This document shows positions 1 through 41,246 of a DNA stretch of 41,246 bases, piece after piece (positions within the stretch are counted from its first letter, which is position 1; every line of letters begins with the position of its first letter). The notes beneath the pieces were generated by a model. That model searched no databases and was not told the origin of the DNA. It was given only the letters and a program-made list of their open reading frames with translations. Source of the stretch: an uncultured Methanosarcinales archaeon (GTDB lineage: Archaea > Nanobdellota > Nanobdellia > Woesearchaeales > GW2011-AR9); NCBI GenBank assembly GCA_964429715.1, contig CAYSCV010000002.1, positions 1-41,246 on the forward strand, given 5' to 3'. A program made the translations under genes and the position numbers.

Positions 1-2247
1 GAAATGTTTCGCATGGGCATCCCCGTCCCTCCCGGCTTCTGCATCACCGCACAAACGTATAAAGAATTTATCGAACGCACAAATATCAAACCTAAAATCC
101 AACAACTCCTCATCAATTTAAACGTCGAAGATAACACCCAGCTCCAAAAAGTCGCGGAACAAATCCAACGCGTCATCCTTTCTACACCCATTCCAGAGGA
201 AATGGCTGATGAAATTATGGATTCCTATGATCTTCTGGGCACTAACACCAAACGCGCCAACGATTTAGTCCAAGCCCAAGAAGTCTTTGTCGCCGTCAGA
301 TCTTCTGCAACCGCTGAAGACTTACCCGAAGCCAGTTTCGCCGGCCAGCAAGCCACATTCCTTAACGTCAAAGGCCGTAAAAATGTCGTCGGTGCCGTCT
401 TAGCCTGTTGGGCATCTTTATTCACTGCCCGCGCCATCTATTACCGTGTAAGAAATAATTTTGACCACATGAACGTCTTAATCTGCGCCGTCGTCCAAAA
501 AATGGTTAATGCCACCCAATCAGGGATCATGTTTACCGCTAATCCTGCTACCAATAACGAAAATGAACTCGTTATCGAAGCCATTTACGGCTTAGGAGAA
601 TTAATCGTCGGCGGCGAAGTCAATCCTAACATGTACCTGGTTGACAAACAAACCAAACAAATCAAAAAAATTGAAATTCGCAAACAAGATATGGGTTTAT
701 TTCGTAACGCTCAAGGCGAAAACGAAAAACGCCCCATCCCTCTCGACACCCAAGCCCGCCAAGTCTTAAACGAAAAACAAATTTTAGAATACGCTCGACT
801 AGGAAAAAAATTAGAAGAACATTATGGCAAACCCCAAGACATCGAATTCGCCGTTGAAAACAATAACGACTTATACATAGTCCAAACCCGTGCCATTACC
901 ACTTTAAAAAAGAAAGATCCTGTCACCCAACGCCCAACCATCACTGAAGAAGCCGGAAAAATTCTCTTAAAAGGCGAAACCGCCTCCGCCGGCGTATACT
1001 CTGGTCGCGTACGTATCGTCCACGACCCTTCTGAATTAGGCAAAGTCGAAAAAGGGGATATCCTAGTAACCACCATGACCACTCCTGATATGGTTCCCGC
1101 CATGCAGCGCGCCGGAGCAATCGTAACCAATGAAGGCGGACTCACTTGCCACGCTGCTATTGTTTCAAGAGAAATGGGTACACCTTGTTTGGTAGGTACG
1201 GAACACGCAACCGAAGTATTAAAAGACGACGAAATCATCACCGTTCACGCCACGCGTGGCTTAGTCTACGAAGGCAAAGTAGAAACCCAAGCTCCTCTCG
1301 CCACATCAACCAAACCACAATCTCAAACACAAACAAATGGCAAAATCATTACCGCAACCGATATAAAAATAATCCTTGATCTTCCTGATCTCGCCGAACG
1401 TGCCGCCACAACCGGTGCCGATGGCGTCGGTCTCGTAAGATTAGAAATCATGATCGCATCAGGTGGCATTCACCCCGCCGAATACATCCGCCAAAACAAA
1501 TACAAAGACTACATCACATTATTAAAAAACGGCATCCGTAAAATCGCCCAAGCCTTCAAAAACAAACCCGTCTGGATTCGCAATTCTGACATGCGTTCTG
1601 ATGAATATCGTAACTTAACCGGTGGCAATCAAGAACCCCACGAAACTGATCCTATGCTCGGTTGGCACGGCATCCGTCGCCTGCTCGACGAACCAAAAAT
1701 ACTCAAAGCCGAATTCCAAGCCATCGCCGATTTACACGCCGAAGGTTACAAAAACGTCGGCATTATGATCCCTTTCATCATTCGCGTTGAAGAACTGCGC
1801 AAAGCCAAAAACATCATGCGCGAAACCGGCTTAGAACCCTGTCGTGATATTGACTTTGGCATCATGGTCGAAACTCCCGCAGCCTGTTGGATAATTGAAG
1901 ACCTCTGTAAAGAAGGCCTCAGCTTCGTCTCCTTTGGCACGAACGACTTAACCCAACTCACGTTAGGTATCGACCGCAACAACGAACGCTTATCAAACAG
2001 ATTCGACGAAATGCATCCTGCCGTTTTAGGTGAAATCGCCAAAGTCATCAAAACCTGCCAGAAATATCACGTCACCACTTCCATTTGCGGTCAAGCTGGT
2101 TCTCGTGCCGTCATGGCCGAATTCCTCGTTCACCAAGGTATTGACTCCATCTCCGCTAATGCCGATGCTGTTGATGAAATCCGCACAACTGTCGCCAGAG
2201 TAGAACGAAAAGTGCTATTGGAAGGGGAGAGACACAAAGTGAAATAA
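1..2247 (+). CDS. ppsA: Phosphoenolpyruvate synthase (pyruvate, water dikinase), 5'-partial; frame open from base 1
   Basis: 747-aa ORF. ATP-grasp N-terminal region (GIPVPPGF, RSSATAEDLPEASFAGQ). Swivel phosphohistidine motif GGLTCHAAIVSREMGTP. C-terminal PEP-utilising barrel (GIMVETPAA, SFGTNDLTQ). No stop between the window edge and the first ATG. Confidence 0.88.
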   Translation, partial: EMFRMGIPVPPGFCITAQTYKEFIERTNIKPKIQQLLINLNVEDNTQLQKVAEQIQRVILSTPIPEEMADEIMDSYDLLGTNTKRANDLVQAQEVFVAVRSSATAEDLPEASFAGQQATFLNVKGRKNVVGAVLACWASLFTARAIYYRVRNNFDHMNVLICAVVQKMVNATQSGIMFTANPATNNENELVIEAIYGLGELIVGGEVNPNMYLVDKQTKQIKKIEIRKQDMGLFRNAQGENEKRPIPLDTQARQVLNEKQILEYARLGKKLEEHYGKPQDIEFAVENNNDLYIVQTRAITTLKKKDPVTQRPTITEEAGKILLKGETASAGVYSGRVRIVHDPSELGKVEKGDILVTTMTTPDMVPAMQRAGAIVTNEGGLTCHAAIVSREMGTPCLVGTEHATEVLKDDEIITVHATRGLVYEGKVETQAPLATSTKPQSQTQTNGKIITATDIKIILDLPDLAERAATTGADGVGLVRLEIMIASGGIHPAEYIRQNKYKDYITLLKNGIRKIAQAFKNKPVWIRNSDMRSDEYRNLTGGNQEPHETDPMLGWHGIRRLLDEPKILKAEFQAIADLHAEGYKNVGIMIPFIIRVEELRKAKNIMRETGLEPCRDIDFGIMVETPAACWIIEDLCKEGLSFVSFGTNDLTQLTLGIDRNNERLSNRFDEMHPAVLGEIAKVIKTCQKYHVTTSICGQAGSRAVMAEFLVHQGIDSISANADAVDEIRTTVARVERKVLLEGERHKVK

Positions 2248-2326
2248 TCTATTTTCTCTTTATTGTTCTCCATTCTCAATAAGAATAGTGAGTGCGTTTA
2301 ACAGATTTTTCAATTACATTTAATAT

Positions 2327-2902
2327 TTACCTTTCCTTTAAAAATTGTAATGCTTCATCTCGGACAAACATCTTCTTTTTGTAATAATCTATTTGCTCAT
2401 TGATCAAAGAAATATCTTTAATAGTCTGTCTGGGGTTTGCTTCAAATTGTAAAATACAAGTCGCAACCTCTTCTACTGTTTCGGCAATCACATCACACGT
2501 TGTCAACACAAAAGGACATTTCCAATTTTTATAAATTCTTCCGCCAATTTCTTTCTCATTTTTATTGAATTTTCCGTTTCGTGGCGCAAGACCGATAAGT
2601 GGTTTTTTAAAATATTTTGCAATCAACATCTCCTGTGAACCACCAACACTGATATCATCAGTCAAATAGACAATCACCACATCAGCGTTCGAAATCATAA
2701 AACAATCTCTGCCAAATACTAATGAAGGGTTGTTTTCATCCCACTCTGTCGTTTTCGGCGTTTTAGTCGGATCAAGATTTATGATCTGTAAACCTGTTTT
2801 TTCTTCCAATGTGTTACAAAAATTCACACGCCAATCTTTCGTACCAAAAATAGAATGAGGATTAACCTTTCCCGCAATATATAGTTTAAGTCCTTCATTC
2901 AT
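2327..2902 (-). CDS. Nucleoside 2-deoxyribosyltransferase-like protein (191 aa from internal ATG)
   Basis: ORF-track frame 2327..3019 trimmed to MNEGLKLYIAGK, because the upstream part overlaps the Rpp21 gene. The ATG (2902-2900) overlaps the Rpp21 stop as ATGA. The LYIAGK N-terminus and the VVIVYLTDDISVGGSQEMLIA block fit the NDT/YtoQ-type fold. Confidence 0.55.
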   Translation of the reverse strand: MNEGLKLYIAGKVNPHSIFGTKDWRVNFCNTLEEKTGLQIINLDPTKTPKTTEWDENNPSLVFGRDCFMISNADVVIVYLTDDISVGGSQEMLIAKYFKKPLIGLAPRNGKFNKNEKEIGGRIYKNWKCPFVLTTCDVIAETVEEVATCILQFEANPRQTIKDISLINEQIDYYKKKMFVRDEALQFLKER

Positions 2903-3207
2903 TTTAGCGGTATCCTCAGAAACTTTTTGCAATCCAAACACGAAATAACCACCTTTCCTTTCCGCGTCCGCACTCGCGCATTCACTCCTGGCTGCAAATA
3001 ATGATAACAATGTTTGCAATATCGTCGTTTCAATTCTAACGGTATTTTCGTCTTCACCTTCATCGCAATCTTTCGCGCCAACGCAACATACCTATGTGCT
3101 GAACTTCGGTCCAGAGAAAACGCCGTAGCCGCTTCTCGAAACAAAATCTTGATTCGTTGCAGTGCTATCTCTTTTTGCTGCGTCTTCGAAAAAGTAGGTC
3201 GACCCAT
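2899..3207 (-). CDS. rnp4: RNase P protein component 4 (Rpp21/Rpr2 family), 102 aa
   Basis: Basic helical N-terminus (QRIKILFREA, AHRYVALARKIAMK) followed by a zinc ribbon RYCKHCYHYL...VISCLDCKKF (CxxC...CxxC). Start moved to MGRPTFSK; the longer track ORF begins with a hydrophobic, unlikely extension. Confidence 0.8.
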   Translation of the reverse strand: MGRPTFSKTQQKEIALQRIKILFREAATAFSLDRSSAHRYVALARKIAMKVKTKIPLELKRRYCKHCYHYLQPGVNARVRTRKGKVVISCLDCKKFLRIPLK

Positions 3208-3290
3208 AATCATAAGAAAACCAATCATAGTTAAAAAAGTATCCCTCTCCAACACAAAAACATATAAACACATTTATCAGCAATACTAAA

Positions 3291-3605
3291 ATGCTCCGTG
3301 GCCGTCCCGTCAAAAGTCAAATTCGTCAAAATATTATCGAACTTCTCAACCATCTCAAACAAGGCTACGGCTATCAAATCAGCAAAATCTACAACGAAAT
3401 TTTCCCCAGAGTAACCCAACGCAGTATATATTATCATCTACACAAAGGCACTCACACAAATGAAATTTCCATTCATAAAATCCAGCAAGAAAAAGGTGAT
3501 TTTTCCTGGGGCACCACAGTGGAAAAAATATATTACACTCTTGGTAAAAACGCCGAACCTAAAGGTGATAAACGTATATCTGAATTCTTCAAACACAAAA
3601 AATAA
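3291..3605 (+). CDS. Small winged-helix transcription regulator (PadR-like)
   Basis: 104 aa. The pattern GYGYQISKIYNEIFP..VTQRSIYYHLHKG....KIYYTL matches the PadR-type wHTH layout (recognition helix, then wing ending in Y-x-L/T). The stop overlaps the next gene's start as TAATG. Confidence 0.5.
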   Translation: MLRGRPVKSQIRQNIIELLNHLKQGYGYQISKIYNEIFPRVTQRSIYYHLHKGTHTNEISIHKIQQEKGDFSWGTTVEKIYYTLGKNAEPKGDKRISEFFKHKK

Positions 3606-3925
3606 TGACTCCCTCCCCATTCGCCCAACAAGTCTACACCCTCTGCAAAAAAATTCCTAGAAGCAAAGTAACAACATACAAAGCAATCGCTAAAGCTCTA
3701 AATTGTAAAGGCTACCAAGCCATCGGCCAAGCATTAAAAAAGAATCCGTACGCCCCGATAGTCCCCTGCCATCGCGTCATCAACAGCAACGGCTCAATCG
3801 GCGGTTTTTTCGGCCAAACAACCGGCCCAGAAATCAAACGTAAAACATCCTTATTACAACAAGAAGGTATTATCATCAGTAACAGAAAAATAGACTTAAA
3901 CCAATACTTCTACCCTCTAGCGTAA
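3605..3925 (+). CDS. ogt: Methylated-DNA--protein-cysteine methyltransferase, short single-domain form
   Basis: 106 aa with the alkyl-acceptor motif IVPCHRVI preceded by the HTH region (KVTTYKAIAKAL). Only the C-terminal DNA-binding/active-site domain is present. Confidence 0.8.
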   Translation: MTPSPFAQQVYTLCKKIPRSKVTTYKAIAKALNCKGYQAIGQALKKNPYAPIVPCHRVINSNGSIGGFFGQTTGPEIKRKTSLLQQEGIIISNRKIDLNQYFYPLA

Positions 3926-3967
3926 ACTTACATAAAATATATAAAACAACCCTAAAATTCTAGATTC

Positions 3968-4663
3968 ATGGCCCTAATTAGTACATTTCAAGGTACTGTA
4001 CAAGAAGTAAAATATCTCACCTCAAGTGTTATGTTCTTCTCTTTAACAATCCCTCATTCGTTCACATTCACCGCCGGTCAATTTGCCATAATTAAAATGA
4101 CAAAGAACAACCAAACAAAAATGAAATCCTACTCTATCTTAAATGCCCCATCCAAACGTGGCGTACTTGAATTATGTGTCAAACTCATTGATGGCGGCTT
4201 TGCTTCCGAAATCTTCAAACAAACAAAAGTCAACGACACTTTCGAAATTAAAGGCCCATTTGGCCATTTCATTCTCGATGAATCCTCGGTACAACATGAA
4301 CAGTGGTTCATCTGCGCCGGTACGGGAGTCGTACCTTTCTATAGCATGCTTGCCCAACATCTCTCCCGCCACCCCTCAACCAAATTTCATTTACTCTTCA
4401 GCGTGAGAACAAAGCCAGATTTATTCTTCCACCAAGAATTTCTTGACTGGGAAAAAACCAATTCCAACTTCACATACATGCCAACGTTAACTCGCGAAGA
4501 GTGGCCAGGTCTTAAAGGCCGTGTTCAGCAACATCTAGGCATACAACTCCAACACAAATATTTTTATATCTGTGGTTTAAACGAATTAGTGCTTGACACA
4601 AAAACATATCTTCTCAATCATAGCGTCGATCCTAAACAAATTCATGTCGAGCGTTATAATTAA
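3968..4663 (+). CDS. FNR-family FAD/NAD(P)-binding oxidoreductase
   Basis: 231 aa. FAD-binding beta-barrel (GQFAIIKM, KSYSILNAP), then an NAD(P)-binding motif (WFICAGTGVVPFYSM) and a C-terminal YICGL. No Fe-S cysteine cluster seen. Confidence 0.65.
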   Translation: MALISTFQGTVQEVKYLTSSVMFFSLTIPHSFTFTAGQFAIIKMTKNNQTKMKSYSILNAPSKRGVLELCVKLIDGGFASEIFKQTKVNDTFEIKGPFGHFILDESSVQHEQWFICAGTGVVPFYSMLAQHLSRHPSTKFHLLFSVRTKPDLFFHQEFLDWEKTNSNFTYMPTLTREEWPGLKGRVQQHLGIQLQHKYFYICGLNELVLDTKTYLLNHSVDPKQIHVERYN

Positions 4664-4677
4664 AAGAGGTCAAAACA

Positions 4678-6171
4678 ATGAAACTAAATATAATTGAAAA
4701 CATCCCTGGCAAAAGTCAATTGCTCGTTCTCGGAATCTGGGAAGATAACCTCAACCATTATCAACAATTCTCCTCTGAACTCACAACCGAAATTCAAGAT
4801 GCCGCAATCTCAAAACGTTGCGAATTCCATTTTGGTGAAATCCTCATTACAAAAATTCCAAATAAACCATACCAGAAAGTTCTCGTTCTCGGGCTTGGAA
4901 AAAAATCAGAAATAACAATAGAACGCGTCCGTAAATCTATGGGCAAAATTGTCAAATGCGCCCGCGGATTAAAATTACTCTCCATAGAAACAACTATCGC
5001 TGAAATGCTTCGCACCCAATTTTCAGATGAAGAACTTGGTCGTACTATCGCTGAAGGCACAATCCTCACCAATTACGAATTTACCAAATACCTCTCCACC
5101 GAAAAGAAAGACAAAAAAAAATTAGTCGAAGAAATCACTTTTGGTTGGCATGGCAAAACTCGTAAAGAACTTGAACATGGTTTAAATCAAGGCACAATAA
5201 TTGCCAAAGCCACCAATCTCGCTAAAGACCTCGTCAACGAACCCGCATCTGTTGCTACACCTTCATATATAGAAAAAGTAGCAAAAACCATCGCCAAACA
5301 ATCCAATCTCTCCCTAACTGTTCTTGAAAAAAATGACCTAGAACGCCTTGGCCTCAACTCATTTCTCGGCGTCAGTCGTGGCAGTTCTCAACCTCCCAAA
5401 CTCCTCATTCTCGAATACACCGGCGCACCCAAAACTAAACCCTGGAAAGCATTCGTAGGCAAAGGCATTACCTTCGATTCCGGCGGCTATAACTTAAAAC
5501 CAACCGGCGGCATTGAAGACATGAAATCCGACATGGCTGGCGCCGCCGCCGTATTAGCCACACTCAAATCCGTATCGGAACTACATCTCTCTGAAAATAT
5601 CCTTGGCATCATGCCTTTGTGTGAAAACATGATTGGGGGCTGTGCGCAAAAACCAGGCGACATTGTCAAAGCATATAACGGCAAAACAATTGAAATTCGT
5701 AACACCGACGCCGAAGGCCGTTTAATCCTCGCTGATGCCCTCTCCTACACTGAAGCAACCTACAAACCAGAAAGTATCATCGACCTCGCCACCCTCACTG
5801 GCGCCTGCGTCATCGCCCTCGGCTATTACGCTTCTGGCTTGATGAGTAAAGACGATCAATTAATTTCCTCTCTCACACTTGCTGGTAATAAAAGCGGCGA
5901 TCGCGTCTGGTCCTTGCCATTTTTTGAAGAATACCACGACGCCATGGACGGCACAATTTCCGATCTGCGTAACATGTCAAGCAAAGGCAAAGGCTATGAA
6001 GCCGGCGCAATTAACGGCGGCGTCTTTCTAAGTAAATTCGTTGACAAAGCACGTTGGGCTCATATCGATATCGCCGGCCCCGCTTTTTTAATTGAAGAAA
6101 ACGACTATTATCAGAAAGGTGCATCTGGTGCTGGTGTAAGATTATTGTGCTATTGGTTACTAGGAAACTAA
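4678..6171 (+). CDS. pepA: Leucyl aminopeptidase, M17 family
   Basis: 497 aa. M17 signature NTDAEGRLILADAL, plus VGKGITFDSGGYNLKP and MKSDMAGAAAV metal/bicarbonate-site blocks. Confidence 0.9.
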   Translation: MKLNIIENIPGKSQLLVLGIWEDNLNHYQQFSSELTTEIQDAAISKRCEFHFGEILITKIPNKPYQKVLVLGLGKKSEITIERVRKSMGKIVKCARGLKLLSIETTIAEMLRTQFSDEELGRTIAEGTILTNYEFTKYLSTEKKDKKKLVEEITFGWHGKTRKELEHGLNQGTIIAKATNLAKDLVNEPASVATPSYIEKVAKTIAKQSNLSLTVLEKNDLERLGLNSFLGVSRGSSQPPKLLILEYTGAPKTKPWKAFVGKGITFDSGGYNLKPTGGIEDMKSDMAGAAAVLATLKSVSELHLSENILGIMPLCENMIGGCAQKPGDIVKAYNGKTIEIRNTDAEGRLILADALSYTEATYKPESIIDLATLTGACVIALGYYASGLMSKDDQLISSLTLAGNKSGDRVWSLPFFEEYHDAMDGTISDLRNMSSKGKGYEAGAINGGVFLSKFVDKARWAHIDIAGPAFLIEENDYYQKGASGAGVRLLCYWLLGN

Positions 6172-6178
6172 GTATTTT

Positions 6179-6802
6179 TTAATCCATCACTACTATTTCT
6201 TTAAATGAATAGATAATCCTTTCTTTCTGTAAAAACTTCCCTAATTCTTCTTCTCTTTCTTTAGGAATTAACACTACATTTGACCCATATCTTCTCCCTT
6301 TAAGTTCCCCCAACAATCCTTTATCTTTATACCCTTTTTCATTTCGGCCAAATAATGTCCGTGTCAATCGCAAATATTTTTTCTTATCTTTAGGAAATTC
6401 CCATGTAAATAAATCAAATCTTTCTCCTGTTTGCAGTTCTGCTTTTTTGGAAAACAATAAGATCCCTTCGCTGGCAATACTGCTCTGCAGCTGCCACTCC
6501 TGTAATCTACCCGCTTGCACAGAAAGAGGATAATGAAACCCCAATAATTTCCATTTTTTATAATCTGTAGATTGATAAAAGCGCGCAAATGCTGCTCGCA
6601 CATTTCGTTCTACTGTATCGGCCCGATCACAGTCAATAAAAATATCTATATCACTTTCTTTTTGCAGTTGTCCTCGTACCGCCGAACCATACAAAAATAT
6701 TTTTGAAATAAACTTGTTGAGTGTCCCATCTAAGAACAAGAAACTTAACGCATTCTGTGCATACGCAATCGCGTGCCATGTTTGCTTATTCAATCTCCTC
6801 AC
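6179..6802 (-). CDS. Minimal nucleotidyltransferase (MNT/Pol-beta superfamily) with ~85-aa C-terminal extension
   Basis: 207 aa. G-S-x(n)-D-x-D core LYGSAVRGQLQKESDIDIFID. The C-terminal part (FDLFTWEFPKDKKKYL...NVVLIPKEREEELGKFL) is shared with the second NTase at 8668..9258. Overlaps the upstream gene by 17 nt. Confidence 0.75.
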   Translation of the reverse strand: MRRLNKQTWHAIAYAQNALSFLFLDGTLNKFISKIFLYGSAVRGQLQKESDIDIFIDCDRADTVERNVRAAFARFYQSTDYKKWKLLGFHYPLSVQAGRLQEWQLQSSIASEGILLFSKKAELQTGERFDLFTWEFPKDKKKYLRLTRTLFGRNEKGYKDKGLLGELKGRRYGSNVVLIPKEREEELGKFLQKERIIYSFKEIVVMD

Positions 6803-7217
6803 CTAATTGTTGTAGTTGTTCTTTAATCAACTGATGCAGTTTTTGAAATGCTTTTAACACTATTTCCGCGGCACTCTTGCTCGGTTTGCCATAAATCAAT
6901 TTATTTCTATGCTCTTCAATAAGATACATCGACCTGAAGATATCTTCTTTCATCGCAAATTCCACTCCTAACATTCGCTCGGCTAAAGGCATAATTTTCT
7001 GTTCCGGCTTTGGTGTTTTAAACCACTCATGCTTCACCATCGTTCCGATAGAAATTTTATTGAGCGTGTGCAGATACAGCTCCAGTAAATCTATCGAACA
7101 AGCCGAAGTATGTAATCCAATAGTGGCTGCTCGTTCTTCAAGCCCAACCGCAATAGCTGATTCTATCCCTTGGATATGTTCTTGAATATGTAATTTATGT
7201 ACTTCTTTTGAGGTCAT
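6786..7217 (-). CDS. Small all-helical HEPN-like protein, partner of the NTase (144 aa from ATG at 7217)
   Basis: Helical heptad-like sequence. Near the C-terminus, EEHRNKLIYG sits where HEPN proteins carry R-x4-6-H, but has Y in place of H. Translationally overlapped with the NTase gene. The track ORF N-terminal 22 aa are translated operator repeats and were trimmed. Confidence 0.45.
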   Translation of the reverse strand: MTSKEVHKLHIQEHIQGIESAIAVGLEERAATIGLHTSACSIDLLELYLHTLNKISIGTMVKHEWFKTPKPEQKIMPLAERMLGVEFAMKEDIFRSMYLIEEHRNKLIYGKPSKSAAEIVLKAFQKLHQLIKEQLQQLGEEIE

Positions 7218-7218
7218 A

Positions 7219-7269
7219 TTGGAATAAAAGTTCCAATTCTTTATAAATTTTTTGGAATAAAAGTTCCTA
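7219..7269. promoter_or_regulatory. Two copies of the palindromic site TTGGAA-N6-TTCC(A/T)A bracketing a TATA-like box
   Basis: TTGGAATAAAAGTTCC occurs at 7219-7234 and 7252-7267 (16/16 identical, 33-nt period). TTATAAATTT (7241-7250) lies between them, about 24 nt from the cassette ATG (7217). Confidence 0.5.
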
Positions 7270-7341
7270 ATTTTAAACCACACTATAAGCTGTTCCTAAA
7301 ACAACATAAAGTTAATAAAGAAGCACTTCCCTATTCCTTCC

Positions 7342-8271
7342 ATGGAAAACGTCATTATCCTTGGAACTGGCATCGCGGGACTTACCGCTGCAATTTACAC
7401 CGCAAGAGCCAACCTCTCTCCTCTGCTAATCTCCGGTCCCGAAGATGGCGGCCAATTAACCTTAACCACGGACGTTGAAAACTTCCCTGGCTTCCCTCAG
7501 GGCATCCAAGGCCCCGAATTAATCAATATCACAAAATCCCAAGCCGAACGCTTCGGCGCTCGCTTCAAAATCGACATAGCTTCAAAATTCACCTCACTTA
7601 AAAACGGCAACGGCTTCGAACTCGAATTGATCAGCGGCGAAAAAATTAAAACCAAATCCCTCATTATCTCAACCGGCGCATCTGCACGCTGGTTAGGTAT
7701 TCCTTCGGAACAAAAGTATAAAGGAAGAGGTGTCACAACGTGCGCAACCTGCGACGGCGCATTCTTCAAAAACAAAGAAGTTGCTGTCATCGGTGGCGGC
7801 GATTCCGCTATGGAAGAATCAACCTTCTTAACTAAATTCGCCAGTAAAGTAACTATCATCCATCGCCAAGACACATTTCGCGCCTCAAAGATCATGCAAG
7901 ATAAATTCTTCAAAAATCCAAAATGTTCTGTTGTTTGGAATAAAGAAGTGAATGAAATCCTCGGTGACGGCAAAAAAGTCACCGGCGTCAAATTAAAAGA
8001 TACAACAACAGGGAAAATTACGGAATTCAAATGCGACGGCGTCTTTCTTGCCATTGGCCACATCCCTAACACCTCAATCTTCAAAAGCCAAGTAGACATG
8101 GATGCGTTAGGCTACCTCAAAACCGACCGTTTCACCAAAACTAATATTCCTGGCGTATTTGCCGCAGGCGATGTTCAGGATACACGATATCGCCAAGCCA
8201 TCACCGCCGCCGGTTCAGGCTGCCAAGCCGCCATGGAAGTCGAAAAATATTTGGCCGAACATCACGAATGA
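7342..8271 (+). CDS. trxB: Thioredoxin reductase
   Basis: 309 aa. FAD motif ILGTGIAGLTAA, redox-active CATCDG, NADPH motif VIGGGDSAMEE, C-terminal GVFAAGDV. Confidence 0.92.
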   Translation: MENVIILGTGIAGLTAAIYTARANLSPLLISGPEDGGQLTLTTDVENFPGFPQGIQGPELINITKSQAERFGARFKIDIASKFTSLKNGNGFELELISGEKIKTKSLIISTGASARWLGIPSEQKYKGRGVTTCATCDGAFFKNKEVAVIGGGDSAMEESTFLTKFASKVTIIHRQDTFRASKIMQDKFFKNPKCSVVWNKEVNEILGDGKKVTGVKLKDTTTGKITEFKCDGVFLAIGHIPNTSIFKSQVDMDALGYLKTDRFTKTNIPGVFAAGDVQDTRYRQAITAAGSGCQAAMEVEKYLAEHHE

Positions 8272-8313
8272 ATAAAGATATTCTTTTCTCTTTTTTATAA
8301 CCAAAAAACCATT

Positions 8314-8370
8314 TGTTAGCACATCTAACAGAAAAGTTTAAATAGTTCTTCATTGTTACCTCAACTAACA
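8314..8370. promoter_or_regulatory. Two copies of the palindromic site TGTTA(G/C)-N5-CTAACA bracketing a TTTAAATA TATA box
   Basis: TGTTAGcacatCTAACA at 8314-8330 and TGTTACctcaaCTAACA at 8354-8370. The second ends on the A of the start codon. TTTAAATA at 8337-8344 is about 26 nt upstream of the ATG, consistent with a leaderless mRNA. Confidence 0.45.
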
Positions 8371-8699
8371 TGATCACTATCGCCCAAATACTAGTCTTCA
8401 AAAAGTCAGCAGATACATTATATTCCTCTGGCGATTACACCTCTGCCACAATCCTTTATTTTAAAACATTATTTGCCCTCCAAGATTTTGTTCTGTTAGA
8501 AAAAATTGGTGAATCCCCCAAAGATCATACCTCTCGTTTTCGCAGTTTAGAAAAGAATTTCCCCGACTTATTCAACGAATTAGATTTAGAATTTTCTACT
8601 TATAGGGATACGTATTCTAAAATTATTGATAAAGAGACATGCATACGCATTAAGAGGCTTGTTGACTATGATCTTACAACCTATAAAATTAAAGCATGA
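8370..8699 (+). CDS. Small all-helical HEPN-like protein, partner of the second NTase
   Basis: 109 aa. HEPN-like opening (ADTLYSSGDYTSATILYFKTLFAL) and a C-terminal YRDTYSK at the position of the R-x4-6-H motif, without His. Overlaps the downstream NTase gene by 32 nt. Confidence 0.45.
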   Translation: MITIAQILVFKKSADTLYSSGDYTSATILYFKTLFALQDFVLLEKIGESPKDHTSRFRSLEKNFPDLFNELDLEFSTYRDTYSKIIDKETCIRIKRLVDYDLTTYKIKA

Positions 8700-9258
8700 G
8701 CTAAATAAAATTGTACAGAAGTATCCTGAACTTCTTGATATCTTAGTCTTTGGCTCACTTGTTCGTGGCAAACAACACCCTTCCGATATTGACATATTAC
8801 TCCTGTTTAAAGAAAAAGTAGATAAGAATATAGAATACCTTGTTAGAAAAACACTTGAAAAACATGCAAAGAACATTTCCCTTATTTCTAAAACAGAACA
8901 AACGGTCTTCGATTCAGCGTTTGATGCTCGGGAGAGTATGCTCTTTGAAGCCAAAAGCCTGCTTACTGGAGAAAATATAGCTAAACAATATGGTTTTTCC
9001 TCATTTGGTATGTTCAAATATCAGTTCAAACAATGGAGCAAACTCCAAAAAACAAAATTTTATTATGCCCTCAACGGTCGTGGCAAGACCGGCATCGCCG
9101 ATCAGTATAAAAGCATCAAACTCTCCGATTCCGTCATACTCGTACCATTAGAACACATCGAAGAATTTCGCAGTTTTCTTGAAACCTGGAAGATTGACTA
9201 TAAATATATCCCTTTGATTATACCTTCTCGATTAGGAAAGAAGAGCATTTTAGAATAG
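8668..9258 (+). CDS. Minimal nucleotidyltransferase with C-terminal extension (paralog of 6179..6802)
   Basis: 196 aa from MILQPIK. Core VFGSLVRGKQHPSDIDILLLF. C-terminal module FGMFKYQFKQWSKL...SVILVPLEHIEEFRSFL aligns with the other NTase. Confidence 0.7.
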   Translation: MILQPIKLKHELNKIVQKYPELLDILVFGSLVRGKQHPSDIDILLLFKEKVDKNIEYLVRKTLEKHAKNISLISKTEQTVFDSAFDARESMLFEAKSLLTGENIAKQYGFSSFGMFKYQFKQWSKLQKTKFYYALNGRGKTGIADQYKSIKLSDSVILVPLEHIEEFRSFLETWKIDYKYIPLIIPSRLGKKSILE

Positions 9259-9650
9259 AGAACTTTCATTTTTACAAACCAAAAATTTGTAAACCAAAAC
9301 TACGAAAAGTGATAAAGTTGATTGTGCTGCAAATAAAAGGGTACTTGCACAGAAAAATTGGGGGGCAATCAAAGGAAGCCAACAAGGGTATAAAAAATGT
9401 ATTGCATCTTGTACTGAGGGCGAAGAAATGATTACATGCTCGTTAAATGATGATGGAAAGCAAGAGTTGAGTTCCTGGAAGTGTGATCTAAATGTTGGTG
9501 GGTGGAACTTCATAACAGATGTTTCTGCATGTAAATCAGGTATGAGTTGTAAAGCGCCAGAAAGTGGTGTTGCGCTCTGCCAATAATTTTTTTCTTTTCT
9601 TTTTTTCCTTCCCAAAACCTTCTTAAACCCTTCTCGTAACCCCTAACATA

Positions 9651-10763
9651 ATGTCCACCCCTCTCTGCCCCTACTTCGCCAAATGCGGCGGCTGTACTGC
9701 CCAACATATCGACTACGAATTACAATTAGAAAACAAAAAGAAACTCGTCCAACGCATCACCAAAATAGATAACGTCAATGTCTTCTCAGATCAACCCTAT
9801 TCCTATCGCAATCGCATGGACTTCATCTTCTTTCCCGGTGGTCTCGGCTTACGAGAACAAGGCACAAAATTTCAAATCATCGATATCGACAAATGCGCCA
9901 TCTCCGAACAACCATTAAATACACTGCTGCAAGAAGTTCGACAATTCTTCCAACACGTCGACGCCTTCAACTCAAGTAAACAGCAAGGCACCAATCGTTA
10001 CGCCGTCATCCGCACAACCTCAACTGGGGATTCTGCTCTCTCTTTCCTCCTCAACGAAGATTCCCCGCAGTTACCCCACGCCATTGAAAAAATAAAATTA
10101 TTCGCCAAACAAACAACCGCCAAGAACATCATCATCGCCGTCGTGCCAAAAAATATTGATAGCAGCACCAGCGAAGAAACCATCATAATCAAAGGCCATG
10201 ACTACCTCACCGAAACGCTTTGTAACAAACAATTTCGCTACTCCTCACAAGGCTTCTTTCAAAACAACACCAACCTGGCTGAACAAATGCAACAATACGT
10301 CCACACTCTCCTAAAATCCTACCCCACAAAACAAGCCCATCTCCTCGACCTCTACGCCGGCGTCGGCACATTCGGTATAATCAACTCCTCTTTATTCAAA
10401 TCCGTCTCCATAGTCGAAAGCTATCCTGCCTCAATCGAACTCGCAAAAATAAACCTCCAATTAAACAACATCACCCACGCCCAAACGCATGTCTTAGATG
10501 CCAAACACCTCTCCCGTCTCTCTTTTCCCTCTCCATTATACATCATCCTCGACCCGCCCAGAATTGGCATGGACCAAAAAACTATCCAAACAATAAAACT
10601 CCTAAAACCCGAACTCATTATCTACATCTCCTGCAACCCTGAACAATTAGCCAAAGACCTGCCTAAATTCTCCAACTACGAAATAAAAAGCGCCGCATTA
10701 TTTGATCTATTTCCGCAGACGAATCATTGCGAAGTTGTGGTTGAGCTTGTTTGGAAGAAGTAG
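9651..10763 (+). CDS. RumA/TrmA-family RNA (uracil-C5)-methyltransferase with a [4Fe-4S] cysteine motif, no TRAM domain
   Basis: 370 aa. CPYFAKCGGCTAQH (Cx5CxxC) plus a later IDKCAIS. SAM motif LLDLYAGVGTFG, ILDPPRIGM, catalytic-Cys block YISCNPEQLAKD, C-terminal FDLFPQTNHCEVVVEL. Confidence 0.85.
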   Translation: MSTPLCPYFAKCGGCTAQHIDYELQLENKKKLVQRITKIDNVNVFSDQPYSYRNRMDFIFFPGGLGLREQGTKFQIIDIDKCAISEQPLNTLLQEVRQFFQHVDAFNSSKQQGTNRYAVIRTTSTGDSALSFLLNEDSPQLPHAIEKIKLFAKQTTAKNIIIAVVPKNIDSSTSEETIIIKGHDYLTETLCNKQFRYSSQGFFQNNTNLAEQMQQYVHTLLKSYPTKQAHLLDLYAGVGTFGIINSSLFKSVSIVESYPASIELAKINLQLNNITHAQTHVLDAKHLSRLSFPSPLYIILDPPRIGMDQKTIQTIKLLKPELIIYISCNPEQLAKDLPKFSNYEIKSAALFDLFPQTNHCEVVVELVWKK

Positions 10764-10768
10764 TTATC

Positions 10769-11479
10769 TTATCTATTTTTAAATATCGCTTCAAATTGTT
10801 GTATTTCTTCCTCAAAATTTTCACCAATTTTACTTCTTGATTTTTGATTTATCCAATCTGTTCCGGTCATTTCTGTCACATAATATGGTTTTTCATACTT
10901 TTCGATATATGTTCCCTCGCAGGGGATATTTATACCAAGCATTATATGTTCGCGTGATACCAAGAGGCAATTATCAATACCTGCGATGGTGAGCATGGAT
11001 GCACCTAATATGGATAAATCTGCACAATTCCCTCCATATTCACATAGTGTTTCAATTGGGTATTTTACATAATTTAAATTTCGTTCTTGATAGGGAATAT
11101 GGTGTACAAAATCAACGATCAATTCAGCCATCTCTTTTTTCTTTTGGCTATAGTTTCCGATTACGCTCTCACCAAGAGAACGAGTAATCTCATAAAGGTA
11201 TTGGTCAGTTGTGGTTATAAATTTACTATATCGTTCATTTCCATTATTCAATTTTCTTGGTTTTGATTTATATGCTATGTATGTATTTGTAGGAATGTGC
11301 CATTTCCAATCAGATCCGTGAAAATTATAAAAATAAATGTTGAAGTTAGAGTTATGTCGTAACCCTCTTTTTCCTTTGGCAACTCTTTCTACAAGAGTGA
11401 TTTTTTCTACTTGTTTCGGTTTTGCATGTGCTTGTCCTTTTCGCTCTGATTGAAATAGTTTTAGAAGTGATTCTAACAT
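10769..11479 (-). CDS. Transglutaminase-like putative cysteine protease
   Basis: 236 aa. GGNCADLSILGASMLTIAGI followed by SREHIMLGI fits the Cys...His core of the transglutaminase-like superfamily. The gene is more AT-rich than its neighbours. Confidence 0.5.
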   Translation of the reverse strand: MLESLLKLFQSERKGQAHAKPKQVEKITLVERVAKGKRGLRHNSNFNIYFYNFHGSDWKWHIPTNTYIAYKSKPRKLNNGNERYSKFITTTDQYLYEITRSLGESVIGNYSQKKKEMAELIVDFVHHIPYQERNLNYVKYPIETLCEYGGNCADLSILGASMLTIAGIDNCLLVSREHIMLGINIPCEGTYIEKYEKPYYVTEMTGTDWINQKSRSKIGENFEEEIQQFEAIFKNR

Positions 11480-11553
11480 ATTTTTTTGGCGAGAAGGTGC
11501 TTTTTAAAGTTTTCGTACCCATTTTATTGGAAAAATCGCAGGGTCGAATACAA

Positions 11554-11623
11554 GAAGGCAAAGCCTTCTGTACAGAAATGAAGTAGTCTCTTCATTTCTT
11601 GTACCCCACTGCTTGCAGTGGGG
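11554..11623. other. Three consecutive perfect or near-perfect hairpins in an intergenic spacer
   Basis: GAAGGC-aaa-GCCTTC (11554-11568). TACAGAAATGAAG-tagtct-CTTCATTTCT(T)GTA (11571-11603). CCCCACT-gcttgc-AGTGGGG (11604-11623). Read on the minus strand the block is followed by a T5 run. Confidence 0.35.
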
Positions 11624-11662
11624 ATAGGTGCGAGTGGCGAGTTTTCGTTATTTAGAAGCAGG

Positions 11663-12850
11663 TTAGAATAATTTTAATACAAATGGCAACACCAAACTTG
11701 CAACTAATAATAACAAGAAAAACATCCCAATCTGCCTATACTTTTTCTCCCCTTGCTCCGCTCCTTTCAACTTGTGCATAAACGTCTGCACCATTCTTCC
11801 CCCATCCACAATTGGCAACGGCAACAAATTAAACAACCCAATTCCTAAACTCAATAAAAATAACCATCGTAAAAACGCAGCCCCCACCTCAATAATATAA
11901 TATCCAACCGCTCCAATTCCTGACTGAAACGCTAACTTCGCCTTCACTTCATTCTTAATATCTTTTATCCCTAAAAATCCTTTCTCTGGTTGCTCCGGAT
12001 TCGCCGCTAACACCAACGTATACACTTTTCCCCCTGCCTCAACAACTACATTATCCCCTGGCTTCTTACACTGTAACCCGTCACTAAACTCCTGAAAATT
12101 CTTTGTCTGCTTCCCATCAATACCCGTAATAACCGTACCTGCTCCAATCCCTGCCATCGCAAACGGATACGAAGTATTATAATAATGCTCAAAAGTGAAC
12201 CCACCTACATCCGTCATCTCCGTTTGAATCGGATTAATCACCAACGTCAACAACACAAACGCCACAACCGCTAAAATAATATTTGAAAACGCCCCTGCTG
12301 CTAAGATCGAATACTGCACTGTATCCTTCTCTTTTTCCATCTTCTTCTCGTTTGGCTCAACAAACGCCCCAATCACCGGTCCAAAAAAAACAACTCCCGT
12401 ATTTTTCACTTCCACTTTGTGCGCCCGCGCTACAATCCCATGAGAAAACTCATGCACCACTGCAATCACAAAAATAGCAATCAGCCAATGCCAGAACGGC
12501 AACACCCCTAACCCCGGCACATTTACTCCAGGCAATACTAAAGACACCCCTGATTGCGCTTCAGGCACCATAATCAAATCATAAATATTCTTCAGTAAAA
12601 AGAAAGAGATAAACACCATCCCTATAAAACCAACACCTACACCTATGTACCCCAATAAAATTACCCACTCCCTGTACTTTGTAGAATACTTGTCCATCAA
12701 CCCAATCCCTAACTTTGTTCGATACAGAAAAATAATTTTACCCTGCACATCAATCTTACGTCGATGCAGCACAAGAAACAAAATAATCGCTAAATAAAAT
12801 ATAAGAATATATTTATACGTAACAACAAACGAAAGTATCGCCTCAAACAT
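11663..12850 (-). CDS. Site-2 protease, M50 family, with PDZ-like insert
   Basis: HExxH in a TM helix (VVHEFSHGIVA), second motif FNLLPLPIVDGGRM, multiple TM segments, PDZ-like middle (VITGIDGKQTKNFQEF). Start set to the ATG at 12850; the track start at 12856 is TTG. Confidence 0.85.
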   Translation of the reverse strand: MFEAILSFVVTYKYILIFYLAIILFLVLHRRKIDVQGKIIFLYRTKLGIGLMDKYSTKYREWVILLGYIGVGVGFIGMVFISFFLLKNIYDLIMVPEAQSGVSLVLPGVNVPGLGVLPFWHWLIAIFVIAVVHEFSHGIVARAHKVEVKNTGVVFFGPVIGAFVEPNEKKMEKEKDTVQYSILAAGAFSNIILAVVAFVLLTLVINPIQTEMTDVGGFTFEHYYNTSYPFAMAGIGAGTVITGIDGKQTKNFQEFSDGLQCKKPGDNVVVEAGGKVYTLVLAANPEQPEKGFLGIKDIKNEVKAKLAFQSGIGAVGYYIIEVGAAFLRWLFLLSLGIGLFNLLPLPIVDGGRMVQTFMHKLKGAEQGEKKYRQIGMFFLLLLVASLVLPFVLKLF

Positions 12851-12900
12851 AACCAAAGGACAAACCTAAGAGTATTTATTACTTTCGCAAAACATTCCGC

Positions 12901-13062
12901 CTATTTCTTACGCTTTGGTCGTAGCTTAGTCGCTTTACACGAACGACATTTAACTTTTCCTTGGCTAACTTTTAAGCTTGGCGCTCGTATTTTCGCTTTA
13001 CAAATTCGGCACACGAAAATATTTTTCATAATTCGTGCCCCTGCTTCTTCAAATTTTACCAT
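12901..13062 (-). CDS. rpl40e: 50S ribosomal protein L40e (53 aa; below the ORF-track cutoff)
   Basis: Hand translation: MVKFEEAGARIMKNIFVCRICKAKIRAPSLKVSQGKVKCRSCKATKLRPKRKK. CxxC...CxxC zinc ribbon and a basic tail typical of L40e. GAGGT about 9 nt upstream of the ATG. Confidence 0.85.
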   Translation of the reverse strand: MVKFEEAGARIMKNIFVCRICKAKIRAPSLKVSQGKVKCRSCKATKLRPKRKK

Positions 13063-13099
13063 GATAATATACCTCTAACATCTAATAATAATCATCTAG

Positions 13100-13507
13100 T
13101 TACAAATTCTTCACTTGCTTCATCACTTTTGCACCCATCATTGTCCAATATAGTACTTCGACACCTTCCCTGACATCTGCCCGCATTTCCTCAGGAATCT
13201 CCATCTCAAACGTCTCAAACGTTTCCGTATCCATCACATTTGCTATTATTCCTGAAATCGACAACACTTGCGCACTCTTCTTCTCAATAATTGGCACTTC
13301 CACCCGATCATGTCCCGGCATAACTACATTCCGTTTCTTTCCATCAAGTAAACCTGCTGCCATTAAATTAACTTTAGCGTGGCCATGCTTACCGGGTCGT
13401 GAAGTAGCGGTATCCGTAATTTTACACGGTGCTCCATCGATAATAATTGTGTCTCCTTTCTTAAGCGATCCCACGCTTACTAATTTTTTTTCATAGTCTG
13501 TGCTCAT
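13100..13507 (-). CDS. eif5a: Translation initiation factor 5A (aIF5A)
   Basis: Hypusination loop SRPGKHGHAKV, KOW-like N-domain, OB C-domain. ATG at 13507 is preceded by GGTGA; the track start at 13516 is GTG. Confidence 0.92.
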   Translation of the reverse strand: MSTDYEKKLVSVGSLKKGDTIIIDGAPCKITDTATSRPGKHGHAKVNLMAAGLLDGKKRNVVMPGHDRVEVPIIEKKSAQVLSISGIIANVMDTETFETFEMEIPEEMRADVREGVEVLYWTMMGAKVMKQVKNL

Positions 13508-13512
13508 GTTTC

Positions 13513-13728
13513 TCACCTATTCTCTGTTGCTAATTGAATATCTTTGTCAATAATTGTCTTTCGTCCCGCATGCTCCGCCAACTTTTTCGCTTCCAGTGCA
13601 ATTTCTTTCCCTTTTTGCTCTAAGACAAGAGCCAATGCTTCTTTTGCATCATCCGCTACCCGCTCGGCACCAGCCTCTCGCATAATCTTGTCCATAGCGT
13701 TCAAGGAGAGAAAAGCCTTTTTACTCAT
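13513..13728 (-). CDS. Archaeal histone (HMf family)
   Basis: 71 aa. Histone fold with REAGAERVADDAKEAL and EHAGRKTIIDKDIQLA (the RKT motif of archaeal histones). Confidence 0.9.
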   Translation of the reverse strand: MSKKAFLSLNAMDKIMREAGAERVADDAKEALALVLEQKGKEIALEAKKLAEHAGRKTIIDKDIQLATENR

Positions 13729-13812
13729 AGACTTAGAAAAATAGGGGGTTCTTTTTAAAGCTATCGCTGGAGGTTTTTAAGTGGTTTAAGATAAAATAAG
13801 TACCACTCCATT

Positions 13813-14586
13813 CTAAAAATAATCCAAAATTGACTGCCATGTTGAATTTTTTCTTCCTTTAAGTTGTGTCTCTGCTCGTACATTTTTCATGACCCCTCGT
13901 TTTTCTTTTCGCACAAACTCTGTAATCTCTTTCTCAATCTGTTCACACTTTGGAAACAACGCCTCCGCACGTTTAAATTCCGGTGAATGATACGAATGTC
14001 TCCCTTCATGCTGCGTAAACATAAATTTCTGATGCAACATCTCATGATACATAATATACATTAATATCTCAGGCCTCGCCTTTCGAAACGTCTCCGAAAT
14101 CGTAATCATATCGCTATGGAAATTATAATGTGCTAATCTTCTAAACGCCTGCTGCCCCCATTGCAAATTCGGCCGCTCTAACTCCCCTTCAAAAAATTTT
14201 TCATTCAACTCTAAAAACACACTCTCCAACTTCTCATCCGTAACTGTCTTCGGCGTCAATATCGGAATATTCTTAATAAAATTATTATACAAATTAATAT
14301 TCATTGTCTGCCTCTTTCCACCATTATCTTTCAATATCTTTAACAGCAATGATTGCACCAACCCAATCTTGATCTCCTCATCAATATCTTTCCACTGCAA
14401 ATTCATACCCAACGAAATCACCTCCCCTCTTAATTTAATATTCGCATTAAATGACGACAACCTTCGATTATATTCTATTTGCGTTTCATACGGACACAAC
14501 TTCTCCGGAAATAGCCGTGCATACGATTCTTTAATAAGATCCATAGTAATCTCAGAAACACCTCTTAATATAAAAATATCCCTCAT
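13813..14586 (-). CDS. DUF45/YgjP- or SprT-like zinc metallohydrolase
   Basis: 257 aa. HExxH (MYHEMLHQKF) followed by HSPEFKRAEALFP, the H-[ST]-x-x-F block typical of YgjP/DUF45-type metallopeptidases. Confidence 0.6.
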   Translation of the reverse strand: MRDIFILRGVSEITMDLIKESYARLFPEKLCPYETQIEYNRRLSSFNANIKLRGEVISLGMNLQWKDIDEEIKIGLVQSLLLKILKDNGGKRQTMNINLYNNFIKNIPILTPKTVTDEKLESVFLELNEKFFEGELERPNLQWGQQAFRRLAHYNFHSDMITISETFRKARPEILMYIMYHEMLHQKFMFTQHEGRHSYHSPEFKRAEALFPKCEQIEKEITEFVRKEKRGVMKNVRAETQLKGRKNSTWQSILDYF

Positions 14587-14619
14587 TTAACGATTAAAAA
14601 AATTTAAAAATAAAAAAAA

Positions 14620-15807
14620 TTACGGCACAACCATCGCCGGAACAACCTCAATATACGTATTTCCAACTTTAATTTTATCTCCAAAATAAAGTTGAGTAGG
14701 TTCCTTAATCTTATTCTTATTGATATAAGTCCCATTATGACTTTCTAAATCAGTAATATTAATCCCCTCTCCTGAGATGTATAATTTTGCGTGAGTCCGA
14801 GACACATTTGAATCAGGTATTTGCAAATCCACTTCAGAGCAACGACCAATCGTATACTCTCCCGCCAAAGACTCAACAAGGCGTTCAAACTCAAATTTCC
14901 CTCTCCCCTGTAAATAAAACGAAGAATCCGGTTTAAGTGGAGTTTGAACAGTAGGAATAACCGTTGCGGTATAAGTGCGTTTTTTTGTAACCGCGTCCTG
15001 ATTCCATTGTATCGTTGAACTTCCCAAAATCGCAGTCATCGTATCATACGCAGTTGCAACCGATCCAGTTGATGTTTGCGTTCCTAAATCCCCTAAATCA
15101 ACACCTTTTGTTTGTCCCCATTCTGTTGACATCACTGTATCTTGGTCTTTGTGTAATGTAACCATTTGCGCATAAAGATGACTCACATAATGAATAACTC
15201 CTCCTTTTCCAAACGGAAACGAAACCCCTAGTGCGGCATTACCCCCATATCTTTCCCCAAATTCAGCGCTGGATAAAATAATCTTAACATCTTCATGCAT
15301 TGGCAACGCTAAAGGATAACTGCTATTCTCCACAAACCAACTTAACGTTGGCGCATCTTTTTCCAGAATTTGCCCATCAATTGCAAAGGACTCATTCTGT
15401 TCCCTTGTCCGTTGATTATTCCAACCGATATATTCTGGGAAAATAGCATTTGTTAATGTCAGCGCCCAATCCGTTGTAATTAATGTTCCTCCTTCTCGTA
15501 CATGATCTTTTAATCGTTCCGTGAGACTTCGTGGCGGATTATTAATTGAACTACAATTCACAAAAATTGGTCGAGTATGAATCAGAGGCAAAGTATTCAA
15601 CTCCAGCAATCCTTTCGTTTCATACGGAATTTCCATTGCTTGAAGAATACGTCCTATATGGTCGTGTTGTCCTGGCACAACGATTGGTTTTAATTCTTTA
15701 AGGTCAAGAAACTGTTTTGCAATCAAACTATCTTTCCCTTTTTGTGCTGCTAACCCTTTTCCTGCCGCTGCATACGCCGCATCCATATTATTATCCTGGG
15801 TCGTCAT
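14620..15807 (-). CDS. FHA-domain protein with an N-terminal GATase1/ThuA-like domain
   Basis: C-terminal FHA (YTIGRCSEVDLQIPDSNVSRTHAKLY...LESHNGTYIN...GDKIKVGN). The N-terminal ~230 aa show an alternating beta/alpha pattern (IVVPGQHDHIGRILQ, IFVNCSS, VREGGTLITTDWA) reminiscent of class-I amidotransferase-like folds. GGAGGGAT precedes the ATG. Confidence 0.7.
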   Translation of the reverse strand: MTTQDNNMDAAYAAAGKGLAAQKGKDSLIAKQFLDLKELKPIVVPGQHDHIGRILQAMEIPYETKGLLELNTLPLIHTRPIFVNCSSINNPPRSLTERLKDHVREGGTLITTDWALTLTNAIFPEYIGWNNQRTREQNESFAIDGQILEKDAPTLSWFVENSSYPLALPMHEDVKIILSSAEFGERYGGNAALGVSFPFGKGGVIHYVSHLYAQMVTLHKDQDTVMSTEWGQTKGVDLGDLGTQTSTGSVATAYDTMTAILGSSTIQWNQDAVTKKRTYTATVIPTVQTPLKPDSSFYLQGRGKFEFERLVESLAGEYTIGRCSEVDLQIPDSNVSRTHAKLYISGEGINITDLESHNGTYINKNKIKEPTQLYFGDKIKVGNTYIEVVPAMVVP

Positions 15808-16037
15808 GTTGATATCCCTCCCTTTGTCTTGATTTACAAATGAGTAGAGATATTTAAAACAAGATAGTGTATATTTAGTGAAAAAGATAGTTTTATTGCC
15901 AATTTACAATCTTTTTTACTAAAAATCAAGTTATTTATAATAAAAATAAATATCTAACGGGGTAGAAAAGAAGTCGATATTTTATATAATCTAAAGACTG
16001 ACATGTTTTTATAGTAATCCCCTCCTCTCTTTCCCAA

Positions 16038-16544
16038 ATGATCAAAACCATCGACGAGTTCTATCTCCAATCACAAAAATATGTAGATTTGTTCAACGTA
16101 TTTGCCAAAAAGCACGAATTGATAGGCCTAACCAAAGCAGACCATATATGCTATAAATGTGGTTCCCCTACATCATTTGAATCTCTGCGCACAATCTTTG
16201 AAAACAACAGTGAATATATCTATCAATCCCTAATTTCTAAACGTAGAATTAGTATTATCAAATTAAAACAAAGCATCAGTACCCTATTGGGCGAAATTCA
16301 TTTTGTCGAACTTTCAGATCAAAAACCAGACCAATCCCAAAGTGATGGCTTTGATCACATTGAAGTGTATGGCACTAGTATTTCGTATGACGAATTGGTC
16401 ACCACACTTGCCAAAACAGAAAAAGTAATCAAAGTTCAGCGGCCTCATCACACCACTCACGATGTAAAAATAAACGAACACTTCTTATTTCGCTGCACCC
16501 AAGAACCGCTGATCACAAAAATAAAACATGAAGAAATGATCTGA
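16038..16544 (+). CDS. VOC/YecM-like metal-binding protein (tentative)
   Basis: 168 aa. ADHICYKC and FDHIEVYG blocks resemble the paired His-containing beta-alpha-beta-beta-beta modules of the YecM/VOC fold. Weak assignment. Confidence 0.4.
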   Translation: MIKTIDEFYLQSQKYVDLFNVFAKKHELIGLTKADHICYKCGSPTSFESLRTIFENNSEYIYQSLISKRRISIIKLKQSISTLLGEIHFVELSDQKPDQSQSDGFDHIEVYGTSISYDELVTTLAKTEKVIKVQRPHHTTHDVKINEHFLFRCTQEPLITKIKHEEMI

Positions 16545-16550
16545 TCCAAA

Positions 16551-17651
16551 TCACGCCACTTCAAACCGCAATATCGCTGCAATTCCACCTAACTCTCGCA
16601 ACTGTACACCTTCTCTTGTCTCAACAGAAATAATCTTCACAATCGCCCCACCCGCTTCCGCTTTCTCCTCCAATTGAAAAATCATCTCATCTGACATCGA
16701 TTCCGAAAGAAGTAACACCGCCACCGCATTCATCTCAAGTGCCCGCAACGTCTCTTTCTCCCCATACGTTACTTTCTTATCATTCTCGCGAAACTGCGTA
16801 AAAAAATTATTCATGATTTTTTTCTCATGAGAAACCTCTTCATCAGCCAATAAATCTCCAGATTTATCCAATAACTCCTGCAACCCAAACTCATCCGTAT
16901 ATGACAAATCTTTTGTTCCTAACACTTTTCGTCTTAATTCTCCAGTCAAATAATCATAATTCATAAAATCATTTACTGTAATTCCCGGCCCGCCGATGAT
17001 AATTCCTTTCAAATTATTTCCCAAAGGCAGAAATTGCTCTTTCATATATTCGGCAACTTTCTTAAAGTGTTCTTTTGATGCCTCTTCTCGTATCCGCGCA
17101 AAGCGTGCCGCCGATTGTCCTCCCGTTTTATGCTTCCCTGGCACCTCCGAATGCGTCTTCTTGAGCGGAATAATCGTTTTCCCTTTCAGCAACGCAAGAG
17201 TTGCATCCCGCAAATCAAACACAACTAATCCATATGCATTGTGCTCAACTAACATATCTTCCAAGATATCAATCACAAAAGTTTTATCACAGCGATAAAT
17301 CCTTGTATTCAATAAAATAGGTGGTTCAATACTCCACGTTCGAAAATCCTGCTTTCCTTCCGTTGCCGCAATGTTGCCGGCAAATACCGCTAACCCTTTC
17401 TCTGGCGTTCGTTTAAAATTTCGTAGATGCTGAATCATCTTCTCAAGAGCCGTCTGCACATTTTTCCGTGTAATTGCCGATTTGATATTAGAAGCTGTTC
17501 CTTGCTCCTCCCCTAAATGATTGATAATTTTACTTATTTCATACCCTGCCGGAATATACACCGATACAAACTCCGTATGCGCCGCTCTCTGCGCTTTCAA
17601 TTCTTTTACAATTTTCTTCAAGTGCAGCTTTTCTTGTGCCGTAATCGCCAT
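16551..17651 (-). CDS. prf1: Peptide chain release factor aRF1
   Basis: 366 aa. Stop-codon recognition motif TASNIKS and peptidyl-hydrolysis motif KTGGQSAARFAR. Confidence 0.92.
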   Translation of the reverse strand: MAITAQEKLHLKKIVKELKAQRAAHTEFVSVYIPAGYEISKIINHLGEEQGTASNIKSAITRKNVQTALEKMIQHLRNFKRTPEKGLAVFAGNIAATEGKQDFRTWSIEPPILLNTRIYRCDKTFVIDILEDMLVEHNAYGLVVFDLRDATLALLKGKTIIPLKKTHSEVPGKHKTGGQSAARFARIREEASKEHFKKVAEYMKEQFLPLGNNLKGIIIGGPGITVNDFMNYDYLTGELRRKVLGTKDLSYTDEFGLQELLDKSGDLLADEEVSHEKKIMNNFFTQFRENDKKVTYGEKETLRALEMNAVAVLLLSESMSDEMIFQLEEKAEAGGAIVKIISVETREGVQLRELGGIAAILRFEVA

Positions 17652-17676
17652 ATCAGAATAAAATACCGTGCTTTAT

Positions 17677-18189
17677 TTATAAACATTTGCTGATTTTCGC
17701 AGCCATTTGCTGCAGTGTAATCTTCACTGTATCAAACATCATAATTCTCTGTTTTCGCGTCCGCGCCTCATTCAGACACACCTGCATAATCTCCGCTTCT
17801 AAATTCTCTTGAATTTTCTTAGTAGTATACTTCCTTTTCTGTAATCTCCGCTTCAGCAATTTCAAATCAGAACAACCAAGCACCACACAGAGATCAATGA
17901 GCGTAGCCGGCAAATAATGTGTAACATGCGAATCAATGACTAATCCATATGCAGTTGTTTCCCTCAACCGCTCATCAATCAACTTTACTAATTTGGTATA
18001 ATCTATCACATAACACTGTTTTCGTCTATCATACCTCTCAGAGATCTGCGGGTAAAATCGATGTAAATCTACTCGTTCATATCTCAATTTCTTAACCAAT
18101 ACATTTGCTAAAGTCGTCTTTCCCACTCCCGGCGTACCGGTAATTATAATAATCTTTTTTCGTTCTTTTGTCTTCGTTGTAGCTGTCAT
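17677..18189 (-). CDS. Fap7/AK6-like adenylate kinase (P-loop NTPase)
   Basis: Walker A ITGTPGVGKTTLA close to the N-terminus; size about 170 aa. Start set to the ATG at 18189 (MTATTKTKERKK); the track extension is hydrophobic and runs up to the stop of the upstream permease gene (18212). Confidence 0.7.
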   Translation of the reverse strand: MTATTKTKERKKIIIITGTPGVGKTTLANVLVKKLRYERVDLHRFYPQISERYDRRKQCYVIDYTKLVKLIDERLRETTAYGLVIDSHVTHYLPATLIDLCVVLGCSDLKLLKRRLQKRKYTTKKIQENLEAEIMQVCLNEARTRKQRIMMFDTVKITLQQMAAKISKCL

Positions 18190-18211
18190 GATTAAAAATA
18201 AAATTAAAAAA

Positions 18212-19957
18212 TCAAACTTTCCCCATTCTTTCATTTTGTCGATGAATTTTATGATGGTGGTTCAGAAATCTCTCTAGCAAATGCTTGTGCAATACTGATT
18301 CTGCCGCTAAAATTACTAAAAACAACACTAATGTATACCCTAACAACAGCAGCAAATCAACCCATAACAGCTCAAAGGGGGCATTAAAAATAAGCACTTC
18401 ACGAATCAATCTCTCTGTAATCACAAACGGACTAAATTCAACCACACTTCTCACCATTGCCGAAGTCCCCTCTATTGGAAAGATCGTCCCTGAAACAAAT
18501 AACAGCAGACTACCCAGAGAAATAGATGCTAATACTCCTGTCTCTTCTGAAGTATATATGTATCCAATCACCATCCCTAAAAACGTGAAAATAGATGCCG
18601 CTAAAAATAAAATCAGCGCCATCATGGGCAACAGATTAAGAATATCTGGCAAGAAAACCAGGGCCAACCCTAAAATAATTACCACCTGGATTAATATCAA
18701 AATCACATTAGTCAAATAAATTGACAAGATAAACGTCACTTTGCGAATCGGCAGAAAGAAATTACGAAAAAACGCCGGGCTATTCTTCTCCATCATCACT
18801 AAGCTGGTTCCAAGCAACAGCGACGAAAACATAATCACCAGCGTTAACAATACTGGGAATAAATAATTCAAATACGTTTTCTGTGCACTCACCATCTGGA
18901 TATTAGTAACAAGAGGCTGTGCCACAACTTTCGCATCCGTTACCTTCTGCGCTTGTAAATTACTATTAATTTGATCAAGTGTCGCCTGTGTCCCCTCAAG
19001 CAATGTGATACTCTCACTAATTGTGGATTTCACCGAATCAAGATTCTCATTATTTACTTTAATTTTTTCCGATGCCGCATTCAATTTCGCTTTGGTTGAT
19101 TCAATATCACTCTGTAACACCCCAATCAACGCCGAAACTTCTTGTAAACTCCCCAGCCCCCCCGCATTCAAAAAATCAGTCGTCAACAGCAACGATTCAT
19201 CAACTTTTGCAAGCATCATTTCCACTTTTTTCTTTTCTGCACTGGTGGTATTGATCTTTGCTAATGTTGTTTTGGCCTCCATCACCGCTTGAGAAGTATT
19301 ACTCAGCCGTGTTGAAATCTCCGTTTTAAACGCCTCAACCACAGCCGCATTATACGTTGTGGTCGGCGTTGTAAAATCAATCGTTGCTAAATCCGTTTTC
19401 ACCCCTTCGGTGCCTTTCACTGCCGCATTATTTTTTTCTTTCGTCGATCCAACTTTCGTTTTTTCCGCGTTTATTTTCGCTTGCGTCTCACTCAATCGTG
19501 TCAAAATATCTTTACTTAAACTCTCGCTTAACTGTTGCTCTTGTACATCAAACTTTTGTGCTAGCGTTTGCTGTACCATCCACACTAAATTAATTTTACT
19601 TTGGTCAACATAATATTTTATTTCTACCTGCTTATTCGAATCAACTTTTAATGATGCAGGCAAATCCAAACAAGTATGCATCACTGCTCGTTTAATATCT
19701 TCAATACACTTATCAATACTCTCATATTTCGCAACCGTAAACTCTTGTTCTTTTAGACTATTAATTAACACCGTAACCTCTGGCGTTTCAGCCGGCGAAT
19801 AAATTCCAATATTTAACCCATATTTACTTGTTGTATTAAATGAAAGCCCCAAAATTAAAATAATTAATAGCGGTGCAAAAATAACTATCAATGCTGAACC
19901 TTTCGATCGAATAAGATTTTTCAAATTCTTTTGCGTTAAAAGCCACAGTGCTGTCAT
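18212..19957 (-). CDS. ABC-2 type exporter permease with a large extracytoplasmic coiled-coil loop
   Basis: 581 aa. One N-terminal TM, about 330 aa of hydrophilic T/S/K/E-rich helical region, then 5 C-terminal TMs. Lies directly downstream of an ABC ATPase. Confidence 0.7.
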   Translation of the reverse strand: MTALWLLTQKNLKNLIRSKGSALIVIFAPLLIILILGLSFNTTSKYGLNIGIYSPAETPEVTVLINSLKEQEFTVAKYESIDKCIEDIKRAVMHTCLDLPASLKVDSNKQVEIKYYVDQSKINLVWMVQQTLAQKFDVQEQQLSESLSKDILTRLSETQAKINAEKTKVGSTKEKNNAAVKGTEGVKTDLATIDFTTPTTTYNAAVVEAFKTEISTRLSNTSQAVMEAKTTLAKINTTSAEKKKVEMMLAKVDESLLLTTDFLNAGGLGSLQEVSALIGVLQSDIESTKAKLNAASEKIKVNNENLDSVKSTISESITLLEGTQATLDQINSNLQAQKVTDAKVVAQPLVTNIQMVSAQKTYLNYLFPVLLTLVIMFSSLLLGTSLVMMEKNSPAFFRNFFLPIRKVTFILSIYLTNVILILIQVVIILGLALVFLPDILNLLPMMALILFLAASIFTFLGMVIGYIYTSEETGVLASISLGSLLLFVSGTIFPIEGTSAMVRSVVEFSPFVITERLIREVLIFNAPFELLWVDLLLLLGYTLVLFLVILAAESVLHKHLLERFLNHHHKIHRQNERMGKV

Positions 19958-20030
19958 ACGTGATCTATTCCTCTTTTTAATTTATCTCTAAACATTCTCT
20001 CTCCACTTATTATCGGTCATCCAAGTGTAT

Positions 20031-20975
20031 TCAACGCTTCTGCGTAATCTTTACAAACACTTCATCCAACGTTGGTTTTCGTAAATCAATATCATGCAAA
20101 TATAAATTCTCTTGCTTAACCATTATCATTAATTGCGCTAACGTCTTATCCGCATCCTGCGGAAAAATCACTAATTGGTCGCCTTTATCAATAATCTTTG
20201 TCACCGGCATTTTCTTAACCATCGCAATAATTCGCTCCGTATCTTTCCCCGCTTTGACATTTATATTAATGTAATCTTTCAAAAATGGTTTTCGAATCTC
20301 ATCCATTTCTCCATAACTATGCACTTGTTTCTCATGCACGATTGCAATTTTAGTACATATCTTCTCCAAACTTTCCAAGTGATGCGAAGCCATCACTACT
20401 GTAACCCCTTGCTTATTCACTTCTTGAATCAACCCAATTACTTCTCGCTGCATCACCGGATCAAGATCAGATGTGGGCTCATCTAAAAATAATATTTTTG
20501 GCTTATGGATTAAACTGCACGAAATATCTAATCTTTTCTGCATCCCCCCTGAAAGCTGTGAAGCCATTTTCTCTCGATGATCATATAATCCTGTAACCTG
20601 TAGCAAACTTTTTGCATTCTCAATTAATGTACTTTTTTTCAACCCATACATCTGTCCAAAATGCAACAAATTTTCTTTGACCGTAAGTTTTGGATAAAAC
20701 GAAGTATGCTGGGCATTAAACCCCATATGCCTTTTCAATTTATGGATATTTTTTGCTAAACTCTTTGGCTGTCCATCTGTTTTAGAAATATAAAAGATTT
20801 CCCCCTGACTTGGCTCAATAAACCCTGCAATCAAATTAAGCAATGTTGTCTTCCCACTCCCTGATTGCCCAATAATCCCCACAATATCTCCTTCATTTAT
20901 TTCAAAGTTTACATCCTGCAGAATCACATTCTTATTGTACTCTTTCATCACCTCTTTAAGCTGAATTAACGCCAC
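20031..20975 (-). CDS. ABC transporter ATP-binding protein
   Basis: Walker A GQSGSGKTT, signature LSGGMQKRL, Walker B ILFLDEPTSDLD, H-loop SHH. GTG start at 20975. Confidence 0.9.
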   Translation of the reverse strand: MALIQLKEVMKEYNKNVILQDVNFEINEGDIVGIIGQSGSGKTTLLNLIAGFIEPSQGEIFYISKTDGQPKSLAKNIHKLKRHMGFNAQHTSFYPKLTVKENLLHFGQMYGLKKSTLIENAKSLLQVTGLYDHREKMASQLSGGMQKRLDISCSLIHKPKILFLDEPTSDLDPVMQREVIGLIQEVNKQGVTVVMASHHLESLEKICTKIAIVHEKQVHSYGEMDEIRKPFLKDYININVKAGKDTERIIAMVKKMPVTKIIDKGDQLVIFPQDADKTLAQLMIMVKQENLYLHDIDLRKPTLDEVFVKITQKR

Positions 20976-21126
20976 ACCCTAAGGACTATTTTTCAGTTTA
21001 TAAATGTTTTGTGATTTCGTGACGAAAAGAGTGCAAACATCTCTATTCAATATGTTATGCTTCAATTCCATCTAACCGTTTGTTCAACACAATCTTTATA
21101 TAGAAATCGCTAATTTTTATTTTTAT

Positions 21127-22035
21127 ATGACCTCCTCGTTAAAATATTGGTATGAAGAAAAATACAAGCTGCTAATGTTCATCCCTTTAATCCTCGTACT
21201 CTTGGCCTTGGTCCAAATTGGAACCCAATATGCGGCAACGGGCGATTTTGTTCATCGCGGAATTACGTTAAAAGGCGGTTCAACTATCATGATTCATCAA
21301 GATTCTCTCAAAACCCCTATCCTCGCAGAAGAATTACAAGCCTATCTCCACGAACAATTCAAAGAAGTCGATCTAAGCGTCCGTGAAATGAGTTCCGCCG
21401 GTAAAGTCATTGCTATCGCTGTTGATTCTGACTTACAAACCAAAGAAGAAATTAATTCTTTACTCACTATTCTAGAAAATAAGTTATCTATTAATCAAAA
21501 CGAATTCAGTGTTGAAGTTGTCGGTTCTGCTATTGGTGACAACTTCTTTCGTCAAATGATCTCTGCCCTTCTCATTTCATTCGTCTTGATGGGCATCGTA
21601 GTCTTATTATATTTCCGCATCTTAATACCAAGTTTAGCTGTTATCGCTGCTGCCTTTTCTGATATCGTTGTCACTCTTGCCATCTTCAATCTTACCGGCA
21701 TAAAATTAAGCACTGCCGGTGTCGCTGCTTTTTTGATGCTGATTGGCTATTCTGTAGACACTGACGTTTTACTCACCACTCGCTATATGAAACGTAAAGA
21801 AGGCACCGAAATGGACCGTATTTACAGTTCTGTCAAAACTGGTTTAACCATGACCGCAACCACTTTAGTTGCCGTTACCGTCGCTCTTATCTTCGTCCAA
21901 AGTGACATCGTTCGTCAGATAATGATTATTTTATTTATCGGCTTATTTGTTGATACCATCATGACATGGATCCAAAATGTTGGTATTTTACGCTGGTATA
22001 CTCAATCCCGCAATTTGAGGAAACATCATGTTTAG
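21127..22035 (+). CDS. secF: Protein-export membrane protein SecF
   Basis: 302 aa. N-terminal TM, periplasmic-type domain, then a 5-TM bundle (LIGYSVDTDVLLTTR) typical of SecF. Overlaps secD by 8 nt. Confidence 0.82.
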   Translation: MTSSLKYWYEEKYKLLMFIPLILVLLALVQIGTQYAATGDFVHRGITLKGGSTIMIHQDSLKTPILAEELQAYLHEQFKEVDLSVREMSSAGKVIAIAVDSDLQTKEEINSLLTILENKLSINQNEFSVEVVGSAIGDNFFRQMISALLISFVLMGIVVLLYFRILIPSLAVIAAAFSDIVVTLAIFNLTGIKLSTAGVAAFLMLIGYSVDTDVLLTTRYMKRKEGTEMDRIYSSVKTGLTMTATTLVAVTVALIFVQSDIVRQIMIILFIGLFVDTIMTWIQNVGILRWYTQSRNLRKHHV

Positions 22036-23626
22036 TGAAACTTTAAAATCAATCTTGAAAACCTGGCGAGTCATCATCCTATTAGTCTTCCTCCTCTTCG
22101 CCATCTTTGCCATAAACGGCGGCATCGTGCCTCACTTTTGGGATTCTGGCGTTGTCATAAAAAGTGTCCAATACAACTCTTCGGCCGCCAACGCTGGCAT
22201 TGAAAATCCCTCTTCGCGTATAACTCCCTTAGCTAAAGAACGTATTGTTTCATTAAATGGCAAAACAATCAATTCCGTTGACGACTATTATAATTTCTTA
22301 GACGAACAAAAAGCCGATCGCACAATCAAAGTTCAAACCACAAAAAAAACCTACTCTTTACTCACAACCCAAACAAATGGTAAAGCCGACCTCGGCTTTA
22401 AAGTAAGTGAACGCCCAACCTCCAACTTACGCAAAGGTTTAGACTTAGAAGGTGGTACACGCGTTTTATTAAAACCGACCGAAAAAGTGAGCAAAATTGA
22501 CTTAGATACAACTGTTGATAGTCTAAAAGAACGCTTAAACGTCTACGGCCTAAGCGACGTCACCGTTCGCACTGCCTCAGATTTAGAAGGCACCGATTTC
22601 ATTTTAATTGAAATTGCCGGCGTCACTGAACAAGAAGTTCGTGAACTATTAGCAAAGCAAGGAAAATTCGAAGCAAAGATTTCCAACGATACCGTCTTTT
22701 TTGGTGGCAAGAAAGATATTACCTATGTCTGCCGTTCCGCCGAATGTTCTGGCATCGATCCTCGTCGTGGCTGTTCCAAAGTGGGTAATAGTTATGCATG
22801 CAGTTTCTTTTTCACCATTACATTAAGTCCACAGGCCGCTCAACGCCAAGCTGACTTGACAAATAAATTAAAAGTAATCTCTGACAACGGCGGCGCCTAT
22901 CTCAGCGAAAGCCTATTATTATATTTGGATGATAAAGAAGTAGATAGCTTACGCATCGGTGCCGAATTAAAAGGCAAAGCTTCTACGAGCATCCAAATTT
23001 CAGGTTCAGGCACAGGTATAAATCAACAGCAAGCCATGGCCAACACTTTGCTAAACATGAAGAAATTACAGACTGTTATCGTTACCGGCAGTTTACCTGT
23101 AAAACTAGAAGTCGTTCAGCTTGATACCATCTCTCCTTCCTTAGGAAAAGAATTCTTGCAAAACATCATGCTTGTTGGTTTGATTGCTCTTCTTGCCGTA
23201 TCCCTTGTTGTCTGGGTGCGATATAAACAATGGAAAATTATTCTTCCAACCATCTTTATCCTTGGCTCGGAAATCACTTTAATTCTCGGCTTTGCTGCGT
23301 TTGTCGGTTGGAATTTAGATTTAGCTTCTATTGCCGGTATTATTATCGTCATTGGTTCTGGTGTCAACCATTTAACCATTATCACTGATGAAATCATGCA
23401 TGGCCAGAGCTCAACTGCTATCGACTGGAAAACCAAAATTAAAAACGCATTATATATTATCATTGGCGCCTACTTAATCAACATCTCCTCTTTATTACCT
23501 TTATTCTGGGTTGGAGCCGGCTTGCTTAAAGGCTTTGCGTTAACAACAATTGCAGGCATGTCCTTTGGTGTATTGGTTGCTCGGCCAGCCTATGCGGCTA
23601 TCATCGAACAATTGCTGAAGAAATAA
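22028..23626 (+). CDS. secD: Protein-export membrane protein SecD
   Basis: 532 aa. Conserved GLDLEGGTRVLLKP block, large extracytoplasmic domain, C-terminal 5-TM bundle. Confidence 0.82.
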   Translation: MFSETLKSILKTWRVIILLVFLLFAIFAINGGIVPHFWDSGVVIKSVQYNSSAANAGIENPSSRITPLAKERIVSLNGKTINSVDDYYNFLDEQKADRTIKVQTTKKTYSLLTTQTNGKADLGFKVSERPTSNLRKGLDLEGGTRVLLKPTEKVSKIDLDTTVDSLKERLNVYGLSDVTVRTASDLEGTDFILIEIAGVTEQEVRELLAKQGKFEAKISNDTVFFGGKKDITYVCRSAECSGIDPRRGCSKVGNSYACSFFFTITLSPQAAQRQADLTNKLKVISDNGGAYLSESLLLYLDDKEVDSLRIGAELKGKASTSIQISGSGTGINQQQAMANTLLNMKKLQTVIVTGSLPVKLEVVQLDTISPSLGKEFLQNIMLVGLIALLAVSLVVWVRYKQWKIILPTIFILGSEITLILGFAAFVGWNLDLASIAGIIIVIGSGVNHLTIITDEIMHGQSSTAIDWKTKIKNALYIIIGAYLINISSLLPLFWVGAGLLKGFALTTIAGMSFGVLVARPAYAAIIEQLLKK

Positions 23627-23699
23627 TCATATCTATCTTCAAATACTGTTTATATTCTATATCGTAAGTGTTAAATAGTTTGTTTATTTTATTCTTCAA

Positions 23700-24482
23700 A
23701 TGCCAAAACTCCTCCCTATCTCCTTCCCAAATCATCAACAAGAACTTCTCCGCGGCATTATCCATCTCCCCAAAAACTACAACAAAAAAATAGGCACCGC
23801 GATTATCTACCTGCACGGCTTCCCTGGCAGTATGTTTGGCACTGCTAAACGTTTCCTAACCCCGCTTGCCAAACTCGGCTTCCTCTGCATGCGCTTTGAA
23901 TTCTCCGGCACAAATACATCAGAAGGAAAATTCGAAAATAAATTGATGAGCAAAGAAGTCAAAGAAATTAAATTAGCCATCAACTTCTTACAAAAAAACT
24001 ACGGCTTCCAAAAACTCATTCTCATTGGCCATTCTACTGGTGCCATTGACGCCGCGTTATACGCACATAAAGACAAAAGAATCACCAAGCTCATTCTCTC
24101 TGGTGGCGTCTCCGATCTTAAACACGCCGTACGCTACGACTTCACCGACTTGCAAGTCCACCAATTTTGGAAACAAGGCTATATCACTTACCATCGCCCC
24201 GGCCATTGGTCAAATAATAAGAAACTCAACAAAGCATTTTATGATGAATTCTTCACCATCAATCTCCCTCTTGCCATTCAAAAATTCCATAAACCAGTTC
24301 TCATTCTTCACGGAGAAAAAGACGAAGGCGTCCCCGTATTCAATGCCAGACAAGTCTACAAACTCCTCCCCGGAAAAAAGAAATTAGCCATCATCAAAGG
24401 CGCTGACCATGGTTTCTCTCGAAAAAAAGATGCTCTAATGGCATTAAACAAAGTGTATACGTTTGTAAAGAAAGGGATATGA
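23700..24482 (+). CDS. Alpha/beta-fold hydrolase
   Basis: 260 aa. Oxyanion HGFPGS, nucleophile elbow GHSTGA, late acid (GEKDEGVP) and His (GADHGF). Confidence 0.75.
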   Translation: MPKLLPISFPNHQQELLRGIIHLPKNYNKKIGTAIIYLHGFPGSMFGTAKRFLTPLAKLGFLCMRFEFSGTNTSEGKFENKLMSKEVKEIKLAINFLQKNYGFQKLILIGHSTGAIDAALYAHKDKRITKLILSGGVSDLKHAVRYDFTDLQVHQFWKQGYITYHRPGHWSNNKKLNKAFYDEFFTINLPLAIQKFHKPVLILHGEKDEGVPVFNARQVYKLLPGKKKLAIIKGADHGFSRKKDALMALNKVYTFVKKGI

Positions 24483-24488
24483 ACTATT

Positions 24489-25199
24489 TTAATTCGGTAA
24501 ATGTTGATATATAAATTTTATTTTTTCGTACACATACTCTTTTGAAAAATGAGGAGGACGAAAGTGAAGTTCTTGTGAATCTACTGGTTTTAGTTCATAT
24601 ATAATCTGAATCGGGTTTACAAAATGACCTTGCAACACTAATGTTGCAGAAGGAGAAAGTTGACAGCCGAGCCGGTGTATTCCTTTATGATTAAAAGAGT
24701 ATGGTTGTCCTGCCGAGATTGATTCTTTTTTTAAGCAGGTTAAATCAAGTTGTCTATCAAATACTTTATTATGTCCAACTCCTGGTAGAACTTGAGGGAT
24801 ATAACGCCATACAGGAAGATCACCTGGTCCTGCCGTTTCAGTATATGTTTCTTGATAAACTTGTCCAAATAAGCAGATGGAAGCAAAATCCCAATTATGT
24901 ATATGCGGGCCACCCCCCTTGTTAATTTCCTCCCAAAAGTGAATACGCAATGCCGGTTCTTGTACTTTTTCTCCAGGTTGCCACAGAATATAACGGTCAA
25001 ATCCATTTAAGTGTCTCGATGATTTTTTGGCAAGAGCTTCTAATGAAGAGTCATCATTTAAGGTCATTTCAAGAACTGTTTTAAGATCGCCATTTTCCCA
25101 TATTTTTGTTAAAGCATCAAGTACCTGAGGATGTAAAGGGCGATTTGCATATTCTATTAACCTCTTAAAACCAGCTGGGAAATTATTTATATTTATCAC
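24489..25199 (-). CDS. Hypothetical protein, possible cupin / cysteine-dioxygenase-like fold
   Basis: 236 aa with a GTG start. ILWQPGEKV...RIHFW...GPHIHNWDFASICLFGQVYQETY resembles the metal-binding strand pair of cupins. Its strand composition is opposite to all other minus-strand genes here. Confidence 0.4.
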   Translation of the reverse strand: MININNFPAGFKRLIEYANRPLHPQVLDALTKIWENGDLKTVLEMTLNDDSSLEALAKKSSRHLNGFDRYILWQPGEKVQEPALRIHFWEEINKGGGPHIHNWDFASICLFGQVYQETYTETAGPGDLPVWRYIPQVLPGVGHNKVFDRQLDLTCLKKESISAGQPYSFNHKGIHRLGCQLSPSATLVLQGHFVNPIQIIYELKPVDSQELHFRPPHFSKEYVYEKIKFIYQHLPN

Positions 25200-25230
25200 G
25201 GACGAAAAAAATAAGAGTTGACTTATAAAA

Positions 25231-25749
25231 CTATTTGAGAATTACTGCCTTCTTTCCATGATATGCTATCTTCATCTGCTCAAATAAAAAAGGCATAATA
25301 AACGCCGCCATAAACACAATACTGACAATCCACGGATTATGGGCAGTATTTGGTATCTTCAATTCTGCCATAAATCTATTTGAAACCATCACTGTAATCA
25401 ACATATTAGCCAATGCAATAATCGGAATAATAATACTTGCTAATACATGATGATGCCGTTCTAAATGTCCAATATCTGTAATCAGATAATTATACAAAAA
25501 TCCAATTGATCCCGCTAACAGCACCACAACAAGATATAATGCCCAACTCTGAAACACGATAATAAACGGAATCAACACTAACGACACCATCAAATTCGCA
25601 AAAATAATAACCACAATCGCCGTCCAAAACACAATTTTCGCAAAATGCACATCATGATGTTGCGTATCTGAAAGAATTGCCTGCGCTCGCTGAATCTCTT
25701 TCTCATTCCATCCTTTCTCTAACAACTGCAACGTATGATGCTTTTTCAT
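25231..25749 (-). CDS. Integral membrane protein, unknown function (about 4 TM)
   Basis: 172 aa. Four long hydrophobic segments after a soluble 35-aa N-terminus. Directly downstream of minD. Confidence 0.5.
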   Translation of the reverse strand: MKKHHTLQLLEKGWNEKEIQRAQAILSDTQHHDVHFAKIVFWTAIVVIIFANLMVSLVLIPFIIVFQSWALYLVVVLLAGSIGFLYNYLITDIGHLERHHHVLASIIIPIIALANMLITVMVSNRFMAELKIPNTAHNPWIVSIVFMAAFIMPFLFEQMKIAYHGKKAVILK

Positions 25750-25814
25750 TCTAACATCTCCCCTATTTTTTTATTATATCTACAATTAATTATTTAAATA
25801 ATTTAAGATACATT

Positions 25815-26543
25815 TTAATCTACTTTTTTATGAAGACTAATATATTCTGCCACTTTGTTAAATTGCCGTGCTGAACGACAACGCGGATGCAGATAATTCA
25901 ATGGCACTTGCCGATGAACCGCTTTGCGTATTTTACTATCGACTCTTAACGTCGCAATGACTGGATAATTCAAAATTCGTTCAATCTCTTCTAATTTCAA
26001 TTCATGCCGCGATGCCCAATGAGTCATATTTAACACAATCCCTGTAATTGTATTATCATTCGCTTGCGCTACATGTATCGTTTTCAATGCATCCATCACT
26101 GAACTCAAGTTCGGCATCGTCACAATTAACGCTTCATCAGAATTCTTGAGAATATGGCTCACATCATACCCTAACCCGCTTGGTGCATCAATTAATACAA
26201 AATCTGCGGTATTATCTAAATGCTCAAAAATCTCTGTCATCTTCTGCGGATTCGTTTTCTGAAACTCACTATACGATGGCGACGCTGGAATAAATGTTAA
26301 ACCAGATTCATGAAGATACATCGCATCTTTCAAATCTTTCTCTTTTCGTAAAAACTTGTTGATTGTTCCTTCAGGATTCATAACTCCTAAATGTATTCCC
26401 ACATTCGGCGTCACTAAATTAGCATCCACAACCACCACTTTTTTCCCCATATCTGTTAACGCCTGTCCTAAATTAATTGCTGTCGTTGTCTTCCCTACTC
26501 CTCCTTTACCAGAAACCAACGTAATAAATCGTGTCATAATCAT
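25815..26543 (-). CDS. minD: MinD/ParA-family P-loop ATPase
   Basis: Deviant Walker A SGKGGVGKTTT, Walker A' VVVVDAN, Walker B FVLIDAPSG. Confidence 0.85.
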   Translation of the reverse strand: MIMTRFITLVSGKGGVGKTTTAINLGQALTDMGKKVVVVDANLVTPNVGIHLGVMNPEGTINKFLRKEKDLKDAMYLHESGLTFIPASPSYSEFQKTNPQKMTEIFEHLDNTADFVLIDAPSGLGYDVSHILKNSDEALIVTMPNLSSVMDALKTIHVAQANDNTITGIVLNMTHWASRHELKLEEIERILNYPVIATLRVDSKIRKAVHRQVPLNYLHPRCRSARQFNKVAEYISLHKKVD

Positions 26544-26635
26544 TTAGAAACATCTAGTGCTATTTAATGTTTTTGGCGGTAGAGACTATGTAGAAAAAGC
26601 ACTACCCCTCAAATAAACTTCACCAGAACTAACAT

Positions 26636-27106
26636 CTAATCATCATCTTCACTTTTACCAACAAGAACAGTCCACGCGTATGTAGAAAACTCATGCATAA
26701 ATTTCTCACAATTCATCAAATTATCAATATTAATCTCTGCCGTCGCATGATCCAATTCCACAACAAACGTCACATGTCGTCGGAATTCCTCTCGTTTTGT
26801 ATACGGCAACTTTAAAATCGTTCGTAAAAATGCATAAAATGTCAAATATCGCTGTAATTCTAAATCAGTCGGATAAATTTCCGTCACTTTTGTCGCCCGT
26901 AACGCTGGACTTTTTGGCAGCATTTCGATCAATTTATCTTCTTTCGCTTTCTCTAAAAAAGCATCTATAATCAAATCAATGCAACTCACCATCCGATTCA
27001 ATGCATTGATAATCACATCTACGGTTCTAGTATATTTTAAACTTACATAGATAATATGTTCCAACCGCTTAAGTTCATCACGTGCTTCTAAAAGATAATC
27101 ATTCAT
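26636..27106 (-). CDS. Helical protein of unknown function (paralog of 27149..27628)
   Basis: 156 aa. The N-terminal pattern ARDELKRLEHIIYVSLKYTRTVDVIINAL parallels AKREVDSAEYLLNVTLRSLKDPQLLVNIL of the neighbouring gene. Confidence 0.5.
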   Translation of the reverse strand: MNDYLLEARDELKRLEHIIYVSLKYTRTVDVIINALNRMVSCIDLIIDAFLEKAKEDKLIEMLPKSPALRATKVTEIYPTDLELQRYLTFYAFLRTILKLPYTKREEFRRHVTFVVELDHATAEINIDNLMNCEKFMHEFSTYAWTVLVGKSEDDD

Positions 27107-27148
27107 TGTATATTGTAACTAGGGAGGAGAGAAAAGAAGTCCTCCTTT

Positions 27149-27628
27149 TTATGTCTTTCTATCCGTAATCTCACAAATCCGATTTATAAACAATGTAGCC
27201 GTTTGAATATCTTGTTGTATACTCGTAACTGTAAGCGGCTCTAATCTATATTCTGTATCTGCAATAACATACTTATTCCCTCGTTGAAACTCCATTGGGC
27301 TCTTCTCATGTAATTCTATCACCCCGCTAATTTTATTAATAAACGTGATATACTGCTGCTCAATGCGGTGTAATTTACACGATTTCCGTTTAAATACGTC
27401 GTATCTCTCTTTTACTCCTGTAGGCAAACTAGAAATAACTTTTCGTTCTAAATCATACTCTAACAATCCATTTATAGCCGACTGCAGTGCATAATGGACA
27501 TGCATAAGAATATTCACTAACAGCTGTGGATCTTTTAACGAACGTAACGTCACATTCAGAAGATACTCTGCTGAATCCACTTCTCGTTTTGCATTTTCAA
27601 TATATTTAGATGAAATCAAAGAAGACAT
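27149..27628 (-). CDS. Helical protein of unknown function (paralog of 26636..27106)
   Basis: 159 aa. Same N-terminal helix pattern and similar length. Tandem arrangement between nac and minD. Confidence 0.5.
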   Translation of the reverse strand: MSSLISSKYIENAKREVDSAEYLLNVTLRSLKDPQLLVNILMHVHYALQSAINGLLEYDLERKVISSLPTGVKERYDVFKRKSCKLHRIEQQYITFINKISGVIELHEKSPMEFQRGNKYVIADTEYRLEPLTVTSIQQDIQTATLFINRICEITDRKT

Positions 27629-27659
27629 TATTAATCAATATGCTAAAAACTATAAAAAC

Positions 27660-28010
27660 CTATTCCTCACTTTGCGTTAGCCTCATAATCGCATCTGCCA
27701 AATCCCCTTTTGTCAATTCGAGCGTCTCCTGCGCCTTCTCTCGCGTAACTGAAGCTTGCTCCATCACTGTCTTGATATCCTCTTCAGAAATCTCAACCGT
27801 TGTATTTGAAAGCGCCCGCTCATGAAATTCACCAGTCAACTGAAACGTCTCTTGTCCCATCATATTCACTTTTGCGACAGATGGATTTGGAAACACTAAC
27901 TCTTTATCCGGCAAACGAATGATAACTTCCTGCGCTGGTAAATCAACCTGTTGGATGCCCATCTTGCGCATCATCTGCTGCATTTGTCGCGGATTCACAC
28001 CTGGAAACAT
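27660..28010 (-). CDS. nac: Nascent polypeptide-associated complex protein (NAC + UBA)
   Basis: Starts MFPGVNPRQMQQMMRKMGI, the conserved archaeal NAC N-terminus. NAC beta-barrel and C-terminal UBA (REKAQETLELTKGDLADAIMRL). GGAGG lies 11 nt upstream of the ATG at 28010. Confidence 0.85.
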   Translation of the reverse strand: MFPGVNPRQMQQMMRKMGIQQVDLPAQEVIIRLPDKELVFPNPSVAKVNMMGQETFQLTGEFHERALSNTTVEISEEDIKTVMEQASVTREKAQETLELTKGDLADAIMRLTQSEE

Positions 28011-28032
28011 TTTTTTCTTTTCCTCCAAAGTC

Positions 28033-28185
28033 TCATGCACCAAAATAATGTAGAAGTACAACCACAAGCATCACTAATAAACAAAGAACAACAACCGCTC
28101 CTGGCGAAATTTTAATTTTCGAAGTTGATTCATCGAACCGCATCAATCCGCCCTGTCCTGAAGGTAACCGCATTTGATCTGCCAT
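28033..28185 (-). CDS. Preprotein translocase subunit Sec61beta (50 aa; below the ORF-track cutoff)
   Basis: Hand translation: MADQMRLPSGQGGLMRFDESTSKIKISPGAVVVLCLLVMLVVVLLHYFGA. The GL-x-RF-DE motif plus a single C-terminal TM is the Sec61beta pattern. TAGGAGGAT lies immediately upstream of the ATG. Confidence 0.75.
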   Translation of the reverse strand: MADQMRLPSGQGGLMRFDESTSKIKISPGAVVVLCLLVMLVVVLLHYFGA

Positions 28186-28248
28186 ATCCTCCTAGAAATG
28201 CACTGTTTTATAAGGTTTTTGGAAAAATTTAAAAAAATATAAAAAAAA

Positions 28249-28615
28249 GGTAGAGTGGCCTAAGCCGCCTTTTGTTAGACCCAAAACAAGCACAAAGCTT
28301 GTCGATAGTCATTTAGAGCATTCTACTATGCGTCTGTAACAGACTTGCACCGGCAAGATCCATTTTCTCGCGGATCTTCTGACATTGCTGTCAGCAAGGA
28401 TTCACCGTTTCATCGTTCCCTATAAAGACGTCAACGGGTTATCTCACTTCAATCACTTGAAGCTTCACCGCATCATCCCTAATTTATAGGACGTGTCGTG
28501 TCTGAGCCAGAGCCAAGGGCTTTCCCCTTCTCACTTCTGTAAGTGGCCTTTTTATGGTGGGCGGACTTTCCTGAGTATCTTTTGCAAGATTCCCGTCGCT
28601 CCTGCCACTGCTACC
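28249..28615 (-). ncRNA. rnpB: RNase P RNA (archaeal type), about 367 nt
   Basis: Minus strand contains CR-I AGGAAAGUCCGCCCACC (P4 5' strand), CR-V ACAAAAGGCGGCUUAGG (P4 3' strand) and GAUGAAACGGUGAAUCC (CR-II/III-like). The ends pair as P1 (GGUAGCAGUGGC / GCCACUCUACC). GC-rich relative to its flanks. Confidence 0.85.
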
Positions 28616-28636
28616 TTTAGAAGCTAAAAATTAGCC

Positions 28637-28644
28637 TATTTTAA
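28637..28644 (-). promoter_or_regulatory. TATA box (TTAAAATA) for the RNase P RNA gene
   Basis: Reverse complement of TATTTTAA, 22-29 nt upstream of the proposed RNA 5' end at 28615. Confidence 0.4.
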
Positions 28645-28673
28645 GAATGTTGCGCCAGAAAAATACAAATTCA

Positions 28674-29045
28674 CTAATTCGATGAAAGCTGTTCAACAAC
28701 ACGCACAATACCTGAGAGGGGACCTTTTTCTGCAATTATTTTTTGTTTTTCTACTGTAGACAGCCCATTATAAAATCGATCAATTTCTGTTGCATCTTTG
28801 AGGTATTTTTGTTCACCTATCGGAGACACAACCCAATGTGGTCCATTTGGTGCAGTATGATAAAAACTGTGGCCAAGCGATCGTTGCACACATTCTTGAT
28901 ATAACAACCAATTAGTCTGCGCCTCTCGTCCAAATTCCCCTGAATCCATGTCCATGTTCCCCATCGGCAAATTGCTCCCAAACTCTCGTAGAAACTGTTT
29001 TCCTGGTTCTTCTACAATGGTATAAAACGGCACATATTCTGGCAT
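28674..29045 (-). CDS. Hypothetical protein (123 aa)
   Basis: Clean ATG-started ORF between TraB and the RNase P RNA gene. No motif recognised. Confidence 0.4.
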   Translation of the reverse strand: MPEYVPFYTIVEEPGKQFLREFGSNLPMGNMDMDSGEFGREAQTNWLLYQECVQRSLGHSFYHTAPNGPHWVVSPIGEQKYLKDATEIDRFYNGLSTVEKQKIIAEKGPLSGIVRVVEQLSSN

Positions 29046-29094
29046 TATATAAACAAAGAAAACTCTTTTAATAAATCTTTGGCCATTCTAACTT

Positions 29095-29781
29095 CTATCT
29101 CACAACATCCACTTTCAACAGTAATTCTCGCATCCCTTTCTCATGCCCTGCACCCACCACTGCCAAAATTTTCTTCCCCGGATACTCTTTCATCAGCCTA
29201 ATCAGTTGCCTAATCATATACTTGTTTCGATCCTCAACTAATGTCTTATACACACTCGGATACCTTTCTTGAAAATGCCCCATCATCTTCTCAATCAATT
29301 CTTTGCTTGGCACTTTGCGCAAATCAAACTGCGTAAACCCCAATTTCTTCATCTGCCGTTTAGGAAACAACAACCCTAACACAACCTCCTCCACAAAACG
29401 ATACTTCTCTTTCCACGTCAACGACTTTGAAAATTTCGCCAGTGTAATCTTAATCGGCTGATCAATCAATTCGGCTTGTAACTTGTGCTTCTTCGCCAAC
29501 TCCAACGCTATCTTCATCTCCGCACCAGGCGAAATACCCACACTTTGCCCTAATTTTTGCTGTATGATCTGCCCAATTTTCGCAAATAAATACCCTTTCA
29601 CCCCAACTTCCATAACAATCGCAAGCGACACCCGTCGTTTTTCCTCTGTAAACAACGATGCTGCCCGCTCTATATCTAATTCTACTGCGATAATATCCGG
29701 TTTCCACGTCTCCACAATAGAAGTAATCTCTTTGATACTTTCCGCAGCAATATGCGATGTTCCTAGCAAACGAAGTTCCAT
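29095..29781 (-). CDS. TraB/PrgY/GumN-family protein
   Basis: 228 aa. LLGTSHIAAESIKEI, PDIIAVELD and AVVGAGHEKGM are the three conserved TraB-family blocks. Confidence 0.75.
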   Translation of the reverse strand: MELRLLGTSHIAAESIKEITSIVETWKPDIIAVELDIERAASLFTEEKRRVSLAIVMEVGVKGYLFAKIGQIIQQKLGQSVGISPGAEMKIALELAKKHKLQAELIDQPIKITLAKFSKSLTWKEKYRFVEEVVLGLLFPKRQMKKLGFTQFDLRKVPSKELIEKMMGHFQERYPSVYKTLVEDRNKYMIRQLIRLMKEYPGKKILAVVGAGHEKGMRELLLKVDVVR

Positions 29782-29862
29782 TGACTACTCGATAACAGAA
29801 AAGTATTTAAACTTACGCTAGCGTGTATACATTCATAAAATTATCAATTGAGGTGGTTATTC

Positions 29863-30135
29863 ATGTTAAAAATGAGAAAAGTATCGGATTCGTATGATTT
29901 AAAAGTATTTACAGATTCTGGAGATTACTTTGGCGATATCGAAGATTGTATCGTTGCCGGGAATAAAATCTCTGGCTGGAAAATCAAAGCCACAAAAACA
30001 TCTTTTTTAAGTCGTGTGATTGGCAGTGCCAAAGGTGTAATCGTCCCACATCAATTAGTCAAATCCGTTGGTGATGTCTTTATCATCTCTAAAAATGCTG
30101 TTCCCAGCACTGATATGAACGACAAAGACGATTAG
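29863..30135 (+). CDS. PRC-barrel domain protein (90 aa)
   Basis: YDLKVFTDSGDYFGDIEDCIV...ISGWKI...GVIVPHQLVKSVGDVFII fits a PRC barrel. The ATG at 29863 lies 6 nt after AGGTGG; the track start at 29848 is TTG. Confidence 0.6.
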   Translation: MLKMRKVSDSYDLKVFTDSGDYFGDIEDCIVAGNKISGWKIKATKTSFLSRVIGSAKGVIVPHQLVKSVGDVFIISKNAVPSTDMNDKDD

Positions 30136-30351
30136 AAAAATAATCAAATATGGCTCTTTCCAAAGCTCAGCAATACCATAAAGAATTATTACAATACCAT
30201 TATTGTAACGGTGAACAAGAAATCATCGAAGAAGCTTGGTATCTTGCCGCTTAATTTCTTTACTCCATTTTTAAAATTGGATTTATCTTTTTTCTAAAAT
30301 TAAATTTACTCCTGCTTTTCAAATCATCAATTCATCAAAAAAAGAAAAATA

Positions 30352-30567
30352 TGCGGACGGCAGGATTTTCTCGCCGCAACCTAATAGTCGTGGTGGGCAA
30401 CGTCGCAACATATGCCCGCCCTACTCGCCTAGATTGCTGGCACTTGAACCTGCGAAGGCACTAAGCCAATAGATGACTTATAACGAGTTTATTCATCGCA
30501 CTCTAACTGAGCACTCATCACTCAAATACCTTGAGTCTATCCCATTTGACCACTCTGGCACGTCCGC
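30352..30567 (-). tRNA. tRNA-Leu(CAA) with two introns (55 nt at 37/38; about 77 nt in the T-loop)
   Basis: Exons 30567-30530, 30474-30444 and 30366-30352 splice to an 84-nt class II cloverleaf. It has a 7-bp acceptor GCGGACG/CGUCCGC, D-arm CCA/UGG with a GG loop, anticodon arm AUAGA-CUCAAGA-UCUAU, a 15-nt variable arm, T-arm GCAGG-UUCAAAU-CCUGC and discriminator A. No CCA is encoded. Confidence 0.85.
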
Positions 30568-30632
30568 AACGACAGTGAGGACTGACAGTTCCGAAAAAAA
30601 GTTTTTTTTTCGCTTACTGGCACGTCCGCAAC
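30555..30632. repeat. Perfect 16-nt direct repeat CTGGCACGTCCGCAAC (30555-30570 and 30617-30632)
   Basis: Read directly. The first copy covers the tRNA-Leu 5' end (13 nt) plus 3 leader nt; the second lies 62 nt further upstream of the tRNA. An A9/T9-type palindromic tract lies between the copies. Confidence 0.85.
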
Positions 30633-30691
30633 TAATCTTTTATAGAAAACTATCATTCTTTTTATAAAATTAACTGAAAAATAGATACTTA

Positions 30692-30934
30692 TTATTTTTT
30701 TTCCAAATCAAAAACAACTTTTCGCAACGCCGCTGCTAAATTTGCTTTTATTGCTGTCAGTTCACGACTTTTGCCTAATACATTTCCTATATCTATATTT
30801 GAGAGTCTACTCATCTTTCTATAACTCTCCTCTAAATCATTCTCCGCTTCTTTCACTTTCTTATTCGCAATATCAAAAGCAGTTTTTATCTCATTAAAAT
30901 ACGGTTGCAATATTTTGTGGTATTTTCCAAACAT
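30692..30934 (-). CDS. Small coiled-coil protein, unknown function (80 aa)
   Basis: ATG-started ORF, helical/charged sequence, last gene of a co-directional block of small proteins. Confidence 0.45.
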   Translation of the reverse strand: MFGKYHKILQPYFNEIKTAFDIANKKVKEAENDLEESYRKMSRLSNIDIGNVLGKSRELTAIKANLAAALRKVVFDLEKK

Positions 30935-30980
30935 AAAAACAAAGAAAATTCAAAAGAAGATAAACCTTTCTATCCACCAT

Positions 30981-31526
30981 CTACTTAATATTCTGCAATT
31001 GATTTTCAATATCTTTCAACTGCGCTTCCAACTCTGCTAACTCACTTGCTGGAACTTCTGGCACACTCTCTCTAACTATTTGTTGTGGCATCGAAATCGA
31101 CGCTTGTTGTACAGGTGCACCTGCTGCTCTTGTTACAATAATTGGTGCTCTCATCACAACCATTGGCTGCTTTCTAATCTCTCGTAAAACCTCTCTTTTC
31201 GGTTCTACTTTTATTAACCCATGAACTTTTCCTTTAGGCAAATAAATTCGTAACTTATTATCGATCAGATGTTGTATATCTTTCACATCATTTTTCAACT
31301 GGGTAAATAACATTGTTTTTTCTTCTTGCACTTTTCTAAACTGATCATACCCCTGCATAAAAATGATAACTTCTCGTAATCCTTCTAAAATATCTTTACG
31401 CAGCATCTTCGGATCACCAACTTGAATAACATAATCCGGTCCTTTTTCTGCAGCTTTCATATGCACAACACTTTTCTTCTGTTTTTTTGCCATTGGTATA
31501 CTTATATTAGAACTGTTCAGGTTCAC
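30981..31526 (-). CDS. Coiled-coil protein, paralog C of the triad (181 aa with GTG start, or 170 aa from the ATG at 31493)
   Basis: Contains GPDYVIQVGD...QEEK...VKDIQHLIDNKL, matching the module in the two upstream genes. C-terminal ELAELEAQLKDIENQL coiled coil. Start uncertain. Confidence 0.5.
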   Translation of the reverse strand: MNLNSSNISIPMAKKQKKSVVHMKAAEKGPDYVIQVGDPKMLRKDILEGLREVIIFMQGYDQFRKVQEEKTMLFTQLKNDVKDIQHLIDNKLRIYLPKGKVHGLIKVEPKREVLREIRKQPMVVMRAPIIVTRAAGAPVQQASISMPQQIVRESVPEVPASELAELEAQLKDIENQLQNIK

Positions 31527-31734
31527 TTAACGAATGATCAATAAAATCCACTTTCTTTTCCACTTCTGCTAAACTATTTTGCCACATCTCTAATTGATGA
31601 TCTTCTTCATTCTTCAAATCATGAATTCTTCCTAACGTTTCCTTAGCTTCATCAATTCGCTTGCGAATCGCTTTCACTAACTCTAACACATTATCATACT
31701 CATCTATCTTTACAAATACGGGCATTCTATCCAT
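31507..31734 (-). CDS. Coiled-coil protein, paralog B of the triad (75 aa; module only)
   Basis: MPVFVKIDEYDNVLELV...NEEDH...VEKKVDFIDHSL. The start lies 2 nt after the stop of the upstream gene. Confidence 0.5.
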   Translation of the reverse strand: MDRMPVFVKIDEYDNVLELVKAIRKRIDEAKETLGRIHDLKNEEDHQLEMWQNSLAEVEKKVDFIDHSLSEPEQF

Positions 31735-31736
31735 AG

Positions 31737-32234
31737 TTAATCACCTTGCAATTTGAATAATTTTTTATCGACCTGTAAAAATCGATCATGCACTCCTCTC
31801 ATTGTCTTTCTCAATTTTTCAAAATGATGTTCCTCATTATATTCTGATTTATCTAACAATCTATTTGCTTCTTGTAAATGACCTAACACTCCTTTCAATT
31901 CATCCACCTCATTCAAAACAAGCTGATATACATCCACTTTCATAAACATCGGCCCTGACGCTTGCGTATCAAGCTCTGGTCGTGGCACATCTTTTTGAAG
32001 AGGCAAACCTCTCGCAGGTACATTTTGTGGTAACGGCGTTTGCTCTTGATCAAACACACTCGGAAAACTCATTGGTTGATTATAGCCTACCGCTTCTTGT
32101 ACTCTATCGGGTTGAATCTCTCTGTCCATACTTGTTGGTGCTGAAAATCGTAACGATTTATCATCTAACGACTTTCCCATTGGAAACGGCACTCTGGGCG
32201 CCACTTTCTTCTTATCTGCAAATAACCATCCCAT
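31737..32234 (-). CDS. Coiled-coil protein, paralog A of the triad (165 aa; disordered P/Q-rich N-terminus plus module)
   Basis: The C-terminal 70 aa GPMFMKVDVYQLVLNEV...NEEHH...VHDRFLQVDKKL align with the 75-aa protein almost without gaps. Confidence 0.5.
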   Translation of the reverse strand: MGWLFADKKKVAPRVPFPMGKSLDDKSLRFSAPTSMDREIQPDRVQEAVGYNQPMSFPSVFDQEQTPLPQNVPARGLPLQKDVPRPELDTQASGPMFMKVDVYQLVLNEVDELKGVLGHLQEANRLLDKSEYNEEHHFEKLRKTMRGVHDRFLQVDKKLFKLQGD

Positions 32235-32374
32235 ATCACTCAGTATATAAAGAACCTTTAAAAACTTTGTTTAGTATTACAAAATAGTGAATCAGTCTTA
32301 TTGGAACCTCTTCATTGAAATACACCCATTCCACTAGCCAAAACGTATATAATCCTCATAACTATACTAGCTTC

Positions 32375-41246: not shown

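What the first reader, a model, noticed from the sequence alone, without database searches (positions are those of the whole stretch)
6179..9258. Two paralogous HEPN-like + nucleotidyltransferase cassettes flank trxB, with unusual gene order and motifs
Cassette 1 (minus strand: 7217->6786, then 6802->6179) and cassette 2 (plus strand: 8370->8699, then 8668->9258) point outward from trxB. Each encodes a 109-144-aa all-helical protein whose gene overlaps, by 17 and 32 nt, a minimal NTase gene with the G-S...D-x-D core. Canonical MNT-HEPN toxin-antitoxin pairs have the NTase first and a HEPN with R-x4-6-H. Here the helical protein comes first. At the expected C-terminal position it carries RNKLIY (cassette 1) and RDTYSK (cassette 2), so the catalytic His is replaced in both. 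Both NTases also have an extra C-terminal domain. The cassettes are too divergent to be a recent duplication. Two copies in 3 kb with conserved architecture suggest a functional module distinct from the described HEPN-MNT system.
Basis: partly seen in the sequence, partly recalled or inferred. Interest (0 to 1): 0.7.

Follow-up and report, generated by a model that had tools for sequence, protein, structure and literature searches.

The report
Two autoregulated HEPN–nucleotidyltransferase gene pairs
The two cassettes around trxB are real, divergent members of the known but biochemically untested "class II" HEPN/nucleotidyltransferase modules; in these tiny DPANN archaea they are inherited lineage-wide, run in reversed gene order, and carry an undescribed C-terminal domain that probably binds palindromic operators in the cassette's own promoter.

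Summary
In detail: all four ORFs, the 17- and 32-nt overlaps, the NTase motifs, the helical partners and the extra NTase C-terminal domain (CTD) are present. The window is archaeal (Woesearchaeota/Nanoarchaeota type).

Both helical proteins give confident AlphaFold models. Their best structural match is AF0298 (2hsb), the type member of the HEPN-T clade. That clade is already known to lack the His of Rx4-6H, to keep the Arg, to carry a conserved Tyr, and to have an alternative His in the helix-2/helix-3 insert. Both proteins show exactly this pattern, so the "missing His" is the known class II HEPN/MNT state.

The distinctive features are these:
- HEPN-first order with a conserved frame-shifted overlap, in 146/146 loci.
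- A CTD of about 90 aa with no Pfam, NCBIfam or PDB match.
- Vertical conservation in at least 84 species, with no fixed neighbours. The trxB flank is incidental.
- New here: two cassette-specific palindromic operators flanking the TATA box, conserved and co-evolving across the family.

HEPN-less genes that contain the CTD carry the same operator type, which implicates the CTD as the DNA binder.

Verdict: an autoregulated type VII-like module, and a new variant of a known kind. Toxicity, AMPylation and DNA binding are inferred, not shown.

The parts
6786..7217 (-). Cassette 1 HEPN-like protein (143 aa). AF0298-like HEPN-T topology with K62-H63 in the helix-2/helix-3 insert and R104-N-K-L-I-Y109-G110 at the end of helix 3.
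   Evidence: ORF. 141 homologues. Invariant residues. AF2 pLDDT 95.3, helices 2-24, 30-51, 78-83, 90-109, 114-137. Foldseek top hits 2hsb, 1wol, 7ae6. The longer GTG ORF reaching 7283 only reads through the operator repeats and is not conserved.
6179..6802 (-). Cassette 1 minimal nucleotidyltransferase with a C-terminal domain (207 aa; G39-S-X10-D51-I-D53).
   Evidence: Pfam PF18765 (38.4 bits) and PF01909 (32.1 bits) over residues 29-121. Start overlaps the stop of the upstream gene by 17 nt (6786-6802). The overlap is conserved in homologues at 4-29 nt.
6182..6445 (-). C-terminal domain (CTD) of the cassette 1 NTase, about 88 aa, basic (pI 9.6). Proposed operator-binding domain.
   Evidence: hhalign against the cassette 2 CTD: 97.7%, E 2e-12. 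No Pfam hit. pI.
7219..7236 (-). Cassette 1 proximal operator, palindrome TTGGAA-TAAAAG-TTCCAA, 2 nt upstream of the ATG.
   Evidence: The family pattern GG[AT]A-N6-T[AT]CC is 420 times denser in upstream windows than in the rest of the loci, at fixed positions -75/-50/-20.
7240..7247 (-). TATA-box-like element (TTTATAAA) of the cassette 1 promoter, about 27 nt from the start codon. This implies a leaderless or near-leaderless mRNA.
   Evidence: Sequence. A TATA-like motif lies at -30 in 62 of 81 homologous upstream regions.
7252..7270 (-). Cassette 1 distal operator, second copy of the palindrome (TTGGAATAAAAGTTCCTAA).
8314..8330 (+). Cassette 2 distal operator, palindrome TGTTAG-CACAT-CTAACA.
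   Evidence: The family pattern GTTA-N7-TAAC is 259 times denser in upstream windows, at positions -55 and -15.
8337..8344 (+). TATA box (TTTAAATA) of the cassette 2 promoter. Cassette 2 therefore has its own promoter downstream of trxB.
   Evidence: Sequence. TATA-like motifs are concentrated at -35 (89 overlapping motif matches across the 81 homologous upstream regions).
8354..8370 (+). Cassette 2 proximal operator, TGTTAC-CTCAA-CTAACA. Its last base is the A of the ATG.
8370..8699 (+). [quoted passage not shown]
   Evidence: ORF. 277 homologues at 70-91% identity. AF2 pLDDT 97.1, helices 4-20, 23-46, 53-63, 65-80, 88-104. Foldseek top hits 2hsb (TM 0.76), 2q00, 3c18, 4nqf, 1ufb.
8668..9258 (+). 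Cassette 2 minimal nucleotidyltransferase with a C-terminal domain (196 aa; GS-X9-DID).
   Evidence: Pfam PF18765 (40.7 bits) and PF01909 (33.8 bits), residues 11-76. 32-nt overlap with the upstream gene; the overlap is conserved at 20-47 nt in most homologues. 128 homologues.
8980..9258 (+). CTD of the cassette 2 NTase, about 92 aa, basic (pI 9.7), with the conserved K-x-[KR]-F-Y-Y-A-L-x-G-R motif. Proposed operator-binding domain.
   Evidence: Alignments A5 and A6. 396 clusters in 1.84 billion representatives, including tandem CTD-CTD proteins without an NTase. No curated family or PDB sequence match.

Best explanation
Each cassette is a self-contained, autoregulated two-gene module of the class II (HEPN-T type) HEPN/MNT kind. 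It is a relative of type VII toxin-antitoxin systems that has become a vertically inherited fixture of Woesearchaeota-type DPANN archaea.

Proposed working:
1. A leaderless-type promoter is flanked by two cassette-specific palindromic operators.
2. The first gene encodes an AF0298-like HEPN protein. It is RNA-binding and possibly an RNase, using the Arg at the end of helix 3 together with the alternative His of the helix-2/helix-3 insert.
3. The second gene is translationally coupled through a conserved overlap. It encodes a minimal nucleotidyltransferase whose basic C-terminal domain binds the operators as a dimer and represses the operon.
4. The NTase binds its HEPN partner and most likely nucleotidylates the invariant Tyr beside the Arg motif (Y109 in cassette 1, Y82 in cassette 2). 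This keeps the HEPN protein inactive, as MntA does to HepT.

Shown here: gene pair, overlap, folds, motifs, operators and their co-evolution, and distribution.
Inferred: DNA binding by the CTD, nucleotidylation of the Tyr, and RNA targeting or toxicity of the HEPN protein.
For: NTase identity and motifs.

HEPN fold of both partners, with 2hsb/AF0298 as best hit (TM 0.76 and 0.60, probability 1.0).

Motif topology matches the published description of AF0298-like HEPN-T. R lies at the end of helix 3 (R104 in helix 90-109; R79 in helix 65-80). A conserved His lies in the helix-2/helix-3 insert (H63, H53). See against PMC3710099.

The AF0298 sequence itself reads ...SKTH... and ...R-E-E-S-D-Y-G. 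That is the same R-x4-Y-G as cassette 1.

Class II HEPN/MNT is described as lacking RX4HXY, having a conserved Tyr, and pairing with a GSX10DXD MNT: PMC7641770.

Pair conservation and conserved overlap: NTase in the +1 frame in 141/146 loci.

Partners co-vary in identity (rho 0.78 and 0.85) under strong purifying selection.

Operators: two to three palindromes at fixed positions around the TATA box, 259-420 times enriched, no cross-family matches. Half-sites drift but stay palindromic in distant members.

CTD as the DNA binder: six of eight CTD genes without a HEPN partner carry GTTA(A)-N4-5-(T)TAAC palindromes around their TATA box. These are tandem CTD-CTD proteins with no NTase, plus a Thermococcus NTase-CTD. 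Only 10 such sites occur in 1.28 Mb of held DNA. The CTD is basic (pI about 9.7). Other MNTs in these archaea carry an N-terminal wHTH instead.
Against: Neither helical protein matches Pfam HEPN (PF05168) or DUF86, even at E <= 1. hhalign to the AF0298 fragment is not significant.

Foldseek E-values are weak (0.04 and 0.15), as is usual for small helical bundles.

The distribution is not TA-like. There are orthologues in at least 84 species, the helical partner is 45-91% identical across them, neighbours are housekeeping genes, and there are no relatives in IMG/VR viral contigs.

Toxin-first order is atypical for HEPN/MNT.

The fold of the CTD is unknown. Two of eight HEPN-less CTD genes showed no GTTA palindrome.

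No experiment supports toxicity, AMPylation or DNA binding.
Confidence: 0.65

Rival explanations
1. Domesticated two-subunit nucleotidyltransferase with no toxin. The HEPN-like protein is a non-catalytic substrate-binding or regulatory subunit, as the HEPN-like C-terminal domain is in kanamycin nucleotidyltransferase or GlnE. The complex modifies an RNA, protein or small molecule as a housekeeping function in DPANN archaea. The operators simply set expression.
For: Lineage-wide vertical conservation with housekeeping neighbours. The helical partner is more conserved than the NTase in 136/137 loci, and dN/dS is 0.05-0.13. HEPN-first order argues against an 'antitoxin made first' logic. Anantharaman et al. 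propose this kind of domestication for HEPN domains that have lost the catalytic motif. Makarova et al. 2019 noted a DPANN-specific MNT-HEPN cluster with 'unusual conservation' in a 'house-keeping context'. No relatives were found in viral contigs.
Against: The helical proteins keep a dense set of invariant polar residues at the positions of the HEPN-T alternative active site (R, K-x-H, Tyr). Cassettes occur in multiple copies and in tandem in some genomes (L058, L082, L133, L154). The module moves as a unit between unrelated neighbourhoods. A close NTase-CTD relative sits inside a type I restriction-modification operon in Thermococcus. Tight autoregulation through operators is typical of TA modules.
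Confidence: 0.25
2. The small proteins are generic four-helix bundle partners, not HEPN homologues. They would act, for example, as chaperone-like or adaptor subunits, and the resemblance to HEPN is convergent.
For: No sequence-level link to any HEPN family. The two helical proteins have no detectable similarity to each other. Foldseek E-values are above 0.01, and non-HEPN helical bundles (MIT, TPR, designed proteins) appear lower in the lists.
Against: HEPN proteins dominate the top ranks for both models independently, and both give the same best hit (2hsb). The conserved motifs fall at the topological positions described for AF0298-like HEPN-T, including an identical R-x4-Y-G in cassette 1 and in AF0298. 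Obligate genetic linkage to an MNT-type NTase is the defining context of HEPN.
Confidence: 0.07
3. The cassettes are functionally tied to trxB, for example as redox-linked regulators of thioredoxin reductase.
For: The two cassettes flank trxB in the window, and cassette 1 shares a 124-nt divergent intergenic region with trxB.
Against: None of about 160 homologous loci has a TrxB homologue within 5-6 kb. Even a contig from a different genome assembly that carries homologues of both cassettes (helical proteins 70% and 76% identical) places cassette 2 after prefoldin and FtsY, with no trxB within 6 kb of it. Clustering of neighbours finds no recurrent partner.
Confidence: 0.02

Closest known systems
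Class II HEPN/MNT modules: PF05168 'HEPN-T' proteins such as A. fulgidus AF0298 (PDB 2hsb, UPF0332), paired with PF01909 minimal nucleotidyltransferases (Makarova 2009; Anantharaman 2013; Yao 2020).
   Same: Two-gene operon of a small HEPN-fold protein and an MNT with GSX9-10DXD. The Arg of the Rx4-6H motif is kept and the His is lost. There is a conserved Tyr beside it (R-x4-Y-G is identical in AF0298 and cassette 1). There is a conserved K-x-H in the helix-2/helix-3 insert. The modules are archaeal, and both models have AF0298 as best structural match.
   Different: Too divergent to match PF05168. The gene order is reversed (HEPN first), with a conserved 8-47-nt out-of-frame overlap. The MNT carries an extra domain of about 90 aa that is absent from canonical MNTs. 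The modules are vertically conserved across a DPANN lineage, not patchy, thermophile-biased or mobile. The conserved cassette-specific operators have not been described for this class.
Type VII toxin-antitoxin HepT/MntA: class I, DUF86 HEPN with RX4HXY (Shewanella SO_3166/SO_3165; Aphanizomenon HEPN/MNT, PDB 7ae6, 5yep).
   Same: An MNT next to a HEPN protein. There is a conserved Tyr in the loop after helix 3, where MntA adds AMP. The weak NCBIfam MntA_antitoxin match covers only the NTase core. These structures appear among the Foldseek hits.
   Different: RX4HXY is absent (Tyr or Lys sits at the His position). There is no DUF86 match. The antitoxin-type gene is second, not first. The NTase is about twice as long because of the CTD. 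Toxicity and AMPylation are untested.
[quoted passage not shown]
   Same: MNT plus HEPN components, DPANN-restricted, unusually conserved for a TA-like system, with housekeeping neighbours.
   Different: That cluster is described as a single fused protein, whereas these are two overlapping genes with HEPN first. I could not obtain NEQ050 to test homology, so identity with that cluster is neither shown nor excluded.
Toxin-first, autoregulated type II TA modules (higBA, mqsRA, hicAB) in which the antitoxin carries a DNA-binding domain that binds palindromes in its own promoter.
   Same: The toxin-type gene comes first. The second protein combines a neutralising part with a putative DNA-binding part. 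Two palindromic operators overlap the core promoter.
   Different: The protein families are unrelated. Neutralisation would be enzymatic. The DNA-binding domain is of unknown fold. The promoter is of the archaeal TATA/leaderless kind.

Membership tests
Class II HEPN/MNT module (HEPN-T PF05168 + MNT PF01909) | Minimal nucleotidyltransferase with the GS-X10-DXD motif | tested here: met
   PF18765 and PF01909 are above their gathering scores for both NTases. Cassette 1 has GS-X10-DID and cassette 2 has GS-X9-DID.
Class II HEPN/MNT module (HEPN-T PF05168 + MNT PF01909) | [quoted passage not shown] | tested here: met
   AF2 models have pLDDT 95-97. Foldseek best hit for both is 2hsb (TM 0.76 and 0.60, probability 1.0), followed by 2q00, 1wol, 1ufb, 4nqf, 3o10 and 7ae6. 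E-values are weak (0.04-0.15).
Class II HEPN/MNT module (HEPN-T PF05168 + MNT PF01909) | Sequence match to the Pfam HEPN model PF05168 | tested here: not met
   No Pfam or NCBIfam hit for either helical protein at E <= 1. Profile searches of PDB sequences found nothing. hhalign to the AF0298 fragment was not significant.
Class II HEPN/MNT module (HEPN-T PF05168 + MNT PF01909) | Arg of Rx4-6H retained at the end of helix 3, His absent, conserved Tyr nearby | tested here: met
   R104-x4-Y109-G110 are invariant. Y78, D80, T81, Y82 and S83 are invariant and R79 is at least 90% conserved. The positions lie at the end of helices 90-109 and 65-80. AF0298 reads R-E-E-S-D-Y-G. Descriptions.
Class II HEPN/MNT module (HEPN-T PF05168 + MNT PF01909) | Alternative conserved His in the helix-2/helix-3 insert (AF0298-like HEPN-T, AbiV) | tested here: met
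   K62-H63 lies in the insert 52-89. K51-D52-H53 lies at the start of the insert helix 53-63. Both are at least 90-95% conserved. AF0298 has S-K-T-H at the same place. Spatial proximity to the Arg could not be checked because no coordinates are available.
Class II HEPN/MNT module (HEPN-T PF05168 + MNT PF01909) | MNT gene upstream (5') of the HEPN gene | tested here: not met
   The HEPN-like gene is first in 146/146 loci. The literature states that the MNT is 'almost always' 5'. A canonical MNT->HEPN pair is seen in L170.
Class II HEPN/MNT module (HEPN-T PF05168 + MNT PF01909) | Patchy, mobile, TA-like phyletic distribution | tested here: inconclusive
   Neighbours vary and some genomes carry several cassettes. 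Each cassette type nevertheless has orthologues in many species of one lineage (84 genomes; 179 metagenome contigs), evolving in step and under strong constraint. No relatives were found in IMG/VR.
Type VII TA HepT/MntA (class I) | RX4HXY motif in a DUF86/PF01934 HEPN toxin | tested here: not met
   There is no His at R+5 (Tyr in cassette 1, Lys in cassette 2), and no DUF86 hit.
Type VII TA HepT/MntA (class I) | HEPN protein is toxic (RNase) and is neutralised by MNT-dependent oligo-AMPylation of the Tyr | not testable with these tools
   This requires expression, toxicity assays and mass spectrometry. Only the presence of the candidate acceptor Tyr and of the NTase catalytic motif is shown.
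Autoregulated TA-type operon | Palindromic operators in the module's own promoter, specific to the module | tested here: met
   Two to three palindromes at fixed positions around the TATA box. They are 259-420 times enriched, with zero cross-family matches, and the half-sites co-evolve with the cassette. Binding itself was not tested.
DPANN cluster cls.004259 (NEQ050, MNT fused to HEPN) | Sequence homology to NEQ050 and a fused architecture | not tested
The architecture here is two genes, not a fusion.
Cas2-like / PaaX_M ferredoxin-fold domain (considered for the NTase CTD) | Profile similarity to Cas2 or to the PaaX middle domain | tested here: inconclusive
   hhalign of the CTD alignment A6 against E. 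coli PaaX and Cas2 single sequences gave probability 0.1%.

The most novel reading that the evidence does not exclude
The NTase C-terminal domain defines a new family of archaeal sequence-specific DNA-binding domains. It occurs fused to MNTs, as tandem dyads, and alone, and each subfamily has its own co-evolving palindromic operator. The Woesearchaeota cassettes would then not be addiction modules. They would be vertically inherited, nucleotidylation-based switches in which one protein is both the operon's repressor and the enzyme that sets the activity of an RNA-targeting HEPN partner. That would be a minimal ATP-sensing regulatory circuit retained in genome-reduced DPANN archaea.
Probability: 0.3. 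Interest if true: 0.75.

Novelty: new variant of a known kind. Interest (0 to 1): 0.55.

Why it matters
Class II HEPN/MNT modules are among the most abundant gene pairs in archaea, yet no member has been characterised biochemically (PMC7641770). Whether they are toxin-antitoxin systems at all remains open.

These Woesearchaeota families give an unusually clean handle on that question:
- They are small, strongly conserved and orthologous across many species.
- The candidate active-site residues (R, K-x-H, Y) are invariant.
- The cis-elements are precisely predicted.

The operator-CTD link yields a directly testable prediction: the CTD binds TGTTAG-N5-CTAACA or TTGGAA-N6-TTCCAA. It may also define a new DNA-binding domain that regulates surface-protein operons when it occurs as a tandem dyad.

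The finding also extends the earlier remark that DPANN archaea keep MNT-HEPN genes as conserved, housekeeping-context genes. This suggests that a conflict system has been domesticated in organisms with very few regulators.

Tried and rejected
1. Sequence links of the helical proteins to known families. Pfam, NCBIfam, PADLOC and PHROGs, plus PDB phmmer and hmmsearch with single sequences and profiles, gave nothing significant.

2. Homology between the two helical proteins. BLASTP and hhalign were negative, so 'paralogous' rests on fold and context only.

3. hhalign of the 120-sequence alignments against the AF0298 fragment and against a canonical HEPN from L170. Not significant.

4. Identity of the CTD. 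Pfam at E <= 10, NCBIfam, PHROGs, and two PDB profile searches with alignments A5 and A6 gave only chance hits. The Cas2/PaaX_M ferredoxin idea gave no signal against the E. coli sequences and remains open.

5. trxB linkage and any conserved neighbour. Rejected: the largest neighbour cluster has 8 members among about 165 loci.

6. Viral origin. No relatives were found in IMG/VR with either family.

7. A member list for the DPANN cluster cls.004259. It is not in the held supplement.

8. Automatic classification of operator half-sites, meant to find specificity-determining CTD residues. It was too noisy and is confounded by phylogeny, so I abandoned it.

9. Programmed frameshifting across the overlap to make a HEPN-NTase fusion. 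I considered this because the NTase is in the +1 frame in 141/146 loci. No slippery site is evident, and the NTase ORFs have conserved start codons, so translational coupling is the simpler reading. This was not tested further.

Full report
**1. The observation**

Cassette 1 lies on the minus strand. It has a 143-aa protein (7217->6786) followed by a 207-aa protein (6802->6179, GTG start), overlapping by 17 nt. Cassette 2 lies on the plus strand. It has a 109-aa protein (8370-8699) followed by a 196-aa protein (8668-9258), overlapping by 32 nt. trxB (7342-8271) lies between them.

Both larger proteins pass the Pfam gathering scores for Polbeta (PF18765) and NTP_transf_2 (PF01909), but only over their N-terminal ~100-120 residues. 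Neither small protein matches any Pfam, NCBIfam, PADLOC or PDB sequence.

The NTases are paralogues: 26% identity over their whole length, E 1e-10, with reciprocal HMM hits near 1e-13. The two small proteins have no detectable similarity to each other.

The window is archaeal, since it holds an archaeal RNase P RNA at 28249-28615. Homologues come from Woesearchaeota/Nanoarchaeota MAGs.

**2. What the small proteins are**

AlphaFold2 models built on 120-sequence alignments are confident: pLDDT 95.3 and 97.1, pTM 0.9. Searched against the PDB, both return the same best hit. This is 2hsb, the A. fulgidus HEPN protein AF0298, with TM 0.76 for cassette 2 and 0.60 for cassette 1, probability 1.0.

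The following hits are other HEPN proteins: 2q00, 1wol, 1ufb, 4nqf, sacsin 3o10, the HEPN toxin 7ae6 and AbiV 9bj7. E-values are weak (0.04 and 0.15), as expected for small helical bundles. I therefore looked for independent support in the motif topology.

Anantharaman et al. (PMC3710099) state three things:
[quoted passage not shown] In cassette 1 the invariant R104-N-K-L-I-Y109-G110 ends helix 90-109. The nearly invariant K62-H63 lies in the insert 52-89. In cassette 2, R79-D-T-Y82-S83 ends helix 65-80. The nearly invariant K51-D52-H53 opens the insert helix 53-63.

A chance PDB hit gave me part of the AF0298 sequence:

...STAYYAMFHAAKAMLLGYGRDSKTHRG...LSRAFDLREESDYG...

It has the same [ST][ST]A start of helix 2, the same K-x-H, and the same R-x4-Y-G as cassette 1.

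Yao et al. (PMC7641770) call the PF05168/PF01909 pairs 'Class II HEPN/MNT'. They note that these pairs lack RX4HXY, retain a conserved Tyr, sit beside MNTs with GSX10DXD, predominate in archaea, and have never been studied biochemically.

So the 'replaced catalytic His' is real. It is, however, the known state of this class, and both proteins carry the alternative His. At sequence level they are too divergent to be called PF05168 members.

**3. The pair as a unit**

A scan of one genome per species found cassette-2-type helical genes in 84 genomes. All are Woesearchaeota/Nanoarchaeota-type DPANN, including the complete genome GW2011_AR20. A metagenome scan found 179 cassette-1-type loci.

In every locus with enough downstream DNA the helical gene is followed by its NTase: 77/77 and 69/69. 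The stop/start overlap is conserved, at 4-29 nt for type 1 and mostly 20-47 nt for type 2. The NTase is in the +1 frame in 141/146 loci. This points to translational coupling.

Identities of the two partners co-vary across loci (Spearman 0.78 and 0.85). The helical partner is the more conserved one in 136/137 loci. dN/dS is 0.05-0.13 with saturated synonymous sites.

Nothing else is conserved around the pair. After the three clusters formed by the cassette proteins, the largest neighbour cluster has 8 members among about 165 loci. No locus has trxB nearby. A contig from another genome that carries homologues of both cassettes (helical proteins 70% and 76% identical to the window's) places cassette 2 after prefoldin and ftsY.

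Neighbours are mostly housekeeping genes: RNase P p30, ABCE1, RNase Z, proteasome and diphthine synthase. This echoes the remark of Makarova et al. (PMC6393860) about a DPANN-specific MNT-HEPN cluster with 'unusual conservation' in a 'house-keeping context'.

Some genomes carry several cassettes side by side: L058, L082, L133 and L154. No relatives were found in IMG/VR viral contigs.

[quoted passage not shown] A canonical wHTH-MNT -> HEPN pair is visible in L170.

**4. The extra NTase domain**

The C-terminal ~90 residues of the two NTases are homologous (hhalign 97.7%, E 2e-12). They match no Pfam, NCBIfam, PHROG or PDB sequence, even as profiles.

A profile search of 1.84 billion representative proteins found 396 clusters. 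The top 150 break down as follows:

| Architecture | Count |
|---|---|
| N-terminal extension of at least 85 aa | 78 (71 with the NTase motif) |
| Short stand-alone proteins | 35 |
| Tandem CTD-CTD proteins with no NTase | 19 |
| Short N-terminal extension (35-84 aa) plus CTD | 16 |
| CTD plus a C-terminal extension | 2 |

One of the 78 proteins with a long N-terminal extension is a NucS_C-NTase-CTD fusion.

A full-length relative in Thermococcus indicus matches the N2 profile at E 4e-48. It sits inside a type I restriction-modification operon without a small HEPN gene upstream.

The domain is basic, with median pI about 9.7. My reading of its pattern as a Cas2/PaaX_M-like ferredoxin fold found no support against the E. 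coli sequences and stays open.

**5. Conserved operators (not in the original finding)**

Each cassette has two copies of a palindrome flanking an archaeal TATA box. The proximal copy abuts the start codon.

| Element | Cassette 1 (minus strand, + coordinates) | Cassette 2 (plus strand) |
|---|---|---|
| Proximal operator | TTGGAATAAAAGTTCCAA, 7219-7236 | TGTTACCTCAACTAACA, 8354-8370 (last base is the A of the ATG) |
| TATA box | TTTATAAA, 7240-7247 | TTTAAATA, 8337-8344 |
| Distal operator | 7252-7270 | TGTTAGCACATCTAACA, 8314-8330 |

Sources.

The same layout recurs in the homologous loci.

| Measure | Type 1 | Type 2 |
|---|---|---|
| Pattern | GG[AT]A-N6-T[AT]CC | GTTA-N7-TAAC |
| Matches in 81 upstream windows of 98 nt | 145 | 97 |
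| Matches elsewhere in the same loci | 23 in 528 kb | 35 in 743 kb |
| Enrichment in density | 420-fold | 259-fold |
| Operator positions relative to ATG | -75, -50, -20 | -55, -15 |
| TATA position | -30 | -35 |

There are no cross-family matches. In distant members the half-sites change but remain palindromic. Type 2 shows GTTGGTATAACCAAC. Type 1 shows GGTACTTTTCTACC and GGTATAAAATATACC. The operator therefore co-evolves with its cassette, which is the signature of autoregulation by a cassette-encoded dimeric DNA binder.

Which protein binds? Six of eight CTD genes that lack a HEPN partner have GTTA(A)-N4-5-(T)TAAC palindromes around their TATA box. Five of them are tandem CTD-CTD proteins with no NTase at all (L170, L172, L174, L175, L176). 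The sixth is the Thermococcus NTase-CTD. GTTAA-N5-TTAAC occurs only 10 times in 1.28 Mb of held DNA, and by my own tally of the promoter sequences 8 of those lie in these promoters.

The only protein element shared by these genes and cassette 2 is the CTD. It is therefore the best candidate for the operator-binding domain. It would take the role that an N-terminal wHTH plays in other MNTs of these archaea. This is a comparative inference, not a demonstration.

**6. Mechanism and rivals**

The best-supported reading is an autoregulated class II HEPN/MNT module. It is type VII-TA-like, toxin-type gene first as in higBA or mqsRA, and has become vertically inherited in this lineage. The NTase-CTD represses the operon through the operators. 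By analogy with MntA/HepT, it would nucleotidylate the invariant Tyr next to the Arg motif of its HEPN partner. The HEPN partner may bind or cleave RNA through the Arg and the alternative His.

The main rival is a fully domesticated, non-toxic two-subunit nucleotidyltransferase. It is favoured by the lineage-wide conservation and the gene order. I cannot separate the two readings computationally.

A non-HEPN helical bundle is unlikely. A trxB-linked role is excluded by the neighbourhood survey.

**7. Novelty**

The components and the missing His are known. The following features are, as far as the searched literature shows, not described for HEPN/MNT systems:
- the reversed, overlapping gene order;
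- the undescribed CTD;
- the conserved, co-evolving operators;
- the orthologous persistence across a DPANN lineage.

I rate this as a new variant of a known kind, of moderate to good interest.

Noticed in passing
window 1-41246: Very strong strand compositional asymmetry. GC skew is -0.25 over the whole window. At third codon positions it is about -0.65 (expressed on the + strand) for genes of both orientations, so it is not transcription-linked. 11 of 74 related loci longer than 8 kb also have |skew| above 0.2.
   Followed up: partly
window 28249-28615 (-): Archaeal RNase P RNA (RF00373, 107.7 bits). This confirms that the window is archaeal. No tRNA genes were found in 41 kb.
   Followed up: no
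L170 5001-6360; L172 719-2000; L175 1501-2857; L176 1501-2857: Tandem CTD-CTD proteins (160-260 aa, no NTase and no HEPN) have TGTTAA-N5-TTAACA palindromes in their promoters. Each is followed, with an overlap, by a conserved protein with a coiled-coil, a TM segment and a beta-rich region (about 285 aa where the contig holds the whole gene). In L170 the gene lies within a cluster of secreted or surface-type genes. They look like autoregulated transcription factors of a surface-structure operon.
   Followed up: partly
L169 (Thermococcus indicus CP040846.1) 3899-4609: An NTase-CTD gene lies between hsdS and hsdR of a type I restriction-modification operon. It has the same operator-TATA-operator layout (GTTAATACATTAAC ... 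TGTTAACCCATTAACATG), but the palindrome-abutting ATG is 49 nt upstream of, and out of frame with, the called start.
   Followed up: partly
L173 362-1456: A 364-aa fusion of a NucS_C-type (PD-(D/E)xK-like) nuclease domain, an NTase and the CTD, next to a PIN-domain gene fragment. No GTTA-type palindrome lies upstream.
   Followed up: no
L058 2788-4820; L082 6001-8098; L133 4051-6042; L154 4218-6936: Loci with two cassettes side by side. L058 has two apparently identical type-2 cassettes in tandem, L082 a convergent pair, L133 a type-2-like cassette directly upstream of a type-1 cassette, and L154 two type-1 cassettes. This shows local duplication and clustering of the modules.
   Followed up: no
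window 9259-9650: About 390 nt between cassette 2 and the downstream methyltransferase gene have no convincing ORF. The region holds a 52-aa Cys-rich ORF (9428-9586, +) and a probably spurious 121-aa minus-strand ORF. No Rfam hit.
   Followed up: no
window 32602: A third match to the cassette-2 operator pattern GTTA-N7-TAAC lies inside the 703-aa ORF 32315-34426. It is probably chance.
   Followed up: no
L170 3088-4175: A canonical-order pair in a metagenome contig that also carries a CTD-family gene: a wHTH-fused MNT (195 aa) followed, with a 4-nt overlap, by a 167-aa HEPN-T-like protein whose best PDB sequence hit is AF0298. It is a useful contrast to the reversed order of the window cassettes.
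   Followed up: partly

What the first reader, a model, noticed from the sequence alone, without database searches (positions are those of the whole stretch)
30352..30567. tRNA-Leu(CAA) gene split by two introns, one inside the T-loop
Minus strand 30567->30352 reads GCGGACG-UG-CCA-GAGUGGUCAAA-UGG-G-AUAGA-CUCAAG | 55-nt insert | A-UCUAU-UGGCUUAGUGCCUUC-GCAGG-UUCAA | 77-nt insert | AU-CCUGC-CGUCCGC-A. Removing both inserts gives an 84-nt class II cloverleaf. It has a perfect 7-bp acceptor stem, GG in the D-loop, a 5-bp anticodon stem, loop CUCAAGA (U33, anticodon CAA, G37) and a 15-nt variable arm. The T-arm has the canonical UUCAAAU loop, and the discriminator is A73, the Leu identity base. Insert 1 is at the canonical 37/38 site, and its UUGAGU can pair with the anticodon-loop ACUCAA. 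Insert 2 interrupts the T-loop; the exact point, 56/57 to 58/59, is ambiguous because of an A run. It folds into a rod (GCCAGCAAUC/GGUUGCGGC and GGCGGGCA/UGCCCACC helices). Multi-intron tRNAs with non-canonical intron positions are rare and lineage-restricted, and gene finders easily miss them. The ORF track shows only a spurious 64-aa ORF here.
Basis: partly seen in the sequence, partly recalled or inferred. Interest (0 to 1): 0.8.

Follow-up and report, generated by a model that had tools for sequence, protein, structure and literature searches.

The report
Two-intron archaeal tRNA-Leu gene
This is a real leucine tRNA gene of a very small (DPANN, Woesearchaeota-like) archaeon, interrupted in the anticodon loop and again in the T-loop; this kind of gene is already known but gene finders miss it, and close relatives carry their extra intron at other positions.

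Summary
The minus strand 30567->30352 encodes tRNA-Leu(CAA) interrupted by a 55-nt insert at 37/38 and a 77-nt insert in the T-loop. ARAGORN and Rfam find no tRNA in the window. ARAGORN calls an 84-nt tRNA-Leu(CAA) once both inserts are removed. One correction: every ortholog has the T-loop UUCAAGU, so the second intron sits at 59/60, not 56/57-58/59, and nucleotide 59 is G. At 59/60 the T-stem plays the role the anticodon stem plays at 37/38. This gives a relaxed bulge-helix-bulge: 5-bp outer helix, 3 of 4 central pairs, a clean 3' bulge and a loosened 5' bulge. Four other tRNA-Leu genes from metagenomes carry T-loop introns that also fit best at 59/60, two with strict motifs. The same intron occurs in three further assemblies, one from a lineage only ~86% identical. 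Orthologs with identical exons carry their extra intron at 15/16 or 30/31, or have none. Position 59/60 and intron-rich DPANN tRNAs are already published, so this is a new member of a known kind. One thing is unexplained: 1-2 tandem leader hairpins, each starting with a copy of tRNA nucleotides 1-13. Splicing and the endonuclease type were not testable.

The parts
30660..30668 (-). TATA-like box TTTATAAAA, the only promoter-like element upstream of the gene
   Evidence: Read from the sequence. It is conserved in all orthologous loci, 23-31 nt upstream of the first GCGGACG copy. Promoter function is inferred and was not tested.
30568..30629 (-). 62-nt leader unit: an exact copy of tRNA nt 1-13, an A/T hairpin (30612-30592), a tail complementary to the copy, and a linker. 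Function unexplained.
   Evidence: A 16-nt direct repeat GTTGCGGACGTGCCAG lies 62 nt apart. There are 1-2 such units in every intron-bearing ortholog and none in the intronless relative L068. The hairpin is conserved with a few compensatory changes. No conserved BHB would excise it.
30530..30567 (-). Exon 1: acceptor 5' strand, D-arm, anticodon stem 5' strand and loop through G37 (anticodon CAA)
   Evidence: Identical in all orthologs.
30475..30529 (-). Intron 1, 55 nt, canonical position 37/38
   Evidence: ARAGORN reports i(39,55) once intron 2 is removed. BHB: outer helix 5-6 bp, central helix CUCA/UAAG 3 of 4 pairs, bulges AG^G and UC^A, inner helix 2 bp. It is 91-95% identical in the orthologs.
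30443..30474 (-). Exon 2: A38, anticodon stem 3' strand, long variable arm, T-stem 5' strand, and T-loop nt 54-59 (UUCAAG)
   Evidence: The boundary is set by ortholog T-loops (UUCAAGU) and the BHB register.
30366..30442 (-). Intron 2, 77 nt, T-loop position 59/60, a G+C-rich rod
   Evidence: Only removal at 59/60 or 60/61 reproduces the ortholog mature sequence, and only 59/60 has a BHB-like register: T-stem 5 bp as outer helix, UUCA/AGAA 3 of 4 pairs, 3' bulge AA^U, 5' bulge AG^U. Rod fold z = -4.0. Identical in L094 and L095. Identical outside the apical loop in L096.
30352..30365 (-). Exon 3: U60, T-stem 3' strand, acceptor 3' strand, discriminator A73. No encoded CCA.
30336..30351 (-). 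T-rich tract (TATTTTTCTTTTTTTG) directly after the gene, a likely archaeal terminator
   Evidence: Read from the sequence. The terminator role is inferred from established knowledge that archaeal RNA polymerase terminates at oligo-dT.
28249..28615 (-). Archaeal RNase P RNA gene, the enzyme expected to remove the long 5' leader
   Evidence: Rfam RF00373, 107.7 bits against a gathering score of 84. The syntenic copy in L006 scores 93.3 bits.

Best explanation
This is a functional chromosomal tRNA-Leu(CAA) gene of a Woesearchaeota-like DPANN archaeon. Its transcript carries two endonuclease-type (bulge-helix-bulge) introns. Intron 1 (55 nt) sits at the canonical 37/38 site. Intron 2 (77 nt) sits at 59/60 in the T-loop. 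That is the structural mirror of 37/38: the 5-bp T-stem with its 7-nt loop substitutes for the anticodon stem-loop as the outer helix of the motif. The archaeal splicing endonuclease would cut at four sites: AG^G and UC^A for intron 1, AG^U and AA^U for intron 2. An RtcB-type ligase would join the three exons. RNase P would remove the 62-nt leader, and CCA would be added afterwards. The product is an 84-nt class II tRNA with T-loop UUCAAGU. What is shown: the gene structure, the junction, the motif geometry, and conservation across assemblies and lineages. What is inferred: actual cleavage and ligation, the order of steps, and the enzyme type.
For: (1) Removing both inserts gives a tRNA-Leu(CAA) accepted by ARAGORN. 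It is identical to the spliced orthologs and 3 nt away, including a compensatory stem change, from an intronless ortholog scoring 61 bits on Rfam tRNA. (2) Orthologs L006, L007, L010, L013 and L068 all lack the T-loop insert and read GGTTCAAGTCCTGC, which fixes the junction. (3) At 59/60 the register gives a 5-bp outer helix, 3 of 4 central pairs and an exact 3-nt 3' bulge. All other registers are worse, or need the T-stem opened. The BHB-like conformer lies only 2.3 kcal/mol above the MFE. (4) T-loop introns in four other tRNA-Leu genes also fit best at 59/60. L059 and L042 show strict motifs (4/4 central pairs, outer helix 5 bp, inner helix 5-7 bp). L045 and L046 have only 2 of 4 central pairs. 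(5) The sibling non-canonical introns in orthologs, at 15/16 and 30/31, have 4/4 central helices. (6) The intron-bearing allele was assembled independently in L094 and L095 (99.7% identical) and in L096, whose flanks are only 84-87% identical. Intron 2 is identical at all 62 aligned positions outside the apical loop, while DNA just 3' of the gene is strongly diverged. (7) The context is housekeeping chromosome: RNase P RNA, aRF1, SecDF, NAC, ScpB, GyrA. (8) The literature lists 59/60 and 30/31 as known non-canonical positions (PMC4090602). It also links DPANN alpha4 endonucleases carrying the L3 loop with heavily disrupted tRNA genes (PMC5829648).
Against: The intron 2 motif is relaxed. One central pair is an A.A mismatch, and the inner helix is displaced by one extra G, so the 5' bulge is a 3x1 internal loop. 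Three of four central pairs would occur by chance in about 15% of random inserts (my calculation, assuming a 6/16 pairing probability per position). No splicing endonuclease gene lies in the window, so its type is unknown. There are no RNA data. The perfect conservation of intron 2 between window and L096 could reflect recent allele transfer rather than selection, because tRNA alleles and the neighbouring TraB gene have discordant relationships. The rest of the genome is unseen, so a second tRNA-Leu(CAA) cannot be excluded.
Confidence: 0.85

Rival explanations
1. The T-loop insert is not removed. The gene would be a tRNA pseudogene inactivated by a 77-nt insertion, and another gene would supply tRNA-Leu(CAA).
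For: The intron 2 motif is relaxed and ARAGORN and Rfam do not recognise the gene. The rest of the genome is unseen.
Against: The exons are 84/84 identical to the orthologs. The insert-bearing allele persists in two genomic backgrounds about 13% apart, with the rod and junctions intact and change only in the apical loop. The insert lies at the one T-loop position that mimics 37/38, as do other T-loop introns, two of them with strict motifs. The orthologous locus is the tRNA-Leu(CAA) gene in all relatives.
Confidence: 0.07
2. Same gene and same mechanism, but intron 2 is cut at 58/59 (or 56/57-57/58), giving T-loop UUCAAAU.
For: The register at 58/59 also gives 3 of 4 central pairs (GUUC/GAGA), and the A run makes these junctions formally possible.
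Against: That register uses G53 and leaves only 1 bp of outer helix, so the T-stem would have to open. Every ortholog without the insert has G at position 59. All other T-loop introns collected fit best at 59/60.
Confidence: 0.05
3. The structure is an assembly or chimera artefact.
For: None was found. The window is metagenome-like sequence.
Against: The same 216-nt gene occurs in two other assemblies from different runs, L094 and L095. A variant with a shorter apical loop occurs in a third, L096.
Confidence: 0.01

Closest known systems
Multiple-intron tRNA genes with non-canonical BHB introns in Thermoproteales (e.g. Pyrobaculum islandicum tRNA-Pro(UGG) with introns at 25/26, 37/38 and 56/57; positions 30/31 and 59/60 are also listed) - review PMC4090602
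   Same: A canonical intron plus an extra intron outside the anticodon loop, including the T-loop. Relaxed hBH / HBh' motifs. Missed by ordinary tRNA finders.
   Different: The host is a DPANN (Woesearchaeota-like) archaeon, not a crenarchaeon, so the endonuclease is probably a different architecture. No sequence similarity of the intron to any other intron was found.
Disrupted tRNA gene sets of DPANN archaea, associated with alpha4-type endonucleases carrying the L3 loop (Kaneta et al. 2018, PMC5829648)
   Same: The same superphylum. That study includes one Woesearchaeota and one Pacearchaeota genome. It reports increased tRNA gene disruption and incomplete predicted tRNA sets that hint at undetected disrupted genes.
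   Different: That work does not describe this locus. The endonuclease of the present lineage was not seen here.
[quoted passage not shown] 2012, PMC3293823)
   Same: Closely related genomes carry different intron sets in the same tRNA gene. A 5' fragment of the tRNA lies upstream as a direct repeat.
   Different: There the fragment is 1.8 kb upstream, with a recombinase-bearing insertion between. Here the 13-nt fragments are 55-65 nt apart, tandem, part of a conserved hairpin, and no recombinase is nearby.
tRNA intron transposition in Thermoproteales (Fujishima et al. 2010, cited in PMC4090602)
   Same: Recent, lineage-specific gain of introns at new positions in otherwise conserved tRNA genes.
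   Different: In that case similar intron sequences are found in different tRNAs. Here intron 2 has no other copy in the window, in 586 kb of related loci, or in IMG/VR.

Membership tests
tRNA-Leu (class II tRNA) | Cloverleaf with 7-bp acceptor stem, long variable arm, 7-nt anticodon and T loops, and a covariance-model score above threshold | tested here: met
   ARAGORN calls the 84-nt spliced sequence tRNA-Leu(CAA). An ortholog differing at 3 nt scores 61 bits on Rfam RF00005 against a gathering score of 29. The spliced sequence itself could not be given to cmscan.
tRNA-Leu (class II tRNA) | Leu identity elements: discriminator A73 and the long variable arm; anticodon CAA | tested here: met
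   A73, a 15-nt variable region and the loop CUCAAGA are read from the sequence. That these confer Leu identity is established knowledge and was not tested.
Archaeal BHB (endonuclease-spliced) tRNA intron - intron 1 | Two 3-nt bulges separated by a 4-bp helix at the exon-intron junctions, flanked by helices (hBHBh') | tested here: met
   Outer helix 5-6 bp, central helix 3 of 4 pairs (one C.A), bulges AG^G and UC^A, inner helix 2 bp and then 5 more pairs after a small loop. The same holds in all orthologs.
Archaeal BHB (endonuclease-spliced) tRNA intron - intron 2 | Two 3-nt bulges separated by a 4-bp helix at the junctions; relaxed forms hBH / HBh' / BHL are accepted for broad-specificity enzymes | tested here: inconclusive
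   The strict motif is not met. The relaxed hBH form is met: T-stem 5 bp, UUCA/AGAA 3 of 4 pairs, exact 3' bulge AA^U, and 5' bulge AG^U opposed by one extra G. Other T-loop introns at the same position reach the strict motif (L059, L042).
Archaeal BHB tRNA intron | Precise removal restores the sequence of intron-less homologs | tested here: met
   Removal at 59/60 reproduces the ortholog T-arm exactly, and removal of both introns gives the ortholog mature sequence.
Archaeal BHB tRNA intron | A splicing endonuclease able to cut relaxed motifs is encoded by the organism | not testable with these tools
   No tRNA_int_endo domain was found among the window's 43 main ORFs. The rest of the genome is not available. 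Literature reports L3-loop alpha4 enzymes in DPANN (PMC5829648).
Archaeal BHB tRNA intron | A spliced mature tRNA and the released (often circular) intron are detectable | not testable with these tools
   No RNA data are available.
Integration scar (att direct repeat of a tRNA end left by an integrase-bearing element) - considered for the leader units | A direct repeat of a tRNA end flanking an element that carries, or once carried, an integrase | tested here: not met
   A direct repeat of tRNA nt 1-13 (16 nt in the window) is present. However, the repeats are only 55-65 nt apart, tandem, and no integrase or recombinase is adjacent in any allele. No matching viral contig was found. A decayed scar cannot be excluded.

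The most novel reading that the evidence does not exclude
The locus may be a live example of tRNA intron gain driven by one local mechanism. All five insertion points seen in this gene family follow an AG dinucleotide: the leader units after nt 13, then 15/16, 30/31, 37/38 and 59/60. At four of these points the inserted sequence usually starts with U. The tandem leader hairpins built on a copy of tRNA nt 1-13 would then be a previously undescribed element. They could be either the source of the T-loop intron, whose first 10 nt with G59 equal nt 7-16 of one leader unit, or a product of the same duplication or insertion process. Alleles would spread between lineages by recombination.
Probability: 0.15. 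Interest if true: 0.7.

Novelty: new member of a known kind. Interest (0 to 1): 0.4.

Why it matters
Standard tRNA finders see nothing here. A genome bin of this lineage would therefore appear to lack tRNA-Leu(CAA), and such apparent gaps can feed mistaken conclusions about incomplete translation machinery or host dependence in DPANN archaea. The locus also gives a clean natural series: identical exons, with the extra intron at 15/16, 30/31, 59/60 or absent, in genomes 82-87% identical. That series could be used to study how endonuclease-type introns are gained and exchanged. It also illustrates that the T-arm can stand in for the anticodon arm as the splicing scaffold. The mechanism itself is not new.

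Tried and rejected
(1) A third intron made of the 62-nt leader unit. Every register across the 16-nt repeat was tested in the window. All five alleles were scanned for BHB-like motifs. Only palindrome-driven central helices (ACGU, YGCG) appear, and their flanking helices are not conserved, so this was rejected.
(2) Known RNA families in 30250-30720 at E<=10: only noise.
(3) Other hidden tRNAs in the window. ARAGORN with introns finds none at default settings. Relaxed thresholds give only poor calls inside coding regions or weak stems.
(4) A splicing endonuclease gene in the window: none among the 43 main ORFs.
(5) Other copies of intron 2, of the leader unit, or of the tRNA 5' part in IMG/VR viral contigs: none. 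Other copies of intron 2 in the window or fetched loci: none.
(6) A box C/D guide RNA inside the introns. Intron 1 has GUGAUGA and GCGAUGA but no D box. Intron 2 has neither. This was read from the sequence and not pursued.
(7) Overall similarity of intron 2 to the leader array. Local alignment scores are weak. Only the 10-mer at the 5' end stands out (p about 0.001, post hoc). The 3' end similarity is not independent of it, because the two ends pair with each other.
(8) More distant TraB neighbours (TraB 82% protein identity to the window or less). The L097 contig (82%) ends before the tRNA position, so synteny cannot be judged there. In the loci at 66-69% identity (L098-L104) the tRNA is absent.

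Full report
OBSERVATION. It has a 38-nt 5' segment ending in the anticodon loop CUCAAG, then a 55-nt insert, then a segment with the anticodon-stem 3' strand, a long variable arm and the start of the T-arm. A 77-nt insert follows, then the end of the T-arm, the acceptor 3' strand and A73. ARAGORN finds no tRNA in the 41-kb window, with or without its intron option. Rfam at gathering thresholds finds only an archaeal RNase P RNA at 28249-28615. A permissive Rfam scan of 30250-30720 gives only noise. After both inserts are deleted, ARAGORN calls an 84-nt tRNA-Leu(CAA). With only the T-loop insert deleted it calls the same tRNA with a 55-nt canonical intron.

ORGANISM AND CONTEXT. The window has 39.7% G+C and carries ordinary chromosomal genes. 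These include PEP synthase, a tRNA (uracil-5)-methyltransferase-family protein, aRF1, SecD/SecF, a MinD/ParA ATPase, NAC, TraB, ScpB and an intein-containing GyrA. A scan of species-representative genomes with the 5' exon found matches only in Woesearchaeota, Pacearchaeota, Nanoarchaeota and similar bins. The nearest homologs of the neighbouring TraB gene are named Woesearchaeota or Nanoarchaeota where any name is given. No splicing endonuclease gene lies in the window.

ORTHOLOGS FIX THE JUNCTION. Contigs syntenic with the window were fetched through TraB. A metagenome scan used the variable-arm/T-arm sequence. Together these gave a family of orthologous genes with identical exons:
- L006: only the 37/38 intron.
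- L007 and its copies: the 37/38 intron plus a 43-nt intron at 15/16.
- L010 and L013 types: the 37/38 intron plus a 33-nt intron at 30/31.
- L068, a more distant relative: no intron.

All of them read GGTTCAAGTCCTGC across the T-loop. The window's mature T-loop is therefore UUCAAGU, and the 77-nt insert lies after G59 (or U60), not at 56/57-58/59. L068 scores 61 bits on Rfam tRNA against a gathering score of 29. It differs from the window's spliced sequence at three positions, two of which form a compensatory A-U/G-C change in the anticodon stem.

SPLICING MOTIFS. I scored every register against the bulge-helix-bulge geometry: 3-nt bulges, cleavage after the second bulge nucleotide, and a 4-bp central helix. 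Intron 1 has the anticodon stem as outer helix, CUCA/UAAG with one C.A mismatch as central helix, and bulges AG^G and UC^A. For intron 2 only 59/60 works. The T-stem (5 bp) is the outer helix and UUCA/AGAA gives three pairs plus A.A. The 3' bulge is exactly AA^U and the 5' bulge is AG^U. The inner rod, however, starts one nucleotide out of register because of an extra G. This is a relaxed hBH-type motif. The register 58/59 also gives three central pairs but needs the T-stem opened. The BHB-like conformer is 2.3 kcal/mol above the minimum-energy fold. The intron folds into a rod with z = -4.0.

Position 59/60 is to the T-arm what 37/38 is to the anticodon arm, since both are 5-bp stems with 7-nt loops. 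Four other tRNA-Leu genes from metagenomes have T-loop introns, and all fit best at 59/60. L059 and L042 have strict motifs (4/4 central pairs, 5-bp outer and 5-7-bp inner helices). L045 and L046 have relaxed ones. The sibling introns at 15/16 and 30/31 have perfect 4-bp central helices and the same AG^U 5' bulge.

PERSISTENCE. The exact TraB protein of the window is also encoded on two Logan contigs from other runs (L094, L095). These are 99.7% identical to the window and carry the identical two-intron gene. A third contig, L096, has flanks only 84-87% identical, yet it carries the same T-loop intron. All 62 aligned positions outside the apical loop are identical. The apical 15 nt are replaced by a 4-nt loop, and the DNA immediately 3' of the gene is heavily diverged. 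Either the intron is as constrained as the exons, or the allele moved recently by recombination.

Recombination is plausible. On a TraB tree L096 is nearest to L007, which lacks the T-loop intron. L010 and L013 have identical TraB genes but different tRNA alleles. L013 and L016 share a tRNA allele but differ by 13% in TraB. Either way, the intron-bearing allele is maintained in more than one genomic background, which argues against both an artefact and a dead gene.

MECHANISM (inferred). Transcription probably starts downstream of the TATA-like box at 30668-30660, and the gene ends in a T-rich tract. The splicing endonuclease cuts both motifs, an RtcB-type ligase joins three exons, RNase P removes the leader, and CCA is added because none is encoded. 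Because the T-loop is interrupted, splicing of intron 2 probably precedes steps that need an intact T-arm. None of this was tested.

COMPARISON WITH WHAT IS KNOWN. Non-canonical positions including 30/31, 56/57 and 59/60, and genes with up to three introns, are documented for Crenarchaeota and Nanoarchaeota (PMC4090602). Kaneta et al. analysed one Woesearchaeota and one Pacearchaeota genome, among others. They linked DPANN alpha4 endonucleases that carry the L3 loop with strongly increased tRNA gene disruption, and noted incomplete predicted tRNA sets (PMC5829648). In my pooled set, 34 of 62 resolved distinct tRNA-Leu genes are longer than 90 nt. The finding is therefore a new member of a known kind. 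The closest parallel for the variation between relatives is the Caldiarchaeum tRNA-Thr locus (PMC3293823).

UNEXPLAINED EXTRA. Directly upstream of the tRNA lies a 62-nt unit (30629-30568). It starts with an exact copy of tRNA nucleotides 1-13. An A/T hairpin follows, then a tail complementary to the copy, so the whole forms a rod. The window and L006 have one unit. L007, L010 and L013 have two. The intronless L068 has none, and neither do 100 other tRNA genes in 586 kb of fetched loci. The only TATA-like box precedes the first copy. The hairpins contain T4-T9 runs 23-26 nt (32 nt in the longer distal units of L007 and L010) upstream of the next copy. No conserved bulge-helix-bulge would excise a unit.

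All insertion points in this gene family follow AG. Seven of 83 junctions in the mature tRNA follow AG, so four independent sites all doing so has a probability of about 5e-5, though the choice of register is partly informed by the motif. Intron 2, together with G59, starts with a 10-mer identical to part of one leader unit (p about 0.001, post hoc). These are leads, not conclusions.

VERDICT. It is a known kind of gene in a lineage already reported to be rich in such genes. Interest is moderate and comes mainly from the allelic series and the leader hairpin array.

Noticed in passing
window 30568-30632 (minus strand); also L006, L007, L010, L013 upstream of their tRNA-Leu: There are 1-2 tandem 55-65-nt leader units. 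Each begins with a copy of tRNA nt 1-13 and folds into a long hairpin with an A/T-rich tip carrying a T4-T9 run. They occur only in the intron-bearing clade, and their function and origin are unknown.
   Followed up: partly
L007 3218-3398, L010 3231-3400, L013 2055-2225, L006, L068 3110-3193: Orthologous tRNA-Leu(CAA) genes with identical exons carry their extra intron at 15/16 (L007) or 30/31 (L010, L013), have none beyond 37/38 (L006), or have no intron at all (L068). tRNA alleles and the neighbouring TraB gene have discordant relationships, which suggests recombination.
   Followed up: yes
all alleles of the gene; window 30443/30442 and 30530/30529: Every insertion point (13/14, 15/16, 30/31, 37/38, 59/60) follows an AG dinucleotide. 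The three non-canonical introns and all but one of the leader units (L010 proximal starts with C) begin with U.
   Followed up: partly
window 30433-30443 (minus strand) versus L010 proximal leader unit: G59 plus the first 9 nt of intron 2 (GTGCCAGCAA) equal nt 7-16 of a leader unit in L010. The intron's 3' end (GTTGCGGCG) resembles the GTTGCGGACG that starts each copy. This may hint that the intron derives from the leader repeat.
   Followed up: partly
window 30475-30529: Intron 1 contains GUGAUGA and GCGAUGA (box C-like) flanking a small hairpin, but no D box. A related intron architecture is seen in another tRNA-Leu(CAA) (L071).
   Followed up: no
window 35942-39799: The GyrA gene is interrupted by an intein (roughly residues 110-540). 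An intein C-terminal splicing motif lies at residues 516-537.
   Followed up: no
window 9651-10763: This gene encodes a tRNA (uracil-5)-methyltransferase-family protein. It may be the enzyme that methylates U54 in the T-loop that the intron interrupts.
   Followed up: no
window 28249-28615: This is an archaeal RNase P RNA gene, 2 kb from the tRNA. It is syntenic in L006, where the alignment shows a large internal insertion.
   Followed up: no
L005 about 6790-6960: A 23-nt direct repeat of the 3' end of an intronless tRNA-Leu(CAA) plus trailer (CTACCCTCTGCATATTTTATTTT) lies about 150 nt downstream of the gene. It looks like an att-type scar.
   Followed up: no
window 6179-7283 and 8370-9258: Two nucleotidyltransferase (Polbeta/NTP_transf_2) genes each sit next to a small partner ORF. 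They resemble MNT/HEPN-type toxin-antitoxin pairs.
   Followed up: no
window 11540-11640: This intergenic stretch holds two strong hairpins (CAGAAATGAAG...CTTCATTTCTTG and CCCCACTGC..GCAGTGGGG). ARAGORN's only call there needs very relaxed thresholds and is not credible.
   Followed up: partly
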